A program made the position numbers and the translations under genes. Below are positions 1-64,000 of a stretch of DNA of 64,000 bases, one piece after another (position 1 is the stretch's first letter; every line of letters begins with the position of its first letter). Location of the stretch: the NCBI GenBank assembly GCA_963682135.1, contig OY821645.1, forward strand, positions 896,001 through 960,000, in the 5' to 3' direction. Below the pieces are notes generated by a model. The model was not told the origin of the DNA and did no database searches. It was given only the letters and a program-made list of their open reading frames with translations. The DNA comes from Methanothrix sp. (GTDB lineage: Archaea > Halobacteriota > Methanosarcinia > Methanotrichales > Methanotrichaceae).

Positions 1-157
1 GGCGTCCGGTTTTGCGGATGGGCTGCTCGATCAAATGGCGAAGAAACGCTGCCTGGTGCAGAGCCCTCAGGATTGCAGCAAGTGCACGGATCGATGGCTA
101 TGTGGAGGCCCGTGTCTGGCACATTATTATACAGCGGGTTTAGATCTGAATGAGTAA
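1..157 (+). CDS. 3' end of a radical SAM/SPASM-domain protein (partial)
   Basis: Frame 2 reads ...DCSKCTDRWLCGGPCLAH..., a CxxCx5Cx3C SPASM-type motif; TAA at 155-157. Confidence 0.7.
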   Translation, partial: ASGFADGLLDQMAKKRCLVQSPQDCSKCTDRWLCGGPCLAHYYTAGLDLNE

Positions 158-202
158 TTACTTATCACTCAAAAGCATATTATCCAATATTTAGGTGATT
201 TA

Positions 203-478
203 ATGAATTTCGAACACGTCGCAGGAAAAGATAAAGGCAAGATCAGGCTCTTTGCCCTGAGCACCTGTATCTGGTGCAAGAAGACCCGGGAGCTCTTATC
301 ATCTATGGGCGTGGCCTTCGACTACATTTATGTTGACCTATTAAAAGGAGAAAAGAGAGCTGAGGCAGTAGCCGAGGTTAAGAAATACAACCCAAGCCTC
401 TCGTTTCCAACGCTTGTCATTGGCGAGAAATCCATTGTAGGATTGAAAGAAAAGGAGATCAAGGAGGCGCTGGGCTGA
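203..478 (+). CDS. Glutaredoxin/NrdH-like redoxin
   Basis: 91 aa with CIWC active site and SFPT cis-Pro motif. Confidence 0.9.
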   Translation: MNFEHVAGKDKGKIRLFALSTCIWCKKTRELLSSMGVAFDYIYVDLLKGEKRAEAVAEVKKYNPSLSFPTLVIGEKSIVGLKEKEIKEALG

Positions 479-1023
479 TGGCGCAGGATTTTGTTGAGCC
501 CGCGGGCGAGGAAGTTGATAACTTATGCTCTCGCCTGGATAAAGATGCCAGACAGGGTGGATACAATCTCAATCCCGATGCGGATTTCGTGAGAGGCCTG
601 GTGAAAGGTCTGCTCATAAACGAGAGGCGATACGGCTACCGTGCCTGTCCCTGTCGCCTGGCCTCCGGCGATAAGGCCGAGGACCTGGATCTCATCTGCC
701 CATGTGACTACCGAGATGCGGATATCACTGAATTTGGGGCCTGCTACTGTGCGCTTTATGTCTCCAAAGCCGTTCTGTTGGGAAAGAAGGAGCTTTCCTC
801 CATTCCAGAGAGAAGGCTTCCTCCCGAAGAGAGAGAGAAGCTGCGGCAAAAGAAACAGGCATCTGCTGAGGCGTTGGGTGCTGATATCGCCAGGGTGGCT
901 TTCAAGCTATCCCTTCCTGTGTGGAGATGCACTGTCTGCGGCTATCTCTGCGCCAGAGATGGGCCTCCTGAGGTCTGTCCCATCTGCAAGGTCGGCAAGG
1001 AAAGATTTGAGCGGTTTATTTAG
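478..1023 (+). CDS. Ferredoxin:thioredoxin/disulfide reductase catalytic subunit fused to a C-terminal rubredoxin-like domain
   Basis: CPCR, CPC and CYC FTR motifs; C-terminal WRCTVCGY...CPIC; TGATG coupling to the glutaredoxin. Confidence 0.9.
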   Translation: MAQDFVEPAGEEVDNLCSRLDKDARQGGYNLNPDADFVRGLVKGLLINERRYGYRACPCRLASGDKAEDLDLICPCDYRDADITEFGACYCALYVSKAVLLGKKELSSIPERRLPPEEREKLRQKKQASAEALGADIARVAFKLSLPVWRCTVCGYLCARDGPPEVCPICKVGKERFERFI

Positions 1024-1025
1024 CC

Positions 1026-3506
1026 ATGACCGCTAACAAAAAGGCCGAGCTGAAGGTTGCCGGCATGGTTTGCGCCGCCTGCACTGCGGCCATCGAGAAG
1101 GCCTTGCGCAATTTGGATGGGGTGGCGTTGGCTCAGGTCAACCTGGGCACGGAGACGGCATCGGTAGAATATGATCCCGAGAAGCTGCGTCTCGCTGATT
1201 TGGAAAAGGCGGTTCAGGATGCCGGCTACGATGTGATCGATGAAAAAGTTGTTCTCAAGATAGGGGGCATGGTCTGCGCCATGTGCGTGGGGGCGCTGGA
1301 GATCGCCCTCAAGAAGCTGGATGGCGTTGTGGAGGTGCGCGTTAACCTGGCATCGGAGAAGGCCTATGTCACATTCAATCCCAGCATGGTTGGCCTGGAG
1401 GACATGAAGAAAGCCGTAGTCGATACGGGTTACGAGTTCCTGGGCAGGGAAGGTGAAGACGAGAAAGCATTGGCCGACCGGGAGAAGGAAGCCCGTCAAA
1501 GGGATATGGCAGACAAGAAGCGGCGCATCATCATCGGCTTTGCCACCAGCCTCTTTCTCATGGCTCTCATGTACCTGCCTGTGCACCAAATCGTGCCCAT
1601 GCAGATTTCAATGGCCTATCCCAATTTCATGAGCCTCTTCATGCTCGCAGTATCTGCTCCCGTCTTTGTTTATGTGAGCTACCCCATCTTTCGGGCTGCA
1701 CTGCGCTCTCTTGCCAATCGAAATCTGGATATGGATGTCATGTACGGCATGGGCATCGGCGTGGCCTATGGCTCTTCCATTCTGGGTACATTCGGAATAG
1801 TCCTGACCTCAGACTTCATGTTTTATGAGACGGCAGTGATGCTGGCTTCTTTTCTCACCCTGGGTCGCTACCTGGAAGCGGGGGCCAAAGGCCGCACCTC
1901 TGAGGCGATTAAAAAGCTGGTGGGCCTTGTGCCCAAGAGAGCCATCATTCTCCGGGACGGGCGGGAGATTGAGGTGTCCGTGGATGAGGTGATGGTGGGC
2001 GATCGGCTATTGGTCAAGCCCGGCGAAAAGATTCCGGCGGATGGCACCGTCACGGCAGGAGAGAGCTACGTGGATGAAGCCATGATCACCGGCGAGAGCG
2101 TTCCCGCTTTCAAGGAGCCGGGCAGCCGGGTGGTGGGCGGCACCCTCAACAAAAACGGCTCTCTCCAGTTCTCGGCCACCCGCATCGGAAAGGACACCGT
2201 CCTGGCCCAGATCATCTCTCTGGTAGAGCAGGCGCAGGGGACCAGGCCGACGGTGCAGAGAATCGCCGACCGTGCGGTGGCCTATTTCATTCCTACCATC
2301 CTTACAATCGCCTTCGCAGCATTTGTTTACTGGTATTTTGTGGCTCATAATACTCTGCTCTTCTCACTCACTGCTCTCATATCCGTGTTAGTAGTAGCCT
2401 GCCCCTGTGCCCTGGGTTTGGCCACACCCACGGCAATTACGGTAGGCATTGGCCGGGGAGCGGAACTGGGCATTCTTATCAAGAGCGGAGAAGCTCTGGA
2501 AGCCTCAGATAAGCTCAAGGTCGTCGCCTTCGACAAGACCGGCACACTGACCGTGGGCAGGCCCGATGTCACGGACATAACTGCCTTTGGCGTGAGCGAA
2601 ATGGAGATGCTGCGCCTGGCAGCTTCTGCAGAGCGGCCTTCTGAGCATCCCCTTGCCGAGGCGGTGGTGCGAAAAGCCCAGGAGCAAAACTTCGCTTTAG
2701 GAGATGCAGAGAAATTCGAGGCCCGGCCGGGAAAGGGTGTGCTGGCCCAGGTGGCTGGTCGGAGCGTTGCGGCCGGAAACCGCATGCTTTTCACTGATTT
2801 GGCCATCGAACTGATCCCCGCATTGCTGGAACGAGCATCAGGCTATGAAGAACAGGGTAAAACGGCGGTGCTCGTCGCTCTGGATGGCCGGGCCTGCGGC
2901 GTTCTGGCCATCTCCGACCGGCTGAAGGCATCGGCCCAGCAGGCCGTATCCGATCTGCAGAAGATGAATTTGTCTGTGGTGATGATCACCGGCGACAACT
3001 CAAGAAGCGCGGCAGCGGTGGCAGGCCAGCTGGGCATAAAAGAGGTTCTCTCCGAGGTCTTGCCGGAAGATAAATCTCAGGAGATCAAGAGGCTGCAGCA
3101 GAGCGGCAGCAAGGTAGCCTTTGTGGGAGACGGCATCAATGACGCTCCCGCTCTGGCCCAGGCCGATGTGGGCATTGCCATCGGCAGCGGCACGGATGTG
3201 GCTATTGAGACCGGCGAGATTGTGCTGATGAAGGACGACCTGCTCGGCGTCGTGGCGGCCATTGAGCTTAGCCGCAAGGTGATCTCGCGAATCAAGCTGA
3301 ATATCTTCTGGGCCTTTGCCTACAACGTGGCCCTGGTTCCCGTGGCAGCGGGTGCGCTCTATCCGGCATTCGGCATCACCTTCCGCCCGGAGCTGGCAGG
3401 GTTGGCGATGGCTCTCAGCTCAGTTACTGTCATCTCCTTCTCGCTCCTGCTCAAAAAGTATATACCGCCGGCAATACAAAACAGGAACAGAAGCGAAATA
3501 TTGTGA
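1026..3506 (+). CDS. copA: Copper-translocating P1B-type ATPase
   Basis: Two GMxCxxC HMA domains, TGES, CPCALGLATP, DKTGT, SEHP, GDGINDAP, YN. Confidence 0.95.
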   Translation: MTANKKAELKVAGMVCAACTAAIEKALRNLDGVALAQVNLGTETASVEYDPEKLRLADLEKAVQDAGYDVIDEKVVLKIGGMVCAMCVGALEIALKKLDGVVEVRVNLASEKAYVTFNPSMVGLEDMKKAVVDTGYEFLGREGEDEKALADREKEARQRDMADKKRRIIIGFATSLFLMALMYLPVHQIVPMQISMAYPNFMSLFMLAVSAPVFVYVSYPIFRAALRSLANRNLDMDVMYGMGIGVAYGSSILGTFGIVLTSDFMFYETAVMLASFLTLGRYLEAGAKGRTSEAIKKLVGLVPKRAIILRDGREIEVSVDEVMVGDRLLVKPGEKIPADGTVTAGESYVDEAMITGESVPAFKEPGSRVVGGTLNKNGSLQFSATRIGKDTVLAQIISLVEQAQGTRPTVQRIADRAVAYFIPTILTIAFAAFVYWYFVAHNTLLFSLTALISVLVVACPCALGLATPTAITVGIGRGAELGILIKSGEALEASDKLKVVAFDKTGTLTVGRPDVTDITAFGVSEMEMLRLAASAERPSEHPLAEAVVRKAQEQNFALGDAEKFEARPGKGVLAQVAGRSVAAGNRMLFTDLAIELIPALLERASGYEEQGKTAVLVALDGRACGVLAISDRLKASAQQAVSDLQKMNLSVVMITGDNSRSAAAVAGQLGIKEVLSEVLPEDKSQEIKRLQQSGSKVAFVGDGINDAPALAQADVGIAIGSGTDVAIETGEIVLMKDDLLGVVAAIELSRKVISRIKLNIFWAFAYNVALVPVAAGALYPAFGITFRPELAGLAMALSSVTVISFSLLLKKYIPPAIQNRNRSEIL

Positions 3507-3516
3507 GGCTGAAAAA

Positions 3517-3663
3517 ATGGCGATAGATCCGATATGCAAGATGACTGTTGATGAGAAGACTGCCAAGCTCAAGAGCGAGTATAAAGGCAAGATGTACTAC
3601 TTCTGTGCTCCGGGATGCAAGAAGGCTTTTGAGGCAAATCCGGAAAAGTATCTGGGAAGCTGA
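3517..3663 (+). CDS. YHS/TRASH metal-binding protein, 48 aa
   Basis: MAIDPICKM...YYFCAPGCKKAFEANPEKY directly after copA. Confidence 0.9.
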   Translation: MAIDPICKMTVDEKTAKLKSEYKGKMYYFCAPGCKKAFEANPEKYLGS

Positions 3664-3990
3664 GCGCGGTGGAGGCTGGCGCTCGAAATTTTTGCTATTG
3701 AAGAGAATAATCCCAAATGAAATGTCAGAGTTACACCTGTCTTCTCATCGGATGTCCAAACGGGCTCTGCAAGCCCCCTTTCTTTGCATTTTCTCAAGAT
3801 TAGGACACTACCTCGCCCTATCTTCTCCATAAAACCACGCAAATAAAGAACATGTGCGATATCGGGGTTCCTAAGCACGGAAAGATGTCCGTTGATCAGT
3901 GTCTCTGGGGTAATCCCTTCCGGCAAGCTGCCTGCACTCCATAGCCGCCAGACCCCATTAGTCTTGAATACGATTGGATTATCTACTGCA
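3664..3990 (-). pseudogene. Fragment of an ATP-binding transcriptional regulator (RecG-like C-terminal/HATPase_c_4 region)
   Basis: SAGSLPEGITPETL...SVLRNPDIAHVLY...MEKIGRG motif with no N-terminal domain; bounds approximate. Confidence 0.6.
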
Positions 3991-4035
3991 AAATCCTCAA
4001 GATATTTAAGCCACGACCTATACCCTACTATTACC

Positions 4036-5445
4036 ATGGACAAATTCGATCTTATCGTCATCGGCTCGGGCGCGGGCACGCACGTGGCTTCTCAAGCCAG
4101 GCATGCGGGACTGAAAGTCGCCCTGGTAGATCAGGGCCCCACGGGCGGCACCTGTCTGAACAACGGCTGCGTTCCTTCCAAGATGCTCATCTATCCGGCT
4201 GATGTCATAAGGACCATCCAGGATGCAATAGCCGTGGGTGTGCACGCCGAGATCAATGAGATCGATTTTCCGGCTATTATGAGCCGCATGCATGCGGTAG
4301 TGGATAAAACGCGAAAGAGCCTGGAAGAGGCTTTGCAGGCCAAAGAGAATTTGACCTATTTTCAGGATCGAGCGGAGTTCATCGACGACTATGTCTTGGC
4401 AGTAGGCGGCAAGACCATTACTGCACCAAAAATAGTGATCGCCACGGGTGCCCGGTCTCTCGTGCCGAACATTCCCGGTTTGCAGGAGGCGGGCTTCCTG
4501 GACAATGTCTCGCTGCTGCGGCTGCGGGCTCTGCCAGCAAGCCTGATCATCATTGGGGCAGGCTACATCGGCTGCGAATTCGGCCATTTCTTCTCAGCTA
4601 TGGGTAGTAAGGTTACCATCCTGGGGCGCAGCCCTCAGGTGCTCAAGGGTGAAGATCCGGAAGCGTCCGGATTGGTGCAGAGAGTGCTCTCCTTGTACAT
4701 GCGGGTGATCACCAGCCATGAGGTCGTCTCCGTGGAGAAAAAGGGTGACAAGAAGGTCGTCTCTGCCAGAAATATGGAGGACGGCAAGATCCATCAGTTT
4801 GAAGCTGACGAGATTCTCCTGGCTGCGGGGCGTCGCTCCAACTCCGATATGCTCCATCCGGAGAAGAGCGGCATAAAGACCGATAAGAACGGCTGGATCA
4901 TGGTGGACGAGTATCTGGAAACCAGCAAGAAAGGGATAATGGCATTGGGCGACGCCGTCGGCAAGCACATGTTCCGGCACACGGCCAACTACGAGTCAGA
5001 AGTCGTCTCCCATAATTTGCTTCGGGCTAAAGAGAGTGAGGACCGGGAAGCTGCCGACTACCACGCCGTGCCTTATGCCATCTTCACTCACCCCCAGCTG
5101 GCAGGTGTGGGCATGAAGGAGGCGGACGCCCTTGCTGCCGGACTGAAGGTGCTGATCGGGCGGGCTACGTATTTGGACGTGGCCAAGGGCGTGGCCATGG
5201 CGCAGGAGCATAGCCTGGTTAAAGTGATCCTGGAGGTGGAGACAGGACGCATCTTGGGAGCAACGGTCGTCGGCCCCATGGCTTCAGAGCTGGTGCAGCA
5301 GGTGGTCTACCTCATGAACACCGAGTACCAGGATTTGATGCCGGTCATAAAATCACAGGTAATTCACCCCACCATAAATGAGGTGCTGGTGCGCGCTTTC
5401 TCAGAACTGGAGCATCCAGCTCATCAGCCCGGTCCGAGCCGGTAG
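4036..5445 (+). CDS. Dihydrolipoamide dehydrogenase-family pyridine nucleotide-disulfide oxidoreductase
   Basis: GSGAG, GGTCLNNGCVPSK redox disulfide, GAGYIG, HPTINE. Confidence 0.9.
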   Translation: MDKFDLIVIGSGAGTHVASQARHAGLKVALVDQGPTGGTCLNNGCVPSKMLIYPADVIRTIQDAIAVGVHAEINEIDFPAIMSRMHAVVDKTRKSLEEALQAKENLTYFQDRAEFIDDYVLAVGGKTITAPKIVIATGARSLVPNIPGLQEAGFLDNVSLLRLRALPASLIIIGAGYIGCEFGHFFSAMGSKVTILGRSPQVLKGEDPEASGLVQRVLSLYMRVITSHEVVSVEKKGDKKVVSARNMEDGKIHQFEADEILLAAGRRSNSDMLHPEKSGIKTDKNGWIMVDEYLETSKKGIMALGDAVGKHMFRHTANYESEVVSHNLLRAKESEDREAADYHAVPYAIFTHPQLAGVGMKEADALAAGLKVLIGRATYLDVAKGVAMAQEHSLVKVILEVETGRILGATVVGPMASELVQQVVYLMNTEYQDLMPVIKSQVIHPTINEVLVRAFSELEHPAHQPGPSR

Positions 5446-5541
5446 ATAAAAGAAGAGCAGTATGCCGGTTGGGAAATATAGAGCTTATGCGCGGCATGCT
5501 GCAAGCATTCTCAGGTGGTGAATTCTGAGTATAAAATTGTT

Positions 5542-5658
5542 TCAATTATCGTTATGATCCTCCGCCAAGTGCAGCTTGAGTTCTTCCTTTGATTCAAAGA
5601 CCATACGACAGATTTTGCATTTGAACTTTCCTTCTCGTTTGGATGCGGCGTTGGCCAT
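5542..5658 (-). CDS. 38-aa single C2H2 zinc-finger protein (not in ORF track)
   Basis: MANAASKREGKFKCKICRMVFESKEELKLHLAEDHNDN*, preceded by a GGGGTGTGA SD-like sequence. Confidence 0.75.
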   Translation of the reverse strand: MANAASKREGKFKCKICRMVFESKEELKLHLAEDHNDN

Positions 5659-5761
5659 TATCACACCCCGATAGTTCGTACCTGCCGTTTCAGTAGATTC
5701 TCATTATTATTTAGTTTTTCGTTGCGATTGGGCTAAATACTTTGCAGACCTAAAATTAACT

Positions 5762-5926
5762 ATGTCTCAAAAATATCAGTGCACCATTTGCGGATACATC
5801 TACGACCCAGAAAAAGGAGATCCCGACTCAGGAATTGCTCCCGGAACCTCCTTTGCAGATCTGCCGCAAACATGGACCTGTCCGCAGTGCGGCGCAGCGA
5901 AAGATGATTTCCAAGAGATGAAATAG
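5762..5926 (+). CDS. Rubredoxin, 54 aa (not in ORF track)
   Basis: [40 protein letters not shown]. Confidence 0.95.
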
Positions 5927-5968
5927 CTGGATAGGGACTTGGATAAGGAATGGGATAAGGACAATATC

Positions 5969-7147
5969 ATGGCGCTCACAAGAGAGATCAGACCCGGCGT
6001 CAAATGGGTCGGGGCAATAGACTGGGATCGCAGGCTCTTTGATGCATTAATTCCTCTGCCCGAGGGAACCAGCTATAACTCTTACCTCATCCAGGGCAGC
6101 GAGAAGACAGCACTTATTGATGCGGTAGACGAATCCATGGCTGATGTGCTGCAAGGCAACTTGGCAGCATTGGGCATTAAGAGAATCGACTACATCATCG
6201 CCCAGCATGCCGAGCAGGATCATTCAGGAAGCCTGAAAATGCTGCTCGATCTTTACCCCGATGCCAAAGTGCTCGGCTCTGCCAGGTGTCTGGATTTGCT
6301 CATGTTATTTGGACTGGTGAGCAGGACCCAGGTGCAAGAGATAAAAGACGGCGAGAAGATATCTCTGGGAGACAAAAGCCTGCAGTTCATTGTTGCTCCC
6401 TGGGTACACTGGCCGGATACGATATTCACCTATCTGGCCGAGGAGCGCATACTCTTTACCTGCGATTTTCTGGGCTCGCATCTGGCCGGCAGCGACCTTT
6501 ATGCCAGTGATGAAGCCGTCGTCTACCGGGCTGCCAAGAGATACTATGCCGAGATCATGATGCCCTTTCGCCAGAACATAAACCGGCACCTGGCCAGGAT
6601 TGCAAATCTGCCCATGGATGTCATCGCACCCAGCCACGGGCCGCTTTATGCCCGACCAGAGTTCATATTGGACGCCTACCGCGATTGGGCCTCGGAAAGA
6701 GTAAAAAATCAGGTGGTTTTGCCTTATGTTTCCATGCATGGGTCCACCCGTATCATGGTCGGCTACCTGGTAGAAGCTCTCATCTCCCGAGGAGTGGGCG
6801 TGAGACAATTTGATCTCACAAACTACGATGCAGGAGAGCTGGCTGAGTCTCTCGTGGATGCGGCAACTGTGGTCATAGGCACGCCTACCATTCTGGCAGG
6901 AGCGCATCCTCTGGCACTTTATGCAGCCATCCTGGCCAATGCCCTGCGGCCCAAGACAAGGTATGCTTCCATCATCGGCTCCTTTGGCTGGGGAGGCAAG
7001 ATGCTCGAGCAGATAACCGTTGCCCTGCCCAATCTGAAGCTGCAATTCTTCGATCCGGTAGTCGCCAAAGGTCGTCCCAAAGAAGCAGATTTCCAGGGCT
7101 TGGACCGGCTGGCGGATGAGATCGCTGCCAAGCATCGGGAACTCTAG
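5969..7147 (+). CDS. fprA: Flavodiiron protein (FprA family)
   Basis: GTSYNSYL, HAEQDHSG, PWVHWPD, PSHG, flavodoxin domain YVSMHGST. Confidence 0.92.
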   Translation: MALTREIRPGVKWVGAIDWDRRLFDALIPLPEGTSYNSYLIQGSEKTALIDAVDESMADVLQGNLAALGIKRIDYIIAQHAEQDHSGSLKMLLDLYPDAKVLGSARCLDLLMLFGLVSRTQVQEIKDGEKISLGDKSLQFIVAPWVHWPDTIFTYLAEERILFTCDFLGSHLAGSDLYASDEAVVYRAAKRYYAEIMMPFRQNINRHLARIANLPMDVIAPSHGPLYARPEFILDAYRDWASERVKNQVVLPYVSMHGSTRIMVGYLVEALISRGVGVRQFDLTNYDAGELAESLVDAATVVIGTPTILAGAHPLALYAAILANALRPKTRYASIIGSFGWGGKMLEQITVALPNLKLQFFDPVVAKGRPKEADFQGLDRLADEIAAKHREL

Positions 7148-7207
7148 ATCGCTTGACAGTGTTGGGAGAAAGAAAAAATGCAGGAAATTCGATTGAAGCG
7201 TTGAAGC

Positions 7208-8056
7208 ATGGTGATCTCAGGAACTCTCCTCTCTTATGTTTTGATGCTGCTGGCCACAGGTGTAGCAGTCGGTTTTTCCTGCGGCTTATTGGGTATCGGG
7301 GGCGGCTTTCTCATGGTGCCCGTGCAGATATGGGTGCTGACCTCCACGGGAATCGATCCCACCCTGGCCACCAGAATTGCTTTCGGAACCTCTCTGGCTG
7401 TGGTTCTGCCCACGGCTCTCTCCGGATGCCATGGTCATAACTGCCGGGGCGTGGTTCTCTGGCGACCGGGGATCATCATGGGCCTTTGTGGCCTTTTAGG
7501 GGCCTTTTTGGGTGGGAGCATTGCTGCTCACGCACCCGGAGATCTGCTCAGAATGCTCTTCGGATTCGTGGTGATGCTGGGGTCGATGAGGATGCTCTTT
7601 GCCAGGAGTCTGCTGCTCGGGCAGAGGGCGTTGCCAAAAGAGACAAGAGAAAGTCTCTTGCAGTATGTTCTTTGGGGACTGGTGGTAGGAGCTATATCCG
7701 GTCTGACCGGGATAGGCGGCGGTGTGATCCTGGTGCCGGCCATGGTTATCGCCATGGGCTTTGGCATGTATCAGGCCATCGGCACCTCGTCGGTAACAAT
7801 CGCATTCAATGCCGTGGGTGGGATCATCGCCTATGCCATTAACGGATGGGGCGTGCCCGGGCTTCCTGCGTACTGTTTAGGCTATATCGATCTGCTGCAA
7901 TTTGCACTGCTGGCGGGTGCAAGCATATTCACAGCTTCATGGGGAGTAAAGGTGGCCCACAGGCTGCCGGCGGAGAAGCTGAGGTACATCTTTGTTATGC
8001 TGATGATCTATATCGGACTGAATATGATTGGGGTCTTGGGGTGGGTTGGTCTGTGA
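7208..8056 (+). CDS. Sulfite exporter TauE/SafE family membrane protein
   Basis: Two GLxGIGGG repeats, multiple TM helices. Confidence 0.88.
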   Translation: MVISGTLLSYVLMLLATGVAVGFSCGLLGIGGGFLMVPVQIWVLTSTGIDPTLATRIAFGTSLAVVLPTALSGCHGHNCRGVVLWRPGIIMGLCGLLGAFLGGSIAAHAPGDLLRMLFGFVVMLGSMRMLFARSLLLGQRALPKETRESLLQYVLWGLVVGAISGLTGIGGGVILVPAMVIAMGFGMYQAIGTSSVTIAFNAVGGIIAYAINGWGVPGLPAYCLGYIDLLQFALLAGASIFTASWGVKVAHRLPAEKLRYIFVMLMIYIGLNMIGVLGWVGL

Positions 8057-8075
8057 ACTAAACAAAAATATTACA

Positions 8076-10676
8076 TCATTTCTGCAAAGTGCTCCTCATC
8101 TCTCTCTGCTGCATTGAACACTCTGCAAGAACGCGGGCAAGATCCCCCAGCCGCACAGGTTTGCTGATGTAGTCGTCCATGCCGGCATCGATGCATCTTT
8201 TACGGTCTCCATCTAAAGCGTGCGCTGTGACGGCGATTATATGAGGCAATCCATTTTTCCAGTGTTTGCGAATAGCCTTTGCCGCTTCAAATCCGTCCAT
8301 CTCCGGCATTTGCAGATCCATGAGAACCACGTCGTAGTCCTGGCGCACCAAAGCCTGCAAGACCTCCCTGCCATTGACTGCCACATCTGCTCTGAGCCCC
8401 AGCTTCTTGAGCATGAGCAGGGCAACCTTCTGATTCACCAGATTATCTTCTGCTAACAAGAGCTTCAAATGATCCGGAATATCATACGACAAACCCAACT
8501 CGAGAGGCTTATCTTGCATCTGCAAACATTGCTCAGGCGTTGCCGCATCGGCTATAATTGTGAAGCTGAATGTGCTTCCCTTGCCAACTTCGCTTTTCAC
8601 CCAAATGGTCCCACCCATAAGCTGCACCAGTTTTTTGCTGATGGCCAGACCTAAACCCGTTCCGCCGTACTTGCGGGTGGTCGACATATCCACCTGGCTA
8701 AAGGACTGGAAGAGGCTATGCATGCGATCCAGAGGAATGCCGATCCCCGTATCACTAACCGAGAAGAACAGCTTGGTCCGTCCATTCTCCATGCTTTCGC
8801 TCGATACATGCACAGATACCTCACCACGATCTGTAAACTTGATCGCATTGCCGAGGAGGTTTATTAAGACCTGGGAAATGCTGGTGACGTCTCCATGCAG
8901 CCTCTTGGGAATATTGGCATCAATATGATGATAAAAGTGGATGTACTTCTCTGCGGCGATGGGCGTGAGCAAATCCATTGCCTCTTCAATACATTTGCTC
9001 AGTTCGAAGGGCTGCTTTTCCATCTCTCTCTTGCCTTCTTCGATCTTAGTGAAGTCCAGGATATTATTGATAACGGACATAAGGACATCACCACTGCAAC
9101 GCACAGTCTCCAAATAGTCTCTTTGATCCGGCTCCAGGGGGGTATCAAGAAGTATTCCCGTCATACCTATGATGGCATTGAGGGGAGTTCTGATCTCATG
9201 ACTCATGTTAGCTAAGAACTCGGATTTGGCGCAAGCCGCGGCTTCCGCTTCATCTTTAGCTATGCGAAGAGCCTCCTGCGCCTTTTTACTCTCCGTAATA
9301 TTGCGTACGGATTCGATGGCGCCGGTGATATTGCCATCCGAATCGTAAAGCACGGTCGCACTCCCCTGCAAAAAAACCCCACAACCTCTCATATTGGGCA
9401 GGAAGGCTTCCCGATATAAACTGCCATCTTCCTGTCTCACCAGGTTTTCGTAAAGACTATCGATGGTCCAATCCTTTTTGCCCCACTCGTCATATTTATC
9501 CAGTGATGCCTTATTATATTCAATCACGAGATCGGCCAGCATCGGTCGACGTTTGCCGTAAAAAGGAAGTGCATGCTCATGGTCGCCCTTTCCCAGCATC
9601 TCTCTGGCTGTAATTCCAGTCATAATCTCAATTGCCCGATTCCAGGCTATGACCGTGCCCTGCCTGTCAATAACAAAAGTGGGGTCCGGCAGGAAATTAA
9701 TGATATCCGCCAGACGGTTCTCGGAGTCTTTTTGCGCATCTTCAGCATCTTTTCGCGCAGTTATATCTCTTATGGATTCAATAGCTCCAATCAATTCTCC
9801 CTCGTCATCACGAAGAGGAGATGCCGTAGCCCAGATATAGGTTCTCTGGCCGCCCAATAAAAAAGGTGCGGCGGTTTCCGCAAATAGCGTATCACCTTTT
9901 CTTTCCACATAACGGTATTGAGACCTTATATCTGGATTTTCGTCATAGATCAAGTCGACCAGAATCGGCCGTCGCTCTCCATAGAAAGGAACTGCGTATG
10001 CATAGTCGCCTTTTCCGATTATTTCCTGTTTTTTGACGCCGGTAATCTCTTCTATGGCCCGGTTCCAGGCAATTACTTTGCGATTCTTGTCAATGACGAA
10101 GGTGGCATCAGGCAGAAAGTCAATTATGTCCATAAGCTGGCGGCGGGTGAGATTCGCCACCTCGTCAGGGCCATAGCCCATCTTTACTTCCTCGCAAATG
10201 AGCTGATTTGCTCCATTTTCCTGCTGGACGGCTGCAAATCTTATGGTCTTTTTCGTCCCATCCTTGCAGGTTACCGTAAACGTCCGGCACCTTTTTACAC
10301 CGGCTCCAATTTCATTCATGTCATTGATCCAGGTAGCTATGGCGAACCTTCGATAATCCGAGTCAGGATAGGCTCTCTTAAACCATTCTTTTCCGCAAGA
10401 AACCTCCTGCGGACCATAGCCGAAAATATCGATAAATTTTGGGTTTATGCTGCTAAAGGTTCCATCTTTTTCAATAATGGCAATGGCCAATGGAGCATTC
10501 TCAATAATGCTGGCGATGTTGCGACTGCGATCTTCCAGCTCTTCCAGGCCGACTCGAAGGCGCTCCATCATTTCTGAAACGGTCTGACAGGTCGGGCAGG
10601 TTGTTGCGATCTTGCCGATCAACTCATCCAACGTGATGCTGACATCATTTATTTTATCGCTAAAGTAGCTGCCCAT
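8076..10676 (-). CDS. Cytoplasmic PAS-domain hybrid histidine kinase/response regulator
   Basis: Three PAS domains, [13 protein letters not shown]-box, NLLGNAIKFT, GGTGLGL, C-terminal REC (MDLQMPEMDG). Confidence 0.93.
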   Translation of the reverse strand: MGSYFSDKINDVSITLDELIGKIATTCPTCQTVSEMMERLRVGLEELEDRSRNIASIIENAPLAIAIIEKDGTFSSINPKFIDIFGYGPQEVSCGKEWFKRAYPDSDYRRFAIATWINDMNEIGAGVKRCRTFTVTCKDGTKKTIRFAAVQQENGANQLICEEVKMGYGPDEVANLTRRQLMDIIDFLPDATFVIDKNRKVIAWNRAIEEITGVKKQEIIGKGDYAYAVPFYGERRPILVDLIYDENPDIRSQYRYVERKGDTLFAETAAPFLLGGQRTYIWATASPLRDDEGELIGAIESIRDITARKDAEDAQKDSENRLADIINFLPDPTFVIDRQGTVIAWNRAIEIMTGITAREMLGKGDHEHALPFYGKRRPMLADLVIEYNKASLDKYDEWGKKDWTIDSLYENLVRQEDGSLYREAFLPNMRGCGVFLQGSATVLYDSDGNITGAIESVRNITESKKAQEALRIAKDEAEAAACAKSEFLANMSHEIRTPLNAIIGMTGILLDTPLEPDQRDYLETVRCSGDVLMSVINNILDFTKIEEGKREMEKQPFELSKCIEEAMDLLTPIAAEKYIHFYHHIDANIPKRLHGDVTSISQVLINLLGNAIKFTDRGEVSVHVSSESMENGRTKLFFSVSDTGIGIPLDRMHSLFQSFSQVDMSTTRKYGGTGLGLAISKKLVQLMGGTIWVKSEVGKGSTFSFTIIADAATPEQCLQMQDKPLELGLSYDIPDHLKLLLAEDNLVNQKVALLMLKKLGLRADVAVNGREVLQALVRQDYDVVLMDLQMPEMDGFEAAKAIRKHWKNGLPHIIAVTAHALDGDRKRCIDAGMDDYISKPVRLGDLARVLAECSMQQREMRSTLQK

Positions 10677-10723
10677 AACTAAGACACCAAATTAAGGAAG
10701 AGCATTAACATTCATATTAATAT

Positions 10724-11011
10724 TCATTTCGATTGGCCTAATTTGGACTCAATCGTGATATCCTTATCCAGGCGATAATCGATATGAATAGTGGTTATTA
10801 TTCTCTGCACACCCATATCAGCCAGCTTTTTGTTTGCTTCTTCGATCACCTCAAAAAGCCGCCCAAAGCTGCTCGCCTCAACGGCTGTAGACATCGGTCC
10901 GGCTACGAATTTGATGCCGGACTGATTCAAGAGTTCATGAACCGTCCGCACATATTGAGAGGCGCTGGTCCCAGTGCCCATGGGAATGGTAGAGAAATCC
11001 GCTACGATCAT
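10724..11011 (-). CDS. MTH1187/YkoF-family thiamine-binding protein
   Basis: MIVADFSTIPMGTGTSASQYV...GPMSTAVE...IDYRLDK. Confidence 0.85.
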   Translation of the reverse strand: MIVADFSTIPMGTGTSASQYVRTVHELLNQSGIKFVAGPMSTAVEASSFGRLFEVIEEANKKLADMGVQRIITTIHIDYRLDKDITIESKLGQSK

Positions 11012-11105
11012 AATAGCACATAAATCTGCAGATATAGAAAAGTTTTGAAGATCCGGCCAAAAGGGCATCGCTTCGGCCCGGTTTACATGATCCAAACCGG
11101 AGAGC

Positions 11106-11762
11106 CTAAGCAGACGGCAAAAGAGCGAGAAGCTTCTTCGCCGATACAACCGGATCTTCTGCTTCATAGACCGATCTGCCCACAATCAGATAATTTGCGC
11201 CCGCCTGCACAGCTGCACCGGCAGAGCCACCCTGGGCACCCACGCCGGGCGAGATGATGATACGCTCTCCGATGATGGAACGGATTTGCTTAATTCTATC
11301 CGGGCGCGTGGCAGGAGCCACCACTCCGGCTGCGTTCACCTCTACAGCCAGCCGGGCCATCTTCTCGGCCAGAGGTGCCATAAACAGCTCTGCACCGGGA
11401 TGGCTCATCTCTGTGACCACAAAGAGATCGGCATCATGCTCTGCGGCGCTCTTAGCACAGGCCTGCAAAGAGTCCTTTCCCGGGAAGGCCTGAGCGATGA
11501 TTCCGCACGCTCCAGCATCGAGAACCGCCTGACAGATGAGGCGGTTGGTGTTGGGAATGTCAGCCACCTTCAGATCGGCAATTACAGGTGCAAGAGCACT
11601 GATCTCGGTTATGATTCCCAGGCCGGACGAGAGGATAAGCGGATAGCCGATCTTGATGGCGTCGAAGTGATCTTTGAGTTGCACGGCTAAGGAGAGAGCC
11701 CGTTCTCGCATTGTGACATCCAATGCCAAAATCAGCCTTGTTTCACTCTTCATGTGCATCAT
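11106..11762 (-). CDS. pyrF: Orotidine-5'-phosphate decarboxylase
   Basis: LILALD, DLKVADIPNT, SPGVGAQGG, IVGRS. Confidence 0.95.
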   Translation of the reverse strand: MMHMKSETRLILALDVTMRERALSLAVQLKDHFDAIKIGYPLILSSGLGIITEISALAPVIADLKVADIPNTNRLICQAVLDAGACGIIAQAFPGKDSLQACAKSAAEHDADLFVVTEMSHPGAELFMAPLAEKMARLAVEVNAAGVVAPATRPDRIKQIRSIIGERIIISPGVGAQGGSAGAAVQAGANYLIVGRSVYEAEDPVVSAKKLLALLPSA

Positions 11763-11778
11763 ACCGCCTTCGTCTTCC

Positions 11779-12417
11779 CTAAATGAAGCCGTCGATCAGT
11801 ACCATTGCCTCTCGCAGATCGCCCACTACCTCGCGACCGGAGCGCTCTCCCTTGCGGTCTAAGAAGAGGGCATCCAGACCTGCCTCCAGGGGAGACTCAT
11901 AATCGTAATTGTAATGATCGCCGATATGCAGAACCTCGAAGGGCTTCACGCCCATGTGAGCGCAGACTGTGCCGTAGATCAGAGGCGATTTCTTTACCTC
12001 CCGGAAATCAGAGGTGGCGGAAAAGATCTCTCTAAAGTAGTCCGACAGGCCCTCCAGCTCAAAGTCGATGAACTCGCGAGCAGCGTTGGATGTCACTACC
12101 AGATCGTAGCTTTCACTGAGCTGATCCAGCACCTCCTGCACCTCAGGATAGGTCTCAATCTCGTCCTCGTACATCTGCAATAGCTCTTCCTTGCCCACCT
12201 TCAGCCCAAACTTATCGATCCAGTAGAGCAGGTCGTACCACTCCAAATGGTCGCTTCCTATCTTCATGTACTCGCCGACAACGTATTCCTTGGCAGAGAG
12301 AAAGTCCAGGCCGGTCTTTTCAGCATAAAGCATGGGCATGCCTTCCATCCAAACCTTGTCCACGAACCTGGAGTTAACCAGGGTGCCGTCCATGTCCAGG
12401 GATATGACGCGAATCAT
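11779..12417 (-). CDS. HAD-superfamily hydrolase
   Basis: DMDGTL motif I, TSNA, HIGD...D. Confidence 0.88.
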   Translation of the reverse strand: MIRVISLDMDGTLVNSRFVDKVWMEGMPMLYAEKTGLDFLSAKEYVVGEYMKIGSDHLEWYDLLYWIDKFGLKVGKEELLQMYEDEIETYPEVQEVLDQLSESYDLVVTSNAAREFIDFELEGLSDYFREIFSATSDFREVKKSPLIYGTVCAHMGVKPFEVLHIGDHYNYDYESPLEAGLDALFLDRKGERSGREVVGDLREAMVLIDGFI

Positions 12418-12565
12418 CTAATTCTCCGATATGAATAGAAATGAATCGCTGTATAGGTAATTATTCTTTTTGGGTCGAACGGGTCAAACGCTGGAGGTCG
12501 AATGCAGGGATTTGCTTTTGATGCAGTCCGAAAGATGCTTGTATCTCCTTCTCGTCTTTAGAGCC

Positions 12566-13171
12566 ATGCGCAATTTCATCGTTGTCGGTCACAAGGCCAC
12601 TACCACTCCCAATTTCTCCCTGGAAGACATCCCCGGCACCTCCGGACGCCTGGACATTCTCTGCCGGGCCGTCACTGCCTCCTTTGTCATCTCGCACGGC
12701 ATTCGAAAGGATGTCTGCGTCTACCTGATCCTGCTGGGCGGGGAGATTCCCAAGACGATTCAGCTTCGGGGCGAGACGCTGCGCCACCTCAACCCGGATG
12801 AGCGCACCACTGCAGCTCTGCTCAAGAAAGCTCTGGCGCTGCCCGCAGCAGCGGAGTGGCACATGTCTACCTCCGGCATCTTTGTGCGCACGGGCAGCCT
12901 CGCAGAGCTGCTGGCCGATCTGAAAGAAACAAAATTGGTCTACCTGCGCGAGGATGGTGCGGATATTCGCGGCCTTGAGGCAAGCGGCCTTTCCGGCGAG
13001 ACGGCCTTCATCCTGGGGGACCACACCGGCATGACTCCCGAAGAGGAGGCTCTGCTCGAGCAGGCCGGGGCAAAGGTCGTCTCCCTGGGGCCGACCAGCC
13101 TACATGCCGACCACTGCATTGTGCTCTTAAACTGGCTTTCCGATACTAACCTTTCTATACCTAGATGTTGA
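12566..13171 (+). CDS. trmY: tRNA (pseudouridine54-N1)-methyltransferase
   Basis: GRLDILCR, SHGIR, LNPDER, FILGDH, SLGPxxLHADHCI (SPOUT fold). Confidence 0.92.
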   Translation: MRNFIVVGHKATTTPNFSLEDIPGTSGRLDILCRAVTASFVISHGIRKDVCVYLILLGGEIPKTIQLRGETLRHLNPDERTTAALLKKALALPAAAEWHMSTSGIFVRTGSLAELLADLKETKLVYLREDGADIRGLEASGLSGETAFILGDHTGMTPEEEALLEQAGAKVVSLGPTSLHADHCIVLLNWLSDTNLSIPRC

Positions 13172-13180
13172 TTTTCATGT

Positions 13181-13675
13181 GTGCCACGCCCGAACGCAAG
13201 GGATCGCCAGTTCATGATGTATTTCCCATCCGAAGCTGATAGAGAGCGATGGAGAAAGAATGCCCGAAAATCAAAGATGCCCTTCACGGACTGGATCTAT
13301 TCCATGGTGGAGTCTAAGCTTGCAGACGAGGACGAAGGGGCCAGAACTGCACAAACAGTATCGACACTTGCCGAAAATAGACAGCTTCGTAGAGAGCTGC
13401 AAAAGAGCGAGGCTAGGATCAACGATCTGGATATGGAGATCTTCAAGCTGAGGGAGCAGAAATTCGCAGAGGATCAGGGGCGGGCACCAATCGATGAAAA
13501 ACTAGTCCAAGTGTTGCAAAAGAGTGGCATCTGGTCGAATGCCGCGATCTTAGAGGAGCTCGGCGTCGACCCTCATGACATTGAGGCAATTGAGTTGTTG
13601 AGCCGACAGCTCCAGCTATTGCAGGACATTAAATTGGTGCGTGAATCGGCTTGGGGTTGGCGATGGTTCGGCTAG
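13181..13675 (+). CDS. Hypothetical DNA-binding protein upstream of the integrase (RHH-like N-terminus, coiled coil, wHTH-like C-terminus)
   Basis: 164 aa, overlaps the integrase start; domain call is inferred from sequence pattern. Confidence 0.6.
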   Translation: MPRPNARDRQFMMYFPSEADRERWRKNARKSKMPFTDWIYSMVESKLADEDEGARTAQTVSTLAENRQLRRELQKSEARINDLDMEIFKLREQKFAEDQGRAPIDEKLVQVLQKSGIWSNAAILEELGVDPHDIEAIELLSRQLQLLQDIKLVRESAWGWRWFG

Positions 13676-14112
13676 AAGAATTCCGGGCAGACCTAGAGTT
13701 CCAGGGTCGATCCAAGAGCTATATGGACACCGTCCTCTGGGAAACGCGTCGTTACCTGGCCTGGACGCAGGCGCCAGAAACCCGAGCATCCTTGCTCGCA
13801 TACCTGGCCGACATGCGAAAAAAGGGAATACGCCAAAGCACGATTGAACGGGCATTCTCTAATCTATCTGTGTATTTTGACTACTTGGTCGAGATTGGCG
13901 AGCTCCAGCAAAATCCTATCCAGCCTCTAAAAAAGCGCTACCTTTCAGCCTACAAGGATGAGGTTCAACAGCGCCAACTAATATCTGTAGAGGCTGCGGG
14001 AAAAATGGTTCGAGCTACGACTGATACTAGTATTACAGTTCTAAATTAACATATCAATACTCCGCCGTCCTTGTCAGCAACAATCCCGCCAGCCATTTTA
14101 TCCATTTTGTAC

Positions 14113-15253
14113 GAGGATTCCTATAAACCAGCCCAATTCTTAATATAGAAATGTTTATATACTATTAACACCATTATATGTTATGAATTCTTTTACCACT
14201 TGGGTATTGCGAGGGCTTAGCGAGACGCAAGGTAAATCTCGGTTATCGCAGATATCGGATTTGATCGACTGGTTACCCATTCGCCGGATACTGGATGAGA
14301 TGTATGACAATAAGAGCGAAAAGGGTGGAAGGCCCAACTGCGATGTAATTTTGATGTTCAAGATCCTGATACTCCAACAATGGTACGGCTTGAGCGATTT
14401 GGAAATTGAGCGACAAATGGCTGACCGCATCTCGTTTATGTCATTTCTTGGTTTCCCTGATATGTTCCCCGATTCTAGGACGATATGGCTATTTAGAGAG
14501 CGCATGGCCAATGCTGGAAAAGATGAAGTTGTCTGGGCAGAACTTCAGAGGCAATTGGATGCTATGGGTTTACAGGTCAAACATGGAACGATCCAAGATG
14601 CCACGTTCATTGAAGCAGATCCCGGAAAGTTCAAGAAACCACGTGGAAAAGATGCTAAGACCCGCCGCAGTAGGGATGGGACAATAGCCAAGAAGGGCAA
14701 TGAATTCCATTTTGGCTACAAACTGCATCAAAAAACCGATATTGATTATTGCCTGATTCGTGAAATCGAGACTTCCACGGCTTCGTTGCATGATAGTCAG
14801 GTTGATCTCTCAATTGAGGATGAAGTGGTGTTAAGAGACAGGGGGTATTTTGGGGCAAAGGCCAGGGGAATAGATTTTACAATGAAGCGCAGGACAACCG
14901 ATAAGCCACTGGAGGAACTTGATAAGGAGCGAAATCGATTGATCAGCAAGCTAAGATCCCCAGGTGAGCGCCCCCATGCAGTGATCAAGAGAATTTTTAA
15001 CTCGGGCTGGGTGTTGGTTACAACGATAAAGAGGGTTCATATAAAAATGATGGCTACCGCCTTTGCTTTCAATTTATATCAGCTCTGCACTCTGAAAAAA
15101 GCCGGAATCATTTGAGCCTAGCGGACGCTGTCGAAGAATGATCAGAAAAGGGGGCTGACGAATGAAGTATTTAGCGAAATTGCCTCCTCGTGAAGCGAAT
15201 TATGCATGAATTTCTGAAAACAATCTCTTAAACCGAAGTAAATAGGAATCCTC
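14113..15253 (+). mobile_element. IS5-family element, 1141 bp, inserted in the IS630 transposase 3' end
   Basis: 12-bp perfect IR GAGGATTCCTAT/ATAGGAATCCTC; GTAC duplication at 14109-12 and 15254-57. Confidence 0.93.
14183..15115 (+). CDS. IS5-family DDE transposase
   Basis: GGRP, LQQWYGLSD, QDATFIEA, FGYKLH, DRGY, RSPGERP. Confidence 0.93.
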   Translation: MNSFTTWVLRGLSETQGKSRLSQISDLIDWLPIRRILDEMYDNKSEKGGRPNCDVILMFKILILQQWYGLSDLEIERQMADRISFMSFLGFPDMFPDSRTIWLFRERMANAGKDEVVWAELQRQLDAMGLQVKHGTIQDATFIEADPGKFKKPRGKDAKTRRSRDGTIAKKGNEFHFGYKLHQKTDIDYCLIREIETSTASLHDSQVDLSIEDEVVLRDRGYFGAKARGIDFTMKRRTTDKPLEELDKERNRLISKLRSPGERPHAVIKRIFNSGWVLVTTIKRVHIKMMATAFAFNLYQLCTLKKAGII

Positions 15254-16369
15254 GTACTTCCATTTAAATATTGTTGGAGTTTCATTCATGTCGTCTATAT
15301 ATTGACTCATGCGATCTTTCAACTCTTTTTTGGATGATACACGAATCCCTCTCAGCATGCTTCGAGTCATTTTGCTGAATAGGCTCTCGATTATGTTTAG
15401 CCATGAGGCATGTTTTGGTGTAAAGACAAAATGAAAGCGTTGCGGAACTGTTTTGAGATATCTCCTGGTTTCCTTAGATGTGTGTACGCGAACATTATCA
15501 AGAATAATAATTATTTTTATATCTTTCAGATAGGCTGAATCGACGCATTTTAAGAATTCAATGAACTCCCTACTTCTATGCCTGTCGAATATCTTATAAT
15601 GGACAGTCCCGGTTAAGAGATCAATCCCTGCAAGTAGGGATATTGTTCCGTGCCTTATATATTCATAGTCGCGAGAAAGCGTGGCATATTCACCTGACTC
15701 AGGCATTAAATCGGGATATTTATTTTCAATAGCTTGAATTCCTGGCTTCTCATCGTATGAAATGATAACCATGTCGAGCGGCTTATTTTCTTTGGACATC
15801 TGTTGAAGCAATTCTACCTGCTTGTAGGTATGTAGTACAACCACGCTCTTCGGCTCAAATTCCGGATCGATTGGAGCAAGGTATGATGAAATTTTATGAG
15901 GCTTTACGTTGCTAGCGCCAAGTATTTTTGAGACGGTTCCGCGAGATAACTTTGATAATTCTGGAAACCCATTATTTAAACAATGGTTCCGAATATGTTC
16001 TGCTAATAAACTTTGTGTCCATAATTCATATGAATATCCAAGGTCTAGTGGTTTTGAGCAAGCAAGAGACAGAATCCATGTTCTTGCGCCTGAGGATATT
16101 TTTCGTGGTCTGCCACTTCTTGGAAGATCTTCCAATGCTGCATATATTCCATAGGCGAAGGCTTTGTCAATCGTACGCTCAATTTTAGGCCGATTGGTTT
16201 CTAAGTCTCGTGCAATTTGCGAAATTGATTTGCCCTCATAATACTCAAGAAGGATTTTGGAATGATCTACTGCTCTTTCAGGGAGCGTTCTTGACTTGCT
16301 AGCTTTATTAAGGCACTCAAGCTCTTCTTCAGTTAATTGCAGAGCAGGCCGCTTACTCACAAATGGCAT
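15200..16369 (-). CDS. IS630-family transposase with its C-terminus displaced by IS5
   Basis: DLPRSGRP, YDEKPGIQA, EYIRHGT, LDN, TPKHASWLNIIE; the original tail KMDKMAGGIVADKDGGVLIC* lies at 14046-14108. Confidence 0.9.
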   Translation of the reverse strand: MPFVSKRPALQLTEEELECLNKASKSRTLPERAVDHSKILLEYYEGKSISQIARDLETNRPKIERTIDKAFAYGIYAALEDLPRSGRPRKISSGARTWILSLACSKPLDLGYSYELWTQSLLAEHIRNHCLNNGFPELSKLSRGTVSKILGASNVKPHKISSYLAPIDPEFEPKSVVVLHTYKQVELLQQMSKENKPLDMVIISYDEKPGIQAIENKYPDLMPESGEYATLSRDYEYIRHGTISLLAGIDLLTGTVHYKIFDRHRSREFIEFLKCVDSAYLKDIKIIIILDNVRVHTSKETRRYLKTVPQRFHFVFTPKHASWLNIIESLFSKMTRSMLRGIRVSSKKELKDRMSQYIDDMNETPTIFKWKYEDSYLLRFKRLFSEIHA

Positions 16370-17177
16370 GATCTCTGATTGAGTTCCAAGTATTAATATA
16401 TTGCTATGTTATTTTGGAAGCTAAACACTAGAGACAGGGCTGTGCTCACGATCCTGCTGAAGACCGGAATCAGGCGAGGAGAGCTTTTAGCCTTGGACGT
16501 AGCTGATGCGGACCTGCCCGCTCGACAGATCCAACTGAAGCCCGCGGCGAAAAGGACCAACAGAACAGTGTTTTTAGATGAAGAGGCCGCCCGATCCATC
16601 AAACGATGGCTTGCTGCAAGAGAGACGCGCTATCGGAAGCCCAAGGAGCAAGCCTTATTCGTGAGCAATAAAGGCACGAGGCTGGAGAGATCGGCAATTG
16701 ATGCTATGGTACGACGAGCGGGAGAGAGAGCCGGTCTGCATGACTGTGTTTCGGCGAAGCTGGAAGACAAGTTCACGCCCCATTGTTGCAGGCATTGGTT
16801 CACTACCCATCTCCTCCGAGCAGGCATGGAGCGGTCATATGTTCAATGGTTGAGAGGAGATTCAATAAGAGAAGCTGTAGACATCTATTATCATATCAAT
16901 CCAGAGGATGTTCGCCGGCCCTACCTGACGCATATCCCTCAGCTCGGGATTTGAATTTGTGCGCTGTACCTCTGTCGGAGCTTGGCCGGATCCAGCCAGC
17001 GTGACACTACGGATAGGAGGGCTGGCTTTCGGGGAAATTGTTTTTGTCATATGCGCCTTCTGTATCATTAGAATGATGTGACACTAGCCAGAAGCACCTC
17101 GGAACGACCAGGATATGTAGGTGAATATGGGGCTTATACTCCGTTGGCACATTATTATCAAGATAATATACTGTCAA

Positions 17178-17534
17178 TTATCCATTAAAATGATCTTTGC
17201 TTGTCTCCGATGCAAAGTCCTCAAAGTTCTTTTGGTAGGCAATGCCAATAGGGGTCGATCTATACCCGTTCTCAATCTTTTCTATTACAACAGCCCTTTC
17301 TAAAAGTCCGAGGTGAAGTTCGACTGCGGCTTCATTCAATCCAAAGTTTCTCTCAATCTCTTCCTTAGACTTAATCCCTGAGCCAATATATTTCATGATT
17401 TTGCGCCTAATTGGCAACTGTAACACTTCACCTGCAAACCTGTGACCATTCGATGTCTCATACCACTTCTTATCTTCTCCAGGCGCAGATGGCTTAAAAA
17501 GATCCCATCCACTCTGGCCAGAATCGATATTCAT
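17178..17534 (-). CDS. ArsR-like winged-helix protein
   Basis: PIRRKIMKYI...HLGLLE...YRSTPIG. Confidence 0.7.
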   Translation of the reverse strand: MNIDSGQSGWDLFKPSAPGEDKKWYETSNGHRFAGEVLQLPIRRKIMKYIGSGIKSKEEIERNFGLNEAAVELHLGLLERAVVIEKIENGYRSTPIGIAYQKNFEDFASETSKDHFNG

Positions 17535-17638
17535 AATAGCGGCAATTTCAAACTCATATAAATATGATTTGGTTCAAGATGGCTTTGCATGTAAAGTCGC
17601 TCTTGCGGCAAGACTTGCACCTGTCCGGATCTCACGGC

Positions 17639-17890
17639 CTGATGGACATACAGATGCCGGAGATGGATGGTTTTCAAGCCACCAGAGAAATTCGAAAGCG
17701 ATTGGCATCTCAAGATCGACCGAAGATTATCGCCATCACGGCCTATGCGCTCGAAGGTGATCAAGAAAGGTGTTTGGCAGCCGGAATGGATAATTATATT
17801 AGCAAACCTTTGAGGTTGGATAAATTGCGGTCTGTCCTCGAACCTTATGGAGCCTTAGCAGGGGAGCCGCCCCTTCAGAAGACCTCATAG
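17639..17890 (+). pseudogene. C-terminal fragment of a receiver domain
   Basis: [11 protein letters not shown]...[28 protein letters not shown] with no N-terminal half. Confidence 0.75.
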
Positions 17891-17899
17891 GCCCTGCAA

Positions 17900-18223
17900 T
17901 TGGCGGCTCTTAGACACCAACGTATTTATGTAGGGATGAGGATTTATTTAGCCAAAGGAAATGGGGTGTTACTACAATTGTCTAATTCCAAGAGTCCGTT
18001 ACTTGCTGTGATATTGAACCTCATTATTGCCGGTTTGGGTCACGTCTATTTGGGGTACAACAAGCGAGGAATAGTCCTGTTCCTGCTCTCGGCGCTGATA
18101 GCAATCATCAGCTCGGGATTGGGCTGGATTGTGGGAGTCATCTTATGCTCTTACGATGCCTGGCAGCTTGCACAGCATCGGCCGGCTCCCTTCGACTTCC
18201 TGGAGAAATATATCGAAGAATAG
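17900..18223 (+). CDS. Small TM2-like membrane protein (start uncertain)
   Basis: KSPLLAVILNLIIAGLGHVYLG. Confidence 0.75.
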   Translation: MAALRHQRIYVGMRIYLAKGNGVLLQLSNSKSPLLAVILNLIIAGLGHVYLGYNKRGIVLFLLSALIAIISSGLGWIVGVILCSYDAWQLAQHRPAPFDFLEKYIEE

Positions 18224-18284
18224 GTGATCGCCCAGTTATCCAAAGCATTGCAGTTATATGTCTTGAAGCACAAATTGAAATGGA

Positions 18285-19181
18285 ATGAAAAAGGCAGATG
18301 CAAAAGGGCCATCACAGCCACTCGCAGAAGTATTTGGCCACCTGGTTAATGATCAGACTAGCAAAGCTGTCAGGTATCGATCACTTCGGCTTTGTCCGTT
18401 TAATAATAAAGTTCCAAACTGCACCAAGGACAAAGCAAAGAATCCACTTGGTGTATGCAGTATCTATTATTGCAGCAGTCCGGTCATCACCTGCCCAATA
18501 AGATTTCGTGAAGAATGGATAATTACCGACGACGCTGCATCATTTTTCTTTGGAAAGGACGCAACGTGGAGTTCCTTGACAGAAGTCAGGCTGAATGATG
18601 CTAACGGCAAAACTGCTGGAAATATCGATGTTGTCCTTGTTGCTTATGACGATGCAGGAAAAGTTTACGATTTTGGTGCTCTTGAGATACAGGCAGTCTA
18701 TATTTCAGGCAACGTGCGCGAGCCATTTGAGTATTATATACAAGATCCATCAGGCCGCTCATCTATGGACTGGTCAGAAGAGCCCAATTATCCCAGGCCG
18801 GACTTTCTTTCTTCATCCCGCAAACGATTGGTTCCGCAGCTTCTTTTTAAAGGCGGCATTCTCCATAGCTGGGGAAAAAAGACCGCTGTGGCTCTGAGCA
18901 AGGATTTCTTTGACACTTTGCCTCCATTGGAGCACGTCAGCAAAAACGAGGCTGATATAGCCTGGCTGGTTTATGACTTGCAGCTTGTCGATTATTGCGG
19001 ACAAGAAAGGTATGCTCTTAAAAAAGTCGAAGAGGTTTATACACAATTTGAAACATCACTGAAATCAATTACTACACCATTGCCCGGAAAAATTGATGAT
19101 TTTCTAAAACGCCTTCAAAATAAGCTTGATGAGCAGCTTGAGACTGCACCTGTGAATAATACTATCGAAGGGGTTTTCTAA
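18285..19181 (+). CDS. NotI-family type II restriction endonuclease
   Basis: CPF...CTK...GVCSI...CPIRF four-Cys cluster, GNIDVVL...LEIQAVYISG, KRLVPQL. Confidence 0.8.
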   Translation: MKKADAKGPSQPLAEVFGHLVNDQTSKAVRYRSLRLCPFNNKVPNCTKDKAKNPLGVCSIYYCSSPVITCPIRFREEWIITDDAASFFFGKDATWSSLTEVRLNDANGKTAGNIDVVLVAYDDAGKVYDFGALEIQAVYISGNVREPFEYYIQDPSGRSSMDWSEEPNYPRPDFLSSSRKRLVPQLLFKGGILHSWGKKTAVALSKDFFDTLPPLEHVSKNEADIAWLVYDLQLVDYCGQERYALKKVEEVYTQFETSLKSITTPLPGKIDDFLKRLQNKLDEQLETAPVNNTIEGVF

Positions 19182-20089
19182 TGACTGCGACCAGACAAGC
19201 GGTACTCTTCCCGGAATCAGAAAATTTCTTTGCTGCAAAACCGGTAAATGTGGCTTGCGTTCCCCTAAGAAGCCCTTTTCGCTATCCAGGAGGAAAGACC
19301 TGGTTTGTTCCTACATTTAGAGAATGGATGAACCAAAAGCATCCAAAACCAAAGGTGCTCATTGAACCATTTGCCGGCGGAGGGATCATCAGCCTCACGG
19401 CTCTATTCGAGAACCATGTCGATAGTGTGGTCATGGTTGAACTTGATGATGATGTAGCGGCGGTCTGGCAATCCGTGATTGGAGGGGATTTGCAATGGCT
19501 GGCAGATCGCATCATGTCTTTTTATTTGTCTCGCGAATCAGTGATTTCAGAGCTTTCCACATCGGCATTCGAGATCAAAGAACGGGCTTTTAAAACCATA
19601 TTGAAAAACCGAACATTCCACGGCGGTGTGCTGGCTAAGGGTTCAGGTCTAATCAAGTCTGGTGAGAACGGAAAAGGCATACGATCCCGATGGTATCCTA
19701 AAACATTAGCCAAGAGGCTTCTAAATCTGGAAAAGGTCTCTCACAGAATTGATTTTCGCTCAGAAGACGGTTTGAAAGTCATGCGAAGCTTTTCGGAAAG
19801 TGAGGATGCAGTATTCTTCATCGATCCCCCTTACACGGCGGGTGGAAAGAAAGCAGGGAAAAGGCTCTATAAATATTGCGATATCGATCATGAGGGATTA
19901 TTTACCATATGCGAGTCGCTGAAAGGAGATTTCTTGATGACCTATGATAATGCCGATGAGGTAAAAGAGATGGCTAAACGTCACGGATTTTCTATTCGCT
20001 TAATTCCCATGAAGAACACTCATCATGCACAAATGCAGGAGCTTGTCATTGGCAGAGACCTATCCTGGATGACCAATTGCAAGCTCTAA
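19181..20089 (+). CDS. D12-class (Dam-like) N6-adenine DNA methyltransferase
   Basis: SPFRYPGGK, EPFAGGG, FIDPPY; TAATG coupling to the endonuclease. Confidence 0.9.
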   Translation: MTATRQAVLFPESENFFAAKPVNVACVPLRSPFRYPGGKTWFVPTFREWMNQKHPKPKVLIEPFAGGGIISLTALFENHVDSVVMVELDDDVAAVWQSVIGGDLQWLADRIMSFYLSRESVISELSTSAFEIKERAFKTILKNRTFHGGVLAKGSGLIKSGENGKGIRSRWYPKTLAKRLLNLEKVSHRIDFRSEDGLKVMRSFSESEDAVFFIDPPYTAGGKKAGKRLYKYCDIDHEGLFTICESLKGDFLMTYDNADEVKEMAKRHGFSIRLIPMKNTHHAQMQELVIGRDLSWMTNCKL

Positions 20090-20127
20090 TAAACCAGAAG
20101 CTCGATTGCAGGATATGAAGAGTCATT

Positions 20128-21498
20128 ATGAGTGAAGACAATTTTGAGAATCCCGAGAATCCCCAAGACAACATCATTGATACAGCCAGGAAGATCATCA
20201 GCCTTGGACCTATCTGCGACAATTGCCTGGGCCGCCAGTTCGCCATGCTCTCCACCGGCCTTACCAATGCCGAACGTGGCCGCTCCCTCAAGACAGTGCT
20301 GGCCATGCAGGCTGCAGCTGACGAGGACGCAGCCCTGCTGGAAGTGCTGGCGCCATCCTTCCGATCGGCGCGCCTCAAGCTGGGCCGCAAGAATGAGGAG
20401 GATGCCCGCTGCACCGTTTGCCTGGGCGAGATGGCCGGCGCAAACCTGGACGCCTGGGCGGACAAAGCGGCTGCGGCCATCGCTGATCGGGAGATTGAGA
20501 CCCTGGTGGTGGGCACCAAGATGTCCGGCCTCCTGGCTGAGAATGAGGAGCTACTGCTGGCCGATGGCGGCAGCACCCACGCCGAGCCCTTCAAGTCGGA
20601 GCTGAATCGCGAGGTGGGAAAGAGGCTTTCCACGTTGACCGCAAAGACAGTTGATCTGAAGAACCCGGATGTGGTGGTTCACCTAAATTTGGAGAAAGGC
20701 GAGGTGGAGCTACAGGTCGCATCCCTCTTCATTCGGGGACGCTACCGAAAACTCGTCCGCGGCATCCCCCAAACACGCTGGCCCTGTCGCGAGTGTCGCG
20801 GTCGCGGCTGCCCGCGCTGCCAGGGCACCGGCAAAATGTATCAGGAGTCAGTGGATGAGCTGATCCGCCCCGCTGTGATGGAAGCGACCGCAGCGGAAGA
20901 CACCGTCTTTCACGGCGCAGGTCGCGAGGACATCGACGCCCGCATGATAGGCACCGGTCGCCCCTTCATAGTGGAGGCGGTGCGCCCTCTCATCAGGACA
21001 ATTGATCTGGCCGCGCTGGAGGCAGAGATCAATCGCCATGCGGCAGGCAAAGTCGAGGTACTGGGCCTCGCCAAGGCGCATTCTGCAATGGTTGAAAAGA
21101 TCAAAGAGGCCACATTTGAGAAGACCTACTCCGCCCTGGTTAGGCTGGGTGCAGAGGTTTCAGAAGAAAAGCTTAAATCTGTCCTGAAAGAATTGCAAGG
21201 GCCGATCGATCAGCGTACGCCAACTCGCGTGTCTCACCGAAGAGCTGATAAGGTCAGGGTGAGGAAAGTTCATAGCGCTGATCTACTGGAGGTTACGGGC
21301 AATTTGGCCCGCATAAATATAAGAGGCGACAGCGGTCTGTATATCAAGGAGTTGATCTCCGGAGACGGTGGCAGAACCCGCCCGAACCTCGCCGAAATCC
21401 TCAAAGTCGACGCGATCGTCGAAGAATTAGATGTAATAGATGTAGGTGGAGAATCAGATGGCACATCATCACGGAATGCGGAAGAAGTCCAGAGGTAA
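20128..21498 (+). CDS. pus10: tRNA pseudouridine(54/55) synthase
   Basis: CDNCLGR, GRYRKLVRGIPQTRW, GAGREDIDARM, GLYIKELISGD. Confidence 0.95.
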   Translation: MSEDNFENPENPQDNIIDTARKIISLGPICDNCLGRQFAMLSTGLTNAERGRSLKTVLAMQAAADEDAALLEVLAPSFRSARLKLGRKNEEDARCTVCLGEMAGANLDAWADKAAAAIADREIETLVVGTKMSGLLAENEELLLADGGSTHAEPFKSELNREVGKRLSTLTAKTVDLKNPDVVVHLNLEKGEVELQVASLFIRGRYRKLVRGIPQTRWPCRECRGRGCPRCQGTGKMYQESVDELIRPAVMEATAAEDTVFHGAGREDIDARMIGTGRPFIVEAVRPLIRTIDLAALEAEINRHAAGKVEVLGLAKAHSAMVEKIKEATFEKTYSALVRLGAEVSEEKLKSVLKELQGPIDQRTPTRVSHRRADKVRVRKVHSADLLEVTGNLARINIRGDSGLYIKELISGDGGRTRPNLAEILKVDAIVEELDVIDVGGESDGTSSRNAEEVQR

Positions 21499-21748
21499 GC
21501 TGAGCAGGACAGTCAGGGCTAAGGGCAAGTCCTCGGTAGTCAGGGCGATTCAGGAGTTCGAGACGGGCGCAATGGTTCATGTAATCATCGACCCCAGCAT
21601 ACACAAGGGTATGCCTCATCCGAGGTTTCACGGAAAGACGGGCGAGGTTGTAGGAACGAGAGGTAGAGCCTTTGTCCTGAAGGTCACTGATGGCGACGCT
21701 ACCAAGACATTGATCACTTTGCCAGAACATCTGACAGCACAAAAATAG
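21458..21748 (+). CDS. rpl21e: 50S ribosomal protein L21e
   Basis: IDPSIHKGMPHPRFHGKTG. Confidence 0.95.
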   Translation: MAHHHGMRKKSRGKLSRTVRAKGKSSVVRAIQEFETGAMVHVIIDPSIHKGMPHPRFHGKTGEVVGTRGRAFVLKVTDGDATKTLITLPEHLTAQK

Positions 21749-22096
21749 ATGATTGTCAAAAGCGTATTGCAGGAGGATATCCTGACCATGGCGGAGGTCA
21801 GGGAGATCCTGGACCAGATCCGGCAAAAGCGTGCCGATGAAGCAGAAGAACTGGGTTACGAACTGCGCCGGGCTATCAGGCATGCCGATCTCTTTAGCAA
21901 GGGCACGGCAGAAGAAAGCCTAGCGATGGTAGCGGAGCTAATGAAGCTGGAAAAGATGAACAAGGTAATTGCCGTAAAGGTCGCCGACATCAGACCCGTC
22001 ACTAAGGACGAGTTGAGGGCGATTTATGCCAAGGAACGGTTCACTTTAAGCGAAGAAGAGCTCGATCGCATTTTAGAGATAGTATTCAGGGGGTAA
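21749..22096 (+). CDS. rpo4: RNA polymerase subunit Rpo4 (RpoF)
   Basis: LGYELRRA...KVADIRP...ELRAIYAKER; conserved position after rpl21e. Confidence 0.92.
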   Translation: MIVKSVLQEDILTMAEVREILDQIRQKRADEAEELGYELRRAIRHADLFSKGTAEESLAMVAELMKLEKMNKVIAVKVADIRPVTKDELRAIYAKERFTLSEEELDRILEIVFRG

Positions 22097-22102
22097 AGGC
22101 AG

Positions 22103-22684
22103 ATGCCTGAGGGGAGACCGCCGAAGAGAGAAGAGGTAGCTAGGATTCTCGATTACCTCCCCTATGGACGTACTCCAGACTCCAGGAGCTACCAAAAGCA
22201 ACCACTTATCCAGGCCGTAGGAGAAGCTAACTTCGTTCTCATGGAGATGACGCCCAAGGAAGGCGTAGTTCCAACTGCCGGGACTCGAGTCTATATTGGC
22301 AGCGGTAGCCGTGATGTCATTGATCATGTCAATCGCAGAATCGACTATTCGGAGCTCTCCAACAACGCTAAGCTTGAGCTTACTTATCAGATTGTCAGTA
22401 TAATCCTGGATAATGAGCCCCGATTCATTCGCTACTTCAATGAAGCCGGACCCATCACCACCCGTATGCATGCCTTGGAGCTGCTGCCCGGAATCGGCAA
22501 AAAGCTGATGTGGGCAGTGCTCAATGAGCGCAAGAAAGGAGCTTTCAAGAGCTTTGCCGATCTGATGGAGAGGGTGAAAGGGCTGCATAATCCCGAGAAA
22601 ATCATCTACAAGCGCGTCGAGGATGAGCTGATGGATGACAAGATCAAGTACCGCGTCTTTACCACAGCACCTCGCATGAGATGA
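22103..22684 (+). CDS. DUF655 RNA-binding protein
   Basis: LDYLPYG, ITTRMHALELLPGIGKK; conserved rpo4-DUF655-rsmA synteny. Confidence 0.9.
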   Translation: MPEGRPPKREEVARILDYLPYGRTPDSRSYQKQPLIQAVGEANFVLMEMTPKEGVVPTAGTRVYIGSGSRDVIDHVNRRIDYSELSNNAKLELTYQIVSIILDNEPRFIRYFNEAGPITTRMHALELLPGIGKKLMWAVLNERKKGAFKSFADLMERVKGLHNPEKIIYKRVEDELMDDKIKYRVFTTAPRMR

Positions 22685-23418
22685 AGCTGGGGCAGCATTT
22701 TCTCATAGATCGCGAGGCGACTATTCGTATCGCAGGCTATGCCGAGATTGGACGGGAAGACGATGTGCTGGAGATTGGGCCGGGCCCGGGAAACCTTACC
22801 CAGGCTCTGGCCTATCGAGCCGGCCAGGTTTATGCGGTGGAGATAGATCCCGAACTGGCAGCGCGGCTCTCGGGCCGTTTTTCTAATGTTCAGGTGATAA
22901 ATGCAGATGCACAAAAGGTAGAGTTTCCCCATTACAATAAGATCGTCTCCAACCTTCCTTATCAGATCTCGTCCAAGATCACCTACCGATTGCTATCCCG
23001 GCCTTTTGATACGGCAGTTTTGATGTACCAGTGGGAGTTCGCGAGGCGCATGACGGCTGCCGCGGGCAGCGAGGAGTACGGCCGTCTGGCCATGACTGTG
23101 GGTTTCTTCTGCCGCATTGAAATCATGGAGAAGGTATCCAAGATGGCTTTTCGACCTGTGCCCCAGGTTGACTCGGCAGTTGTTCGGCTCAAGCCCCGAT
23201 TGGATCGTCCTAAGGTCGACCCGTTTGACTTCATGAGGCTGGCCGAGGGGCTCTTTAATAATAGACGCAAGAAGGTAAAGAAGGGGCTGGCGGCCCTGGG
23301 AGCAGGCCGACGGGCTCTGGCGAAGCTGGACGGAGCCATTTTGGAGAGAAGGCCGGAGGAGCTAACGCCGGATGAAGCGGCGAGCTTGGTAGGGGCTATA
23401 TCCAGGAAATCCGGTTAG
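22681..23418 (+). CDS. rsmA: 16S rRNA dimethyladenosine transferase
   Basis: LGQHFL, LEIGPGPG, SNLPYQISS, FRPVPQVDS. Confidence 0.95.
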   Translation: MKLGQHFLIDREATIRIAGYAEIGREDDVLEIGPGPGNLTQALAYRAGQVYAVEIDPELAARLSGRFSNVQVINADAQKVEFPHYNKIVSNLPYQISSKITYRLLSRPFDTAVLMYQWEFARRMTAAAGSEEYGRLAMTVGFFCRIEIMEKVSKMAFRPVPQVDSAVVRLKPRLDRPKVDPFDFMRLAEGLFNNRRKKVKKGLAALGAGRRALAKLDGAILERRPEELTPDEAASLVGAISRKSG

Positions 23419-23425
23419 GGAACAA

Positions 23426-24598
23426 ATGAATAGAGATAAAATCAGCAAGAATATATTACTACTAGGATTTGTAAGCCTGCTTAACGACATCAGCAGCGAG
23501 ATCATTCAGCCTATTCTCCCGCTTTTTATCGCCTCTCTGGGAGGCAGCAGCCTGGCAGTAGGCCTCATAGGCGGCATAAGCGACGGCCTTCCCAGCCTGC
23601 TTAAAGTCCTGGCAGGATATGGGTCAGATCGACTGGGCAAGAGAAAGCCGCTTGTGGTAGCCGGTTATGCCCTCTCGGCGGTAGGCAAGCTCTTTTTGCC
23701 CGCGGCAGCTACCTGGCAGCAGGTTTTCCTGCTCAAGACCCTGGAAAGAAGCGGCAAAGGCGTGCGCTCCGCCCCCCGAGATGCCATGATCTCCGAGTCG
23801 GCCCAGGAGGGGCGACGGGGAAGGGGATTTGGGCTGCATAGAGCCATGGACTCCACAGGCGCGGTCGTGGGCTCGATACTGGCTTATCTTCTCTGGCAGG
23901 GAGGCATGAGCTACAGCTCTATCTTCATGGTGGCAGGAGTATTGTCCGTAGTGGCTCTGCTCCCCTTTTACCGTGTCAAGGAGAGCTTTCGCTCTCCGAA
24001 TTGTGAGGTCAGACTGAATCTGTCCGGGCTCTCGCCACAGCTGCGCCGCTTCCTGGCCGTTGCCAGCCTTTTCGCATTAGGCAACTTCAGCTACATGTTT
24101 TTCGTCCTGCGCGCCCAGGGGCTCTTTTCCGGGGCGGAAGCAGTGGCCGCGCCCCTCTTGCTTTATGCGCTCTTCAACCTTGTTTATGCCGCCCTGGCCA
24201 TGCCCGTTGGCATTTGGTCGGACCGGGTGGGAAGGAGAAAGGTCCTGGCCCTGGGATATGCCCTCTTTGCTCTCACCGCCCTGGGATTTGCGACTGTCAC
24301 CTCGTTAGCTGGCCTGATAGCTCTCTTTGCCCTCTACGGGCTGGTCTACGCACTGGTGGACGGCTCGGAGAGGGCGTTTGTATCCGACCTGAGCCCTGCC
24401 GGTCTGCGCGGCAGTTCTCTGGGACTTTATTACGGAGCCATAGGTGTGGCTTCCATCATTTCCAGCCTCGTGGCCGGTGCCCTCTGGGCCTGGTGGGGAG
24501 CAGAGGCGACGTTCCTCTTCGGGGCAGGAGCGGCAGGGCTGGGGGCGGTGGGGCTCATATGGGGAATGAAAAAGACGGAAGCTAAGGCTACGGCCTAA
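23426..24598 (+). CDS. MFS transporter
   Basis: About 12 TM segments, GxxSDRxGRR/KRK motif A twice. Confidence 0.9.
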   Translation: MNRDKISKNILLLGFVSLLNDISSEIIQPILPLFIASLGGSSLAVGLIGGISDGLPSLLKVLAGYGSDRLGKRKPLVVAGYALSAVGKLFLPAAATWQQVFLLKTLERSGKGVRSAPRDAMISESAQEGRRGRGFGLHRAMDSTGAVVGSILAYLLWQGGMSYSSIFMVAGVLSVVALLPFYRVKESFRSPNCEVRLNLSGLSPQLRRFLAVASLFALGNFSYMFFVLRAQGLFSGAEAVAAPLLLYALFNLVYAALAMPVGIWSDRVGRRKVLALGYALFALTALGFATVTSLAGLIALFALYGLVYALVDGSERAFVSDLSPAGLRGSSLGLYYGAIGVASIISSLVAGALWAWWGAEATFLFGAGAAGLGAVGLIWGMKKTEAKATA

Positions 24599-24645
24599 GA
24601 GCAGTACGAAAAAATATCGAGAAAAAATGCGATGAAGAATTCAAC

Positions 24646-25404
24646 TCAGCTCGAACAGGGACACCATCTCTCCAGGCCGAGCAGATATGCGACGCCTGCT
24701 GCTGTGCTCCCGTAAAACACTGTCCTGCTGTTGCAGTCGCGGGCCGCTTCCATCAGATCGTCAATGGTGCCGTTGGCAAATGTCGAGCCGGTCATCAGGA
24801 TGAGCGGGCAGCTTTCAAACATTTGCCCGGCCTGCATTCCATCCAGAACCCTCACATTGCAGCGAACTGATCCCGCCTCAGCCAGATCCGAGACCATAAC
24901 CCTTTCTGGACCGAGGGCCTGTACCAGGGCTTCCAGAAGCGCGGGCTGCAAACCTACCAGCCCTACCTTCTTTGCGCCCTGCTCCACTATCCATTCTGCC
25001 ATTGATGCTTTGCATCTCCCGGGCCCATCATCTCTGCAGTGAACCGTATGCTCGACCTTTCCCAGGTATCTGAGAGCGGCATTCATGGTTGCGATCAGCA
25101 CGGCCCGCTCGAAGAGTCCTCTGAGAGGCATCTCCAAGACATCACCCAGAGAGCCGCGAAAGCCTCCCTTTGCTGCGGTGAATGCCTGCCCAACTGCGCC
25201 CTTGTAAACGGCCTGCATGAGCACCTCTTTGCCCCGGAGGAGAGGAAAGTCATCCCTCCCGGTCTCTCCAATGGCCTCGACTACGCTGAGAGGACGACTT
25301 ATCACCAGCTCATCATGCAGATTCACAGATGCACAAACATTGATCTGCAACTTTAGCTCCGCAACAAAGCGGCTCTTTGCCTCTTGCAGCAGATCTCTTT
25401 TCAA
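24646..25404 (-). CDS. DUF364-like Rossmann-fold protein
   Basis: GAVGQAFT, NAALRYLG, TGSTFANGT; downstream of modA. Confidence 0.7.
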   Translation of the reverse strand: MKRDLLQEAKSRFVAELKLQINVCASVNLHDELVISRPLSVVEAIGETGRDDFPLLRGKEVLMQAVYKGAVGQAFTAAKGGFRGSLGDVLEMPLRGLFERAVLIATMNAALRYLGKVEHTVHCRDDGPGRCKASMAEWIVEQGAKKVGLVGLQPALLEALVQALGPERVMVSDLAEAGSVRCNVRVLDGMQAGQMFESCPLILMTGSTFANGTIDDLMEAARDCNSRTVFYGSTAAGVAYLLGLERWCPCSS

Positions 25405-25420
25405 TATCTCATCTCATGTT

Positions 25421-26224
25421 TTATTTCACCGGAACGAATCCGTATTTTTTCAGGATGGCCTGACCATCATCGGACATTATCACATCGATGAATGCCTGCG
25501 CCTCCTCTTTATGTTTTGACTGAGAGAGCACCCCCACCGGGAAATCTCCGATCACATTATATTTGTCGGGAATGAGAATCTTGGTGACCTTGCCCACCAT
25601 CTGGGGGCTGACATCGGATATGAAGGCAAATCCCGCATCTGCTTCACCCAGGGCGACTTTGGATACGACGCGATTTACAGTGGTCTCCTGGGAGACTACA
25701 TTGGCCAGAACAGACTCTTTGAAGGCAGGTCCATATTCCGGGTCAGCGGCGAGCTTATCCAGGACCTGAAGAGCATAATCCCCAGCAGGAAGCTCTTTAG
25801 TACCCATCAAGATCTTGATGCCGGGTACAGCCAGATCTTTGAGGCCCGTGATGTTGGCAGGATTGCCATTGGGCACTATTATGGCCACTTTGTTCCTGAC
25901 AAAGATCACAACGGTTTGATTATCGATAAAGCCTTCTGATTTCAAGGCGTTCATGTGCTTGAGGTTTGCTGACACCAGAACATCGGCATAAGCACCCTGC
26001 TCAATTTGGGCACGCAAAGCCGGCACGCCGTCGAAGTTGAATTTGACGCTCATGTTGCTGCTGTTCTCATAGATCTCGCCAATCTCACTCAATGCTCCCG
26101 TGAGCCCGGCACCGCAGTAAACGGTTAGATCTTGTTGCTCCTCGGCAAGGCCCGCAGATGCGATAAAAAGCAGGGCAAAGAGCAATGAAAGAGACATTAG
26201 ATAGGCTGCTTTATTGTTGGTCAT
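25421..26224 (-). CDS. modA: Molybdate/tungstate ABC transporter substrate-binding protein
   Basis: Signal peptide, QIEQGAYADVLVSAN, PAGDYA, KVALGEADAG. Confidence 0.88.
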   Translation of the reverse strand: MTNNKAAYLMSLSLLFALLFIASAGLAEEQQDLTVYCGAGLTGALSEIGEIYENSSNMSVKFNFDGVPALRAQIEQGAYADVLVSANLKHMNALKSEGFIDNQTVVIFVRNKVAIIVPNGNPANITGLKDLAVPGIKILMGTKELPAGDYALQVLDKLAADPEYGPAFKESVLANVVSQETTVNRVVSKVALGEADAGFAFISDVSPQMVGKVTKILIPDKYNVIGDFPVGVLSQSKHKEEAQAFIDVIMSDDGQAILKKYGFVPVK

Positions 26225-26363
26225 TGGAATTTCCCACCGGACGAATTTTTGTACGTCCTTTCTTCTTCATAAACATATATGATTACTATTTTTGATTACG
26301 TTAACAGAAATGATTAATCTATTAATTCTTTGCGCTTTCATTTCCAGGATTTATCAGGTGGTA

Positions 26364-26398
26364 AAAGGCCGGAGACGTTCAATTTTGCCTCCGGCCTT
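26364..26398 (-). terminator. GC-rich hairpin followed by TTTT on the minus strand
   Basis: AAGGCCGGAG...CTCCGGCCTT inverted repeat between the aldehyde dehydrogenase and modA. Confidence 0.5.
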
Positions 26399-26607
26399 CG
26401 GTCATGTCAGATGTCGGGGGATCCGACCGCAAAAGTCTGCTCCTTGAAGTGAAGTGCTTAATCTATACCGTCATTTAAGCCTCGACTCGACTCACCTCCA
26501 AGAGGCCGAAATGCCAACGGATTATAAGGAATTATTTGAGAAGATGGAGGCATTTATCGCAATCATGCAGAGGGATTGTGAAAGGGTGTGAGCCAGGGCA
26601 GGTGCGC

Positions 26608-28041
26608 TTACATCCCCAGGCGAATGTGTTTAGTCTCCAAATAGGCTTCCAGGCCATAGTGCCCCAGCTCCCGGCCCAGGCCGCTCTCCTTCCATCCGCC
26701 GAAAGGCGCTTGCAGGTCCACCACGTTGTTCACATTAACGCCGACGCCCCCCGCCTCCAGCCTCTCCGCTGCCCGCAGCGCCGTCTTGAGGTCATTAGTG
26801 AAGACGTAAGCGGCCAGGCCGTACTCGCTGTCGTTAGCCAGGGAGACTGCCTCGTCGAGCGTTTTGAATTTCATGATAGGCGCAACCGGCCCGAAGGTCT
26901 CCTCTCGCATAACCCTCATGCGGTGGTCGGCCCCGCCCAGCACTGTTGGAAGGAAGAAGTAGCCCTTTTCGTAGGCTTCGCCCCCAGGCTCCTCTCCGCC
27001 TGTGAGAAGCTCTGCCCCTTTTACAGTTGCATCAGCTACATGCTCCTTTGTCCTCTGCCGCTGTGCCCGGCTGAACATGGGCCCCAGGTCCACATCCGGC
27101 TGCATGCCGTCTCCGATCTTCAGCCTCTCGGCACGGCGCACCAGCTCTTCGGTAAACGGCTCGGCCACCTCCTCCGCCACATAAATTCGATTGACACTGA
27201 TGCAGATCTGGCCCATATTGGAGAAGGCACGCTGCGCTGCTGCAGCCGCCGCTGCCTCCAGGTCGGCATCCGCGCAGACGATGAAGGGCGACTGGCCGCC
27301 CAGCTCCAGAGAGACACGCTTGATATGTGCGGCTGCATGAGCCATTATCCAGCGACCCGTCTGCGTCTCTCCGGTAAAGGCGATCTTTCGGGAGATGGAG
27401 TTTTCCACCAGCTCGGCGCCAACAACGCCGCCGGGCCCGTGCACCACATTGGCAGCGCCCGCCGGCAGGCCGGCTTCAGAGACAGCCCGCACAAACTCCG
27501 TCGCAGCCAGAGGAGCGAGGCTGGGCGGCTTGGCCACGAAGGTGCAGCCGGCAGCGAGAGCGGGCCCGACCTTCCAGGCCAATAAGTCCACGGGAAAGTT
27601 CCAGGGGGTGATGAGAGCGGCTACGCCCACCGGCTGGCGTAGCACGATGCTGCGACTATGCGAAGAAGAGATCCACTCGCCAAAGTTTCTCTTGCCCTCT
27701 TCTGCGTAATAGTCCAGAACATCCGCCGAGGAGAGGACCTCCATCTTGGCGTTTTTTATAGGCTTTCCCATCTCCAGAGTGAGCAGTTGGGCTATCTCTT
27801 CGGCTCGCTGCCTTACCAGGTCAGCTGCAGAGTGCAAGATCTCAGCTCGCTTTTGGCAGGAGGTTGCAGACCAGATGGGAAAAGCCCTCTTGGCAGCCTC
27901 CAGGGCCAGGCAAGCATCCTGGCGCGAGCCCATGGCCACTTGAGCCACTGGCTCCTGGTTGGCTGGGTTACAAATGATCTCGGTTTTGCCGGACAAAGAG
28001 ACGACCTGTTCTCCGTTGATAAACATGTGTGATTGGTGCAT
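26608..28041 (-). CDS. NAD(P)-dependent aldehyde dehydrogenase (succinate-semialdehyde dehydrogenase-like)
   Basis: ITPWNFP, FTGET, LELGGQSP, GQICIS, EETFGP, PFGGWKESG. Confidence 0.92.
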   Translation of the reverse strand: MHQSHMFINGEQVVSLSGKTEIICNPANQEPVAQVAMGSRQDACLALEAAKRAFPIWSATSCQKRAEILHSAADLVRQRAEEIAQLLTLEMGKPIKNAKMEVLSSADVLDYYAEEGKRNFGEWISSSHSRSIVLRQPVGVAALITPWNFPVDLLAWKVGPALAAGCTFVAKPPSLAPLAATEFVRAVSEAGLPAGAANVVHGPGGVVGAELVENSISRKIAFTGETQTGRWIMAHAAAHIKRVSLELGGQSPFIVCADADLEAAAAAAAQRAFSNMGQICISVNRIYVAEEVAEPFTEELVRRAERLKIGDGMQPDVDLGPMFSRAQRQRTKEHVADATVKGAELLTGGEEPGGEAYEKGYFFLPTVLGGADHRMRVMREETFGPVAPIMKFKTLDEAVSLANDSEYGLAAYVFTNDLKTALRAAERLEAGGVGVNVNNVVDLQAPFGGWKESGLGRELGHYGLEAYLETKHIRLGM

Positions 28042-28237
28042 AACTACCTCTTGATAGTCATCGTCCAGCCTTTTAAAGCCTATTATATCTGATATAAGAA
28101 ATAGATACTTATATCAAGTATTTACATGTGTTATTGATAGTTACGTCAGCAGGATCTTTCGAAGCATCATGTGAGGAGATAGATGCCACTTGCAGGGTAA
28201 TTTCCGACGAAATCGTGCAAATTGACGGGCTGAGACG

Positions 28238-31237
28238 ATGAGCATTTGCTTAGACCCCAGGCGAAGATACTTTCGCAGCGCTCTGATGATGTCAGCCATC
28301 ATCGTGATTATGTATTTGGCCCTGTTGATTTTAGTTGGAAATGATCTGAAGTCTCGCATCATGATTGATGATTTGCTCTTTCCGATATTCAATGGGCTGG
28401 CAGCAATCGGCTTGCTATACGCGGCCTTTCGCTCTAGGATCTATGGACGACGTGCCTGCCTTGCCTGGACCTTTTTGTTTATGGGCCAGCTCTCTTTTAT
28501 GCTGGGAGACATAACCTGGGCGGCCCTGGAGTTAGTCCTTCATCAAGAGCCTATAGCATCAGTAGCCGACGTTTTTTATCTATTGTATTATCCCCTATTT
28601 GCTCTAGGCATTCTTCTCTTACCAGCAGTACCATTGACTCATAAAGAGTCCCATAAGCTGCTCTTGGACACAGGGATCGTAATGATCTCGGCAATCCTGG
28701 TCTTTTGGGCTTTCCTGATTGTGCCAACTATTGCTGCCAACAAAGATTACACATTGGTTTTAATGGTCTCGCTGGCCTATCCTGTGATGGATTTGATTCT
28801 ATTTTTTGCCTTGCTGCAATTGCTCTTTCGAACACGCCAGTCTGCTAAACAAGGACCATTAATGCTGCTATCAGTCGGCATTGCCATACAGATCATCACA
28901 GACGCTACATATCTGCTGCAATCACTCCAAGAAACATATGCAACAGGCAACCTTTTGGACCTAGGATGGCTAGCAAGCTATGCTTTTGCTGGTCTGGCCG
29001 GAGTGCTGCAGGCGGATACCAGTAAGCTTAACTCAAATGATTCACCCTATAAAATCGAATCGCGAGGGGAACAATTCGTCTGGCTTTCTTATTTCCCCTA
29101 TCTTTGTGCTGTAGCAGCCTACATTATGCTCATTTGGAGCCGCTACCACCTGACCGATTCGTTTTCAGCCTTTTCATGGGGCATTGGTGTTATCATAGGA
29201 CTCGTTATCCTTCGCCAGGTCGTAGCACTGAATGAAAATGTGCATCTTTATAATGAGGCCAAGGTGGAGATCGATGAGCGCAAGAGAGCTGAGAAGCTGC
29301 TTATGCAAAGCGAGGAACGTTATCGCGACGTCTTCGAGGCCGCACCGGATGTGATCTTCACTATTTCATCAAAGGATGCAACCATTACATCTCTCAACTC
29401 TGCTTTTGAAAAATTCTCCGGATGGGATGCAGCAGAGTGGCTTGGAAAACCTTTTACGAAGATCATTCATCCTGAAGATCTTCCTATCGCCTTGGAGATG
29501 TTCCACGATACCCTGGAAGGAAAGAAAGCACGAACCCGCGAATTGAGGTGCCTATCCAATTCCGGTGAGTATCTGACTGCTGAGATCATAGGCGTTCCCC
29601 TGATTGAAAGCGGAAAGATCGTAGGAAAGCTTGGCTTCGCTCGAGACATTACCGAGCGCAAGCAAGCGGAAGTAGAACTGCAAAGAGCTAAGGAAGCGGC
29701 GGAAGCGTCAACCAAAGCCAAATCTGAGTTCCTGGCCAATATGAGCCACGAGATACGTACACCCATGAATGCCGTTATCGGCATGACGGGGCTGCTACTG
29801 GAGGCCGACTTAGCAGAGGAACAGCGTGATTATTTGGAGACTATTCGCAGCAGTGGAAATACATTGTTAGCTCTTATCAATGACATCCTGGACTTCTCCA
29901 AGATAGAAGGCGGCAAACTGGAGCTGGAATGCCGGCTTTTTAACCTGAGAAATGGAGTGGAGGACTCTTTGGACCTGGTGGCTGCCAATGCCGCCGAAAA
30001 AGGTCTGGAGATCGTATGCACTTTTGAGAATAATGTACCAGACACTGTAATTGGGGATGTTACCAGGCTCTGCCAGATATTGGTCAATCTCCTGGGTAAT
30101 GCTGTGAAGTTTACCGAGAAGGGGGAAGTAGTGTTATCAATTAGCTCTTTGCCCATGGAGCGGGGAAAAATCGAGCTCTATTTCGCAATTAGGGACACAG
30201 GTATCGGGATATCTAAGGATCGAATGGACAGGCTGTTCCGGTCCTTCAGCCAGGTTGATTCTTCCACTACCAGACATTACGGAGGGACCGGACTAGGTCT
30301 GGCCATAAGCAAACGCCTTGTCGAAATGATGGGGGGAAGGATCTGGGCAGAGAGCGAACCGGGAAAGGGGAGCACTTTCCAGTTCACCATAATTGCAAAG
30401 TCACTTGCACCAAAAGATGCCGTCCTTACGAACCCCATTCTGATTGGAAAGCGAATTCTTGTGGTCTACAAAAATGACCTGGCCAGAAGCATGCTGGCAG
30501 AAGCCGCGCGGTCTTGGGGGATGATTCCAACAACAGCAACCAGTGGAAAATCCGCTCTAGAAATGCTTGCTGCAGAGGCCTTTGACTTTGTGATTCTGGA
30601 CGGCGCATTGCCTGATGTAGATATCGGATCCCTTTCCAGGGAGGTTAAGAGGGGCAAGAGTGCAGACACTCTATGCGTGATATTCATTCCCATCGGTTAC
30701 AGCCTCTCGCGAGATACATTGATCGATGGTTGGCTGACCAAGCCCATCAAGCTCACCCAGCTTCATAATTTGCTGATAGAGCTTCTCTTGCCGAAAAGTG
30801 ATTCTAAACCGAGCATTACCTGCTCTAAGCCTTCACCAGGCGAGATTAGCGAGCGCAATCTGCGTATTCTCGTGGCGGAAGACAATCCCGTCAATCAGAA
30901 AGTCGCTCTTAGCATGTTAAAGCGTATTGGATATCGGGCTGATGTAGCTGCAAATGGCTTTGAAGTTCTGCAGGCATTGGAGAGGCAGCCCTATGATGTT
31001 GTACTGATGGATGTGCAGATGCCGGAGATGGACGGCTTTGAAGCAACGCGCCGCATTCGAAGCTCTGGATCTAAGGTCTGCATAATAGCTATAACAGCCC
31101 ACGCGCTTAATGGTGATAGAGAAGCCTGTCTGTATGCGGGCATGGACGAATATATCAGTAAACCGATCCGAATGGAAGAGCTGCAAAAGGCGCTGGAAAA
31201 ATGCGTCGCAGTATCCGCTGAGGCTAAAGGACCGTGA
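28238..31237 (+). CDS. Membrane-bound PAS hybrid histidine kinase with two receiver domains (first degenerate)
   Basis: Multi-TM N-terminus, [11 protein letters not shown], HATPase, REC x2. Confidence 0.92.
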
Positions 31238-31256
31238 GAAGGTAAGTGGATCTCAT

Positions 31257-31802
31257 ATGATTTCTTTTATCGAGTCTGTAAATTCCTGGCGAGATTTTTA
31301 TATGCTGACGGGGTCAGCCTCAGCCACTCTTGTCGGCCTGATCTTTGTCGCAGTTACATTGCACATTGATGTCATAGCCGAGGCAAAAAAGTCAAGCGAT
31401 ATACGCATGTTGGCTGAAGAGATATTTATAAATTTCTTGATGATTTTATCATTTGCCTTCATATTCGTGGTTCCTTCCGATTCACCGTCGGGATTAGGCT
31501 ATCCACTTCTCATTTTAGGAGCATTGCAGCTGGCTCATACTTCGGTCCTTTGGCTGAGGTTTTTAAGGAGCAAGGGTGAGAACAGAGCCTTCGCATCAAG
31601 TATGATCTTGAGAGGGTTATTGATCCCTAACACGATCTGTTACATGACCATTATAGCAATAGGCGCAGACGTCTTGCAGGGGAAGACTCGCTACCTGGGC
31701 TGGATGGTGATGGTAATAGTATGGCTGACCATTGCAGCCGTCGAGAATACCTGGCATTTGATGATGAGAGTTGCTGAACTAAAGCAGAAGCGTCAGGATT
31801 GA
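31257..31802 (+). CDS. Hypothetical membrane protein
   Basis: WRDFYMLTGSASATLVGLIFVAVTL, about 5 TM segments. Confidence 0.75.
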   Translation: MISFIESVNSWRDFYMLTGSASATLVGLIFVAVTLHIDVIAEAKKSSDIRMLAEEIFINFLMILSFAFIFVVPSDSPSGLGYPLLILGALQLAHTSVLWLRFLRSKGENRAFASSMILRGLLIPNTICYMTIIAIGADVLQGKTRYLGWMVMVIVWLTIAAVENTWHLMMRVAELKQKRQD

Positions 31803-31878
31803 TGGCTGAAAAAGTATTTAGGCATGAATGGCAAGCATCATCTCCGATGCAGCCGCATAGAAATGGGGGACGTGCCCT

Positions 31879-33063
31879 CTGAACGACGATTTATGGGTCA
31901 TCTCCTTCTTGGGCAAAGACCGGCCCGGACTTATCCGTGATATCCTGGATGAGCCTGCCCAGCAGAATGTGAATATCGTGGATTTGGATCAGCGAGTGAT
32001 GCAGGGCATATTCACCATGTCTGTAGTGGCTGATTTTTCCAATGCGCGTGTCACTGCCAGCGAGCTGCAGGCATGGCTGCAAAGAAAGGCCGAGGATCTC
32101 GGCATTCAATTCAACTTCCTGCCCCTGGGCCAGTACCGGGGCCGGCGCAAAGCGAAGAAAAGCCTGCACGTGGTCACCATTCTGGCCAAAGACCGGCCAG
32201 GCATCATCCGCGATGCGGCAAACGTTGCTGCTGGAAATGTTGTGAACATCGAAAGGGCATCGGTAACGGCTCGGGGCGATCTCATCTCTATCGAATTTAT
32301 TATGGACTTTTCCGAGTGCGATGAAGATAATTGCAAAGCCAGGCTGAAGAAGGATTGTGAGCTTCTGGGGCTGGATGTGGTGATTCAGGATCTGGGCCGC
32401 TCACGCAAAGAGAAGCGGCTCATCGTTTTTGATATGGACATGACCATTGTCGATTTTGAGATCATCAACAAGCTGGCGGGGTTTGCAGGAGTAGACGAGC
32501 AGGTAAAAGCGATTACTGAGAAGGCCATGAACGGGGAGATGGACTTCAAGGAGTCGCTGCGCCAGAGGGTGCGCCTCCTCAAGGGGATGCCTGAGAGGTC
32601 CTTGCAGGAGATTGCATCAGATCTGCAGCTTACCCCCGGATCTGAGGAGCTTTTGCATCACCTCAAGCACTTAGGCTACAAGATCGCACTCATCAGCGGC
32701 GGATTTACCTATTTTACCGATGTGCTCAAAGAGCAGCTGGGCTTCGACTACACCTTTGCCAATGAGCTGGAGATTGAGAACGGCTTTCTCACCGGCGAGA
32801 TCAAGGGGGATATCATCGATGCTGAGGCCAAGGGGGGCATCATCTACCGGCTGGCAGAGCTGGAGAATATCAGCCCGGACAGCATAGTGGCCGTGGGCGA
32901 CGGAGCTAACGACTGTCTGATGATCAAGAACGCTGGCCTTGGTGTGGCCTTCAATGCCAAAGAGGTTCTGAAGAAGGTATCCGACGGCTCACTGTCCCGG
33001 GAGAACCTGCTGGGGCTGCTCAATGTGCTGGGCCTGGCAGAGAAGGATAAAGAAATACCTTGA
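31879..33063 (+). CDS. serB: Phosphoserine phosphatase with two ACT domains (probable CTG start)
   Basis: GKDRPG and AKDRPG ACT motifs, FDMDMT, SGGF, GDGAND. Confidence 0.92.
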   Translation: MNDDLWVISFLGKDRPGLIRDILDEPAQQNVNIVDLDQRVMQGIFTMSVVADFSNARVTASELQAWLQRKAEDLGIQFNFLPLGQYRGRRKAKKSLHVVTILAKDRPGIIRDAANVAAGNVVNIERASVTARGDLISIEFIMDFSECDEDNCKARLKKDCELLGLDVVIQDLGRSRKEKRLIVFDMDMTIVDFEIINKLAGFAGVDEQVKAITEKAMNGEMDFKESLRQRVRLLKGMPERSLQEIASDLQLTPGSEELLHHLKHLGYKIALISGGFTYFTDVLKEQLGFDYTFANELEIENGFLTGEIKGDIIDAEAKGGIIYRLAELENISPDSIVAVGDGANDCLMIKNAGLGVAFNAKEVLKKVSDGSLSRENLLGLLNVLGLAEKDKEIP

Positions 33064-33729
33064 TTTGATTGAGAGACACTCACAGCACTTCCCTGGTGGC
33101 AGCGCCGAGCTGGGCCTTTTCGGAGAGGATGGCCAGGAACCTATCTCAGGGCCTGGGTGGAAGACGGATGGCTGGAGAAAGGCAAGTCAGTCACGCTGCG
33201 CCCGAACCTGTAGTTTATCGGCAAAATATCGGCAGCTTATCGGCAACGATTCAGAGAAGAGCGGAGAACAATTAAAGATGTAGTTAAATAAATAATTTTC
33301 AGTTAATCTGCCCGAAGAAAATCTCGATCAAAAGTGGCAATCTGTTTGATGTCATTAAATATTCCTCCAATCTCGCTCCCAGGAAAAAGAGCTTGTGGAC
33401 AGAGAGGTGGCGAGGCAGGCAATGGCGGACTGGATCACTGGCTTGAGACGGATCTGGAGAGAATGATTAATCAGCTGATGATGTTGGATTTATTTTTGAT
33501 GAATACCTCGCAGCTTGCTGCGCGGGTGCGCCGCCGCAATTTCACTTGCATCTCATGGATGGTTAATCTGTGCGATACAAAAACGCTTTCATCTCATACA
33601 TGCGACACAAATCATTGTTCTGGGGAGGTAAGCCTGGCCAGGCAGCCTATTGCAGATGGATTTGAGCACCCTGACTCACTAAAGCTTCTGCTTTAACGCA
33701 GAGGCTCGCAAGAATTTCAGCTTGGAGCA

Positions 33730-33797
33730 AATTTGCGCGTCATCCGTGACGCACAAATTGGTTTGTGCGACATATTTGGCGAAATATGACGCGCAGA
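33730..33797. repeat. Two adjacent inverted repeats built from one motif (TYTGYGCGWCA x4)
   Basis: AATTTGCGCGTCA-TCCG-TGACGCACAAATT and TTTGTGCGACATATTT-GGCG-AAATATGACGCGCAGA. Confidence 0.75.
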
Positions 33798-34071
33798 TAA
33801 ATTTAAATGAAATCTATGACACAATGAGATAATCAATTGGTCAGACTCCCAGAAATTGGCATCTTTTCACAAATATATCTCGAATCCAAGGAGTATTATC
33901 TCTTGAACATCATTGGCCGATGCGAGGGTGTTCTCTTTCCGGATAGTCAAGTTATTAAGCTAGGAGAACAAAAGAAAAGCTCCAAAATTCGTATCGCTCG
34001 GAAAAAGCATTTATACTTGTTTCTGCGTAAGGGTTCTGGTTTGTTCCTTATCATTTGGAGGATTGAAGGAT

Positions 34072-34536
34072 TTGACAACTGTTTACGACGTACCTCCCCA
34101 TGACTTAATAGCTGCCGTGGCCCAGGAGCTAAAGGCGGCGGGCAAGGTTCAGCCCCCGGAATGGGCTGAGTTTGCCAAGACTGGGGTAAATAGAGAGATG
34201 CCCCCCACGAACCCAGATTGGTGGTTTGTGCGGTGCGCATCAGTATTGCGCAGGATATACATCGACGGCCCGGTGGGCGTTTCCCGCCTTAGAAGCTTCT
34301 ACGGCGGAAAGCACCGCAAGGGTGTAGCTACTGGATTCTTCTGCAAAGGCAGCGGCTCAGTGGCAAGAGAGTCACTGCAGCAACTGGAGAAGGCCGGCTA
34401 CGTGAAGAAGCTGAAGAAAGGACGCCAAATGACCCCGGCAGGTCAGGCATACCTTGATGGAGTAGCCCATAAGATAAGAAGCCAGATGCAAGGCTCTTCT
34501 GCACCAGCAGCAGAACCTGCTGTCGAATCGACATAA
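34072..34536 (+). CDS. rps19e: 30S ribosomal protein S19e
   Basis: TTVYDVP...PEWAEFAKTG...WWFVRCAS; TTG start after GGAGG. Confidence 0.96.
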   Translation: MTTVYDVPPHDLIAAVAQELKAAGKVQPPEWAEFAKTGVNREMPPTNPDWWFVRCASVLRRIYIDGPVGVSRLRSFYGGKHRKGVATGFFCKGSGSVARESLQQLEKAGYVKKLKKGRQMTPAGQAYLDGVAHKIRSQMQGSSAPAAEPAVEST

Positions 34537-34561
34537 AGCTTAAGCGAGGAAAGGAAAAAGT

Positions 34562-34903
34562 ATGGCTGATGATGAGCTTGCAGATTTAAGACGAAAGAGG
34601 ATGGACCAGATCCAAAAACAGCAGGTGGATTCGCAGATGGCTGCGGCTCAACAAGAGCAGGCCCAACAAGAGATGGAAGCCAAAAAAGCATCCTTGATGA
34701 GGACCATTCTCACTCCCGAAGCAAGGGACCGGCTCAATGCAATACGCATGACCAAGCCTGAGTTCGTCGCTCAGATTGAAGGTCAGCTCATCATGCTTGC
34801 TCAAAGCGGCAGGCTGAGGGGCGCAATCACAGACGAACAACTCAAGGCGATCCTCAAGCAGGCACAGCCCAAGAAGCGAGACATCACCATAACCAGGAGA
34901 TAA
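34562..34903 (+). CDS. PDCD5/MTH1615-family DNA-binding protein
   Basis: LTPEARDRL...LIMLAQSGR. Confidence 0.92.
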
Positions 34904-34928
34904 AGCGGCTGATAGCTGTAGGCAGTTC

Positions 34929-35585
34929 ATGAAGGTTGCAGTCTTGTTTTCCGGCGGAAAAGATAGCAGCCTGGCGGCTCTTCTTCTCGAACCGTTCTTT
35001 GACGAGATAGAGCTTGTCACCTTCAGCTTCGGCCATGATGATACCTGGATGAGAGCGGCTGATGCCGCACGAGAGCTTGACCATCCCCATAGGAGGATGG
35101 TATTTGTTGATGGCGTCCTGGAGCAGGCCCTGGAGATACTGCTTCGCACGGGCTATCCCAACGATGCTCTCAATTATGTTCATCCTATTGCAGTAGAAAC
35201 AATAGCTAAAGAGTGCGAATTTGTGGCGGACGGGACGAGGCGGGATGATCGCGCACCCAAAATGGGTTTCAGCGCCATTCGAAGCCTGGAAGACCGGTTG
35301 CATATGCAATACTTAAGACCCCTGGCGGGCCTGGGTCAAAAGACCATCCGGGCCATGGCCTCGCGCTATTTGGACTTCGAGGAAGAGCTATCCGAGAGGT
35401 ATCCTGCCTCAGACTTTGAGGTGGGCCTGAGATATGCGCTAAAAGAGAGATGCGGCCAGGCTAAGGTCGATGAGATTTTCCCCTCCAATCATACGCACAC
35501 CAGAGTCATTCGGAGGAAGAGATATGTCCAAGAAATTAAAGGGCAAGAAGATCAGGCTTGCCAAGGCGTTCAATCAGAATCGTAG
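34929..35585 (+). CDS. PP-loop ATPase conserved in the rps19e operon
   Basis: [17 protein letters not shown]. Confidence 0.85.
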
Positions 35586-35676
35586 GGTACCCTCCTGGGT
35601 TATTGTCAAGACCATGAGGCAGGTAGTCACTCATCCCAAGAGACGACATTGGAGAAGAAGCAGCTTAGAGAGATAG
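35524..35676 (+). CDS. rpl39e: 50S ribosomal protein L39e
   Basis: QNRRVPSWV...HPKRRHWRR. Confidence 0.95.
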
Positions 35677-35678
35677 AC

Positions 35679-35945
35679 ATGGCGGACACAGAAAGAGTTT
35701 ACACTATACCCCTGGGCATAGTCAAGTGCGCTCCCATTTACAGAAGGTCCAACCGGGCCATAACCGAGATCAGAAGCTACCTCGCCCGGCATATGAAAGT
35801 AGCAAAGAATAACATAAAGATCGACCCCGGCCTGAGCGAAGTCATCTGGGCCAGAGGCGATATGAAGCCTCCCCGGCGCGTAAGGGTACGCGCAGTCAAG
35901 TTCGAAGACGGCGGAGTTGAGGCGGAGTTTGCTGGTGACAGATAA
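35679..35945 (+). CDS. rpl31e: 50S ribosomal protein L31e
   Basis: ERVYTIPL...IWARG. Confidence 0.95.
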   Translation: MADTERVYTIPLGIVKCAPIYRRSNRAITEIRSYLARHMKVAKNNIKIDPGLSEVIWARGDMKPPRRVRVRAVKFEDGGVEAEFAGDR

Positions 35946-36600
35946 GCGAATAAAGATAGCAGGAAGCAGCCTTATCGGAGTATTTGCCAAATGCACGGAG
36001 AAGGTTCTCCTCGTGCCGCAGGAAGTTGGCGAAGCCGATAGGCAAGTTCTCGAAGCCGGGCTGAAAGTGCCGGCGGTGCAGGTACTGGCCGGAGTAGGCT
36101 CCGTCTTGGGTTCCCTGGTCGCGGCCAACAGCAATGGCTTCGTGGTAACCCATCATGCCGGCAATGAAGAGATCGAGATTCTTCGCGAACATGGCCGGGT
36201 AGCTAGGCTGCCGGCCAGGATCAATGCCGCAGGCAATGTGATACTGGTCAACGACAGCGCTGCTCTGGTCCATGCGGAGCTGTCCGGCAGGGCTTGCGAA
36301 ACGATAGAGCAGACCCTGGGCGTGAAAGTGGAAAAAGGCACCATCGGCGGCCTCAAGACCGTGGGGATGGCGGGTGTCGCAACCAACAAAGGGCTTCTTG
36401 TGCATCCACGCGTCTCTGAAGAGGAGATAGCCGTCCTGGAGAGGCTCTTTGAGTTGCCTGTGGATGTGGGCACAGTGAACCTCGGCTCGCCGCTGGTGGG
36501 CTCAGGAGTGCTGGCCAACAGCCACGGTTACTTCGCAGGTGTTGGAACCTCCGGCCCGGAGCTGGGGCGCATCGAGGACGCGTTAGGCTTCCTGGTTTGA
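35935..36600 (+). CDS. eif6: Translation initiation factor aIF-6 (start within 35929-35935)
   Basis: NAAGNVILVND, GTVNLGSPLVGSG, TSGPELGRIEDALG. Confidence 0.93.
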   Translation: MTDKRIKIAGSSLIGVFAKCTEKVLLVPQEVGEADRQVLEAGLKVPAVQVLAGVGSVLGSLVAANSNGFVVTHHAGNEEIEILREHGRVARLPARINAAGNVILVNDSAALVHAELSGRACETIEQTLGVKVEKGTIGGLKTVGMAGVATNKGLLVHPRVSEEEIAVLERLFELPVDVGTVNLGSPLVGSGVLANSHGYFAGVGTSGPELGRIEDALGFLV

Positions 36601-36649
36601 TGATTTCAGTAACATTCCAGTAATTTTTGAAAATAGTAGGGGTGGAATA

Positions 36650-36838
36650 GTGAGCAAATTCGAGATCAAAGGAAAGTACAAGGGAGGACTTGTCGGCAAG
36701 ACCTGGCTGCCCTTTAGCAAGGTTGTAGAGAGCCAGAACGAGAAGAATGCCGAAAATAAAGTCTATTCCCTCATGGGAAGCGAACACGGCCTGAAGAGAG
36801 GCCTCATCAAGATAGACGAGGTGTTGGCTGTTGAGTAG
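36650..36838 (+). CDS. rpl18a: 50S ribosomal protein L18Ae/LX
   Basis: YSLMGSEHGLKR; conserved synteny. Confidence 0.9.
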   Translation: MSKFEIKGKYKGGLVGKTWLPFSKVVESQNEKNAENKVYSLMGSEHGLKRGLIKIDEVLAVE

Positions 36839-37307
36839 CGCTCCTGGAGGCGAGGAGGAAGTCAGAAGACTCCTGGCCGCATATCAGCAGTATCAGGCTC
36901 AGGCGGACGGCATCATGCAGCAGCTAAACCTGACGCAGATCACCGCCGAGGGCCTGGAAAGGGCACTGATTGCAGTAGAGGCCCTGGACACGGCACAAGT
37001 AGGACAGGAGATTCTCGTCCCCATTGGATCGGGGTCTTTTATCCACGGAAACCTTGCCTCTAAGGAGAAAGTAGTCTTGAATGTAGGCGCGGGCGTCAGC
37101 ATCGAAAAGACCGCAGCCGAGGCCAAGGATATTCTGAAAGTAAGGAAGGCAGAGGTTCTTGAAGGATCAAAGAAGCTCAGTGAAGTGCTTGCCAAGATCG
37201 ATCAAGAGATGCAGAAGATCCAGGCCATAATGCAGCAATTTGAAGAGAGCGCAAATCAACATCAGCATCAACATCAACACGCCGCGGGGAGCGAAAGTAT
37301 TGTTTAG
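36831..37307 (+). CDS. pfdA: Prefoldin alpha subunit
   Basis: EILVPIGSGSFI, VGAGVSIEK; QH-repeat tail. Confidence 0.93.
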   Translation: MSSAPGGEEEVRRLLAAYQQYQAQADGIMQQLNLTQITAEGLERALIAVEALDTAQVGQEILVPIGSGSFIHGNLASKEKVVLNVGAGVSIEKTAAEAKDILKVRKAEVLEGSKKLSEVLAKIDQEMQKIQAIMQQFEESANQHQHQHQHAAGSESIV

Positions 37308-38469
37308 TCGCTTCAAGGAGAAGCTTTCCGGCTTCAAAGAGGCATTGTCCTCCAAGATTGCCGAGAAGGTCTCCCAGGCCGAGAAGCTGGCCGGAAAGAA
37401 AGATGATGATAAAGAGATAAAAAGCCAGGCCAAAGCACTCCCTATGGCAGATAAGAATGCTGCCCAGGTGAAGTCTCCTGCGCCTGATGGGGCTTCATCT
37501 CGTGCCTCCCCAGCAAAGCCTTCTCTGTTTCCGGAAAAGACGACCGAAGCCAACAATAAGCCCAAGAGCCGTTTCTCCTTCCTGGAAAAGGCCAAGAGCC
37601 TGATATTTGAGCAGGAAGTAATCCTGGAAGAGAAGGATCTGGAGGAGCCCATGTGGGCCCTGGAGATGGCCCTCATGGAGAGCGACGTGGCCCTGCCCGT
37701 GGCGGAAGAGATAGTCAGAGAGGTCAAGAGCAATCTGGTGGGAATGAAGAGGAAGATCGGCGCGGACACAGGTGCCATCGCCGAGCAGTCCCTGCGAAAT
37801 GCTCTCTTGACGCTTCTTTCCAGGAACTATCTGGACTTTGACGAGTACATCAAGAGCAAAGAAAAGCCGGTCAAGATTCTCTTCGTTGGCGTGAACGGCA
37901 CGGGAAAGACGACCAGCATTGCCAAAGTTGCCAGGTATCTGATGAACCAGAGCTACTCCGTAGTCCTGGCGGCAGGCGATACCTTCCGAGCCGGAGCCAT
38001 TGAGCAGCTTGAGGTGCACGGCAATAGCCTGGGCCTAAAGGTCGTCAAGCACAAGACGGGCGGCGACCCGGCGGCTGTGATCTTTGATGCCGTGGAGTAT
38101 GCCAAGGCACACAACAAGGATGTAGTGCTGGCGGATACTGCCGGAAGGCTACATACCAACATCAATCTCATGGATCAAATGAGAAAGATCGTGCGCGTGA
38201 CAAAACCCGATCTGCTCATCTTCGTGGATGAAGCAATAGCCGGCAACGATGCTGTGGAGAGGGCGCGCCTCTTCAACGAGTCAGTGCCCATCGACGGCTC
38301 CATTCTCACCAAGACGGATGCCGACGCCAAAGGCGGCTCCGCAATCTCCATCGCCTACATCACAGGCAAGCCCGTGCTCTTTTTGGGCATAGGCCAGACC
38401 TATCCAGACCTGGTGAAGTTCGAGCCGGAGTGGCTGGTGGACAGGCTGATGGGAGAGGCGGAAACGTAG
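37300..38469 (+). CDS. ftsY: SRP receptor FtsY
   Basis: GVNGTGKTT, DTFRAGA, DTAGR, TKTD, GIGQ; TTG start. Confidence 0.96.
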   Translation: MFSRFKEKLSGFKEALSSKIAEKVSQAEKLAGKKDDDKEIKSQAKALPMADKNAAQVKSPAPDGASSRASPAKPSLFPEKTTEANNKPKSRFSFLEKAKSLIFEQEVILEEKDLEEPMWALEMALMESDVALPVAEEIVREVKSNLVGMKRKIGADTGAIAEQSLRNALLTLLSRNYLDFDEYIKSKEKPVKILFVGVNGTGKTTSIAKVARYLMNQSYSVVLAAGDTFRAGAIEQLEVHGNSLGLKVVKHKTGGDPAAVIFDAVEYAKAHNKDVVLADTAGRLHTNINLMDQMRKIVRVTKPDLLIFVDEAIAGNDAVERARLFNESVPIDGSILTKTDADAKGGSAISIAYITGKPVLFLGIGQTYPDLVKFEPEWLVDRLMGEAET

Positions 38470-38485
38470 CGATTTATTCTTATTT

Positions 38486-39662
38486 TTAAGGTAGGACAAT
38501 CGCGGCATTAATGGCGTCCAAAGCCTCTTTATGGCGCCCAAGCTTATTGAGGGCAGTGGATTTGGTTGCCAAAGCTGATTTATCCTTAGGGTCTATTTTA
38601 ATAGTTTCCTCTGTACACTCAATGGCTAGCTCATATTTGCCCAATTCATTGAGTGCATTCCCTTTATTGGTCCAAGCTTGAGCGTACTGCGAGTTGATCT
38701 TTAGAGCCTGATCATATGCAACTATGGCCTCATCGTATATTGCCAATTGCGTCGAGAGCCAAACCTTTGTTATTCAAGGCTTGAGCATCCTTTGAATCGA
38801 TTTTTAAGGCTTGATCGTAGGCATCAATGGCTTCTTCATGCTTGCCTAGACCATCGAGAGCGCAGCCTTTGTTGCCCCAAGCTTCAGGGTATTGCGAATT
38901 GATCTTTAGAGCCTGATCATAAGCAATGATGGCTTCTTCGTTCTTGCCCAGACCATAGAGAGCATTGCCTTTGTTGTACCAAGCTTCTGCAAGCCGCGGA
39001 TTAATCTGGATGGCTCGATCGCAGGAAATGATGGCTTCCTCATGCTTGCTCTGGTAATTGAGAGCATTTCCTTTGTTATTCCAAGCTTCAGCAAACTGCG
39101 AATCGATCTGGATAGCTTGATCGAAGGCAATGATAGCTTGCTCATACTTGCCCAGTTCGATCAAAGCAGTGCCTTCATTGTAGCAGGCATCCTCAAACTG
39201 CGGATTGATCTTGATAGCTTGGTCGTAGGCGATGATGGCTTCTTCATACTTGCTTTGACCATAGAGAGCATTGCCTTTATTGTACCAGGCTTCAGCAAAC
39301 TGTGGATTGATTTTTATTGCCAGATCACAGGCATCAATAGCACCCTCATAGTTGTTGAGATCATTGAGAGCTACGCCTTTGCCATTCCATGCATCGGCGA
39401 GTTGCGGATCGATATTTATCGCTTCATCCCATGCTTGAATGGCTTCTTCATATTCTCCTTGGTCGTACCGTTCGATGCCCCGATTAAACCAATCATCAGC
39501 TGTCCCTTTGTCGAGCCCAATGTTCAGTGTTTGCGGCGCGAATGCTGAATTCCCGCCCCAGGCAAATGCGGGCATACAAAGAAGCATCCCGACAAGAAAG
39601 ATGATAGTTAGAATATATCTCGTTAGCAGAATATCACCACCCAATCCTTGTATCTTTATCAA
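38486..39662 (-). pseudogene. Secreted TPR-repeat protein with a +1 frameshift near 38740
   Basis: Signal peptide then 34-aa repeats (AWYNKG.AL..LGKYEEAI..YDQA); GGC AA(T)A TAC restores GKYDEAI if one base is removed. Confidence 0.8.
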
Positions 39663-39735
39663 TACTTAAAGATTGATACAGATAGTCCATCCTGAACTCT
39701 CAGCGTAACCCGCGTGATACCATGACCGAAGAGCC

Positions 39736-40335
39736 GTCAAGATTCTCTTCGTTGGTGTGAACGGAACTGGAATGACGACTAGCATTGCCAAGGTTGCCAG
39801 GTATCTGATGAACCGGAGCTACTCCGTTGTCCTGGCCGCGGGCGATACCTTCCGAGCCGGAGCCATTGAGCAGCTTGAGGTGCACGGCAATAGCCTGGGC
39901 CTCAAGGTCGTCAAGCACAAGACGGGCGGCGACCCGGCGGCTGTGATCTTCGATGCCGTGGAGTATGCCAAGGCACACAACAAGGATGTGGTGCTGGCGG
40001 ATACTGCCGGAAGGCTGCATACCAACATCAATCTCATGGATCAGATGAGAAAGATCGTGCGCGTGACCAAACCCGATCTGCTCATCTTCGTAGATGAAGC
40101 AATAGCCGGCAACGATGCCGTGGAGAGGGCGCGCCTCTTCAACGAGTCGGTGCCCATCGACGGCTCCATTCTCACCAAGACGGATGCCGACGCCAAGGGC
40201 GGCTCCGCGATCTCCATCGCCTACATCACAGGCAAGCCCGTGCTCTTTTTGGGCATAGGCCAGACCTATCCAGACCTGGTGAAGTTCGAGCCGGAGTGGC
40301 TGGTGGACAGGCTGATGGGAGAGGCGGAAGCGTAA
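39736..40335 (+). pseudogene. ftsY: Second copy of the ftsY 3' 600 bp (divergent allele)
   Basis: Colinear with 37870-38469; about 23 substitutions by manual count, nearly all synonymous; P-loop K changed to M. Confidence 0.93.
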
Positions 40336-40445
40336 AAACAAGCAGCGCCCGCGCCGCCCGGAGCCCTGGGCATGCTCGAAACCGACCGGGAAGAGGGCGG
40401 TCGCAACTACTCCTGCGATCCGCACCCCAATCCCCACACCATCAT

Positions 40446-41222
40446 CTAAGCTATCAATTCCGGCAAGATCGGATCACGATTGCTCCAAACTACGGGCACA
40501 ATCTCGTAGCTTCGAAGCGCTTCGATTACTGATGGTGAGACCGCTCTTTCCGAATCATTAAGAAAGGCATACGCTTTTGAATCAGGCTTTCGCACTTCTC
40601 TCGTATCCATCCAGGAGAAAGCTAGAGCTTGTGCTTCATTTTTATCCGGACGATTGATTGCCTGAAGGATTCTTTCCGGTGCCTGGCGATATTTGGGTAT
40701 CACTGCATCAAAGAGATGATCATAACCGCTTTTGCCCGCAAATTTTACATTTGGAATAAAGCGAATATAATTTTGTTCCAACCAGGCCACGAAATCTTCC
40801 AGGAATAGGCTGATAACATTGGGCTTGGCCAGATAGAATAGGTCGTTTACAGCCAGCATAGCCTGAATCAGGTTGTGCTTCTTTAGAGGAAAATTCTCTG
40901 GAGAGGCTGTGACCTGGAGCATTCTGCCTTCAACAAGCTTGACACCAAAGCCATTTAGAGTCATATTGAGCAGCTCCGACCTCTTTGGCGTGTCAAGATC
41001 GCATCCCGACTGCATGAGATCCTGCAGAATATATCCGTCATCTGTCATGAGATAGCTGCCGTTTTGTCTCCTGGCGTAGATCTGCAGATAATCGTTATGC
41101 CTATCAAGATATGGTGTAGTAATCTCGAACCAATCATCAACTCTGCGAAGGGTTATCTTGGCTCTGAGCCAGGATGTATAATCATCCATTAATTGTTGGA
41201 CTTCAGTGGTCGTAATAATCAA
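40446..41222 (-). CDS. DUF1828/DUF1829-like protein with a possible restriction-endonuclease-like C-terminus
   Basis: EITTPYLDRHNDYLQIY, LMTDDGY, KHNLIQAMLAVNDLF, GKSGYDHLFD. Confidence 0.75.
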   Translation of the reverse strand: MIITTTEVQQLMDDYTSWLRAKITLRRVDDWFEITTPYLDRHNDYLQIYARRQNGSYLMTDDGYILQDLMQSGCDLDTPKRSELLNMTLNGFGVKLVEGRMLQVTASPENFPLKKHNLIQAMLAVNDLFYLAKPNVISLFLEDFVAWLEQNYIRFIPNVKFAGKSGYDHLFDAVIPKYRQAPERILQAINRPDKNEAQALAFSWMDTREVRKPDSKAYAFLNDSERAVSPSVIEALRSYEIVPVVWSNRDPILPELIA

Positions 41223-41661
41223 CCCCCTTCTGAATATCAGGTGGGCGAGTCACATTGCAGCATTTCATAAAGTCTTGAAGCGTCTGCCAGAGATCCGCGA
41301 TATTTGCAAATTGATTCGATTGCAGTGGCTCAGCAAAACGGTCTCCATATCCTTCCCGATATTTGTGAAGGTGGGGACAGGATATTTCCTGACCATCGGG
41401 ATTACGATGAGGCGGACCGTTCAGGTCCAGACGCATTAGAACTACAATGACCTTTGCCCGATTCTGATATGTTGCCTTAAGGCGGTTGATCCTTCCTCGA
41501 CTTATATCAAGCCAAAAAGATTCCCTCTGATCTTCAGAAATTAGAGGGACAACGATAGAACCGCCTACTCCAGGAAAATGGAACTCATCCTCATTGGCTC
41601 TATGTTTTGGCATAGCAATGAGCAAATCTGCCTCATTCTGGGTTAGATCAAGATCTGACAT
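41203..41661 (-). CDS. DUF6978-like protein
   Basis: LTQNEADLLIAMPK, LMRLDLNGPPHRNPDG...PHLHKYREGY; overlaps the downstream gene. Confidence 0.7.
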   Translation of the reverse strand: MSDLDLTQNEADLLIAMPKHRANEDEFHFPGVGGSIVVPLISEDQRESFWLDISRGRINRLKATYQNRAKVIVVLMRLDLNGPPHRNPDGQEISCPHLHKYREGYGDRFAEPLQSNQFANIADLWQTLQDFMKCCNVTRPPDIQKGVDYYDH

Positions 41662-41776
41662 CAGTAAATGATATTAATTTGGTGAATATGGATATATCTT
41701 TTGGTGTGGCAAATTTCAGACGGCGAAATCCATCGAATTTTTTTGACCCTGCGCCCTTAAGACAGGAGTCAGCCAC

Positions 41777-42004
41777 GGCCTCAAGGTCGTCAAGCACAAA
41801 ACGGGCGGCGACCCGGCAGCTGTGATCTTTGATGTAGTGGAGACGGCGCGCCTCTTCAACTAGTCGGTGCCCATCGACGGCTCCATTCTCACCAAGACGG
41901 ATGCCGACGCCAAAGGCGGCTCTGCGATCTCCATCGCCTACATCACAGGCAAGCCCGTGCTCTTTTTGGGCATTGGCCGGACCTATCCGGACCTGGTGAA
42001 GTTC
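41777..42004 (+). pseudogene. ftsY: Third, decayed copy of the ftsY 3' region
   Basis: Matches 38032-38421 minus a 162-bp deletion between two GATGCYGTGGAG repeats; GAG changed to TAG at 41861. Confidence 0.9.
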
Positions 42005-42127
42005 ACCCATGCCCAACTGGATTCCCGCGTCACCTGTGCAAGAGCTTGCCTGGTAAGTTTTGTCCATCCAGACGGCTCCACGCGCGCAGCCGGAACCAGA
42101 GGCGTGGACGCGGCGCAGGCGAGCGGC

Positions 42128-42245
42128 TGGCCCGCTGCCCCACAAATACCTTCAAGCCGGAGACTGCCCCGAACCTCGGCTAAACAGCCTTTGTGCGTCC
42201 TTTGTGGCTTTGTGCCTTTGTGGTTAGCGTAACTTTTAGGTTATA
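42128..42245 (+). repeat. 118-bp direct repeat, copy 1 (contains CTTTGTG x4)
   Basis: Colinear with 43365-43482; last 85 bp are 81/85 identical. Confidence 0.9.
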
Positions 42246-42511
42246 GTATAATAATAACTGCAAGCCGCCACAGTTTCCAAAAATCCCGCTGCCCGAAAAT
42301 CTGCCCTGCCGGGCCTCCCACCCCCTAGGCCGCTAGCCCACGCCGCCCGCGCTTGCCATGCGTGAGCCCGCACGCGCGTGCCCGTCGGGAGGCTGCCATC
42401 AACTCGACAGCATCACAATCCAGGTCAGTTTTGCAGGAGCGAAAATGCTTTATTCTCACGGCAAAGTATTCGGTAATATAAATTGAGATGCAGCCGAATG
42501 GAGTTTGGTAA

Positions 42512-42664
42512 ATGGCAAGGCAAATTAAGCTTGGAATGGTATTTGAGGGTGCTGAGGCTGAAGAATTCCTCCAGAACGAAAACAGCTCAGTTTTTACCTC
42601 CGAGCAGCTCGCTTTCTTCAAGAAAGCAAAGAGAATTTACAGAGCCAATCGCAATAAATTTTGA
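42512..42664 (+). CDS. 50-aa putative antitoxin (not in ORF track)
   Basis: MARQIKLGMVFEGAEAEEFLQNENSSVFTSEQLAFFKKAKRIYRANRNKF*; TGATG overlap with the GNAT gene. Confidence 0.75.
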   Translation: MARQIKLGMVFEGAEAEEFLQNENSSVFTSEQLAFFKKAKRIYRANRNKF

Positions 42665-43239
42665 TGACCGGAATTTTGGAAAGGGAACTCTCCATATTAT
42701 TGCTAAGTTCCAGATATGACCTTTCTCCGTTCGATTCCGGCAATGTTGAGCTAAACGCCTTTCTTAAGAATGATGCATTGCATGAGCAGGAGGAATTCCT
42801 GAGCAAAACGCATCTCTGTTTTTATAGGGACCGTGTTGCAGGCTTCATCTCTATGGCCGCAGCTTCCGTCCAGGTAAAAAAAGACAAGCTTGATCCGCGT
42901 CAAATCATCGATGACTGCGAATATCCTGCGTATCCTTGTATCTTAATTGCACGACTTGCAGTCGACAAAAAGCTTCAAGGACACGGCATAGGGAGTTATC
43001 TTCTTTCCCTTGCTATTGGTTATGTCATGGAGAGCCCCCTTGGATGCAGATACCTGGCAGTAGATCCAAAAGATGACGCCTTAGAGTTCTATGAAAAAAT
43101 CGGATTTAGATTTTGGACAAAGAGCCAGAGCAGGATGTTTTTGAATCTGCGAGATGTATCCGAACAAATGAAACTGAATGAATCACAGGATTTGTGGACA
43201 ACAAACGATAATTCAGAATTAAAATCGAACACAGGCTGA
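42664..43239 (+). CDS. GNAT acetyltransferase of TacT/AtaT toxin type
   Basis: FDSGNVELNAFLK, YPCILIARLAVD...QGHGIG, FYEKIGF. Confidence 0.85.
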   Translation: MTGILERELSILLLSSRYDLSPFDSGNVELNAFLKNDALHEQEEFLSKTHLCFYRDRVAGFISMAAASVQVKKDKLDPRQIIDDCEYPAYPCILIARLAVDKKLQGHGIGSYLLSLAIGYVMESPLGCRYLAVDPKDDALEFYEKIGFRFWTKSQSRMFLNLRDVSEQMKLNESQDLWTTNDNSELKSNTG

Positions 43240-43364
43240 AGCATCAAATCTATCCCGCTCTATTTTGTCGTCCTCCCGGTCCCCCGATGTTGCCTGCTCA
43301 CATAGCCACCCTCGTGCCCGAGACGACGAAAGCGACACATCCTGGCGGCTGCCCAGGGCACGGA

Positions 43365-43482
43365 TGGCCCGCTGCCCCGCAATGATCGATAAACTGAAGA
43401 CTGGCCCGAACCTCTGCTAAACGGCCTTTGTGCGTCCTTTGTGGCTTTGTGCCTTTGTGGTTAGCGTAACTGTTAGGTTATA
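43365..43482 (+). repeat. 118-bp direct repeat, copy 2
   Basis: Offset 1237 bp from copy 1. Confidence 0.9.
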
Positions 43483-43596
43483 ATCGAACCGGTGAGCGTT
43501 ATTGAGTAAAGTTCTCCAAAAATACCGGGAAGGCCGGAAAGATCAGCAAATCCGCCTTTCCCTGCCTACCGAATAAGCCTAGCACCTTTGATATTA

Positions 43597-44394
43597 TCAA
43601 TCCAATATCTTAATCGCTTCTTCCGCCGTCTTGCCCTTGTTGACAATAGCCGCAATGGCCATGGTCATCTTCACGGGATCCTTATGCTGGAAGACATTCC
43701 TGCCGATGGCAACGCCGCGCGCGCCAGCCTGCAAGGCTCCGTCAATCATTTGCAGGAATTCCATGTCCGTCTCGGTCTTGGGCCCGCCGGCGATGACCAC
43801 AGGCACCGGACAGCCATCCACCACTCGCCGGAAGGAATCGATATCTCCGGTGTAGTTGGTCTTGATTATATCCGCGCCAAGCTCCGCGCCGGCCCGGGCG
43901 GCGTGAGCCACGACCTCCACATCATTGGGATTGACGATGGCTTTGCCGCGCGGGTACATCATGGCTATGAGCGGCATGCCCCAGAAGTCACAGCGCTCGC
44001 TGACACAGCCCATTATGCTGAGCTGATCTGACTCGGTCTCAGAGCCGATATTGATGTGAATCGATACTGCATCTGCTCCCATCTTCAGGCACTCCTCCAC
44101 CAGGCAGACCTGTACCTTGTTATTGGGATCGGGGCCAAGGGAGGTTGAGGCGCTCATATGCACAATCAGACCGACATCTCGACCGTAACCGCGATGTCCA
44201 TGGCGGACCATTCCCTTTTGCTGAAGAACGGCATTGGCTCCGCCCTTGGCCACCTTGTTTACCATCTCTGGCAGGTCGACCAATCCCTTGATGGGGCCGA
44301 CGGATATGCCGTGGTCCAGTGGAATTATGACTGTGTTCCCGCTGTCTCTGTCCATTATCCTTTCAATTCGAACTCTCTTGCCAATCTCACCCAA
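43597..44394 (-). CDS. DhnA-type class I aldolase, probably 2-amino-3,7-dideoxy-D-threo-hept-6-ulosonate synthase (aroA')
   Basis: [33 protein letters not shown]. Confidence 0.85.
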
Positions 44395-44569
44395 ATTGTA
44401 TCATCCCGTAAATGTTAACATGTCACATGCTAGCACGTATCATATTTAAGTGTTGCGATTAGCTGATTGCAGGCATCAAGAAGACGATAGGTTGATGATG
44501 ATGACTACGATTATGATATAGAATGGCCCGGCGCGAGGAAAATAATTGAAATAAAAAATTGCGATTCAG

Positions 44570-44962
44570 CTAGCTGCAACCGCAGTCGCTGTCATCGTGT
44601 CCGCATCCGCATTCGCCGTGGTCGTGATCGCAACTGCTGTGATCATGATCACAGCTATCGACATTGGCACAGGAACCACAGCCGGAGATTTCATCCTCTG
44701 GGCCCCTAATGATGAACCCGGTTCCCCTATCGTCGTCCACGTAATCAATTATGGTCTCGCTGAGCAGTTCAGTATCCTGTGGGCTCATGTAGACCTTTAC
44801 GCCCCGGCTCTCATAAACTTTGTCACCAGCCTCCTCGTTTCCCAGAGCCAGACCATAATTCGCGCCGGTAGCATCAATAGCTGCCAGGAACATCCTGATC
44901 ACTTTGCCTTCTACCAGGCTATGCTTTATCATATTAGCTGCCGCCTCTGTAATCTCTATCAT
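44570..44962 (-). CDS. HesB/IscA-family protein with a Cys/His/Asp-rich tail
   Basis: IEITEAA...IDYVDDDRGTGF...CGSC; tail CDHDHSSCDHDHGECGCGHDD. Confidence 0.8.
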   Translation of the reverse strand: MIEITEAAANMIKHSLVEGKVIRMFLAAIDATGANYGLALGNEEAGDKVYESRGVKVYMSPQDTELLSETIIDYVDDDRGTGFIIRGPEDEISGCGSCANVDSCDHDHSSCDHDHGECGCGHDDSDCGCS

Positions 44963-45144
44963 GAACTGCACATCCAAATCATATCACCACAAACTCGTAT
45001 TTATAGATATTATCTTTTCAGACTCCGCCAAAAGGGAGATGGAGGATTTGGAGCTGGAGCTGAAATATCTCTTCATCGAGCACCTTGAGAAGACGCATAG
45101 AATGTTGATATTTGCCATAAAAAGGATAAGGGGGCGATCCGCAA

Positions 45145-45276
45145 TTAAACGCAGGGCAGCCAGTCAACGCTGATGGCTTCGCATGTGGAATTGCCCCAGA
45201 GCTGAATGAACTTTGCAGACGATGCCAACCCGACCAGCGCAAATATCAGTACCGCCAACATAAGCATTCTCTTCAC
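45145..45276 (-). CDS. Possible 43-aa secreted peptide or truncated gene
   Basis: GGAGG then GTG; MKRMLMLAVLIFALVGLASSA signal-like sequence; two Cys. Confidence 0.4.
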   Translation of the reverse strand: MKRMLMLAVLIFALVGLASSAKFIQLWGNSTCEAISVDWLPCV

Positions 45277-45294
45277 TATTCTTCCCTCCACCCT

Positions 45295-46713
45295 TTACCA
45301 GAGCAACAGTCCCGCATACCTCACTGCATAAACCACGCCCACCACTATCACCAGCAGCCCGAAGAATTTGGTGGTCCAGGCTCCAACGGATACATATTTC
45401 TCTCCGATCCTTCCCCCCACTGCCCGAGAGAAGGTGGCAATGGGAATGATGGGCACACCATGCCCGATTCCAAAGATGAAGAGCATCACGCCTCCTGCCA
45501 GGGGAGTAATATTTTGCGAGGCCAGCCAGATCAATACCGGCAGAACCATGGAGAGAGCACAGGGTGCCCATCCCAGGGCGAAGAATATGCCGAGCGTGAA
45601 GGCGCCAATGAAAGAGGAGTGCTTGAATAGAGCAACAGATGCCTCAACCGACCTTTGCAGCAGGCTTTTCCTGGTCTCGCAATACTCTCCTTCTCCACGA
45701 TAGAGCCTAATTCGAGATCTCACCGGCTCCAGGATCTCTTCCAATGGCTTGATATTGCTGATGCCCAGAAGTATCATGATAATACCGGCTATCAGGTCGA
45801 AGATCCTGGAGTCTCTTATGAACAGGCCCACCTGAGAGATGAACAGCCCCAGCACAAAGAATACTGCGGCCATGCCAAAGGTAAAGGCAATGCCTATCAT
45901 AAAACCCTCTCTTGAGGTTGAGACGCTCTTTCTCAGGTATTCATCCTTTCTTCTTACGGTCATAACATAGGAGAATACGGCGATCATAAGAGCTATGGAG
46001 CAGGGTGCAAGTGACGTTAATATGCCCAGCAAGAACATACCAAAGGCGGACACATCCTGCCGGAAGACCTCTCCCTCCAGGCCATTCCACTCTCTGCCAC
46101 CCACGTCTTGCAGCTTCTGGTAAAGCTTTTCGCTACTCTGCACACCGTCTTGCACCCCCTCGCCCACCCGGTAGACATGATAGACTGCAGCGATATTGCC
46201 GTCTTTGTCGATGAGAAGAATTGTGGGGTTGGAAGAGCCGCCTCTCACATTCCAGTAGTCTAGATACTTGCTGGCGATCGTATAAGGCTCAATATCCTCA
46301 GCCCAAGGCCAGGTGATATTCAGCTTCCACCACTTCTCCGCCAGTGATTTGCCGTCACGCGAGTAGGAATTCTTCCTCAGGTTCAATGTGACTATCTGGA
46401 CCGCCGGATGCGCAGCCTTGAGTCTTACCAGCTCCTCTACCTGTCCTTTCAGGGACGCTTCGCATTCCACACAAAGAGGTATCTCGATGTTGGTGATATG
46501 CAGGATAAGAGGCGCGCCGGCAAAGTCGGAAAGAGAGAAATTCTTGCCGTCAACTCCAGTGGCCGTAAACTGCGGGGCCTTTATGGCATCAGCGGCAAAT
46601 ACGGGACTGGAAAAGATGGCTAGAAAGGCCAGAGCGAAAAGGAGGATGAGAGCTGCCGGTTGCAGCTTTTTCTTGCAGCTATTGGCGATTATCAGTATCA
46701 CTCTCTGGTCCAT
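45295..46713 (-). CDS. Redoxin domain fused to CcdA/DsbD transmembrane domain
   Basis: CVEC in a redoxin fold; SLAPCS and WAPCA TM cysteines. Confidence 0.85.
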   Translation of the reverse strand: MDQRVILIIANSCKKKLQPAALILLFALAFLAIFSSPVFAADAIKAPQFTATGVDGKNFSLSDFAGAPLILHITNIEIPLCVECEASLKGQVEELVRLKAAHPAVQIVTLNLRKNSYSRDGKSLAEKWWKLNITWPWAEDIEPYTIASKYLDYWNVRGGSSNPTILLIDKDGNIAAVYHVYRVGEGVQDGVQSSEKLYQKLQDVGGREWNGLEGEVFRQDVSAFGMFLLGILTSLAPCSIALMIAVFSYVMTVRRKDEYLRKSVSTSREGFMIGIAFTFGMAAVFFVLGLFISQVGLFIRDSRIFDLIAGIIMILLGISNIKPLEEILEPVRSRIRLYRGEGEYCETRKSLLQRSVEASVALFKHSSFIGAFTLGIFFALGWAPCALSMVLPVLIWLASQNITPLAGGVMLFIFGIGHGVPIIPIATFSRAVGGRIGEKYVSVGAWTTKFFGLLVIVVGVVYAVRYAGLLLW

Positions 46714-47288
46714 GCGGCGCTATTCTGCTTGTAGTAGTAGATAGCATCCTTCACATAAGCGTCGATCCTTCCCTCGCTCATGGCATCAATTTCGCTGCGC
46801 CAGACGACATCCACCTTTCCGTCCGGGCCCTTGGCCAGGGTGATGAAGATGGTTGTTGGGACGACCGGCTTTCCCATTCCAAACGGATCATAGACATCCA
46901 GGATATCAATCGCCTCTTGCAAGCTGCTTCCTTCCCCCAGTATATCGTAATAATCGAGATCGCCGCTATTGCTATTCACAGCCGCTTTAATTCTTGGCGT
47001 CTGGGTCAGGCAGGGCACGCAGTTGCTGCTATGAATCAGGATGAGCACAGGCTTTTCCTTGAGAGCTTTCATTATCCAGTCCGGATGTTCTACCGCCTTG
47101 CCTGAGTTTTCATTCTGATCGGGATATGTCGTCCACCAGTCGTCATCTCCTGAGCCTACGACATGCGCAGGACTGTAGCTATTCCAATCCTGGGAAAGGG
47201 CCGTGTCCGCCGTTACGAATACCGCAATAGAAAAGGCAGCCATCGCCACCAGAACCGATAATGTGAAATTCCTGAACCTAACTAGCAT
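46698..47288 (-). CDS. Exported thioredoxin-family protein
   Basis: Signal peptide, CVPC, VPT cis-Pro. Confidence 0.8.
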   Translation of the reverse strand: MLVRFRNFTLSVLVAMAAFSIAVFVTADTALSQDWNSYSPAHVVGSGDDDWWTTYPDQNENSGKAVEHPDWIMKALKEKPVLILIHSSNCVPCLTQTPRIKAAVNSNSGDLDYYDILGEGSSLQEAIDILDVYDPFGMGKPVVPTTIFITLAKGPDGKVDVVWRSEIDAMSEGRIDAYVKDAIYYYKQNSAAWTRE

Positions 47289-47431
47289 GATTTAAACCCC
47301 CGAAATATCCTTTGCTCCATTAATCCGACTGGAGAATGACAAAAGTGCCCGGAAATAGCGCCCGCTTCCGGCCATCTGCATGCAAAGCATAGAAACATTA
47401 ACGAGAACCAGAATGTGACGCTTCATATTTA

Positions 47432-47890
47432 TTGTTTTTGGGCGACAGCATTCACCGCCTGAGCGCCAACTTCCACGAGCTACCTACCAACCAGCCGCTT
47501 TCGCCTGTGGCCAATAACCAGCGCGATGCCGCTATGCAGAGCCAGGTGTTCCAGGTACCCGTAAACTTCAGCCCGAGTAGTCAGGGTGGGCCGGTGACTG
47601 CTCCACAGGCGGGAGCGGCCGATAGTTCCTATCTCCAGGGCAATCTGGTTAGAGAGAAGATCCCGAAGACCTATGACTTCGTACAAGGAGGGGAGAGATA
47701 CCGCTCCATGAACAGAACCGAATCGAAGCATCTGGTGGAAAACCTAGGTGGCCGATCTGAGTCTCGTCACTGACACAAGTATCCAGAAGCGAGCTATCGA
47801 GAACCTGGCAAAGGCGGACGAGGGGCTGGCAAGAGCCGTGGGGACTCGGGCCGGAGAAGTTGATTCAAAAGAGATGAAAAGATCTGAAGC
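47432..47890 (+). pseudogene. Remnant of a monofunctional heme catalase C-terminus, frameshifted near 47747
   Basis: HRLSANFHELPTNQP..VANNQRDAAMQ, DFVQGGERYRSM...LVENL, then in another frame VADLSLV...IQKRAIENLAKAD. Confidence 0.7.
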
Positions 47891-47967
47891 CTTGCGACCC
47901 CCAGGCCTCGTCTCTATCTTCTATTTTGGACGGAAAGGGCCATGTGTAGTCCTGAAAACTCAGGACT

Positions 47968-49065
47968 ATGTATAATGAAGAGAACCACAAGTTACTTAAG
48001 TGCCTGAGTCATGCTAAAGAATTGGATCATGGGAGGGATGAGATAGCGGTGTCTCTAAGAGTTGCAGGTATTGTTTTATTTTTTATTTTGGCTTTGTTCA
48101 TACAGCCGTTTGCTTGTAATCAGGCAGCAGGTCAATCTGCTACACAAGCAGAAATAAATGCATCTCAAAACGCAGGAGATCTTGGATATAAATTAATTAA
48201 TGATCCAATTACCGGAGGCCGCTACTATCTTATCGGCTCAAAATACCGAGAGTCTGTTGCCAGCGAGAAAAAAATTGGACCAACAAATGCAGCCGAATCA
48301 ATAATTAATGCAACGGCAACGAAAGACATTATTCCAACAAAGAACCTATGTGAATCGTGTGTTTTTTATATAAATTCCGCAGAAGAGCTTAGAATAAGTC
48401 TTAATAATACTACTTGCATTAAAAAGATAATTTTATTAGAGAGTGGAAAATATAATGGTCAATTTTATATAGGTAATAATATAAGTAATGTAACAATTAA
48501 GCCTGACCCTAAAAATAGAGGTTCTGTGATATTAGATGCTATGAATGCCGATTTCAATTTTGCTTTAGAAAATACATCGAATGTTTCGATCAATGGCCTA
48601 ACGCTTAAGAATGGGAATAATGGTATTTTATTGGAAAAAGTTAAAAATTGTCTAGTTGATGGTAATAAAATTTATGGTTTCAAATTTAATGGTATTTTTG
48701 CAGATCATAGTGTTCAAAATAATAGTATAACAAATAACATTATTAGTTCAGATAAGTATCAAAATGATGTCTCTGGAATAACCCTAAGCGAATCAAGAGA
48801 TGTAGTAATCGGAGGGAATGAGATTCTTGTTGGTTATAAAAATCCATATTCTAATATAAATGGTAATAATTACATAGATATTTTATTAAATAAAAGCGTT
48901 GGAAACATCATAAATTTTAATGGAATCGGCATCATTACTGAAGATGCCATAAATTGCGGAGTTACATGCGATGGAGATGCACCAAAGTGCGCCTGTGAAT
49001 CTGTAGAAGATGGATGTCAACATTTTATAGGAATAAGCAATAACAGTTGGAGCTTTATATGCTAG
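47968..49065 (+). CDS. Secreted right-handed beta-helix (NosD/pectin-lyase-like) protein, AT-rich
   Basis: TM/signal, GILLEKVKNCLVDGNKI, NSITNNII repeats, Cys-rich C-terminus. Confidence 0.75.
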   Translation: MYNEENHKLLKCLSHAKELDHGRDEIAVSLRVAGIVLFFILALFIQPFACNQAAGQSATQAEINASQNAGDLGYKLINDPITGGRYYLIGSKYRESVASEKKIGPTNAAESIINATATKDIIPTKNLCESCVFYINSAEELRISLNNTTCIKKIILLESGKYNGQFYIGNNISNVTIKPDPKNRGSVILDAMNADFNFALENTSNVSINGLTLKNGNNGILLEKVKNCLVDGNKIYGFKFNGIFADHSVQNNSITNNIISSDKYQNDVSGITLSESRDVVIGGNEILVGYKNPYSNINGNNYIDILLNKSVGNIINFNGIGIITEDAINCGVTCDGDAPKCACESVEDGCQHFIGISNNSWSFIC

Positions 49066-50693
49066 AGAAAAGCTCAACGGAATTATCAGCGATTTTGATC
49101 TTGGTCTTCATTTTTTCAGCAATTTCGATTGCTGATTCAATTACTATTCCAAGTGATAAGAACATACCGGATGTGCCTAAAGATCTAAAAGATTTCGTAT
49201 ATTCAGGGCCAAGTGGCGAATCTAAATCAGTTACATATTCTAGTGGAAGTGGTGCCCGAGAAAAGACGCAATATATCCAGGTACCAGAGAATCCTATCCA
49301 AATAACGAAATCTATAATCCCCTTGAGAGAAAATTACCATACCGGAGATACAGTAGCTATATTTGTAGAAGTTAAAAATATGGGGACAGAATTAAAAAAA
49401 ATAGATATAAAAGAATATGTGGACAAAGGATTAGATATCATAAACATATCAAAAAACGCATACATATTGAAAGAACTTGACGAAATTGCAGACTATAAGA
49501 GCGAATCAAATAGCTGTTATTACTTAGATATGTATAATTATACACATAGATCTAATAATAGTATTCACGCCGACGATCTGCTTGACATAAAGATAGATTG
49601 TGGAGATTACTTATTCAATCAAAATAATACTGAAAGCAACCATAATAATATTACAAAATTTATTAATGAGAATTTCGACATTAATTGGTCAAACATTACA
49701 GTTGATAAATCCTCAGATGAAAAAATTCTCCGCATAATGAATGATAGAGATCCATCTGAAGAGATGAGTGTGACTGTAGATGAGGAAAGTGGATATGGAA
49801 AAATGCAATATAATAATAAAACGTATAAATTTAGGATTAATTCACACAACATATATAAACTGTCCAACGAGTTTGATATATATATAAATAAGCTTGATAG
49901 GAAAGATAGAATAGTATATTGGTACTATGCAAAATTAAAAAAAATTGGTGATTTTGACGCCTCAACAATATTTAGATATTGGGTCGAAGAAAACAGTCAC
50001 TTTCTCGATGTAGATAAAATCCTCACGATAGGAGTAGTCAGACCAACACTTAATGTTGATGTAGATATAAATAGATTGAATTTATTAAAAAAAGAAGATG
50101 CAGTTAATATAACATATAAAATTACTTATATGGGCCCACCAATGAGTAATACAGTCAAATTGGATTTTGTTAAGAAATCATACTATGATGAAATCCAGCG
50201 ATATGGCCCAGATGTATATGTATATCCAAGGGATATACATGTGGGAGAGCCCTTTACTAAAACTATAAAAATATCATATCCCAATGAAGGAGAGTATTTC
50301 TCTCCGGAAATAATTATTAACGGGGAAATCTTTCCCTTTACGAAAGAGAAGATCGTGGTTGAGACAAGGTTTGGGAAATATGCAAATCTAGTAGCTCTGA
50401 TTTTGGCAATAGTGTTTTTTTTCATAGGTGATCTTTCTATGAAATTAAACTATTTAGCCAATAGTAGAGATGTTTCCAACTATTCAAATCCAAAAGATTT
50501 CATTCGAGAAAGATCCAAGAAAATTGAAAGAACGTGTCAAGGTATAATTATTTTGTTTATTATATTACTTATACCCATAATATATTTTACTTCATCGTCT
50601 TTCTACTGGATATTAGTATCTTTAATAATTTGTGCTGTAATATTAATAGCAATATCCTTATATTTTAAGTTAGTAACATCTGTACTTAAATAA
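49059..50693 (+). CDS. Exported protein with DUF11-like domain and C-terminal TM helices, AT-rich
   Basis: Signal peptide, ITKSI...GDTVAIFVEVKN, three C-terminal hydrophobic segments. Confidence 0.65.
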   Translation: MLEKSSTELSAILILVFIFSAISIADSITIPSDKNIPDVPKDLKDFVYSGPSGESKSVTYSSGSGAREKTQYIQVPENPIQITKSIIPLRENYHTGDTVAIFVEVKNMGTELKKIDIKEYVDKGLDIINISKNAYILKELDEIADYKSESNSCYYLDMYNYTHRSNNSIHADDLLDIKIDCGDYLFNQNNTESNHNNITKFINENFDINWSNITVDKSSDEKILRIMNDRDPSEEMSVTVDEESGYGKMQYNNKTYKFRINSHNIYKLSNEFDIYINKLDRKDRIVYWYYAKLKKIGDFDASTIFRYWVEENSHFLDVDKILTIGVVRPTLNVDVDINRLNLLKKEDAVNITYKITYMGPPMSNTVKLDFVKKSYYDEIQRYGPDVYVYPRDIHVGEPFTKTIKISYPNEGEYFSPEIIINGEIFPFTKEKIVVETRFGKYANLVALILAIVFFFIGDLSMKLNYLANSRDVSNYSNPKDFIRERSKKIERTCQGIIILFIILLIPIIYFTSSSFYWILVSLIICAVILIAISLYFKLVTSVLK

Positions 50694-50724
50694 TATCATG
50701 TTTTGAAGAGATAATAGATCATCA

Positions 50725-52401
50725 TTATCTCTTCACATCAATCCTAATCAATCCTAATTCCTTCAGCCGCTCTTCTATCCTTTTATCGACAATCTCAGAG
50801 ATATCACGATCCCCATAAATTCTAGCCGTAGACTTCTTTTCGTTTTCCAGAAATGAAACGTCTTTTTGGAAGATGCGCAAAGGATTGATGAAGAAAGGCT
50901 TTTCGCCATTTCTAAGCCTATTTCTGGCCTCATTCAGCTCGAAGACAAAGCCACTTGTCTTGCTGGAACCATCCAGGCCAAAGAAGAACGTCTTGAGAGC
51001 CTCCTTGGAGGCAGCAGTGAGCCTTACTTGATCCGCCTTTCCATCCATTCCGCTCTTTTCCTTTTCCTTGCCTTCATAAAACAGATCCTCTGGCCGTTGG
51101 CTAATATACTGCAAGGCAAGGGTAATTACTTTGCAGAATCTGCTCTCCAGAGTATTATCCTTATGGTAAGCTTTCGGATCGCTTCCGTAGGGATTTCGAA
51201 GTAGTATCAGAATTTCGTTTTCCCCTTCACCCATCTTTCGCATCGGCCATATATTCAAAGCCGCAATGCCTGTCTCTTTGGAGAGCGCCTCTCTTATCTT
51301 CTCGGAATCAATAAAACCTCGGCAGAAGACCATGGCAAAGTCCGCCTTTTCCGGTGAGCAGCCAAAGAGCCTTCCTTCCTCGCTCAAGGCTTTTTTAACC
51401 AGAGCCATCTCAGGATTTTTGCTTCTCGGCATTGATGCATAAAGTGGCACATATATAGGCGGTCTGCGCAGTCCCCCAGAGGAGTGCTGCGCTATAGCCT
51501 GGCTGGGTGGAATCTCATCTGGATAGTCTCGTGCCGCTACAATGGGTTGCATGATCCTATGAATAAAGCGATTGGCAGAGGCAAAATCCTTTCCAAAATT
51601 CTTCAATAGAATTTCATTATCAACGATGATTACACCATTGGCTCCGCTGCCTTTTGTTAGAAGATCGTAAAGAGCACTTATTGCGGCCAGGTTCCTTCTA
51701 CCTTCCTTCGAAAATTGGGCTTTATCGGCAAAATCACCCAGTTCAGTCAATACTCCCAAGACAAATACAGGATAGTCCGCTTTGCCTTCATTTCTGATGT
51801 GGTTGATGATCGGATTAATAAAGCCGGTTCCAGTTCCCCCGCCAAAGGAAACTACAAAGAGGATGCCGTCGCATTCTCCATCTCCCAGTGTTGTGAAGTT
51901 TCTTATGACATTCCAGGCGCTATCGAAGATGGGATTGGGAGCCTGGCTGAAAGATGCGCTGCTATTGGCCCCATTTCCTCCCAATGATTCGATCATCTCT
52001 TTGTTCATGGTTTTGGCGACGATGGCCTGGATCTCCTTATCCGTATCAAAAATTTCAAATATGGCCTTGAGATATTGGGCATCTCTAACAAAGCCCTGTT
52101 TCTTTACATCGTAGCCGTATTTTTCCCGGACAATTCTATGAACCTCGCAGCCATCGGCTACAACATCATGTGGAATATAAAAGCAGGGGTAGCACCCCTC
52201 ATTCAGATCTCCGAAGAAATGTTGGATATTCTTGGCATCGTTTTTATCGGCTTCAAGCCAGATGCCCTGTATCATGCCGGGAGAGATATATTGCGCATCA
52301 GTTATTCGAGAAAGAAGCTGGAAATCCAGATCCTCATTTCCCAAGAACTCCTGGGTGATTTTACCCCCGGCTCCGCCAATTCCGACAATGCATAGTCTCA
52401 T
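50725..52401 (-). CDS. Divergent tubulin/FtsZ-superfamily GTPase (CetZ-like), 558 aa
   Basis: VGIGGAGGK, SFGGGTGTG tubulin signature, VFVLGVL, IIVDN; ATGA overlap with the upstream gene. Confidence 0.85.
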   Translation of the reverse strand: MRLCIVGIGGAGGKITQEFLGNEDLDFQLLSRITDAQYISPGMIQGIWLEADKNDAKNIQHFFGDLNEGCYPCFYIPHDVVADGCEVHRIVREKYGYDVKKQGFVRDAQYLKAIFEIFDTDKEIQAIVAKTMNKEMIESLGGNGANSSASFSQAPNPIFDSAWNVIRNFTTLGDGECDGILFVVSFGGGTGTGFINPIINHIRNEGKADYPVFVLGVLTELGDFADKAQFSKEGRRNLAAISALYDLLTKGSGANGVIIVDNEILLKNFGKDFASANRFIHRIMQPIVAARDYPDEIPPSQAIAQHSSGGLRRPPIYVPLYASMPRSKNPEMALVKKALSEEGRLFGCSPEKADFAMVFCRGFIDSEKIREALSKETGIAALNIWPMRKMGEGENEILILLRNPYGSDPKAYHKDNTLESRFCKVITLALQYISQRPEDLFYEGKEKEKSGMDGKADQVRLTAASKEALKTFFFGLDGSSKTSGFVFELNEARNRLRNGEKPFFINPLRIFQKDVSFLENEKKSTARIYGDRDISEIVDKRIEERLKELGLIRIDVKR

Positions 52402-53042
52402 CTTCTCGCCTCCCAGGCCTCTTTGTAAATAGGCATGACAAGCACTCCGGCCGATACAACCAAAAGCATCAGGCTCAGAAGCTCGACAGGCTGCGAATGA
52501 ACCGGATAAATTGTGCCGATATAGGCTGATAACAATACTGATGTGCATAAGGCAATGACTGTCATGCCGATCATCTTCTTCGTGGTTTTAGAGATGGAAT
52601 AAAAGCTATACAATTCCGTTAGCTTTAAATCTCTGTGATCTTGGGGGAGCTTGTCAAGAAATAGAATTATCGTCGCTGCAATACCTGCCACAAGAAGGCC
52701 GAAAATAGCAAATCCCAATGTACCGGAGGCCAATTCGGCTATATCCATGTAACTGATGGGAAGGACGGTTGGGACCAGCAGGTAAAGATAAGCAACGGCT
52801 ACCGTGAGCATAATCCACGCTGCCAGTGCCAGGGCTGTGAAGTTTGATCCCTGCGGGACAGTCATCTCTTTATAAAAGATGGCCTTGGAGACCTGCTTTT
52901 TATGCTGCAGGATGGCCACAAGCTTGTGGACCCGTTTTAGGTTATTAATGTGCAAAATTGCTGCAAGGATCAGCAATAATGCCAGCAGCAACGTGCCTGC
53001 GGGAAATAGGCTATTCATTACAGTTGGGATATCAATTGCCAT
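52398..53042 (-). CDS. Integral membrane protein, about 5 TM
   Basis: Hydrophobic segments; coupled to the CetZ-like gene. Confidence 0.8.
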   Translation of the reverse strand: MAIDIPTVMNSLFPAGTLLLALLLILAAILHINNLKRVHKLVAILQHKKQVSKAIFYKEMTVPQGSNFTALALAAWIMLTVAVAYLYLLVPTVLPISYMDIAELASGTLGFAIFGLLVAGIAATIILFLDKLPQDHRDLKLTELYSFYSISKTTKKMIGMTVIALCTSVLLSAYIGTIYPVHSQPVELLSLMLLVVSAGVLVMPIYKEAWEARR

Positions 53043-53044
53043 TC

Positions 53045-54586
53045 CTAGCCCCTCCTCAGCATCTTGAGAACTTTGCCGGCAAAACTTCCGTCTGATTTGT
53101 CCCTGCTTTCTTGTTTATTGCTCTTCTTGTTCCCTGCTTTACCTGATGCACTTTCATGAGACTCAATTCCTTTCTTGAGCTTTCTTTCCACGAAAAAGCT
53201 TCCTAATATTATCAGGAAGAGCATTGGCACCAAATTCATGACCATTACTGGATTGTAGATGCTGTAGGGCACTATCTTGGCATTTATCAGCGTCCCTGTT
53301 TCCTCCATGGCATCCTTGCCGCTCTGATCATATTCCGAGTACTTAACTCTGTAATAAAAATTCTGCCCGGCATCTGTAACCCGGAAGGGTTTGGTGTCAT
53401 TGAAGTTCACCTCGACGGGTTCAGGTCCTATTCTGACCGTCTTCGTCTCCACTATATTCCATTCATTGTTACCCGTCCTGGTGCTCAGAGTAAATGCTAC
53501 GTCGTACTTTTCAGGGTTCAGATTCTTTGCTCTCAGATTGAATCCGTACTTCTCCCACCAGTAGTAATTCTCGCTGGTAGAGATGAAGCCCAGCTTATCC
53601 ACAGAGAGCTTTGCACCTTTTCGGATATTGGGTCCTCTTAATGGATCTGCAGGATCTTTGCGGACAAAATCAATCCCATCATCATAGCTGTAGTAGTAGG
53701 TAAAGTTCTTGCCTGCATCAGCCTCTTTGAAGAATCCATATTCATTTGCCTTGAAGCTCACAGGGCCTGGCTTGATGTTCAGTGTTTCATTTTGCAGCTC
53801 AATGCCGTTCTCATCAAGGATGTGCAGTGTCACATTGAGCAAATCTCCATCGGCATCGGCAATATCTGCCTTGTACTCGATAGGATCATTATACCTCACA
53901 AGGCCTGGTGGGGTAACATTGAAATTGCTCATGACCGGCAGGCTATTGGTAACATTGAAGACCAGCTGCGAATAGTAGGGTGGCTTCAGCCCGGAGTAGT
54001 CCGACGTGCTCCATTTATTGACACCGTCGCTCATATTCACCCGCACTTTGACTTCACCCACATTCTTTAGGTAGGCAAAAGAGGGCAGCATGCCCCAGAT
54101 TCTGTAGGTGGTGTTGGTCTTCTCATCGTACTCGTTGGTCTGAATCTTCTCCGGCCAGGAGTTGATGCGTTCGTACTTATCCGACCCTGGCTCCTTTACC
54201 TCCAGATAAAGATCGAGCATACGGCGCATCTCCAGAGGATTATTATTGGTGGCAACCGTTATGATCTCCAGAGGCTGGTTTCGGCTGACCGTGGTATTGT
54301 TTCCTTTGTAGTACATGAGCACAGTGGGCATCACGTATTCTTCGCTAGTTATTGGGTCCTTCCACAGTATGGTCCGCAACTCTTCGTACTTAGCCGGTTT
54401 ATTCTTCTTTGCGTCATCCACGGCTTTGATCAATCTATCGACATCAACCGACTTACTGCCGCCTCCGCCCCCACCACCACCGCTGCCGCCTGACGATCCG
54501 GCCGATTGTGTGGCCGGGCCCACAACGTTTTGCACCGACAGCAGCAAGGCAAATACGATCAGCATGGATACGAGTTTACCATTCAT
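53045..54586 (-). CDS. Exported protein with Gly-rich linker, beta-rich domains, C-terminal TM anchor and basic cytoplasmic tail
   Basis: Signal peptide, GGSGGGGGGGG, FxxxDAGxNF motif twice, TM near residue 450-470. Confidence 0.8.
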   Translation of the reverse strand: MNGKLVSMLIVFALLLSVQNVVGPATQSAGSSGGSGGGGGGGGSKSVDVDRLIKAVDDAKKNKPAKYEELRTILWKDPITSEEYVMPTVLMYYKGNNTTVSRNQPLEIITVATNNNPLEMRRMLDLYLEVKEPGSDKYERINSWPEKIQTNEYDEKTNTTYRIWGMLPSFAYLKNVGEVKVRVNMSDGVNKWSTSDYSGLKPPYYSQLVFNVTNSLPVMSNFNVTPPGLVRYNDPIEYKADIADADGDLLNVTLHILDENGIELQNETLNIKPGPVSFKANEYGFFKEADAGKNFTYYYSYDDGIDFVRKDPADPLRGPNIRKGAKLSVDKLGFISTSENYYWWEKYGFNLRAKNLNPEKYDVAFTLSTRTGNNEWNIVETKTVRIGPEPVEVNFNDTKPFRVTDAGQNFYYRVKYSEYDQSGKDAMEETGTLINAKIVPYSIYNPVMVMNLVPMLFLIILGSFFVERKLKKGIESHESASGKAGNKKSNKQESRDKSDGSFAGKVLKMLRRG

Positions 54587-57500
54587 TGGACCGACTCCCT
54601 GGTCTTTCTCTTAATGTCGAAATCATAGTACGGCGACGTTTGGGCCTCCGGAATCTGCCACTTGAAGGTCTGATCTCCCTGGCCGAAGCGGTAATCCTGG
54701 CACTGGCCTTTGGTCGTCCAGGTCTTGATCAGTTCAGGAATTGCATTGTCTCCGCCTATCATGCATACTGTCAGGTTCTCTGAGGAATTGACCGTTGCCC
54801 AGAAGTCATGCACTTTGCCGTTCAAGCGGTCCCCTGCATCGGATACCACAGCAATGATCTCCGGTCCCTCAAATGTCTGCGTCTCGGCCCCATCGATCAA
54901 GAACCTGTACTCAGCCCGGCCCAGGAATTGCGTCTCCCAGAAGGGCTTGAGAGTCCAGCTAACGCTCCTTGTGGCCGGATTGAATCGCTTCTTGCCCCCC
55001 ACGATCATCCATGGCTGGTCGGTTCCGTTCGGCCTTACCGACAGTTCAATCCAGGGAACCTGTTGCATACTCCAGTTCTGAAGCTTCAGAGTATAGGTCA
55101 ATGCATGAAGCGGGTCTTTCTCATCCCATGCCTGGATGACGCCAATCGCCGGCGTTACATTGCCGATTACCGTCACAGTGCTGTCGTCAAAGACCCCAGC
55201 GTTCTTGCCATCCGGTCCGGGTTCCGGAGAGATCGGGCTTATGGGGGCTTTCTTAAGGACCCTCATATAATGATCGGCAAACCGGTAGTCGCCCAAACCG
55301 GTGTGATTGAACGCCAGGGATATAGTGAAGCTGTTTCCTACGTCTTTATCATCAAATGGTATATCCGCTTCATAAAGATATTTGTCAATCCCGATAGCCT
55401 TGTCGGTCAAGTCCTCCCGGAAATTCTTGGATGGGCCGGTCAGGTTCAACTTGAGTATGCCTCCGCTCTCCGAGTAGTTGATGGTGGCATGGATGCTCTG
55501 ATCTGCTTTTCCTCCCGCCGGCACATACAGCGTTGTATCATACTCCAGGATGAGCTTGGGCTCCCATATGGGCTCTGGCTCTGTTCCTTCCAGTGCTACC
55601 TGCATTATGTGGTCGTCAAACAGAGAATAGCTCTTGCCTTCCATTTGGAAATCCAGGGAGAACATGTAATTATTGCCCACGTTCGAAGCATCAAACTGCT
55701 CTGTATAATCATATCTGTACCGATTTGCACCGAGATCAGTGACAGCCATGTCTACCTCTCTGTTTTTGTCCACTCCGGTCAAATCCAGGGTCATGGTTCC
55801 CTTGCCTTTCGGAGAGAAGACCTCAGCACTGAACGTCTGACTGGCTCCCTTCTCAGAAGAGACGAACAGAACTGGCAGGTATTTTACGTCCCCGATGGCC
55901 TCAGGCTCAATTTCGGAACTGGCTTCTTTCAAGACGACAGTCATTGTTCCTGATGATGTGACTATGCCACCAGCGATCTTTGCGTGGGCGTTTCTGATGC
56001 TGATGGTGTAGTTGCCGACATCCCCAATGCCAAATTCCTTCGTCCAGGTGTACAAATACTGAGTTGCACCCAGATAAACGCTATTCATCTCCTCGGTAAC
56101 AGGAACCTTATTTGGGCCGACCATGGTAAGCTGCACCGCGTCCGGTCCCTCTGGGAAGTCTACCACGGCCTTGACCGACTGGTAAGCGGGGGAGTCTTTT
56201 GTTACCTGCAATACGGGTTTGTCGATGTCAAATGATAGCAGCTTAGGCTGGCCTCCGTTGATGGTCGGGCCAAAATAGACATCGGATTCAGATGTCTTGC
56301 CGGCAAAGCTGGCGGCAAAGCGGAAGCTGGCTTCCTTCCCCTCCGAATCGACGCACTTGCTTCTAAGCGGCTGCGCGGTCATATTGAGCACACTCTCGCC
56401 TTCTATGATCTTTTTAAGACCCCTCTGCACCCAGGTATGAGTGCAGGGATTATAAACCTCCAGCTTGACAGATGCATCTATGCTGGAGCTTACTGGCACA
56501 GAATAGACAAATGTATCATTCCACTTGCCCTTTCCGGGAGATACGGTGGCCTTCCCAAAGTCAATTGATAGCGACCTAACCACAATCGCCTTTTCTGCTA
56601 GCTGCATGTCAGCAGAGAGGCTGGAGTGCCTGTAGCTGATGGTAAAATTAAAGGTCTTGCCGACATCTTCCTCATCAAACGGCAGGCTCCATTCATACCG
56701 ATATCTATTGCCTCCTAGAGATATTCCTGTGCTGGCCTCATCTATGCTCATTTCCGCTAGCCGAAGAGTTGCCTGACCCTGGCCTGCTGCATATTCCACC
56801 ACAGCTGCAACGCTGGCAGAAGACTCGCTGCCTTCGGAGATATAGACCACAGGGTCGCTGTCAAGTGAGATTAGGACAGGACTGCCTCCTCTAAAGGCCG
56901 GACCCTGGTAGGGCTTTGAGAAGTAATCCTTTCCAGCAAAACTGGCTTTGAACCGATATTTGGCTCCCGTCAGTTGCATCTCCTCGCATTCATAATCAAA
57001 GGGAGAAAGCGTCCAGTTTAGCACTGATGATTGCGCTGTCGCCTTCCTGATGCCCTTATCAGTCCATTCGCTACTGCAGGAGTCGTAGGTCTGAAGATCC
57101 ACGTCTAGAGGCACAATAGTGGTATCGAGCTTGAGCGAATAAGAGTAGCTGTCATTCCAAAGGCCGCTGGTTGGGGTGACCGTCGCCTGGGAAAACTGCA
57201 CGGAAAGCGGTAAAACTCTGATTAACCTGTCCTCGAAGGCATACCTTCCGCCTTCCAGCGTTGGGTGGACAAAGGATAATGCTAGAGTGTAGTTGTTATT
57301 GATATGGCGGTCGTCGAAGGAAACCTGCCACTTGTACTGATACCTGCTACCTCCCAGGGGCACTCCCTTTTCCGTCAAATTCAGGTCCTGATCCTGGCCC
57401 GACAGATGGAGATTCATATCTCCTAAACCCTTGGAGAAGATAACTGTGGCAATTATATCCTGCGTTGTGCTCTCTCCAGTCCGCACGTAAACGGTTGGGG

Positions 57501-58716
57501 GATATTGCAGGTCCAGTTTGGGTATCTCTTCAACCACTTTAAAGCTGATATTGGACTTCTCGGCCTGATAATCCCAGTTTTCATTCCTGTAAACCACTTT
57601 GGACTGGAAGGGTGCAACTTTGCTGAGCTGTACATCGCTGCGGTTGAATAGAGCAGGTATATTATCATTAGTCCACTCATAAACCAGGCTGCTGCCCTGC
57701 ATCTTCGGCTCGGATGATTCATAAGTCATCTCGCCTTTCTGGGGGTGGCTGATTACCAAGCTGGCTACGCTGCCATCCGGGATGCCGCCCACCATCTTGG
57801 CCCCGGCGTCCTTGACGTAAGCTTGAATGGTGAAGTTGGTATAATCCAGCAGCTTAGGAATAGCAACTTTTTCCAGAGATGGATTATATGGCTGCAGAGA
57901 GATGTTGTAAGGTCCGTAGGTCAGGGGATCGACCTTGAGGTTGTTGTATACCAGCTTGAAAGTGAAATCCCCTCCCGTTTTATAACTGGATAGATCCTCT
58001 GCGACTGTGCAGGAATATGTGCTCTTTCCTGAGGACTGGCAAGAAACGTCGGCTGTGGTCCAGCTTCTGGACTCAGCAGTCCCCAGCGGACCTGTGATCT
58101 CCAGATGACATGTGGGCTTGGGGTTTAGCCCTTCCAGGTCTTTGAATCCCGCAGAGAGTGCAATCCCCTGGAAGAAATACGGCTTCTTCTCAAAACTTGG
58201 AGTGCCGGTCATTGTCGGCGGCTGGACGATAGGGCCTTTTATTCTGGCAGTCTTGCCGACTTGCTGGCCGCCTGCATAGAAGATGAACTCAAAGGAGGCA
58301 TTGCTGGTACTGTCAATGGCAAACCGGTCCTTGAAGCTGTATGGCCCGAAAGAAAAAGAGGTTTGGCTCATGCCGGTTTGGCTGGGTGATGACTCTGAAT
58401 AAATCTGCTGGCCTTGATCGTAGATATTCAGTTTCATGCTGAATTTTGTTACGGCAATCAAGCCCACCTGTCTTGCCACCTCTTCGCTCATCCATATCTG
58501 AGCGGTGTAGGTGAAATCCTCATAACCATATTCCGGAGTGACAGCCGCGTTTCTGATTTCATATCCACTCTGGGCTGCACACATTGGGACAAGGGACACA
58601 GAAATTAAGCACAAAGATAATAGTAATAATCTATAATTATATCTGAATTTTTTCACCTTCTCTGGCAATAATCTGTTGATATACATTTCTTCTTTTGACA
58701 CTTCCAAGTGGCTCAA
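54583..58716 (-). CDS. Large secreted repeat protein (~1370 aa, two alternating beta-rich modules)
   Basis: Signal peptide; five LGxxRY.Y....FD..DVG..F modules and ATV[TS]P..G.WND.[YF].Y modules. Confidence 0.8.
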   Translation of the reverse strand: MSHLEVSKEEMYINRLLPEKVKKFRYNYRLLLLSLCLISVSLVPMCAAQSGYEIRNAAVTPEYGYEDFTYTAQIWMSEEVARQVGLIAVTKFSMKLNIYDQGQQIYSESSPSQTGMSQTSFSFGPYSFKDRFAIDSTSNASFEFIFYAGGQQVGKTARIKGPIVQPPTMTGTPSFEKKPYFFQGIALSAGFKDLEGLNPKPTCHLEITGPLGTAESRSWTTADVSCQSSGKSTYSCTVAEDLSSYKTGGDFTFKLVYNNLKVDPLTYGPYNISLQPYNPSLEKVAIPKLLDYTNFTIQAYVKDAGAKMVGGIPDGSVASLVISHPQKGEMTYESSEPKMQGSSLVYEWTNDNIPALFNRSDVQLSKVAPFQSKVVYRNENWDYQAEKSNISFKVVEEIPKLDLQYPPTVYVRTGESTTQDIIATVIFSKGLGDMNLHLSGQDQDLNLTEKGVPLGGSRYQYKWQVSFDDRHINNNYTLALSFVHPTLEGGRYAFEDRLIRVLPLSVQFSQATVTPTSGLWNDSYSYSLKLDTTIVPLDVDLQTYDSCSSEWTDKGIRKATAQSSVLNWTLSPFDYECEEMQLTGAKYRFKASFAGKDYFSKPYQGPAFRGGSPVLISLDSDPVVYISEGSESSASVAAVVEYAAGQGQATLRLAEMSIDEASTGISLGGNRYRYEWSLPFDEEDVGKTFNFTISYRHSSLSADMQLAEKAIVVRSLSIDFGKATVSPGKGKWNDTFVYSVPVSSSIDASVKLEVYNPCTHTWVQRGLKKIIEGESVLNMTAQPLRSKCVDSEGKEASFRFAASFAGKTSESDVYFGPTINGGQPKLLSFDIDKPVLQVTKDSPAYQSVKAVVDFPEGPDAVQLTMVGPNKVPVTEEMNSVYLGATQYLYTWTKEFGIGDVGNYTISIRNAHAKIAGGIVTSSGTMTVVLKEASSEIEPEAIGDVKYLPVLFVSSEKGASQTFSAEVFSPKGKGTMTLDLTGVDKNREVDMAVTDLGANRYRYDYTEQFDASNVGNNYMFSLDFQMEGKSYSLFDDHIMQVALEGTEPEPIWEPKLILEYDTTLYVPAGGKADQSIHATINYSESGGILKLNLTGPSKNFREDLTDKAIGIDKYLYEADIPFDDKDVGNSFTISLAFNHTGLGDYRFADHYMRVLKKAPISPISPEPGPDGKNAGVFDDSTVTVIGNVTPAIGVIQAWDEKDPLHALTYTLKLQNWSMQQVPWIELSVRPNGTDQPWMIVGGKKRFNPATRSVSWTLKPFWETQFLGRAEYRFLIDGAETQTFEGPEIIAVVSDAGDRLNGKVHDFWATVNSSENLTVCMIGGDNAIPELIKTWTTKGQCQDYRFGQGDQTFKWQIPEAQTSPYYDFDIKRKTRESVQ

Positions 58717-59118
58717 CTCCTATGGATACAAGAGTTTGTTTTTTCCGGGCAAATATATATAGCCCTTTCCCTCAGTTCAGTTTATTGGAGATCTATGATC
58801 TAATGCGTTCTCAGGGCGTCTAAATCTCTCTTGCCGATGCTTTAGAAACAGCCTATGACCTCTAGAAATCTGAAACATCAATCGTATCTGAACTTATGTC
58901 AGGAGGTACGACTATTTATGTAGGGTGGCACGGTTAGATCTCATGGTCATCGCGATCTAACCATATCATCTTCTCAGAATGTCAATGATGAGCCTTGATA
59001 TTCTTATTGGAGAATTCGATGAAGACTTATCTATCGGGTTCCGATTGCATCGTGGCAAATCTTTTATATCAATGATATAGTTAGATAGAAGAAGCTTTCG
59101 AAATTGGAGGGATTTTGC

Positions 59119-62100
59119 CTGAAAGAAGAAAAATTCAATAGAACATTATTCTATGGTCGAAATGCAGCTTTTTTGCTATATGCTTTCATCGTCATATTCG
59201 GATTATTTATAACTATGTCAGATAGTACAGCTCAACTGGAAAAGGATTGGGTTTGGTCTGTAACAGCAGGAGACATTGAAGGTTATGACAAAAATTATCA
59301 ATCATATTCTTATCCCTACATGATAAATGATAGCGTAAACATATCCTGGACAATCATACCTTCTCCCAGTTCCAAAATTATCGATACAACGTTACAGGTA
59401 TACCCCAAGGATGGCGACAAATCGAAATACAAATCCTATCCAATAACTATTCCTCCGAATAAAAGTTATATGTATGTACCGTTGCTTGATAAATCTATTC
59501 TTAGCGGTATTTTAGCAAAAGATGAAAATATATATAATGTAGAGGTAAACGCCACCGCAATAGATCATTCCATTGAGAACGCAACAGATCCCAATGAATG
59601 GCACACACATAAAATAGAGATAACAGTAACAAAGGCAGGAATGCTCTTGGTTCATAAGAGTGTACCAGGATGGGATAATGCAGACCTGTCAGATTGGCGA
59701 TTCCAAATTAAAGGACCGCTCAACCAAAATCTAACTGAAAACATCCTTACAAGGACTGCAGAAAAGATTACTGATCGCACCGGGATAGTTGCCTTTACAG
59801 GACTGCGACCGGGAATGTACCGTGTTGAGGAGGCTGCAAGAGACGGCTGGAAGCAAATTCCGCCCAGGAGTGTGGAAGTAAAACCGGGGCTCATCAAGCC
59901 GGTCGGCCCGAATGAGCCAGAAGAATTCATCAATATTCCCAATACATTGACTATCGTTAAGAAGGATACCAAAGGCATTCCATTATCCGGATGGACGTTC
60001 AGGGTACAGGGATCAAAAAAGACGATAATCACAAATCCAACCGACAGCTCAGGGATCACAGTGGTCAAGGGATTGCCTTCAGGAGAGTACAATATTGAGG
60101 AATATCCCTCAAAGGAAGGGTGGAGGCAGATAAAAGTAGAGCCGGACAATCCGCTGACAATCGGATCGGGTGAGAGCAAGTCGGTCGAAATAACCAATGC
60201 CAACGTGGGATCGATAAGGATCACAAAGAAGGACTCGGAAGGGAATCCTCTTGCCGGGTGGCCTTTTGCTGTGAACGGACCGGACAGGGCCAATGTGGCT
60301 ACGGATGCATCCGGAGTGGCTGTGGCCGGCAATCTGCTCCCTGGTGAGTACACCATCACAGAGACTCTGCAATCTGGATGGATCAATATAACGGATATTG
60401 AAAGAAAAGTGACATTACAGCCCGGTGAGAATAAGCAACTAGAGCCATTTATCAATGCGAAGATAGTTCCCCTGACCATTGTTAAATTTGACGATGCTAA
60501 TAGAAACGGACAACTGGACAGGGATGCAAGCGGATCGCCCATTGAGGACGGCCTATCCGGCTGGACATTTGTGGTAGAGGGGCCAAAGGGATTCAGCACC
60601 AGAGTTGGACCGACTGATGCCGATGGAATCGCAGCCATAGATCTCACGCCGGGAGAGTACAGGGTCACAGAGGAGATTTCCTCGTCCAGCAAGCCCGGAT
60701 GGATTTGCACTACAGGAAATCCGCAGACCATCAAGGTATCCCGCAGTGCTGCCAATAGGGTTGAATTCGGCAACAAGGTAAACAGGCTCACTGTGATTTC
60801 CTTCAATGACAGCAGCATGAATGAAAAGAAAGAAGACACTGAAAACGGTTTGGTGGGATGGACCTTCGTCCTGAGAGGACCCGCAGAAGCTGGCAACCCT
60901 GCAAGAGTAACCGTTGGGCCAACCGGACCTGATGGCAAAGCAGCAGTAGATGGATTGATGCCAGGATCATACGTAGTCACTGAAAATCTACTGGGCGGCT
61001 GGATAAATACTACTCCGATCTCAATGTCTGTCCAGATTTCCGCGGGAGAGGGCAGACAGGTGGAATTTGGCAATATCAAGCCGAGCAGGATCGAGATCTT
61101 AAAGTTAAATGATACCAATAAGAATGGTAATCGTGACGATGGAGAGAATGGCGTCCCCGGATGGACTTTCGATGTTGCCGGGCCTGATGGATTCGCCGTT
61201 ACCACAGATCCAACCAACGGAGATGGAATTACTGTCCTCCAGGGACTTCTCCCGGGAACGTATACCATAGCTGAGCCTCAGGTTGACCGCTGGCTGAATA
61301 TCACACCCCGCATAAAGAGGGTAGCGATCGGATTTGGAGATAACCAAAGGGTCACCTTTGCAAATTACTATTGCCAGAGATGCCACAGGATCAATGATAA
61401 GCCTAAGCCGAACACCAGCATTGACTTGAATCTGGAAGTGACCAAAGATGTCAGCAGCATCTCCGTGGAGAACATAGACAAAAACGGAATTGCTGTGAAC
61501 TACAACATCAAGCTCTGTCCATCAAGTGGCCTTGAGGTGATTCCGGCCAATCCGACGGATATCGTAATCGCAGTAGACAACTCAAGAAGCCTGAGCAATC
61601 TCAGTGAGTTGGCAACATTGGGTGTGTCAAATCTGGTAGATGGAATAACCCGGAACGATAAACAGAAGATTACCAGATTGGGGCTTGTCTCATGGAGCGA
61701 TAAGGACTTCAGCAAGACCGTGGTGCCTCTGACAAACGATTACAGCAAAGTGACATCGTCTGCCAATGGCATTATCTTCCCTGAGGGCAATTACACCGAC
61801 TTCCAGGCAGGAATCGATTCTGCTCTCCGGCCATTCCAGGAGGCAAAATCAGATTCAAGCCGGACAAAGAAGATCGTGTTCATCACCGATGCCAACGATA
61901 GCGGATACATAGCACCTTCCACTATGCCGGAACGTGATTATGCAATTTATGCAATCGTTGTAGGAAACTACGAGGGCAAAGAGCCATCTGAGATGCTCGA
62001 TAAGCTCACAAGGGACCATCAGGGATACATAAGATCCATAAACAACATATCTGAGCTGCAGAATGCACTCGTCCAGATGGCGACAGCCAGACCGAACATC

Positions 62101-62532
62101 CGGAATGTGCATCTGGTCGAGACCCTGCCCAACTATCTGATCCTGAATAACAGCACTGTAGCAGACGATTCAGGCAGGATAAGGCTCAACGAAGACAGCA
62201 GAGAATGGCCTACTACTACCATCTCCTGGAATGTGGGCGATCTCTCTGAATGCTGGAGCACGACATTCGAAGCCTTCTTCTGCTGGAAGCTGCCTGCGGA
62301 TATGAATCAGCAAGCTGTGACATCGTTCGTCAATTACACGGATGATAAGGGAGTTGAGAGGACAATTCCGCTGCCGGAGTATGAGATCAATATTGTGAAG
62401 GCTTCGGGACAGAAGTCCCAGCCGGAGCCGATCACAACGGAAGAAAAGAAGCAGCAGCCGGGATTCGAGGCATTGTTCGCGGCGATAGGCCTGTGCATTG
62501 CAGGTTACCTCAATCGCCGGAGGGATTCCTGA
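59119..62532 (+). CDS. Cell-surface adhesin: CnaB/SdrD-B repeats, vWA domain, PGF-CTERM (probable CTG start)
   Basis: Six GW.F.V.GP...TD..G...L.PG.Y.V.E repeats; DNSRS/T/D MIDAS; QPGFEALFAAIGL...RRR archaeosortase signal. Confidence 0.88.
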   Translation: MKEEKFNRTLFYGRNAAFLLYAFIVIFGLFITMSDSTAQLEKDWVWSVTAGDIEGYDKNYQSYSYPYMINDSVNISWTIIPSPSSKIIDTTLQVYPKDGDKSKYKSYPITIPPNKSYMYVPLLDKSILSGILAKDENIYNVEVNATAIDHSIENATDPNEWHTHKIEITVTKAGMLLVHKSVPGWDNADLSDWRFQIKGPLNQNLTENILTRTAEKITDRTGIVAFTGLRPGMYRVEEAARDGWKQIPPRSVEVKPGLIKPVGPNEPEEFINIPNTLTIVKKDTKGIPLSGWTFRVQGSKKTIITNPTDSSGITVVKGLPSGEYNIEEYPSKEGWRQIKVEPDNPLTIGSGESKSVEITNANVGSIRITKKDSEGNPLAGWPFAVNGPDRANVATDASGVAVAGNLLPGEYTITETLQSGWINITDIERKVTLQPGENKQLEPFINAKIVPLTIVKFDDANRNGQLDRDASGSPIEDGLSGWTFVVEGPKGFSTRVGPTDADGIAAIDLTPGEYRVTEEISSSSKPGWICTTGNPQTIKVSRSAANRVEFGNKVNRLTVISFNDSSMNEKKEDTENGLVGWTFVLRGPAEAGNPARVTVGPTGPDGKAAVDGLMPGSYVVTENLLGGWINTTPISMSVQISAGEGRQVEFGNIKPSRIEILKLNDTNKNGNRDDGENGVPGWTFDVAGPDGFAVTTDPTNGDGITVLQGLLPGTYTIAEPQVDRWLNITPRIKRVAIGFGDNQRVTFANYYCQRCHRINDKPKPNTSIDLNLEVTKDVSSISVENIDKNGIAVNYNIKLCPSSGLEVIPANPTDIVIAVDNSRSLSNLSELATLGVSNLVDGITRNDKQKITRLGLVSWSDKDFSKTVVPLTNDYSKVTSSANGIIFPEGNYTDFQAGIDSALRPFQEAKSDSSRTKKIVFITDANDSGYIAPSTMPERDYAIYAIVVGNYEGKEPSEMLDKLTRDHQGYIRSINNISELQNALVQMATARPNIRNVHLVETLPNYLILNNSTVADDSGRIRLNEDSREWPTTTISWNVGDLSECWSTTFEAFFCWKLPADMNQQAVTSFVNYTDDKGVERTIPLPEYEINIVKASGQKSQPEPITTEEKKQQPGFEALFAAIGLCIAGYLNRRRDS

Positions 62533-62537
62533 GATTG

Positions 62538-62567
62538 ATGGGACAGGGGTCCCATTATGCCTTTTTT
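62538..62567. terminator. Hairpin plus T/A tracts between convergent genes
   Basis: ATGGGAC-AGGG-GTCCCAT then TTTTTT. Confidence 0.5.
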
Positions 62568-62600
62568 AAAAAGCAAATAAAAAAATATAAATTATATTTT

Positions 62601-63746
62601 TTAGCTTTCCAGCACTCGGCTAGCAGCTTCCACTCCAGCGCCGCATGAGGCAATCTTGCCCTCCTTGGCCAGGATCAGCTCCAGGGTCTGGATGGTTCGC
62701 AGTATGTCGCCGGAGGAGCACATGCCCATGGTGCCGATGCGAAAGATCTTGCCCTTGATAAGGTCCTGTCCGCCGGATACGATTACACCCCGCTTTTTCA
62801 TGCCGCCGCGCAGCTTGTCGTCCGTGACACCTTCAGGCATCTTCATGGCGGTGACGGTATTGGAGTAGTTGGTGTGCTCATTGACCTGGGGGTATAGCTC
62901 GATTCCCAGAGCTTTAGCAGCGGAGCGAACCGACTGCGCCTGCTTGGCAGTTCTGGCCCGGCGAGCGGCAAAGCCTTCATCGGCAGCCATGTGCAGGGAC
63001 TCTTGCATGGCGAAGAATAGCGACACGGCCGGAGTGAACGGTGTCTGTGGCTGGCTCTTTCGCACGCTTTTCAGATGGGCCTTCAGATCTGAGTAATAGC
63101 TGGCGCTCTTGGGCAAGAAACGCTCCTCTGCCATCGGTGAGGTGGAAACCACGGCTAAGCCCGGTGGTACGGCCAGAGCCTTCTGCGAGCCGGTTATGGC
63201 AATATCTATGCCCCACTCATCGGTGAGAAACTCATTGCCGCCGATAGAGGATATGCCGTCTACGATAAAGACTGCATCATGCTTCCTGGCGAGCTTGCCT
63301 ACCTCTTTGGCGGGATTGGTAAGCCCCACAGAGGTCTCATTGTGAACCATAGCCACGGCCTTGGCACCTTCCTCCAGCGCAGCCTCTACCTTGTCAAGGT
63401 CGAAGGGAGTGCCCCATTCGAACTTCACAGGAATGACTTTGCCGTATCTCTCGCCAATCTCGGTGAACCGCTCGCCGAATTTGCCGTTGGATATGGTTAC
63501 GATCTTATCATCATGGCCGATGAGACCGGCAACGGCTGCATCCATGCCTACCGTGCCGCTGCCTGTCATTACTACGATATCGTTCTTGGTCTCGAAGAAC
63601 TGCTTGAGTAGTCCGCAGCAGTCACTGTAAATCGTGCTAAAGTCACCGCTTCGGTGGCTGATCATAGGCTTGGACAGGGCGCGCAGAACGCGAGGCGCGA
63701 CCTTGACCGGCCCTGGAATCATGAGCAATGTATCCTCTATATCCAT
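62601..63746 (-). CDS. Class V PLP-dependent aminotransferase
   Basis: LLMIPGP, HNETS, VDGISS, GSQKAL, FRIGTMG. Confidence 0.92.
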   Translation of the reverse strand: MDIEDTLLMIPGPVKVAPRVLRALSKPMISHRSGDFSTIYSDCCGLLKQFFETKNDIVVMTGSGTVGMDAAVAGLIGHDDKIVTISNGKFGERFTEIGERYGKVIPVKFEWGTPFDLDKVEAALEEGAKAVAMVHNETSVGLTNPAKEVGKLARKHDAVFIVDGISSIGGNEFLTDEWGIDIAITGSQKALAVPPGLAVVSTSPMAEERFLPKSASYYSDLKAHLKSVRKSQPQTPFTPAVSLFFAMQESLHMAADEGFAARRARTAKQAQSVRSAAKALGIELYPQVNEHTNYSNTVTAMKMPEGVTDDKLRGGMKKRGVIVSGGQDLIKGKIFRIGTMGMCSSGDILRTIQTLELILAKEGKIASCGAGVEAASRVLES

Positions 63747-63785
63747 GAGATCCCTTCTTCTTTGCGCTTCTTAGTTTCGGGCGGC

Positions 63786-64000
63786 CTATATAAAACTAGC
63801 TTTTATGCGCTGCGCCGTCGTCCAGCTATGTCTGGCGCATGGCGGAAGCTGCCGTTTTTCCTTCACCCATTCCGTCAGGAAATTTATGGTATCCCTATCG
63901 TGGGGATAACCGCTGCCAATCCTGCAATGCATGGCCTCTTCCAGCTCTCTCATTGATGCATCCCGACGCACCTTGGCCAGTATGGAAGCTGCTGAGACAA
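63786..64000 (-). CDS. rnhB: Ribonuclease HII, 3' part (gene runs off the window)
   Basis: VSAASILAKVRRD...IGSGYPHD...RHSWTT. Confidence 0.88.
   Translation of the reverse strand, partial: VSAASILAKVRRDASMRELEEAMHCRIGSGYPHDRDTINFLTEWVKEKRQLPPCARHSWTTAQRIKASFI

Follow-up and report, generated by a model that had tools for sequence, protein, structure and literature searches.

How small accessory genes come to lie between repeated ends of an essential gene, with no recombinase beside them, is the question raised by the DNA downstream of ftsY in the window, the whole 64,000-nt stretch of DNA analysed here, from the methanogenic archaeon Methanothrix sp. (contig OY821645.1, from a 3.04 Mb genome, G000). 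Between ftsY and the ADH synthase gene the order is ftsY, a TPR gene, a second ftsY 3' end (copy 2), the PDC-M24 pair, a third 3' end (copy 3), a repeat, an antitoxin with a GNAT gene, and the repeat again (Table 1). The reading that we consider best, with a probability of about 0.6, is a recombinase-free, homology-driven 'insertion with long target duplication', by which the interval would be a hotspot of recombination where members of a Methanothrix clade take up small accessory cassettes, the cargo entering without an element-encoded recombinase.

Table 1. Features of the ftsY-to-ADH synthase interval and its borders, in window coordinates.
Feature	Position	Strand	Matches
ftsY, functional, full-length, 409 aa	37240-38469	+	NCBIfam TIGR00064, E 5.9e-96, above cut-off; Pfam SRP54 and SRP54_N
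Repeat copy 1, last ~600 nt of ftsY	37861-38469	+	
Tier 1 cargo, TPR-repeat gene	38470-39727 (gene 38486-39662)	-	Pfam TPR_1, E 4.6e-71
ftsY 3' copy 2 (ftsY nt 622-1230)	39728 to about 40335	+	96.05% to copy 1
Tier 2 cargo, PDC-M24B (DUF1828/DUF1829)	40446-41222	-	PADLOC, E 1.7e-101; Pfam
Tier 2 cargo, PDC-M24A (DUF6978)	41203-41661	-	PADLOC, E 7.3e-56; Pfam
ftsY 3' copy 3, decayed, 234 nt, from ftsY nt 787	41771-42004	+	
'D6' family repeat element, copy A	42100-42330 (core 42189-42225)	+	
Tier 3 cargo, putative antitoxin, 50 aa	42512-42664	+	no family match
Tier 3 cargo, GNAT toxin-like acetyltransferase	42661-43239	+	Pfam GNAT families; PDB matches
'D6' family repeat element, copy B	43346-43568	+	
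ADH synthase (aroA'), right border of variable interval	43597-44394	-	NCBIfam TIGR01949, E 1.4e-112, above cut-off

BLAST of the ftsY region against the window confirmed the three ftsY copies interleaved with cargo that the original prediction had described, and a search of the 3.04 Mb genome returned no ftsY copy beyond those at the locus. Copy 2 (39728-40334) aligned with 37861-38468 at 96.053% identity over 608 nt, with 23 mismatches and one gap. Copy 3 aligned in two pieces, 41771-41842 against 38026-38097 (90.3%, 7 of 72 positions differing) and 41831-42004 against 38248-38421 (94.3%, 10 of 174); the pieces overlap at a 12-nt direct repeat, GATGCYGTGGAG, and 150 nt have therefore been lost inside this copy, from which the final 48 nt of ftsY are also missing. 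It indeed mixes states, as had been claimed: at the five sites separating copies 1 and 2 it is like copy 2 at three and like copy 1 at two, and of the changes private to it, 12 in all, four affect second codon positions and one is a nonsense change. Copy 3 is the most decayed, in keeping with the suggested age order, and the inner tier exists without the TPR tier in G049, another species considered below.

Repeats of 96% identity are a classic source of misjoins, and in X19 and X23 a loose contig end lies after 40337, with another sequence following an ftsY stop in those samples; an assembly that joined the versions of a single locus from several strains, a worry expressed at the outset, is nevertheless hardly credible. 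Contigs of X19 and X21, from two studies, equal the assembly with zero differences over 38434-39870, 40300-41891 and 42205-43453, bridging every unique junction at a depth that is flat with the flanks (about 50 and 220, respectively) and rises roughly threefold over the segment found in all three copies. These two near-complete short-read holders may be the source data of the genome assembly. In addition, a wetland metagenome contig (X1, 461 nt, 12 differences) spans the cassette-to-copy-3 junction, the genome is one closed contig, and a two-copy form is independently present in G049.

Over the 597 nt compared in frame, 22 sites distinguish copies 1 and 2; 19 are synonymous and three non-synonymous (K to M in the P-loop, where Met is the copy 2 state, Q to R, and T to A); their stop codons also differ (TAG versus TAA), and the original count of about 23 sites with three non-synonymous ones was right. 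The reading frame of copy 2 is open across all 199 aligned codons, with dN 0.0067, dS 0.144 and dN/dS 0.046 between the copies. Under neutral simulation 15.5 of the 22 changes would be non-synonymous, and three or fewer were reached in 0 of 20,000 simulations. Both the ratio and the count show, as foreseen, that copies 1 and 2 diverged while they were functional alleles.

With relatives as outgroups, the derived states are those of copy 2 at 37899-37974, where both copy 2-derived non-synonymous changes fall, and those of copy 1 at 38037-38469, the switch lying at about 37975-38036. The maximum chi-square breakpoint gave permutation p values of 0.00015, 0.0012 and 0.0078 with 83, 26 and 19 outgroups, and a single switch failed to account for 4 of 23 sites when the closest outgroups were used. 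One polarity switch is what a single crossover predicts, which favours the proposed integration by crossover. By outgroup polarity 7-9 derived changes lie in the first 105 nt of copy 2 (seven of eight derived in this copy, both non-synonymous ones included), and over the last 430 nt about one derived change in copy 2 stands against 12 in copy 1. Private substitutions of G000 amount to ~2% throughout eIF6-pfdA-ftsY, the 3' end of copy 1 included, and given the near lack of such changes in its 3' part copy 2 could be an imported piece. The imbalance over the last 430 nt also weighs against an origin of the copies by tandem duplication on the spot in this lineage, with divergence in place and replacement of the intervening DNA. 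Such duplications would agree with copies 1 and 2 being mutually nearest (96%, against at most 94% to any relative), but they predict faster and mostly non-synonymous change in the dead copy, of which the open frame and the 3 of 22 give no sign, and we regard them as very unlikely.

Variable cargo across relatives had been anticipated, and the eight lineages compared have eight unlike ftsY-to-ADH synthase intervals, of 1.07 to 8.4 kb, each with different cargo. The ADH synthase is conserved, with 96-98% amino acid identity at eight other ftsY loci (L015, L016, L017, L042, L044, L058, L070 and G049). G049 (locus L128) shows the predicted intermediate state, i.e., ftsY, PDC-M24B/A, ftsY' and ADH synthase, the TPR tier being absent. 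Its ftsY' extends from nt 781 to the stop and is 91.8% identical to its own ftsY, the cassette-to-ftsY' junction is identical in G049 and the window, and copy 3 is orthologous to this intact 450-nt ftsY' (L128 5037-5486), with the upstream junction in common. A third species, G015, has in common with the inner tier the left junction, where the ftsY stop leads into the PDC-M24 cassette, and carries PDC-M24B plus a remnant of PDC-M24A at the matching place.

Among G000, G049 and G015, dS was 0.10-0.185 for the PDC-M24 cassette against 0.28-0.33 for the left arm beside it and 0.28-0.45 for the core (eIF6, pfdA, the C-terminal part of ftsY and aroA'); the values of the cassette are two to four times lower than those of core genes, and the PDC-M24 block has therefore moved between species. 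That the arm is less alike between the species than the cassette speaks against the preferred reading. The block might have come in as one piece, copy 2-PDC-M24-copy 3, from a G049-like donor and been attached behind a TPR gene that was already there, by a homologous crossover on the ADH synthase side and an illegitimate join at ftsY nt 622, through homology-facilitated illegitimate recombination or through break repair with foreign DNA as the template, in which case the tier nearest ftsY would be the oldest and not the newest. The low cassette dS suits such a one-sided import, G049 shows that a block of this kind exists, copy 2 is in its 3' part closer than usual to the other species when copy 1 has the usual private changes, and one genus genome (G005) has a convergent TPR gene, 45% identical, directly after ftsY. 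We hold this route to be unlikely, though deserving of consideration, as it leaves unexplained the cluster of copy 2-derived changes in the first 105 nt; moreover, a related TPR gene follows ftsY in 0 of 95 loci at an amino acid identity of at least 50%, no TPR relative above about 70% nucleotide identity occurs in 58 genus genomes, and the adjacency of ftsY and PDC-M24, common to three species, is likelier the older state.

Of 80 metagenome ftsY loci (56 of them with at least 1 kb downstream), three carry a further ftsY 3' end beyond cargo of another kind, HicA in L107 and L109 and DUF6054 in L093, with left boundaries unlike those of the window. No donor of the TPR cassette was found in the 58 genus genomes, and no ftsY fragment on viral contigs, which speaks against the preferred reading. 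The dead copies of G000 and G049 are 94% and 90.6% identical to the ftsY of their own genome and 85% to each other, a likeness that fits a crossover near the junction or gene conversion, and also a crossover by site-specific recombination at the repeat's 5' edge.

In agreement with the original prediction, the ORFs between 34.9 and 47.3 kb include no recombinase, and no intact recombinase gene was detected genome-wide: none of the tyrosine recombinase matches is stop-free or full-length or exceeds the XerA cut-off, and serine recombinases gave no match at all. Three tyrosine recombinase genes survive in broken form, none within the listed cassettes; they show that such genes once existed, and a recombinase may have been active in earlier times or been supplied in trans. 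The insertion of e14 in Escherichia coli icd, reportedly described by Hill and colleagues in 1989, is a comparable case. According to PMC13626634, e14 (and phage 21) brings a replacement 3' end of the housekeeping gene, icd runs into the prophage, and the displaced end, icdC, persists at the far side as a direct-repeat pseudogene with few, mostly synonymous differences, an anatomy equal to that at ftsY; e14 is, however, a prophage of 15 kb that encodes a site-specific recombination system of its own and uses a fixed attachment site, whereas the inserts here measure 0.5-2 kb, lack a recombinase, vary in their boundaries and form several tiers. Remnants of integrase-borne elements of this type, with an att site bearing a replacement ftsY 3' end, a site-specific core inside ftsY and an integrase later lost or supplied in trans, would also suit the left boundary of the dead copy, shared by two species for both the PDC-M24 and the HicA module, the nearness of dead copies to the gene of their own genome, and the broken recombinase genes. 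We judge them quite improbable given that no recombinase occurs in or beside the ftsY cassettes examined (TPR, PDC-M24, HicA and DUF6054) or at nine other G000 genes, that at least ten different target genes would demand as many specificities, that the changes at the start of copy 2 are unexpected for a purely resident-derived dead copy, and that no shared motif was evident when the junctions were inspected by eye.

Under the preferred homology-driven insertion, we infer that incoming DNA would hold a stretch of a donor ftsY 3' end adjoining cargo and that the host homologous recombination machinery would cross it into the resident ftsY, by a single Campbell-type crossover of a circle or an equivalent 'ends-in' invasion by a linear piece with gene-end arms on both sides. 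The event would leave a chimeric but unbroken ftsY, followed by the cargo and, beyond it, by the displaced 3' end of the resident gene, now a dead direct repeat; repeated events would stack tiers with the newest nearest ftsY, i.e., TPR over PDC-M24. The allelic copies, the crossover signal and the G049 intermediate favour this part of the original model; a same-species genome without the TPR tier was looked for and none found, so which copy came in is assigned by polarity alone and cannot be proven without such a strain. The first gene-end/cargo module may have arisen when a break in the gene was repaired by copying from a foreign fragment, with subsequent end joining, and toxin-antitoxin addiction might stabilise the inserts against loss through repeat recombination.

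In the pop-in/pop-out procedure of archaeal genetics, a single crossover with a gene fragment places vector DNA between direct repeats of the target, and recombination of the repeats removes it; what is a laboratory procedure there would here happen in nature, repeatedly, as a way of gaining genes. Minimal mobile elements, a concept reportedly introduced for Neisseria by Saunders and Snyder in 2002, are likewise strain-variable cassettes at one site between conserved flanking genes, devoid of mobility genes and with an exchange ascribed to homologous recombination in the flanks, but they are replaced by double crossover, without duplicated gene ends, in naturally competent bacteria. Integron arrays, too, are ordered rows of small cassettes that are poor in promoters and often bear toxin-antitoxin and acetyltransferase genes, the latest arrival standing at the anchor; here there are no IntI, attI or attC hairpins, the 'sites' being 230-600 nt pieces of an essential gene. 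The earlier label of an integron-like array without integrase or attC site was correct in its negative part, no attC-like fold being found in the D6 repeat either, and stands otherwise as an analogy, the toxin-antitoxin tier not being anchored on ftsY. Insertion with long target duplication is so far described only for restriction-modification units of bacteria (Nobusato et al., 2000; Furuta, Abe and Kobayashi, 2010, PMC2853133), with no archaeal case passing the screen of the latter paper and a proposed life cycle of entry, amplification through repeats and release. Those units are equally small and addictive or defensive, without transposase or integrase, and lie between long direct repeats, of 46 to about 420 bp, of which the empty site has a single copy. 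They differ in carrying restriction-modification genes and in repeats that are nearly identical (e.g., 417/423) and read as target duplication, whereas the repeats here are diverged functional alleles of essential gene ends with a crossover signature, in stacked tiers, around mostly toxin-antitoxin or candidate defence genes.

Gene-end duplication is not special to ftsY but general, recurring at nine or more other genes of G000 and elsewhere in the genus, mostly around toxin-antitoxin cassettes. Nine other genes of G000 have duplicated ends in the ftsY-type architecture (dN/dS 0.05-0.45), with cargoes including PemK, PIN, RHH, GNAT and an HSDR_N-like protein. Extra 3' copies of alaS lie on the same contig in 5 of 58 other genus genomes, behind DUF433+DUF5615 pairs in G017 and G066, ParE in G065 and a DUF433 antitoxin-like gene in G059, no cargo being identified at the alaS locus of G012.

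The cargo of the window had been called defence-like, which suits the PDC-M24 pair, a candidate defence pair by its PADLOC matches, and does not suit the TPR gene, which has no clear defence signature. The latter consists of two overlapping minus-strand frames, 38730-39662 (310 aa) and 38486-38746 (86 aa), and is apparently frameshifted, in a tier with a GC content of about 46%. The claim that the whole stack is anchored on ftsY failed at the innermost tier: the antitoxin and GNAT pair is bracketed by a 122-nt repeat (42124-42245 and 43361-43482, 87.7% identical) of D6, a multi-copy intergenic repeat family found genome-wide, the core of which comprises CTTTGTG heptads followed by an AT-rich stretch. 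The architecture of this tier is nonetheless the same, with D6 in place of ftsY as its arms. The antitoxin ORF and the GNAT gene overlap by 4 nt, and in PDB sequence matches the GNAT protein is similar to structurally solved toxins of its family, KacT among them (E 4.6e-8); a 57%-identical paralogue sits in a cassette flanked by moaA.

The source genome is closed in one contig of 3,043,341 bp (50.1% GC), in which ftsY follows the archaeal gene cluster L39e, L31e, eIF6 and prefoldin alpha, and a convergent ADH synthase gene (aroA') marks the right end of the locus. Sequence comparison of this interval recovered the arrangement proposed by the original prediction, i.e., three copies of the ftsY 3' end interleaved with cargo genes (table below), and no further copy was found in the genome. 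Homology between the end of the functional gene (copy 1) and copy 2 stops at the stop codon. The pieces of copy 3 share a 12-nt direct repeat overlap, hence a 150-nt deletion through slippage or microhomology, and the final 48 nt of ftsY are absent from it, this end having been deleted by the insertion of the third cassette. The outward decay that had been noticed is likewise visible, copy 3 bearing 12 private changes, four at second codon positions and one nonsense, while copy 2 has kept an open reading frame.

Features of the ftsY locus and of comparable gene-end repeats (window coordinates unless a cut-out locus, L, or the chromosome of the source genome, G000:C1, is named)
Feature	Position	Remark
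ftsY	37240-38469	
ftsY copy 2	39728-40334	ftsY nt 622-1229; 96.05%, 23 mismatches and 1 gap in 608 nt
ftsY copy 3	41771-42004	two collinear pieces, 90.3% and 94.3%
TPR array	38486-39662	
D6 repeat, first copy	42100-42330	
D6 repeat, second copy	43346-43568	
D6 cluster	591.8-597.0 kb (L001)	6 copies
D6 cluster	1436-1439 kb (L002)	5 copies
Nearest recombinase match	16406-16954	C-terminal fragment beside IS630 transposase
XerA-like remnant and IS630 transposase gene	15200-16954	182-aa C-terminal ORF directly adjoining the transposase gene
Methyltransferase/ATPase/restriction-like island	L015 3880-11133	genome G015
PDC-M24B at an unrelated site	L184 3643-4855	fourth Methanothrix record
Repeat running into hicA, first	L107 1270-1403	
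Repeat running into hicA, second	L107 2083-2209	
HicB/HicA and PIN genes between repeats	L255 4905-8377	Methanotrichaceae
Acylphosphatase-domain protein	L030 3017-3916	
Acylphosphatase-domain protein	L031 3378-3923	
Acylphosphatase-domain protein	L039 5645-6223	
Repeat-block pair	G000:C1 290428-292360	
Repeat-block pair	G000:C1 463322-465277	
Repeat-block pair	G000:C1 536001-540155	
Repeat-block pair	G000:C1 993347-994523	
Repeat-block pair	G000:C1 1091652-1092882	
Repeat-block pair	G000:C1 1205733-1208672	
Repeat-block pair	G000:C1 1581504-1583863	
Repeat-block pair	G000:C1 1743728-1745984	
Repeat-block pair	G000:C1 2296371-2297607	
Repeat-block pair	G000:C1 2814527-2818186	
Cas4-like gene (G000)		three copies
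364-aa gene (G000)		gene end duplicated
MoaA-like gene (G000)		cargo with GNAT paralogue, 57% identical
MoeA-like gene (G000)		duplicated end is the 5' end
alaS-like gene (G000)		gene end duplicated
cas2 (G000)		gene end duplicated
Glycosyltransferase gene (G000)		gene end duplicated
ACT-like gene (G000)		gene end duplicated
argH-like gene (G000)		gene end duplicated

Copies 1 and 2 evolved as functional alleles. About 23 differences, only three of them non-synonymous, had been reported from the sequence, and the recount agreed: over 199 codons 22 changes were counted, 19 synonymous and three non-synonymous, corresponding to a dN of 0.0067, a dS of 0.144 and a ratio of 0.046. In a neutral simulation, in which random substitutions were drawn with the observed transition and transversion counts, the mean was 15.5 non-synonymous changes and three or fewer were obtained in none of the 20,000 trials. 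Local duplication is thus rejected as very improbable, because in-place decay of a dead copy would give the opposite substitution pattern and the frame of copy 2 has stayed open.

The differing sites were polarized with ftsY from species genomes and metagenome contigs, 83 non-identical relatives in all. Among the ten leading sites (37890-37974) the derived state lies in copy 2 at nine, including the changes of the P-loop K to M and of Q to R, and twelve of the thirteen trailing ones (38037-38469) have it in copy 1. In a maximum chi-square breakpoint test this switch was significant, with p = 0.00015 for the 83 outgroups, and with p = 0.0012 or 0.0078 for the 26 or 19 closest, with three or four misfit sites, respectively. 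Such a switch matches what a single reciprocal exchange between the resident ftsY and an incoming fragment from nt 622 to the stop codon would predict, in line with the crossover postulated earlier. The "long-branch" fragment is now divided, its head standing in copy 2 and its tail in copy 1. The changes in the tail are synonymous, mostly from G or C to A or T, with one conservative C-terminal change in addition, and those in the head are dense and partly non-synonymous, a gradient expected if the tail regularly joins a working gene while the head does not. For the first cassette (tier 1) the polarity switch sits 105-170 nt inside the repeat; the dead copies of the second (tier 2) look wholly resident. 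The tail of copy 2 is, moreover, unusually near to other species, and changes private to the source genome amount to about 2% throughout eIF6-pfdA-ftsY, the tail of copy 1 included, so that copy 2 could belong to an imported block; a one-sided import of the inner block, under which the cassette nearest ftsY would be the oldest, is the main rival reading, although it appears unlikely to us.

The possibility of a chimeric assembly was addressed with short-read runs. X19 and X21, two runs from two studies, contain 0.95 and 0.92 of the sampled words, and their contigs are equal to the assembly over 38434-39870, 40300-41891 and 42205-43453, so that all unique junctions are crossed. Coverage is even, at about 50 for X19 and about 220 for X21, and over the stretch common to the three copies it reaches 151.9 in X19 against about 50, i.e., roughly threefold. 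Both runs may be the source data of the genome itself; independently, a contig of the wetland metagenome X1 (461 nt, 12 differences) spans the junction between the cassette and copy 3, and another genome of the genus, G049, carries a two-copy form. An assembly artefact is therefore hardly conceivable. In run X23 and in the wetland run X1, coverage of the TPR and PDC-M24 genes is low or nil. One X23 contig, which agrees with copy 2 at 38037 and 38085 and with copy 1 thereafter, may have been chimerically joined from both repeats. An X1 joint from 41809 back to 38159 (13 letters between, with a 33-nt side) is too weak a signal to be taken for a circle or variant. Outward (circle) or deletion joints were not seen in the contigs of X19 and X21, which are blind to rare forms. 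At window position 40337 one contig each in X19 and X23, two runs with the same organism label, continues beyond an ftsY stop into different T-rich sequence; these samples may contain a second strain or a further variant of the DNA downstream of ftsY.

The cargo and its distribution give the stack an order in time. Tier 1 is a TPR gene in two overlapping frames; its array goes on in the second frame past 38746-38730, where short-read contigs agree with the assembly, and the gene looks frameshifted. It was found in the source genome only, no donor above about 70% nucleotide identity being present in the 58 other genomes of the genus. Tier 2 consists of a DUF1828/1829 gene (PDC-M24 B, E = 1.7e-101) and a DUF6978 gene (PDC-M24 A, E = 7.3e-56), adjacent and overlapping by 20 nt; since both components of the candidate system in PADLOC are present, the pair may be regarded as a candidate defence system by homology. 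This second tier is shared with G049 and G015, two other genomes of the genus, and is consequently the older, which upholds the predicted age order with the newest cassette next to ftsY.

G049 retains the intermediate state, with the order eIF6, pfdA, ftsY, PDC-M24B, PDC-M24A, ftsY' and ADH synthase (locus L128). Its ftsY' extends from nt 781 to the stop codon (450 nt) and is 91.8% identical to its own ftsY, and its junction between cassette and ftsY' corresponds to window 41662-41771, with 91.9% identity over 111 nt upstream and identical first ftsY bases. In G015, PDC-M24B (97.7% amino acid identity) begins 49 nt past ftsY, the junction running from the stop codon as in the window, and is followed by a remnant of component A and a methyltransferase/ATPase/restriction-like island, with no second ftsY copy. 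This island, whose products were named by eye (methyltransferase-like, 740 aa; AAA ATPase-like, 382 aa; a 228-aa protein; restriction-like, 954 aa), looks like a defence island replacing that copy. The cassette dS among the three genomes is 0.10-0.185 vs. 0.28-0.45 for the flanking core genes, suggesting that the cassette moved between species after their split; this low value indicates movement rather than its route, for which exchange by homologous recombination after uptake may be supposed. The dead copies resemble the ftsY of their own genome (94% in the source genome, 90.6% in G049) more than each other (85%), a pattern compatible with gene conversion at a later time, with a crossover near the junction or with a site-specific one at the edge. 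No relative of the same species (ANI > 97%) occurred among the genomes and metagenome loci searched, the best ftsY 3' identity being 94-96%. Viral contigs yielded no close ftsY relative, two distant PDC-M24B relatives (52 and 39%) and no vehicle for the cassette, and an Rfam search of 37000-44500 gave no match. In a fourth Methanothrix record, a PDC-M24B of 96% amino acid identity occupies an unrelated site, where 51-nt direct repeats flank it.

The third tier departs from this scheme. The original view of a stack anchored on ftsY holds for tiers 1 and 2, which lie behind ftsY copies, but not for the GNAT pair, which is bracketed by a 122-nt repeat (87.7% identical) of the D6 family. It comprises a GNAT gene and, upstream with a 4-nt overlap, an ORF of 50 aa. 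The GNAT product matched 15 GNAT chains among PDB sequences (E from 1.2e-13 to 7e-7), one of them named KacT and some others presumably TacT or AtaT; it is related to the toxins of GNAT/RHH type II systems such as TacAT, AtaRT and KacAT. The upstream ORF had no family in Pfam, NCBIfam or PADLOC, the expected DUF1778/RHH antitoxin signature included, and its position and 4-nt overlap suggest a putative antitoxin. D6 has 18 matches in the genome, and its core of 35-37 nt (CTTTGTG heptads followed by an AT-rich box, 95-100% conserved) is present in 35 of the 58 other genomes, with up to 17 matches in one genome. One copy lies 81 nt past ftsY in G001 and another before a HicB-like gene beside ADH synthase in locus L058, and none at the ftsY site of G049; D6 may act simply as another homology arm. 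The D6 clusters lie between toxin-antitoxin-like genes named by eye (MNT/HEPN, HicA-like and a 1123-aa SIR2-like gene), and some solo copies are palindromic.

No recombinase accompanies the cassettes, as had been noted from the sequence. Tyrosine recombinases (PF00589) have three matches in the genome, each truncated or with in-frame stops, and nothing reaches the cut-off of the XerA model or matches serine recombinases (PF00239) genome-wide. The nearest match lies 21 kb off, and neither family occurs inside the cassettes or elsewhere between ftsY and ADH synthase, where the ORFs of all three tiers are otherwise assigned. The other two tyrosine recombinase genes are interrupted, at 1.63 Mb and 2.81 Mb, where sequencing errors are possible; if the interruptions are real, the lack of any intact Xer-type recombinase would be uncommon for an archaeon. 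The D6 repeat folds no better than its shuffles (z = -0.23, 0.19 and -0.22), and an attC-like site was accordingly discarded. The array is likewise not an integron, having no IntI beside it and no attC, with ftsY fragments as the other separators. Integrase-borne elements of the e14/icd type, since stripped or served in trans, would replace a gene 3' end and keep the old one as a direct repeat, as found here; the e14/icd-icdC arrangement is the integrase-driven analogue (PMC13626634). Such elements carry their recombinase gene inside, and all three tiers are devoid of one, which makes this origin improbable.

Insertion by host homologous recombination, free of any recombinase, is the most economical reading of the locus, to which we assign a probability of about 60%. 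The incoming DNA might be a circle with one gene fragment, entering in Campbell fashion, or else a linear piece with arms on both sides, entering "ends-in" like a cut integrative plasmid, and since the arms are conserved essential-gene sequence, a module could enter any relative. The first module might have formed when a gene break was repaired from a foreign fragment holding the gene end and neighboring cargo, the copied end being then joined to the other broken end. The form of the DNA, its entry and the birth of the first module are all steps that we infer; the data themselves establish the allelic origin of the copies, the polarity switch, the intermediate state, the movement of the cassette between species, the recurrence of the architecture and the lack of an intact recombinase. 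Among described phenomena, the nearest is the insertion with long target duplication known from bacterial restriction-modification genes, of which its authors found no archaeal case (PMC2853133). As worded there, inserts are shorter than 20 kb and flanked by direct repeats above 30 bp that are single-copy without the insert, with no mobility genes (Furuta et al., 2010). Here the inserts measure 1.3-1.4 kb and the repeats 234-608 nt, but the cargo is a TPR gene, PDC-M24 and a GNAT pair instead of R and M genes, so the likeness is one of working and not of membership. A literature search, to which most subscription journals were closed, retrieved no report of the phenomenon in Methanothrix or other archaea.

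The interval is a hotspot in a clade of the genus. Variable cargo had been foreseen among relatives, and in eight lineages the distance from ftsY to ADH synthase is 1.07, 1.4, 3.0, 3.6, 3.8, 4.6, 5.1 and 8.4 kb with eight different gene contents, among them a helicase-HNH protein, a 1072-aa beta-propeller surface protein, a 1143-aa protein with a HicB-like gene and a restriction-like island. This behavior might be likened to that of the minimal mobile elements of Neisseria, with different cargo between conserved flanks. In 57 of the 58 other genomes, G049 being the exception, the contig with ftsY has no second copy of its 3' end, and the same is true of 77 of 80 metagenome loci (56 with at least 1 kb downstream). 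The remaining three carry an extra copy: in L107 and L109 the copies enclose a HicA toxin gene and have an identical left boundary, though the loci are only 79% alike, and those of L093 enclose a DUF6054 gene. Left boundaries are constant within a module and differ by module (ftsY nt 622, 781-787, about 813 and about 1039). In L107 the repeat passes the ftsY stop into the hicA 3' end, and a decayed hicA remnant follows the second copy, which suggests that the whole unit of ftsY end and hicA was tandemly reiterated.

The same architecture recurs within the source genome, where self-comparison disclosed ten places with repeat blocks 1-4 kb apart; a gene end was identified at all but 463322-465277, making nine genes besides ftsY, some named by eye. 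Their repeats are 88-98.6% identical with dN/dS of 0.05-0.45, and the DNA between the ten pairs holds mostly toxin-antitoxin-type genes. At the nine genes, Pfam supports PemK, PIN, RHH, GNAT, HSDR_N-like and acylphosphatase-domain proteins; a RelE-like ORF was named by eye only. At the glycosyltransferase gene (2.81 Mb) no polarity emerged, the gene being present in only 14 of the 58 genomes and the best outgroups being fragments themselves. Proteins with an N-terminal acylphosphatase domain and a C-terminal part of no assigned family occur in three cassettes flanked by gene ends, twice beside a PIN gene, and an atlas search of the recurrent one returned "acylphosphatase family" clusters only. 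Across the genus, the alaS 3' end serves as a second anchor, with an additional same-contig copy in five of the 58 other genomes. Its partial copies lie 0.9-3.8 kb downstream (L178 of G066, L171 of G065, L179 of G059, L163 of G012, L166 of G017 and L037 of the source genome), with DUF433+DUF5615 pairs as cargo in G017 and G066, a ParE toxin in G065, a DUF433 antitoxin-like gene and a NucS_C-like protein in G059 and nothing identified in G012. The three or four alaS fragments of G059 form a stack, and the copies in the source genome, G066, G061 and G010 have a common left boundary.

In bacteria, and still more in archaea, the arrival of defence and toxin-antitoxin genes in islands devoid of mobility genes has yet to be explained. 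The scars of entry are kept at ftsY and at nine or more such loci of the genome, with others across the genus: alleles of essential-gene ends that have diverged, the signature of a crossover, and an intermediate preserved in a sister species. With these, a homology-driven route that needs no integrase can be tested directly. The bacterial phenomenon of long target duplication would thereby be extended to archaea and to toxin-antitoxin cargo, essential genes can turn mosaic as a by-product of cargo traffic, and partial gene copies of this kind mark recent gene gain in annotation. More tentatively, and with the odds against it, Methanotrichaceae might harbor recombinase-free selfish cassettes with a portable essential-gene piece as "integration module". 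Each cassette would carry a working replacement 3' end of ftsY, alaS, moaA, argH or similar, its conserved homology giving entry to any relative via host recombination; gene conversion could spread it over polyploid chromosome copies, and it would be held by its toxin-antitoxin cargo and by imprecise loss damaging the essential gene. The steep 5' decay and synonymous, AT-shifted 3' drift would then be the signature of a long life on elements. In another Methanotrichaceae locus, L255, 332-nt repeats (89%) enclose HicB/HicA and PIN genes, and one of them overlaps the 3' end of a 231-aa gene.
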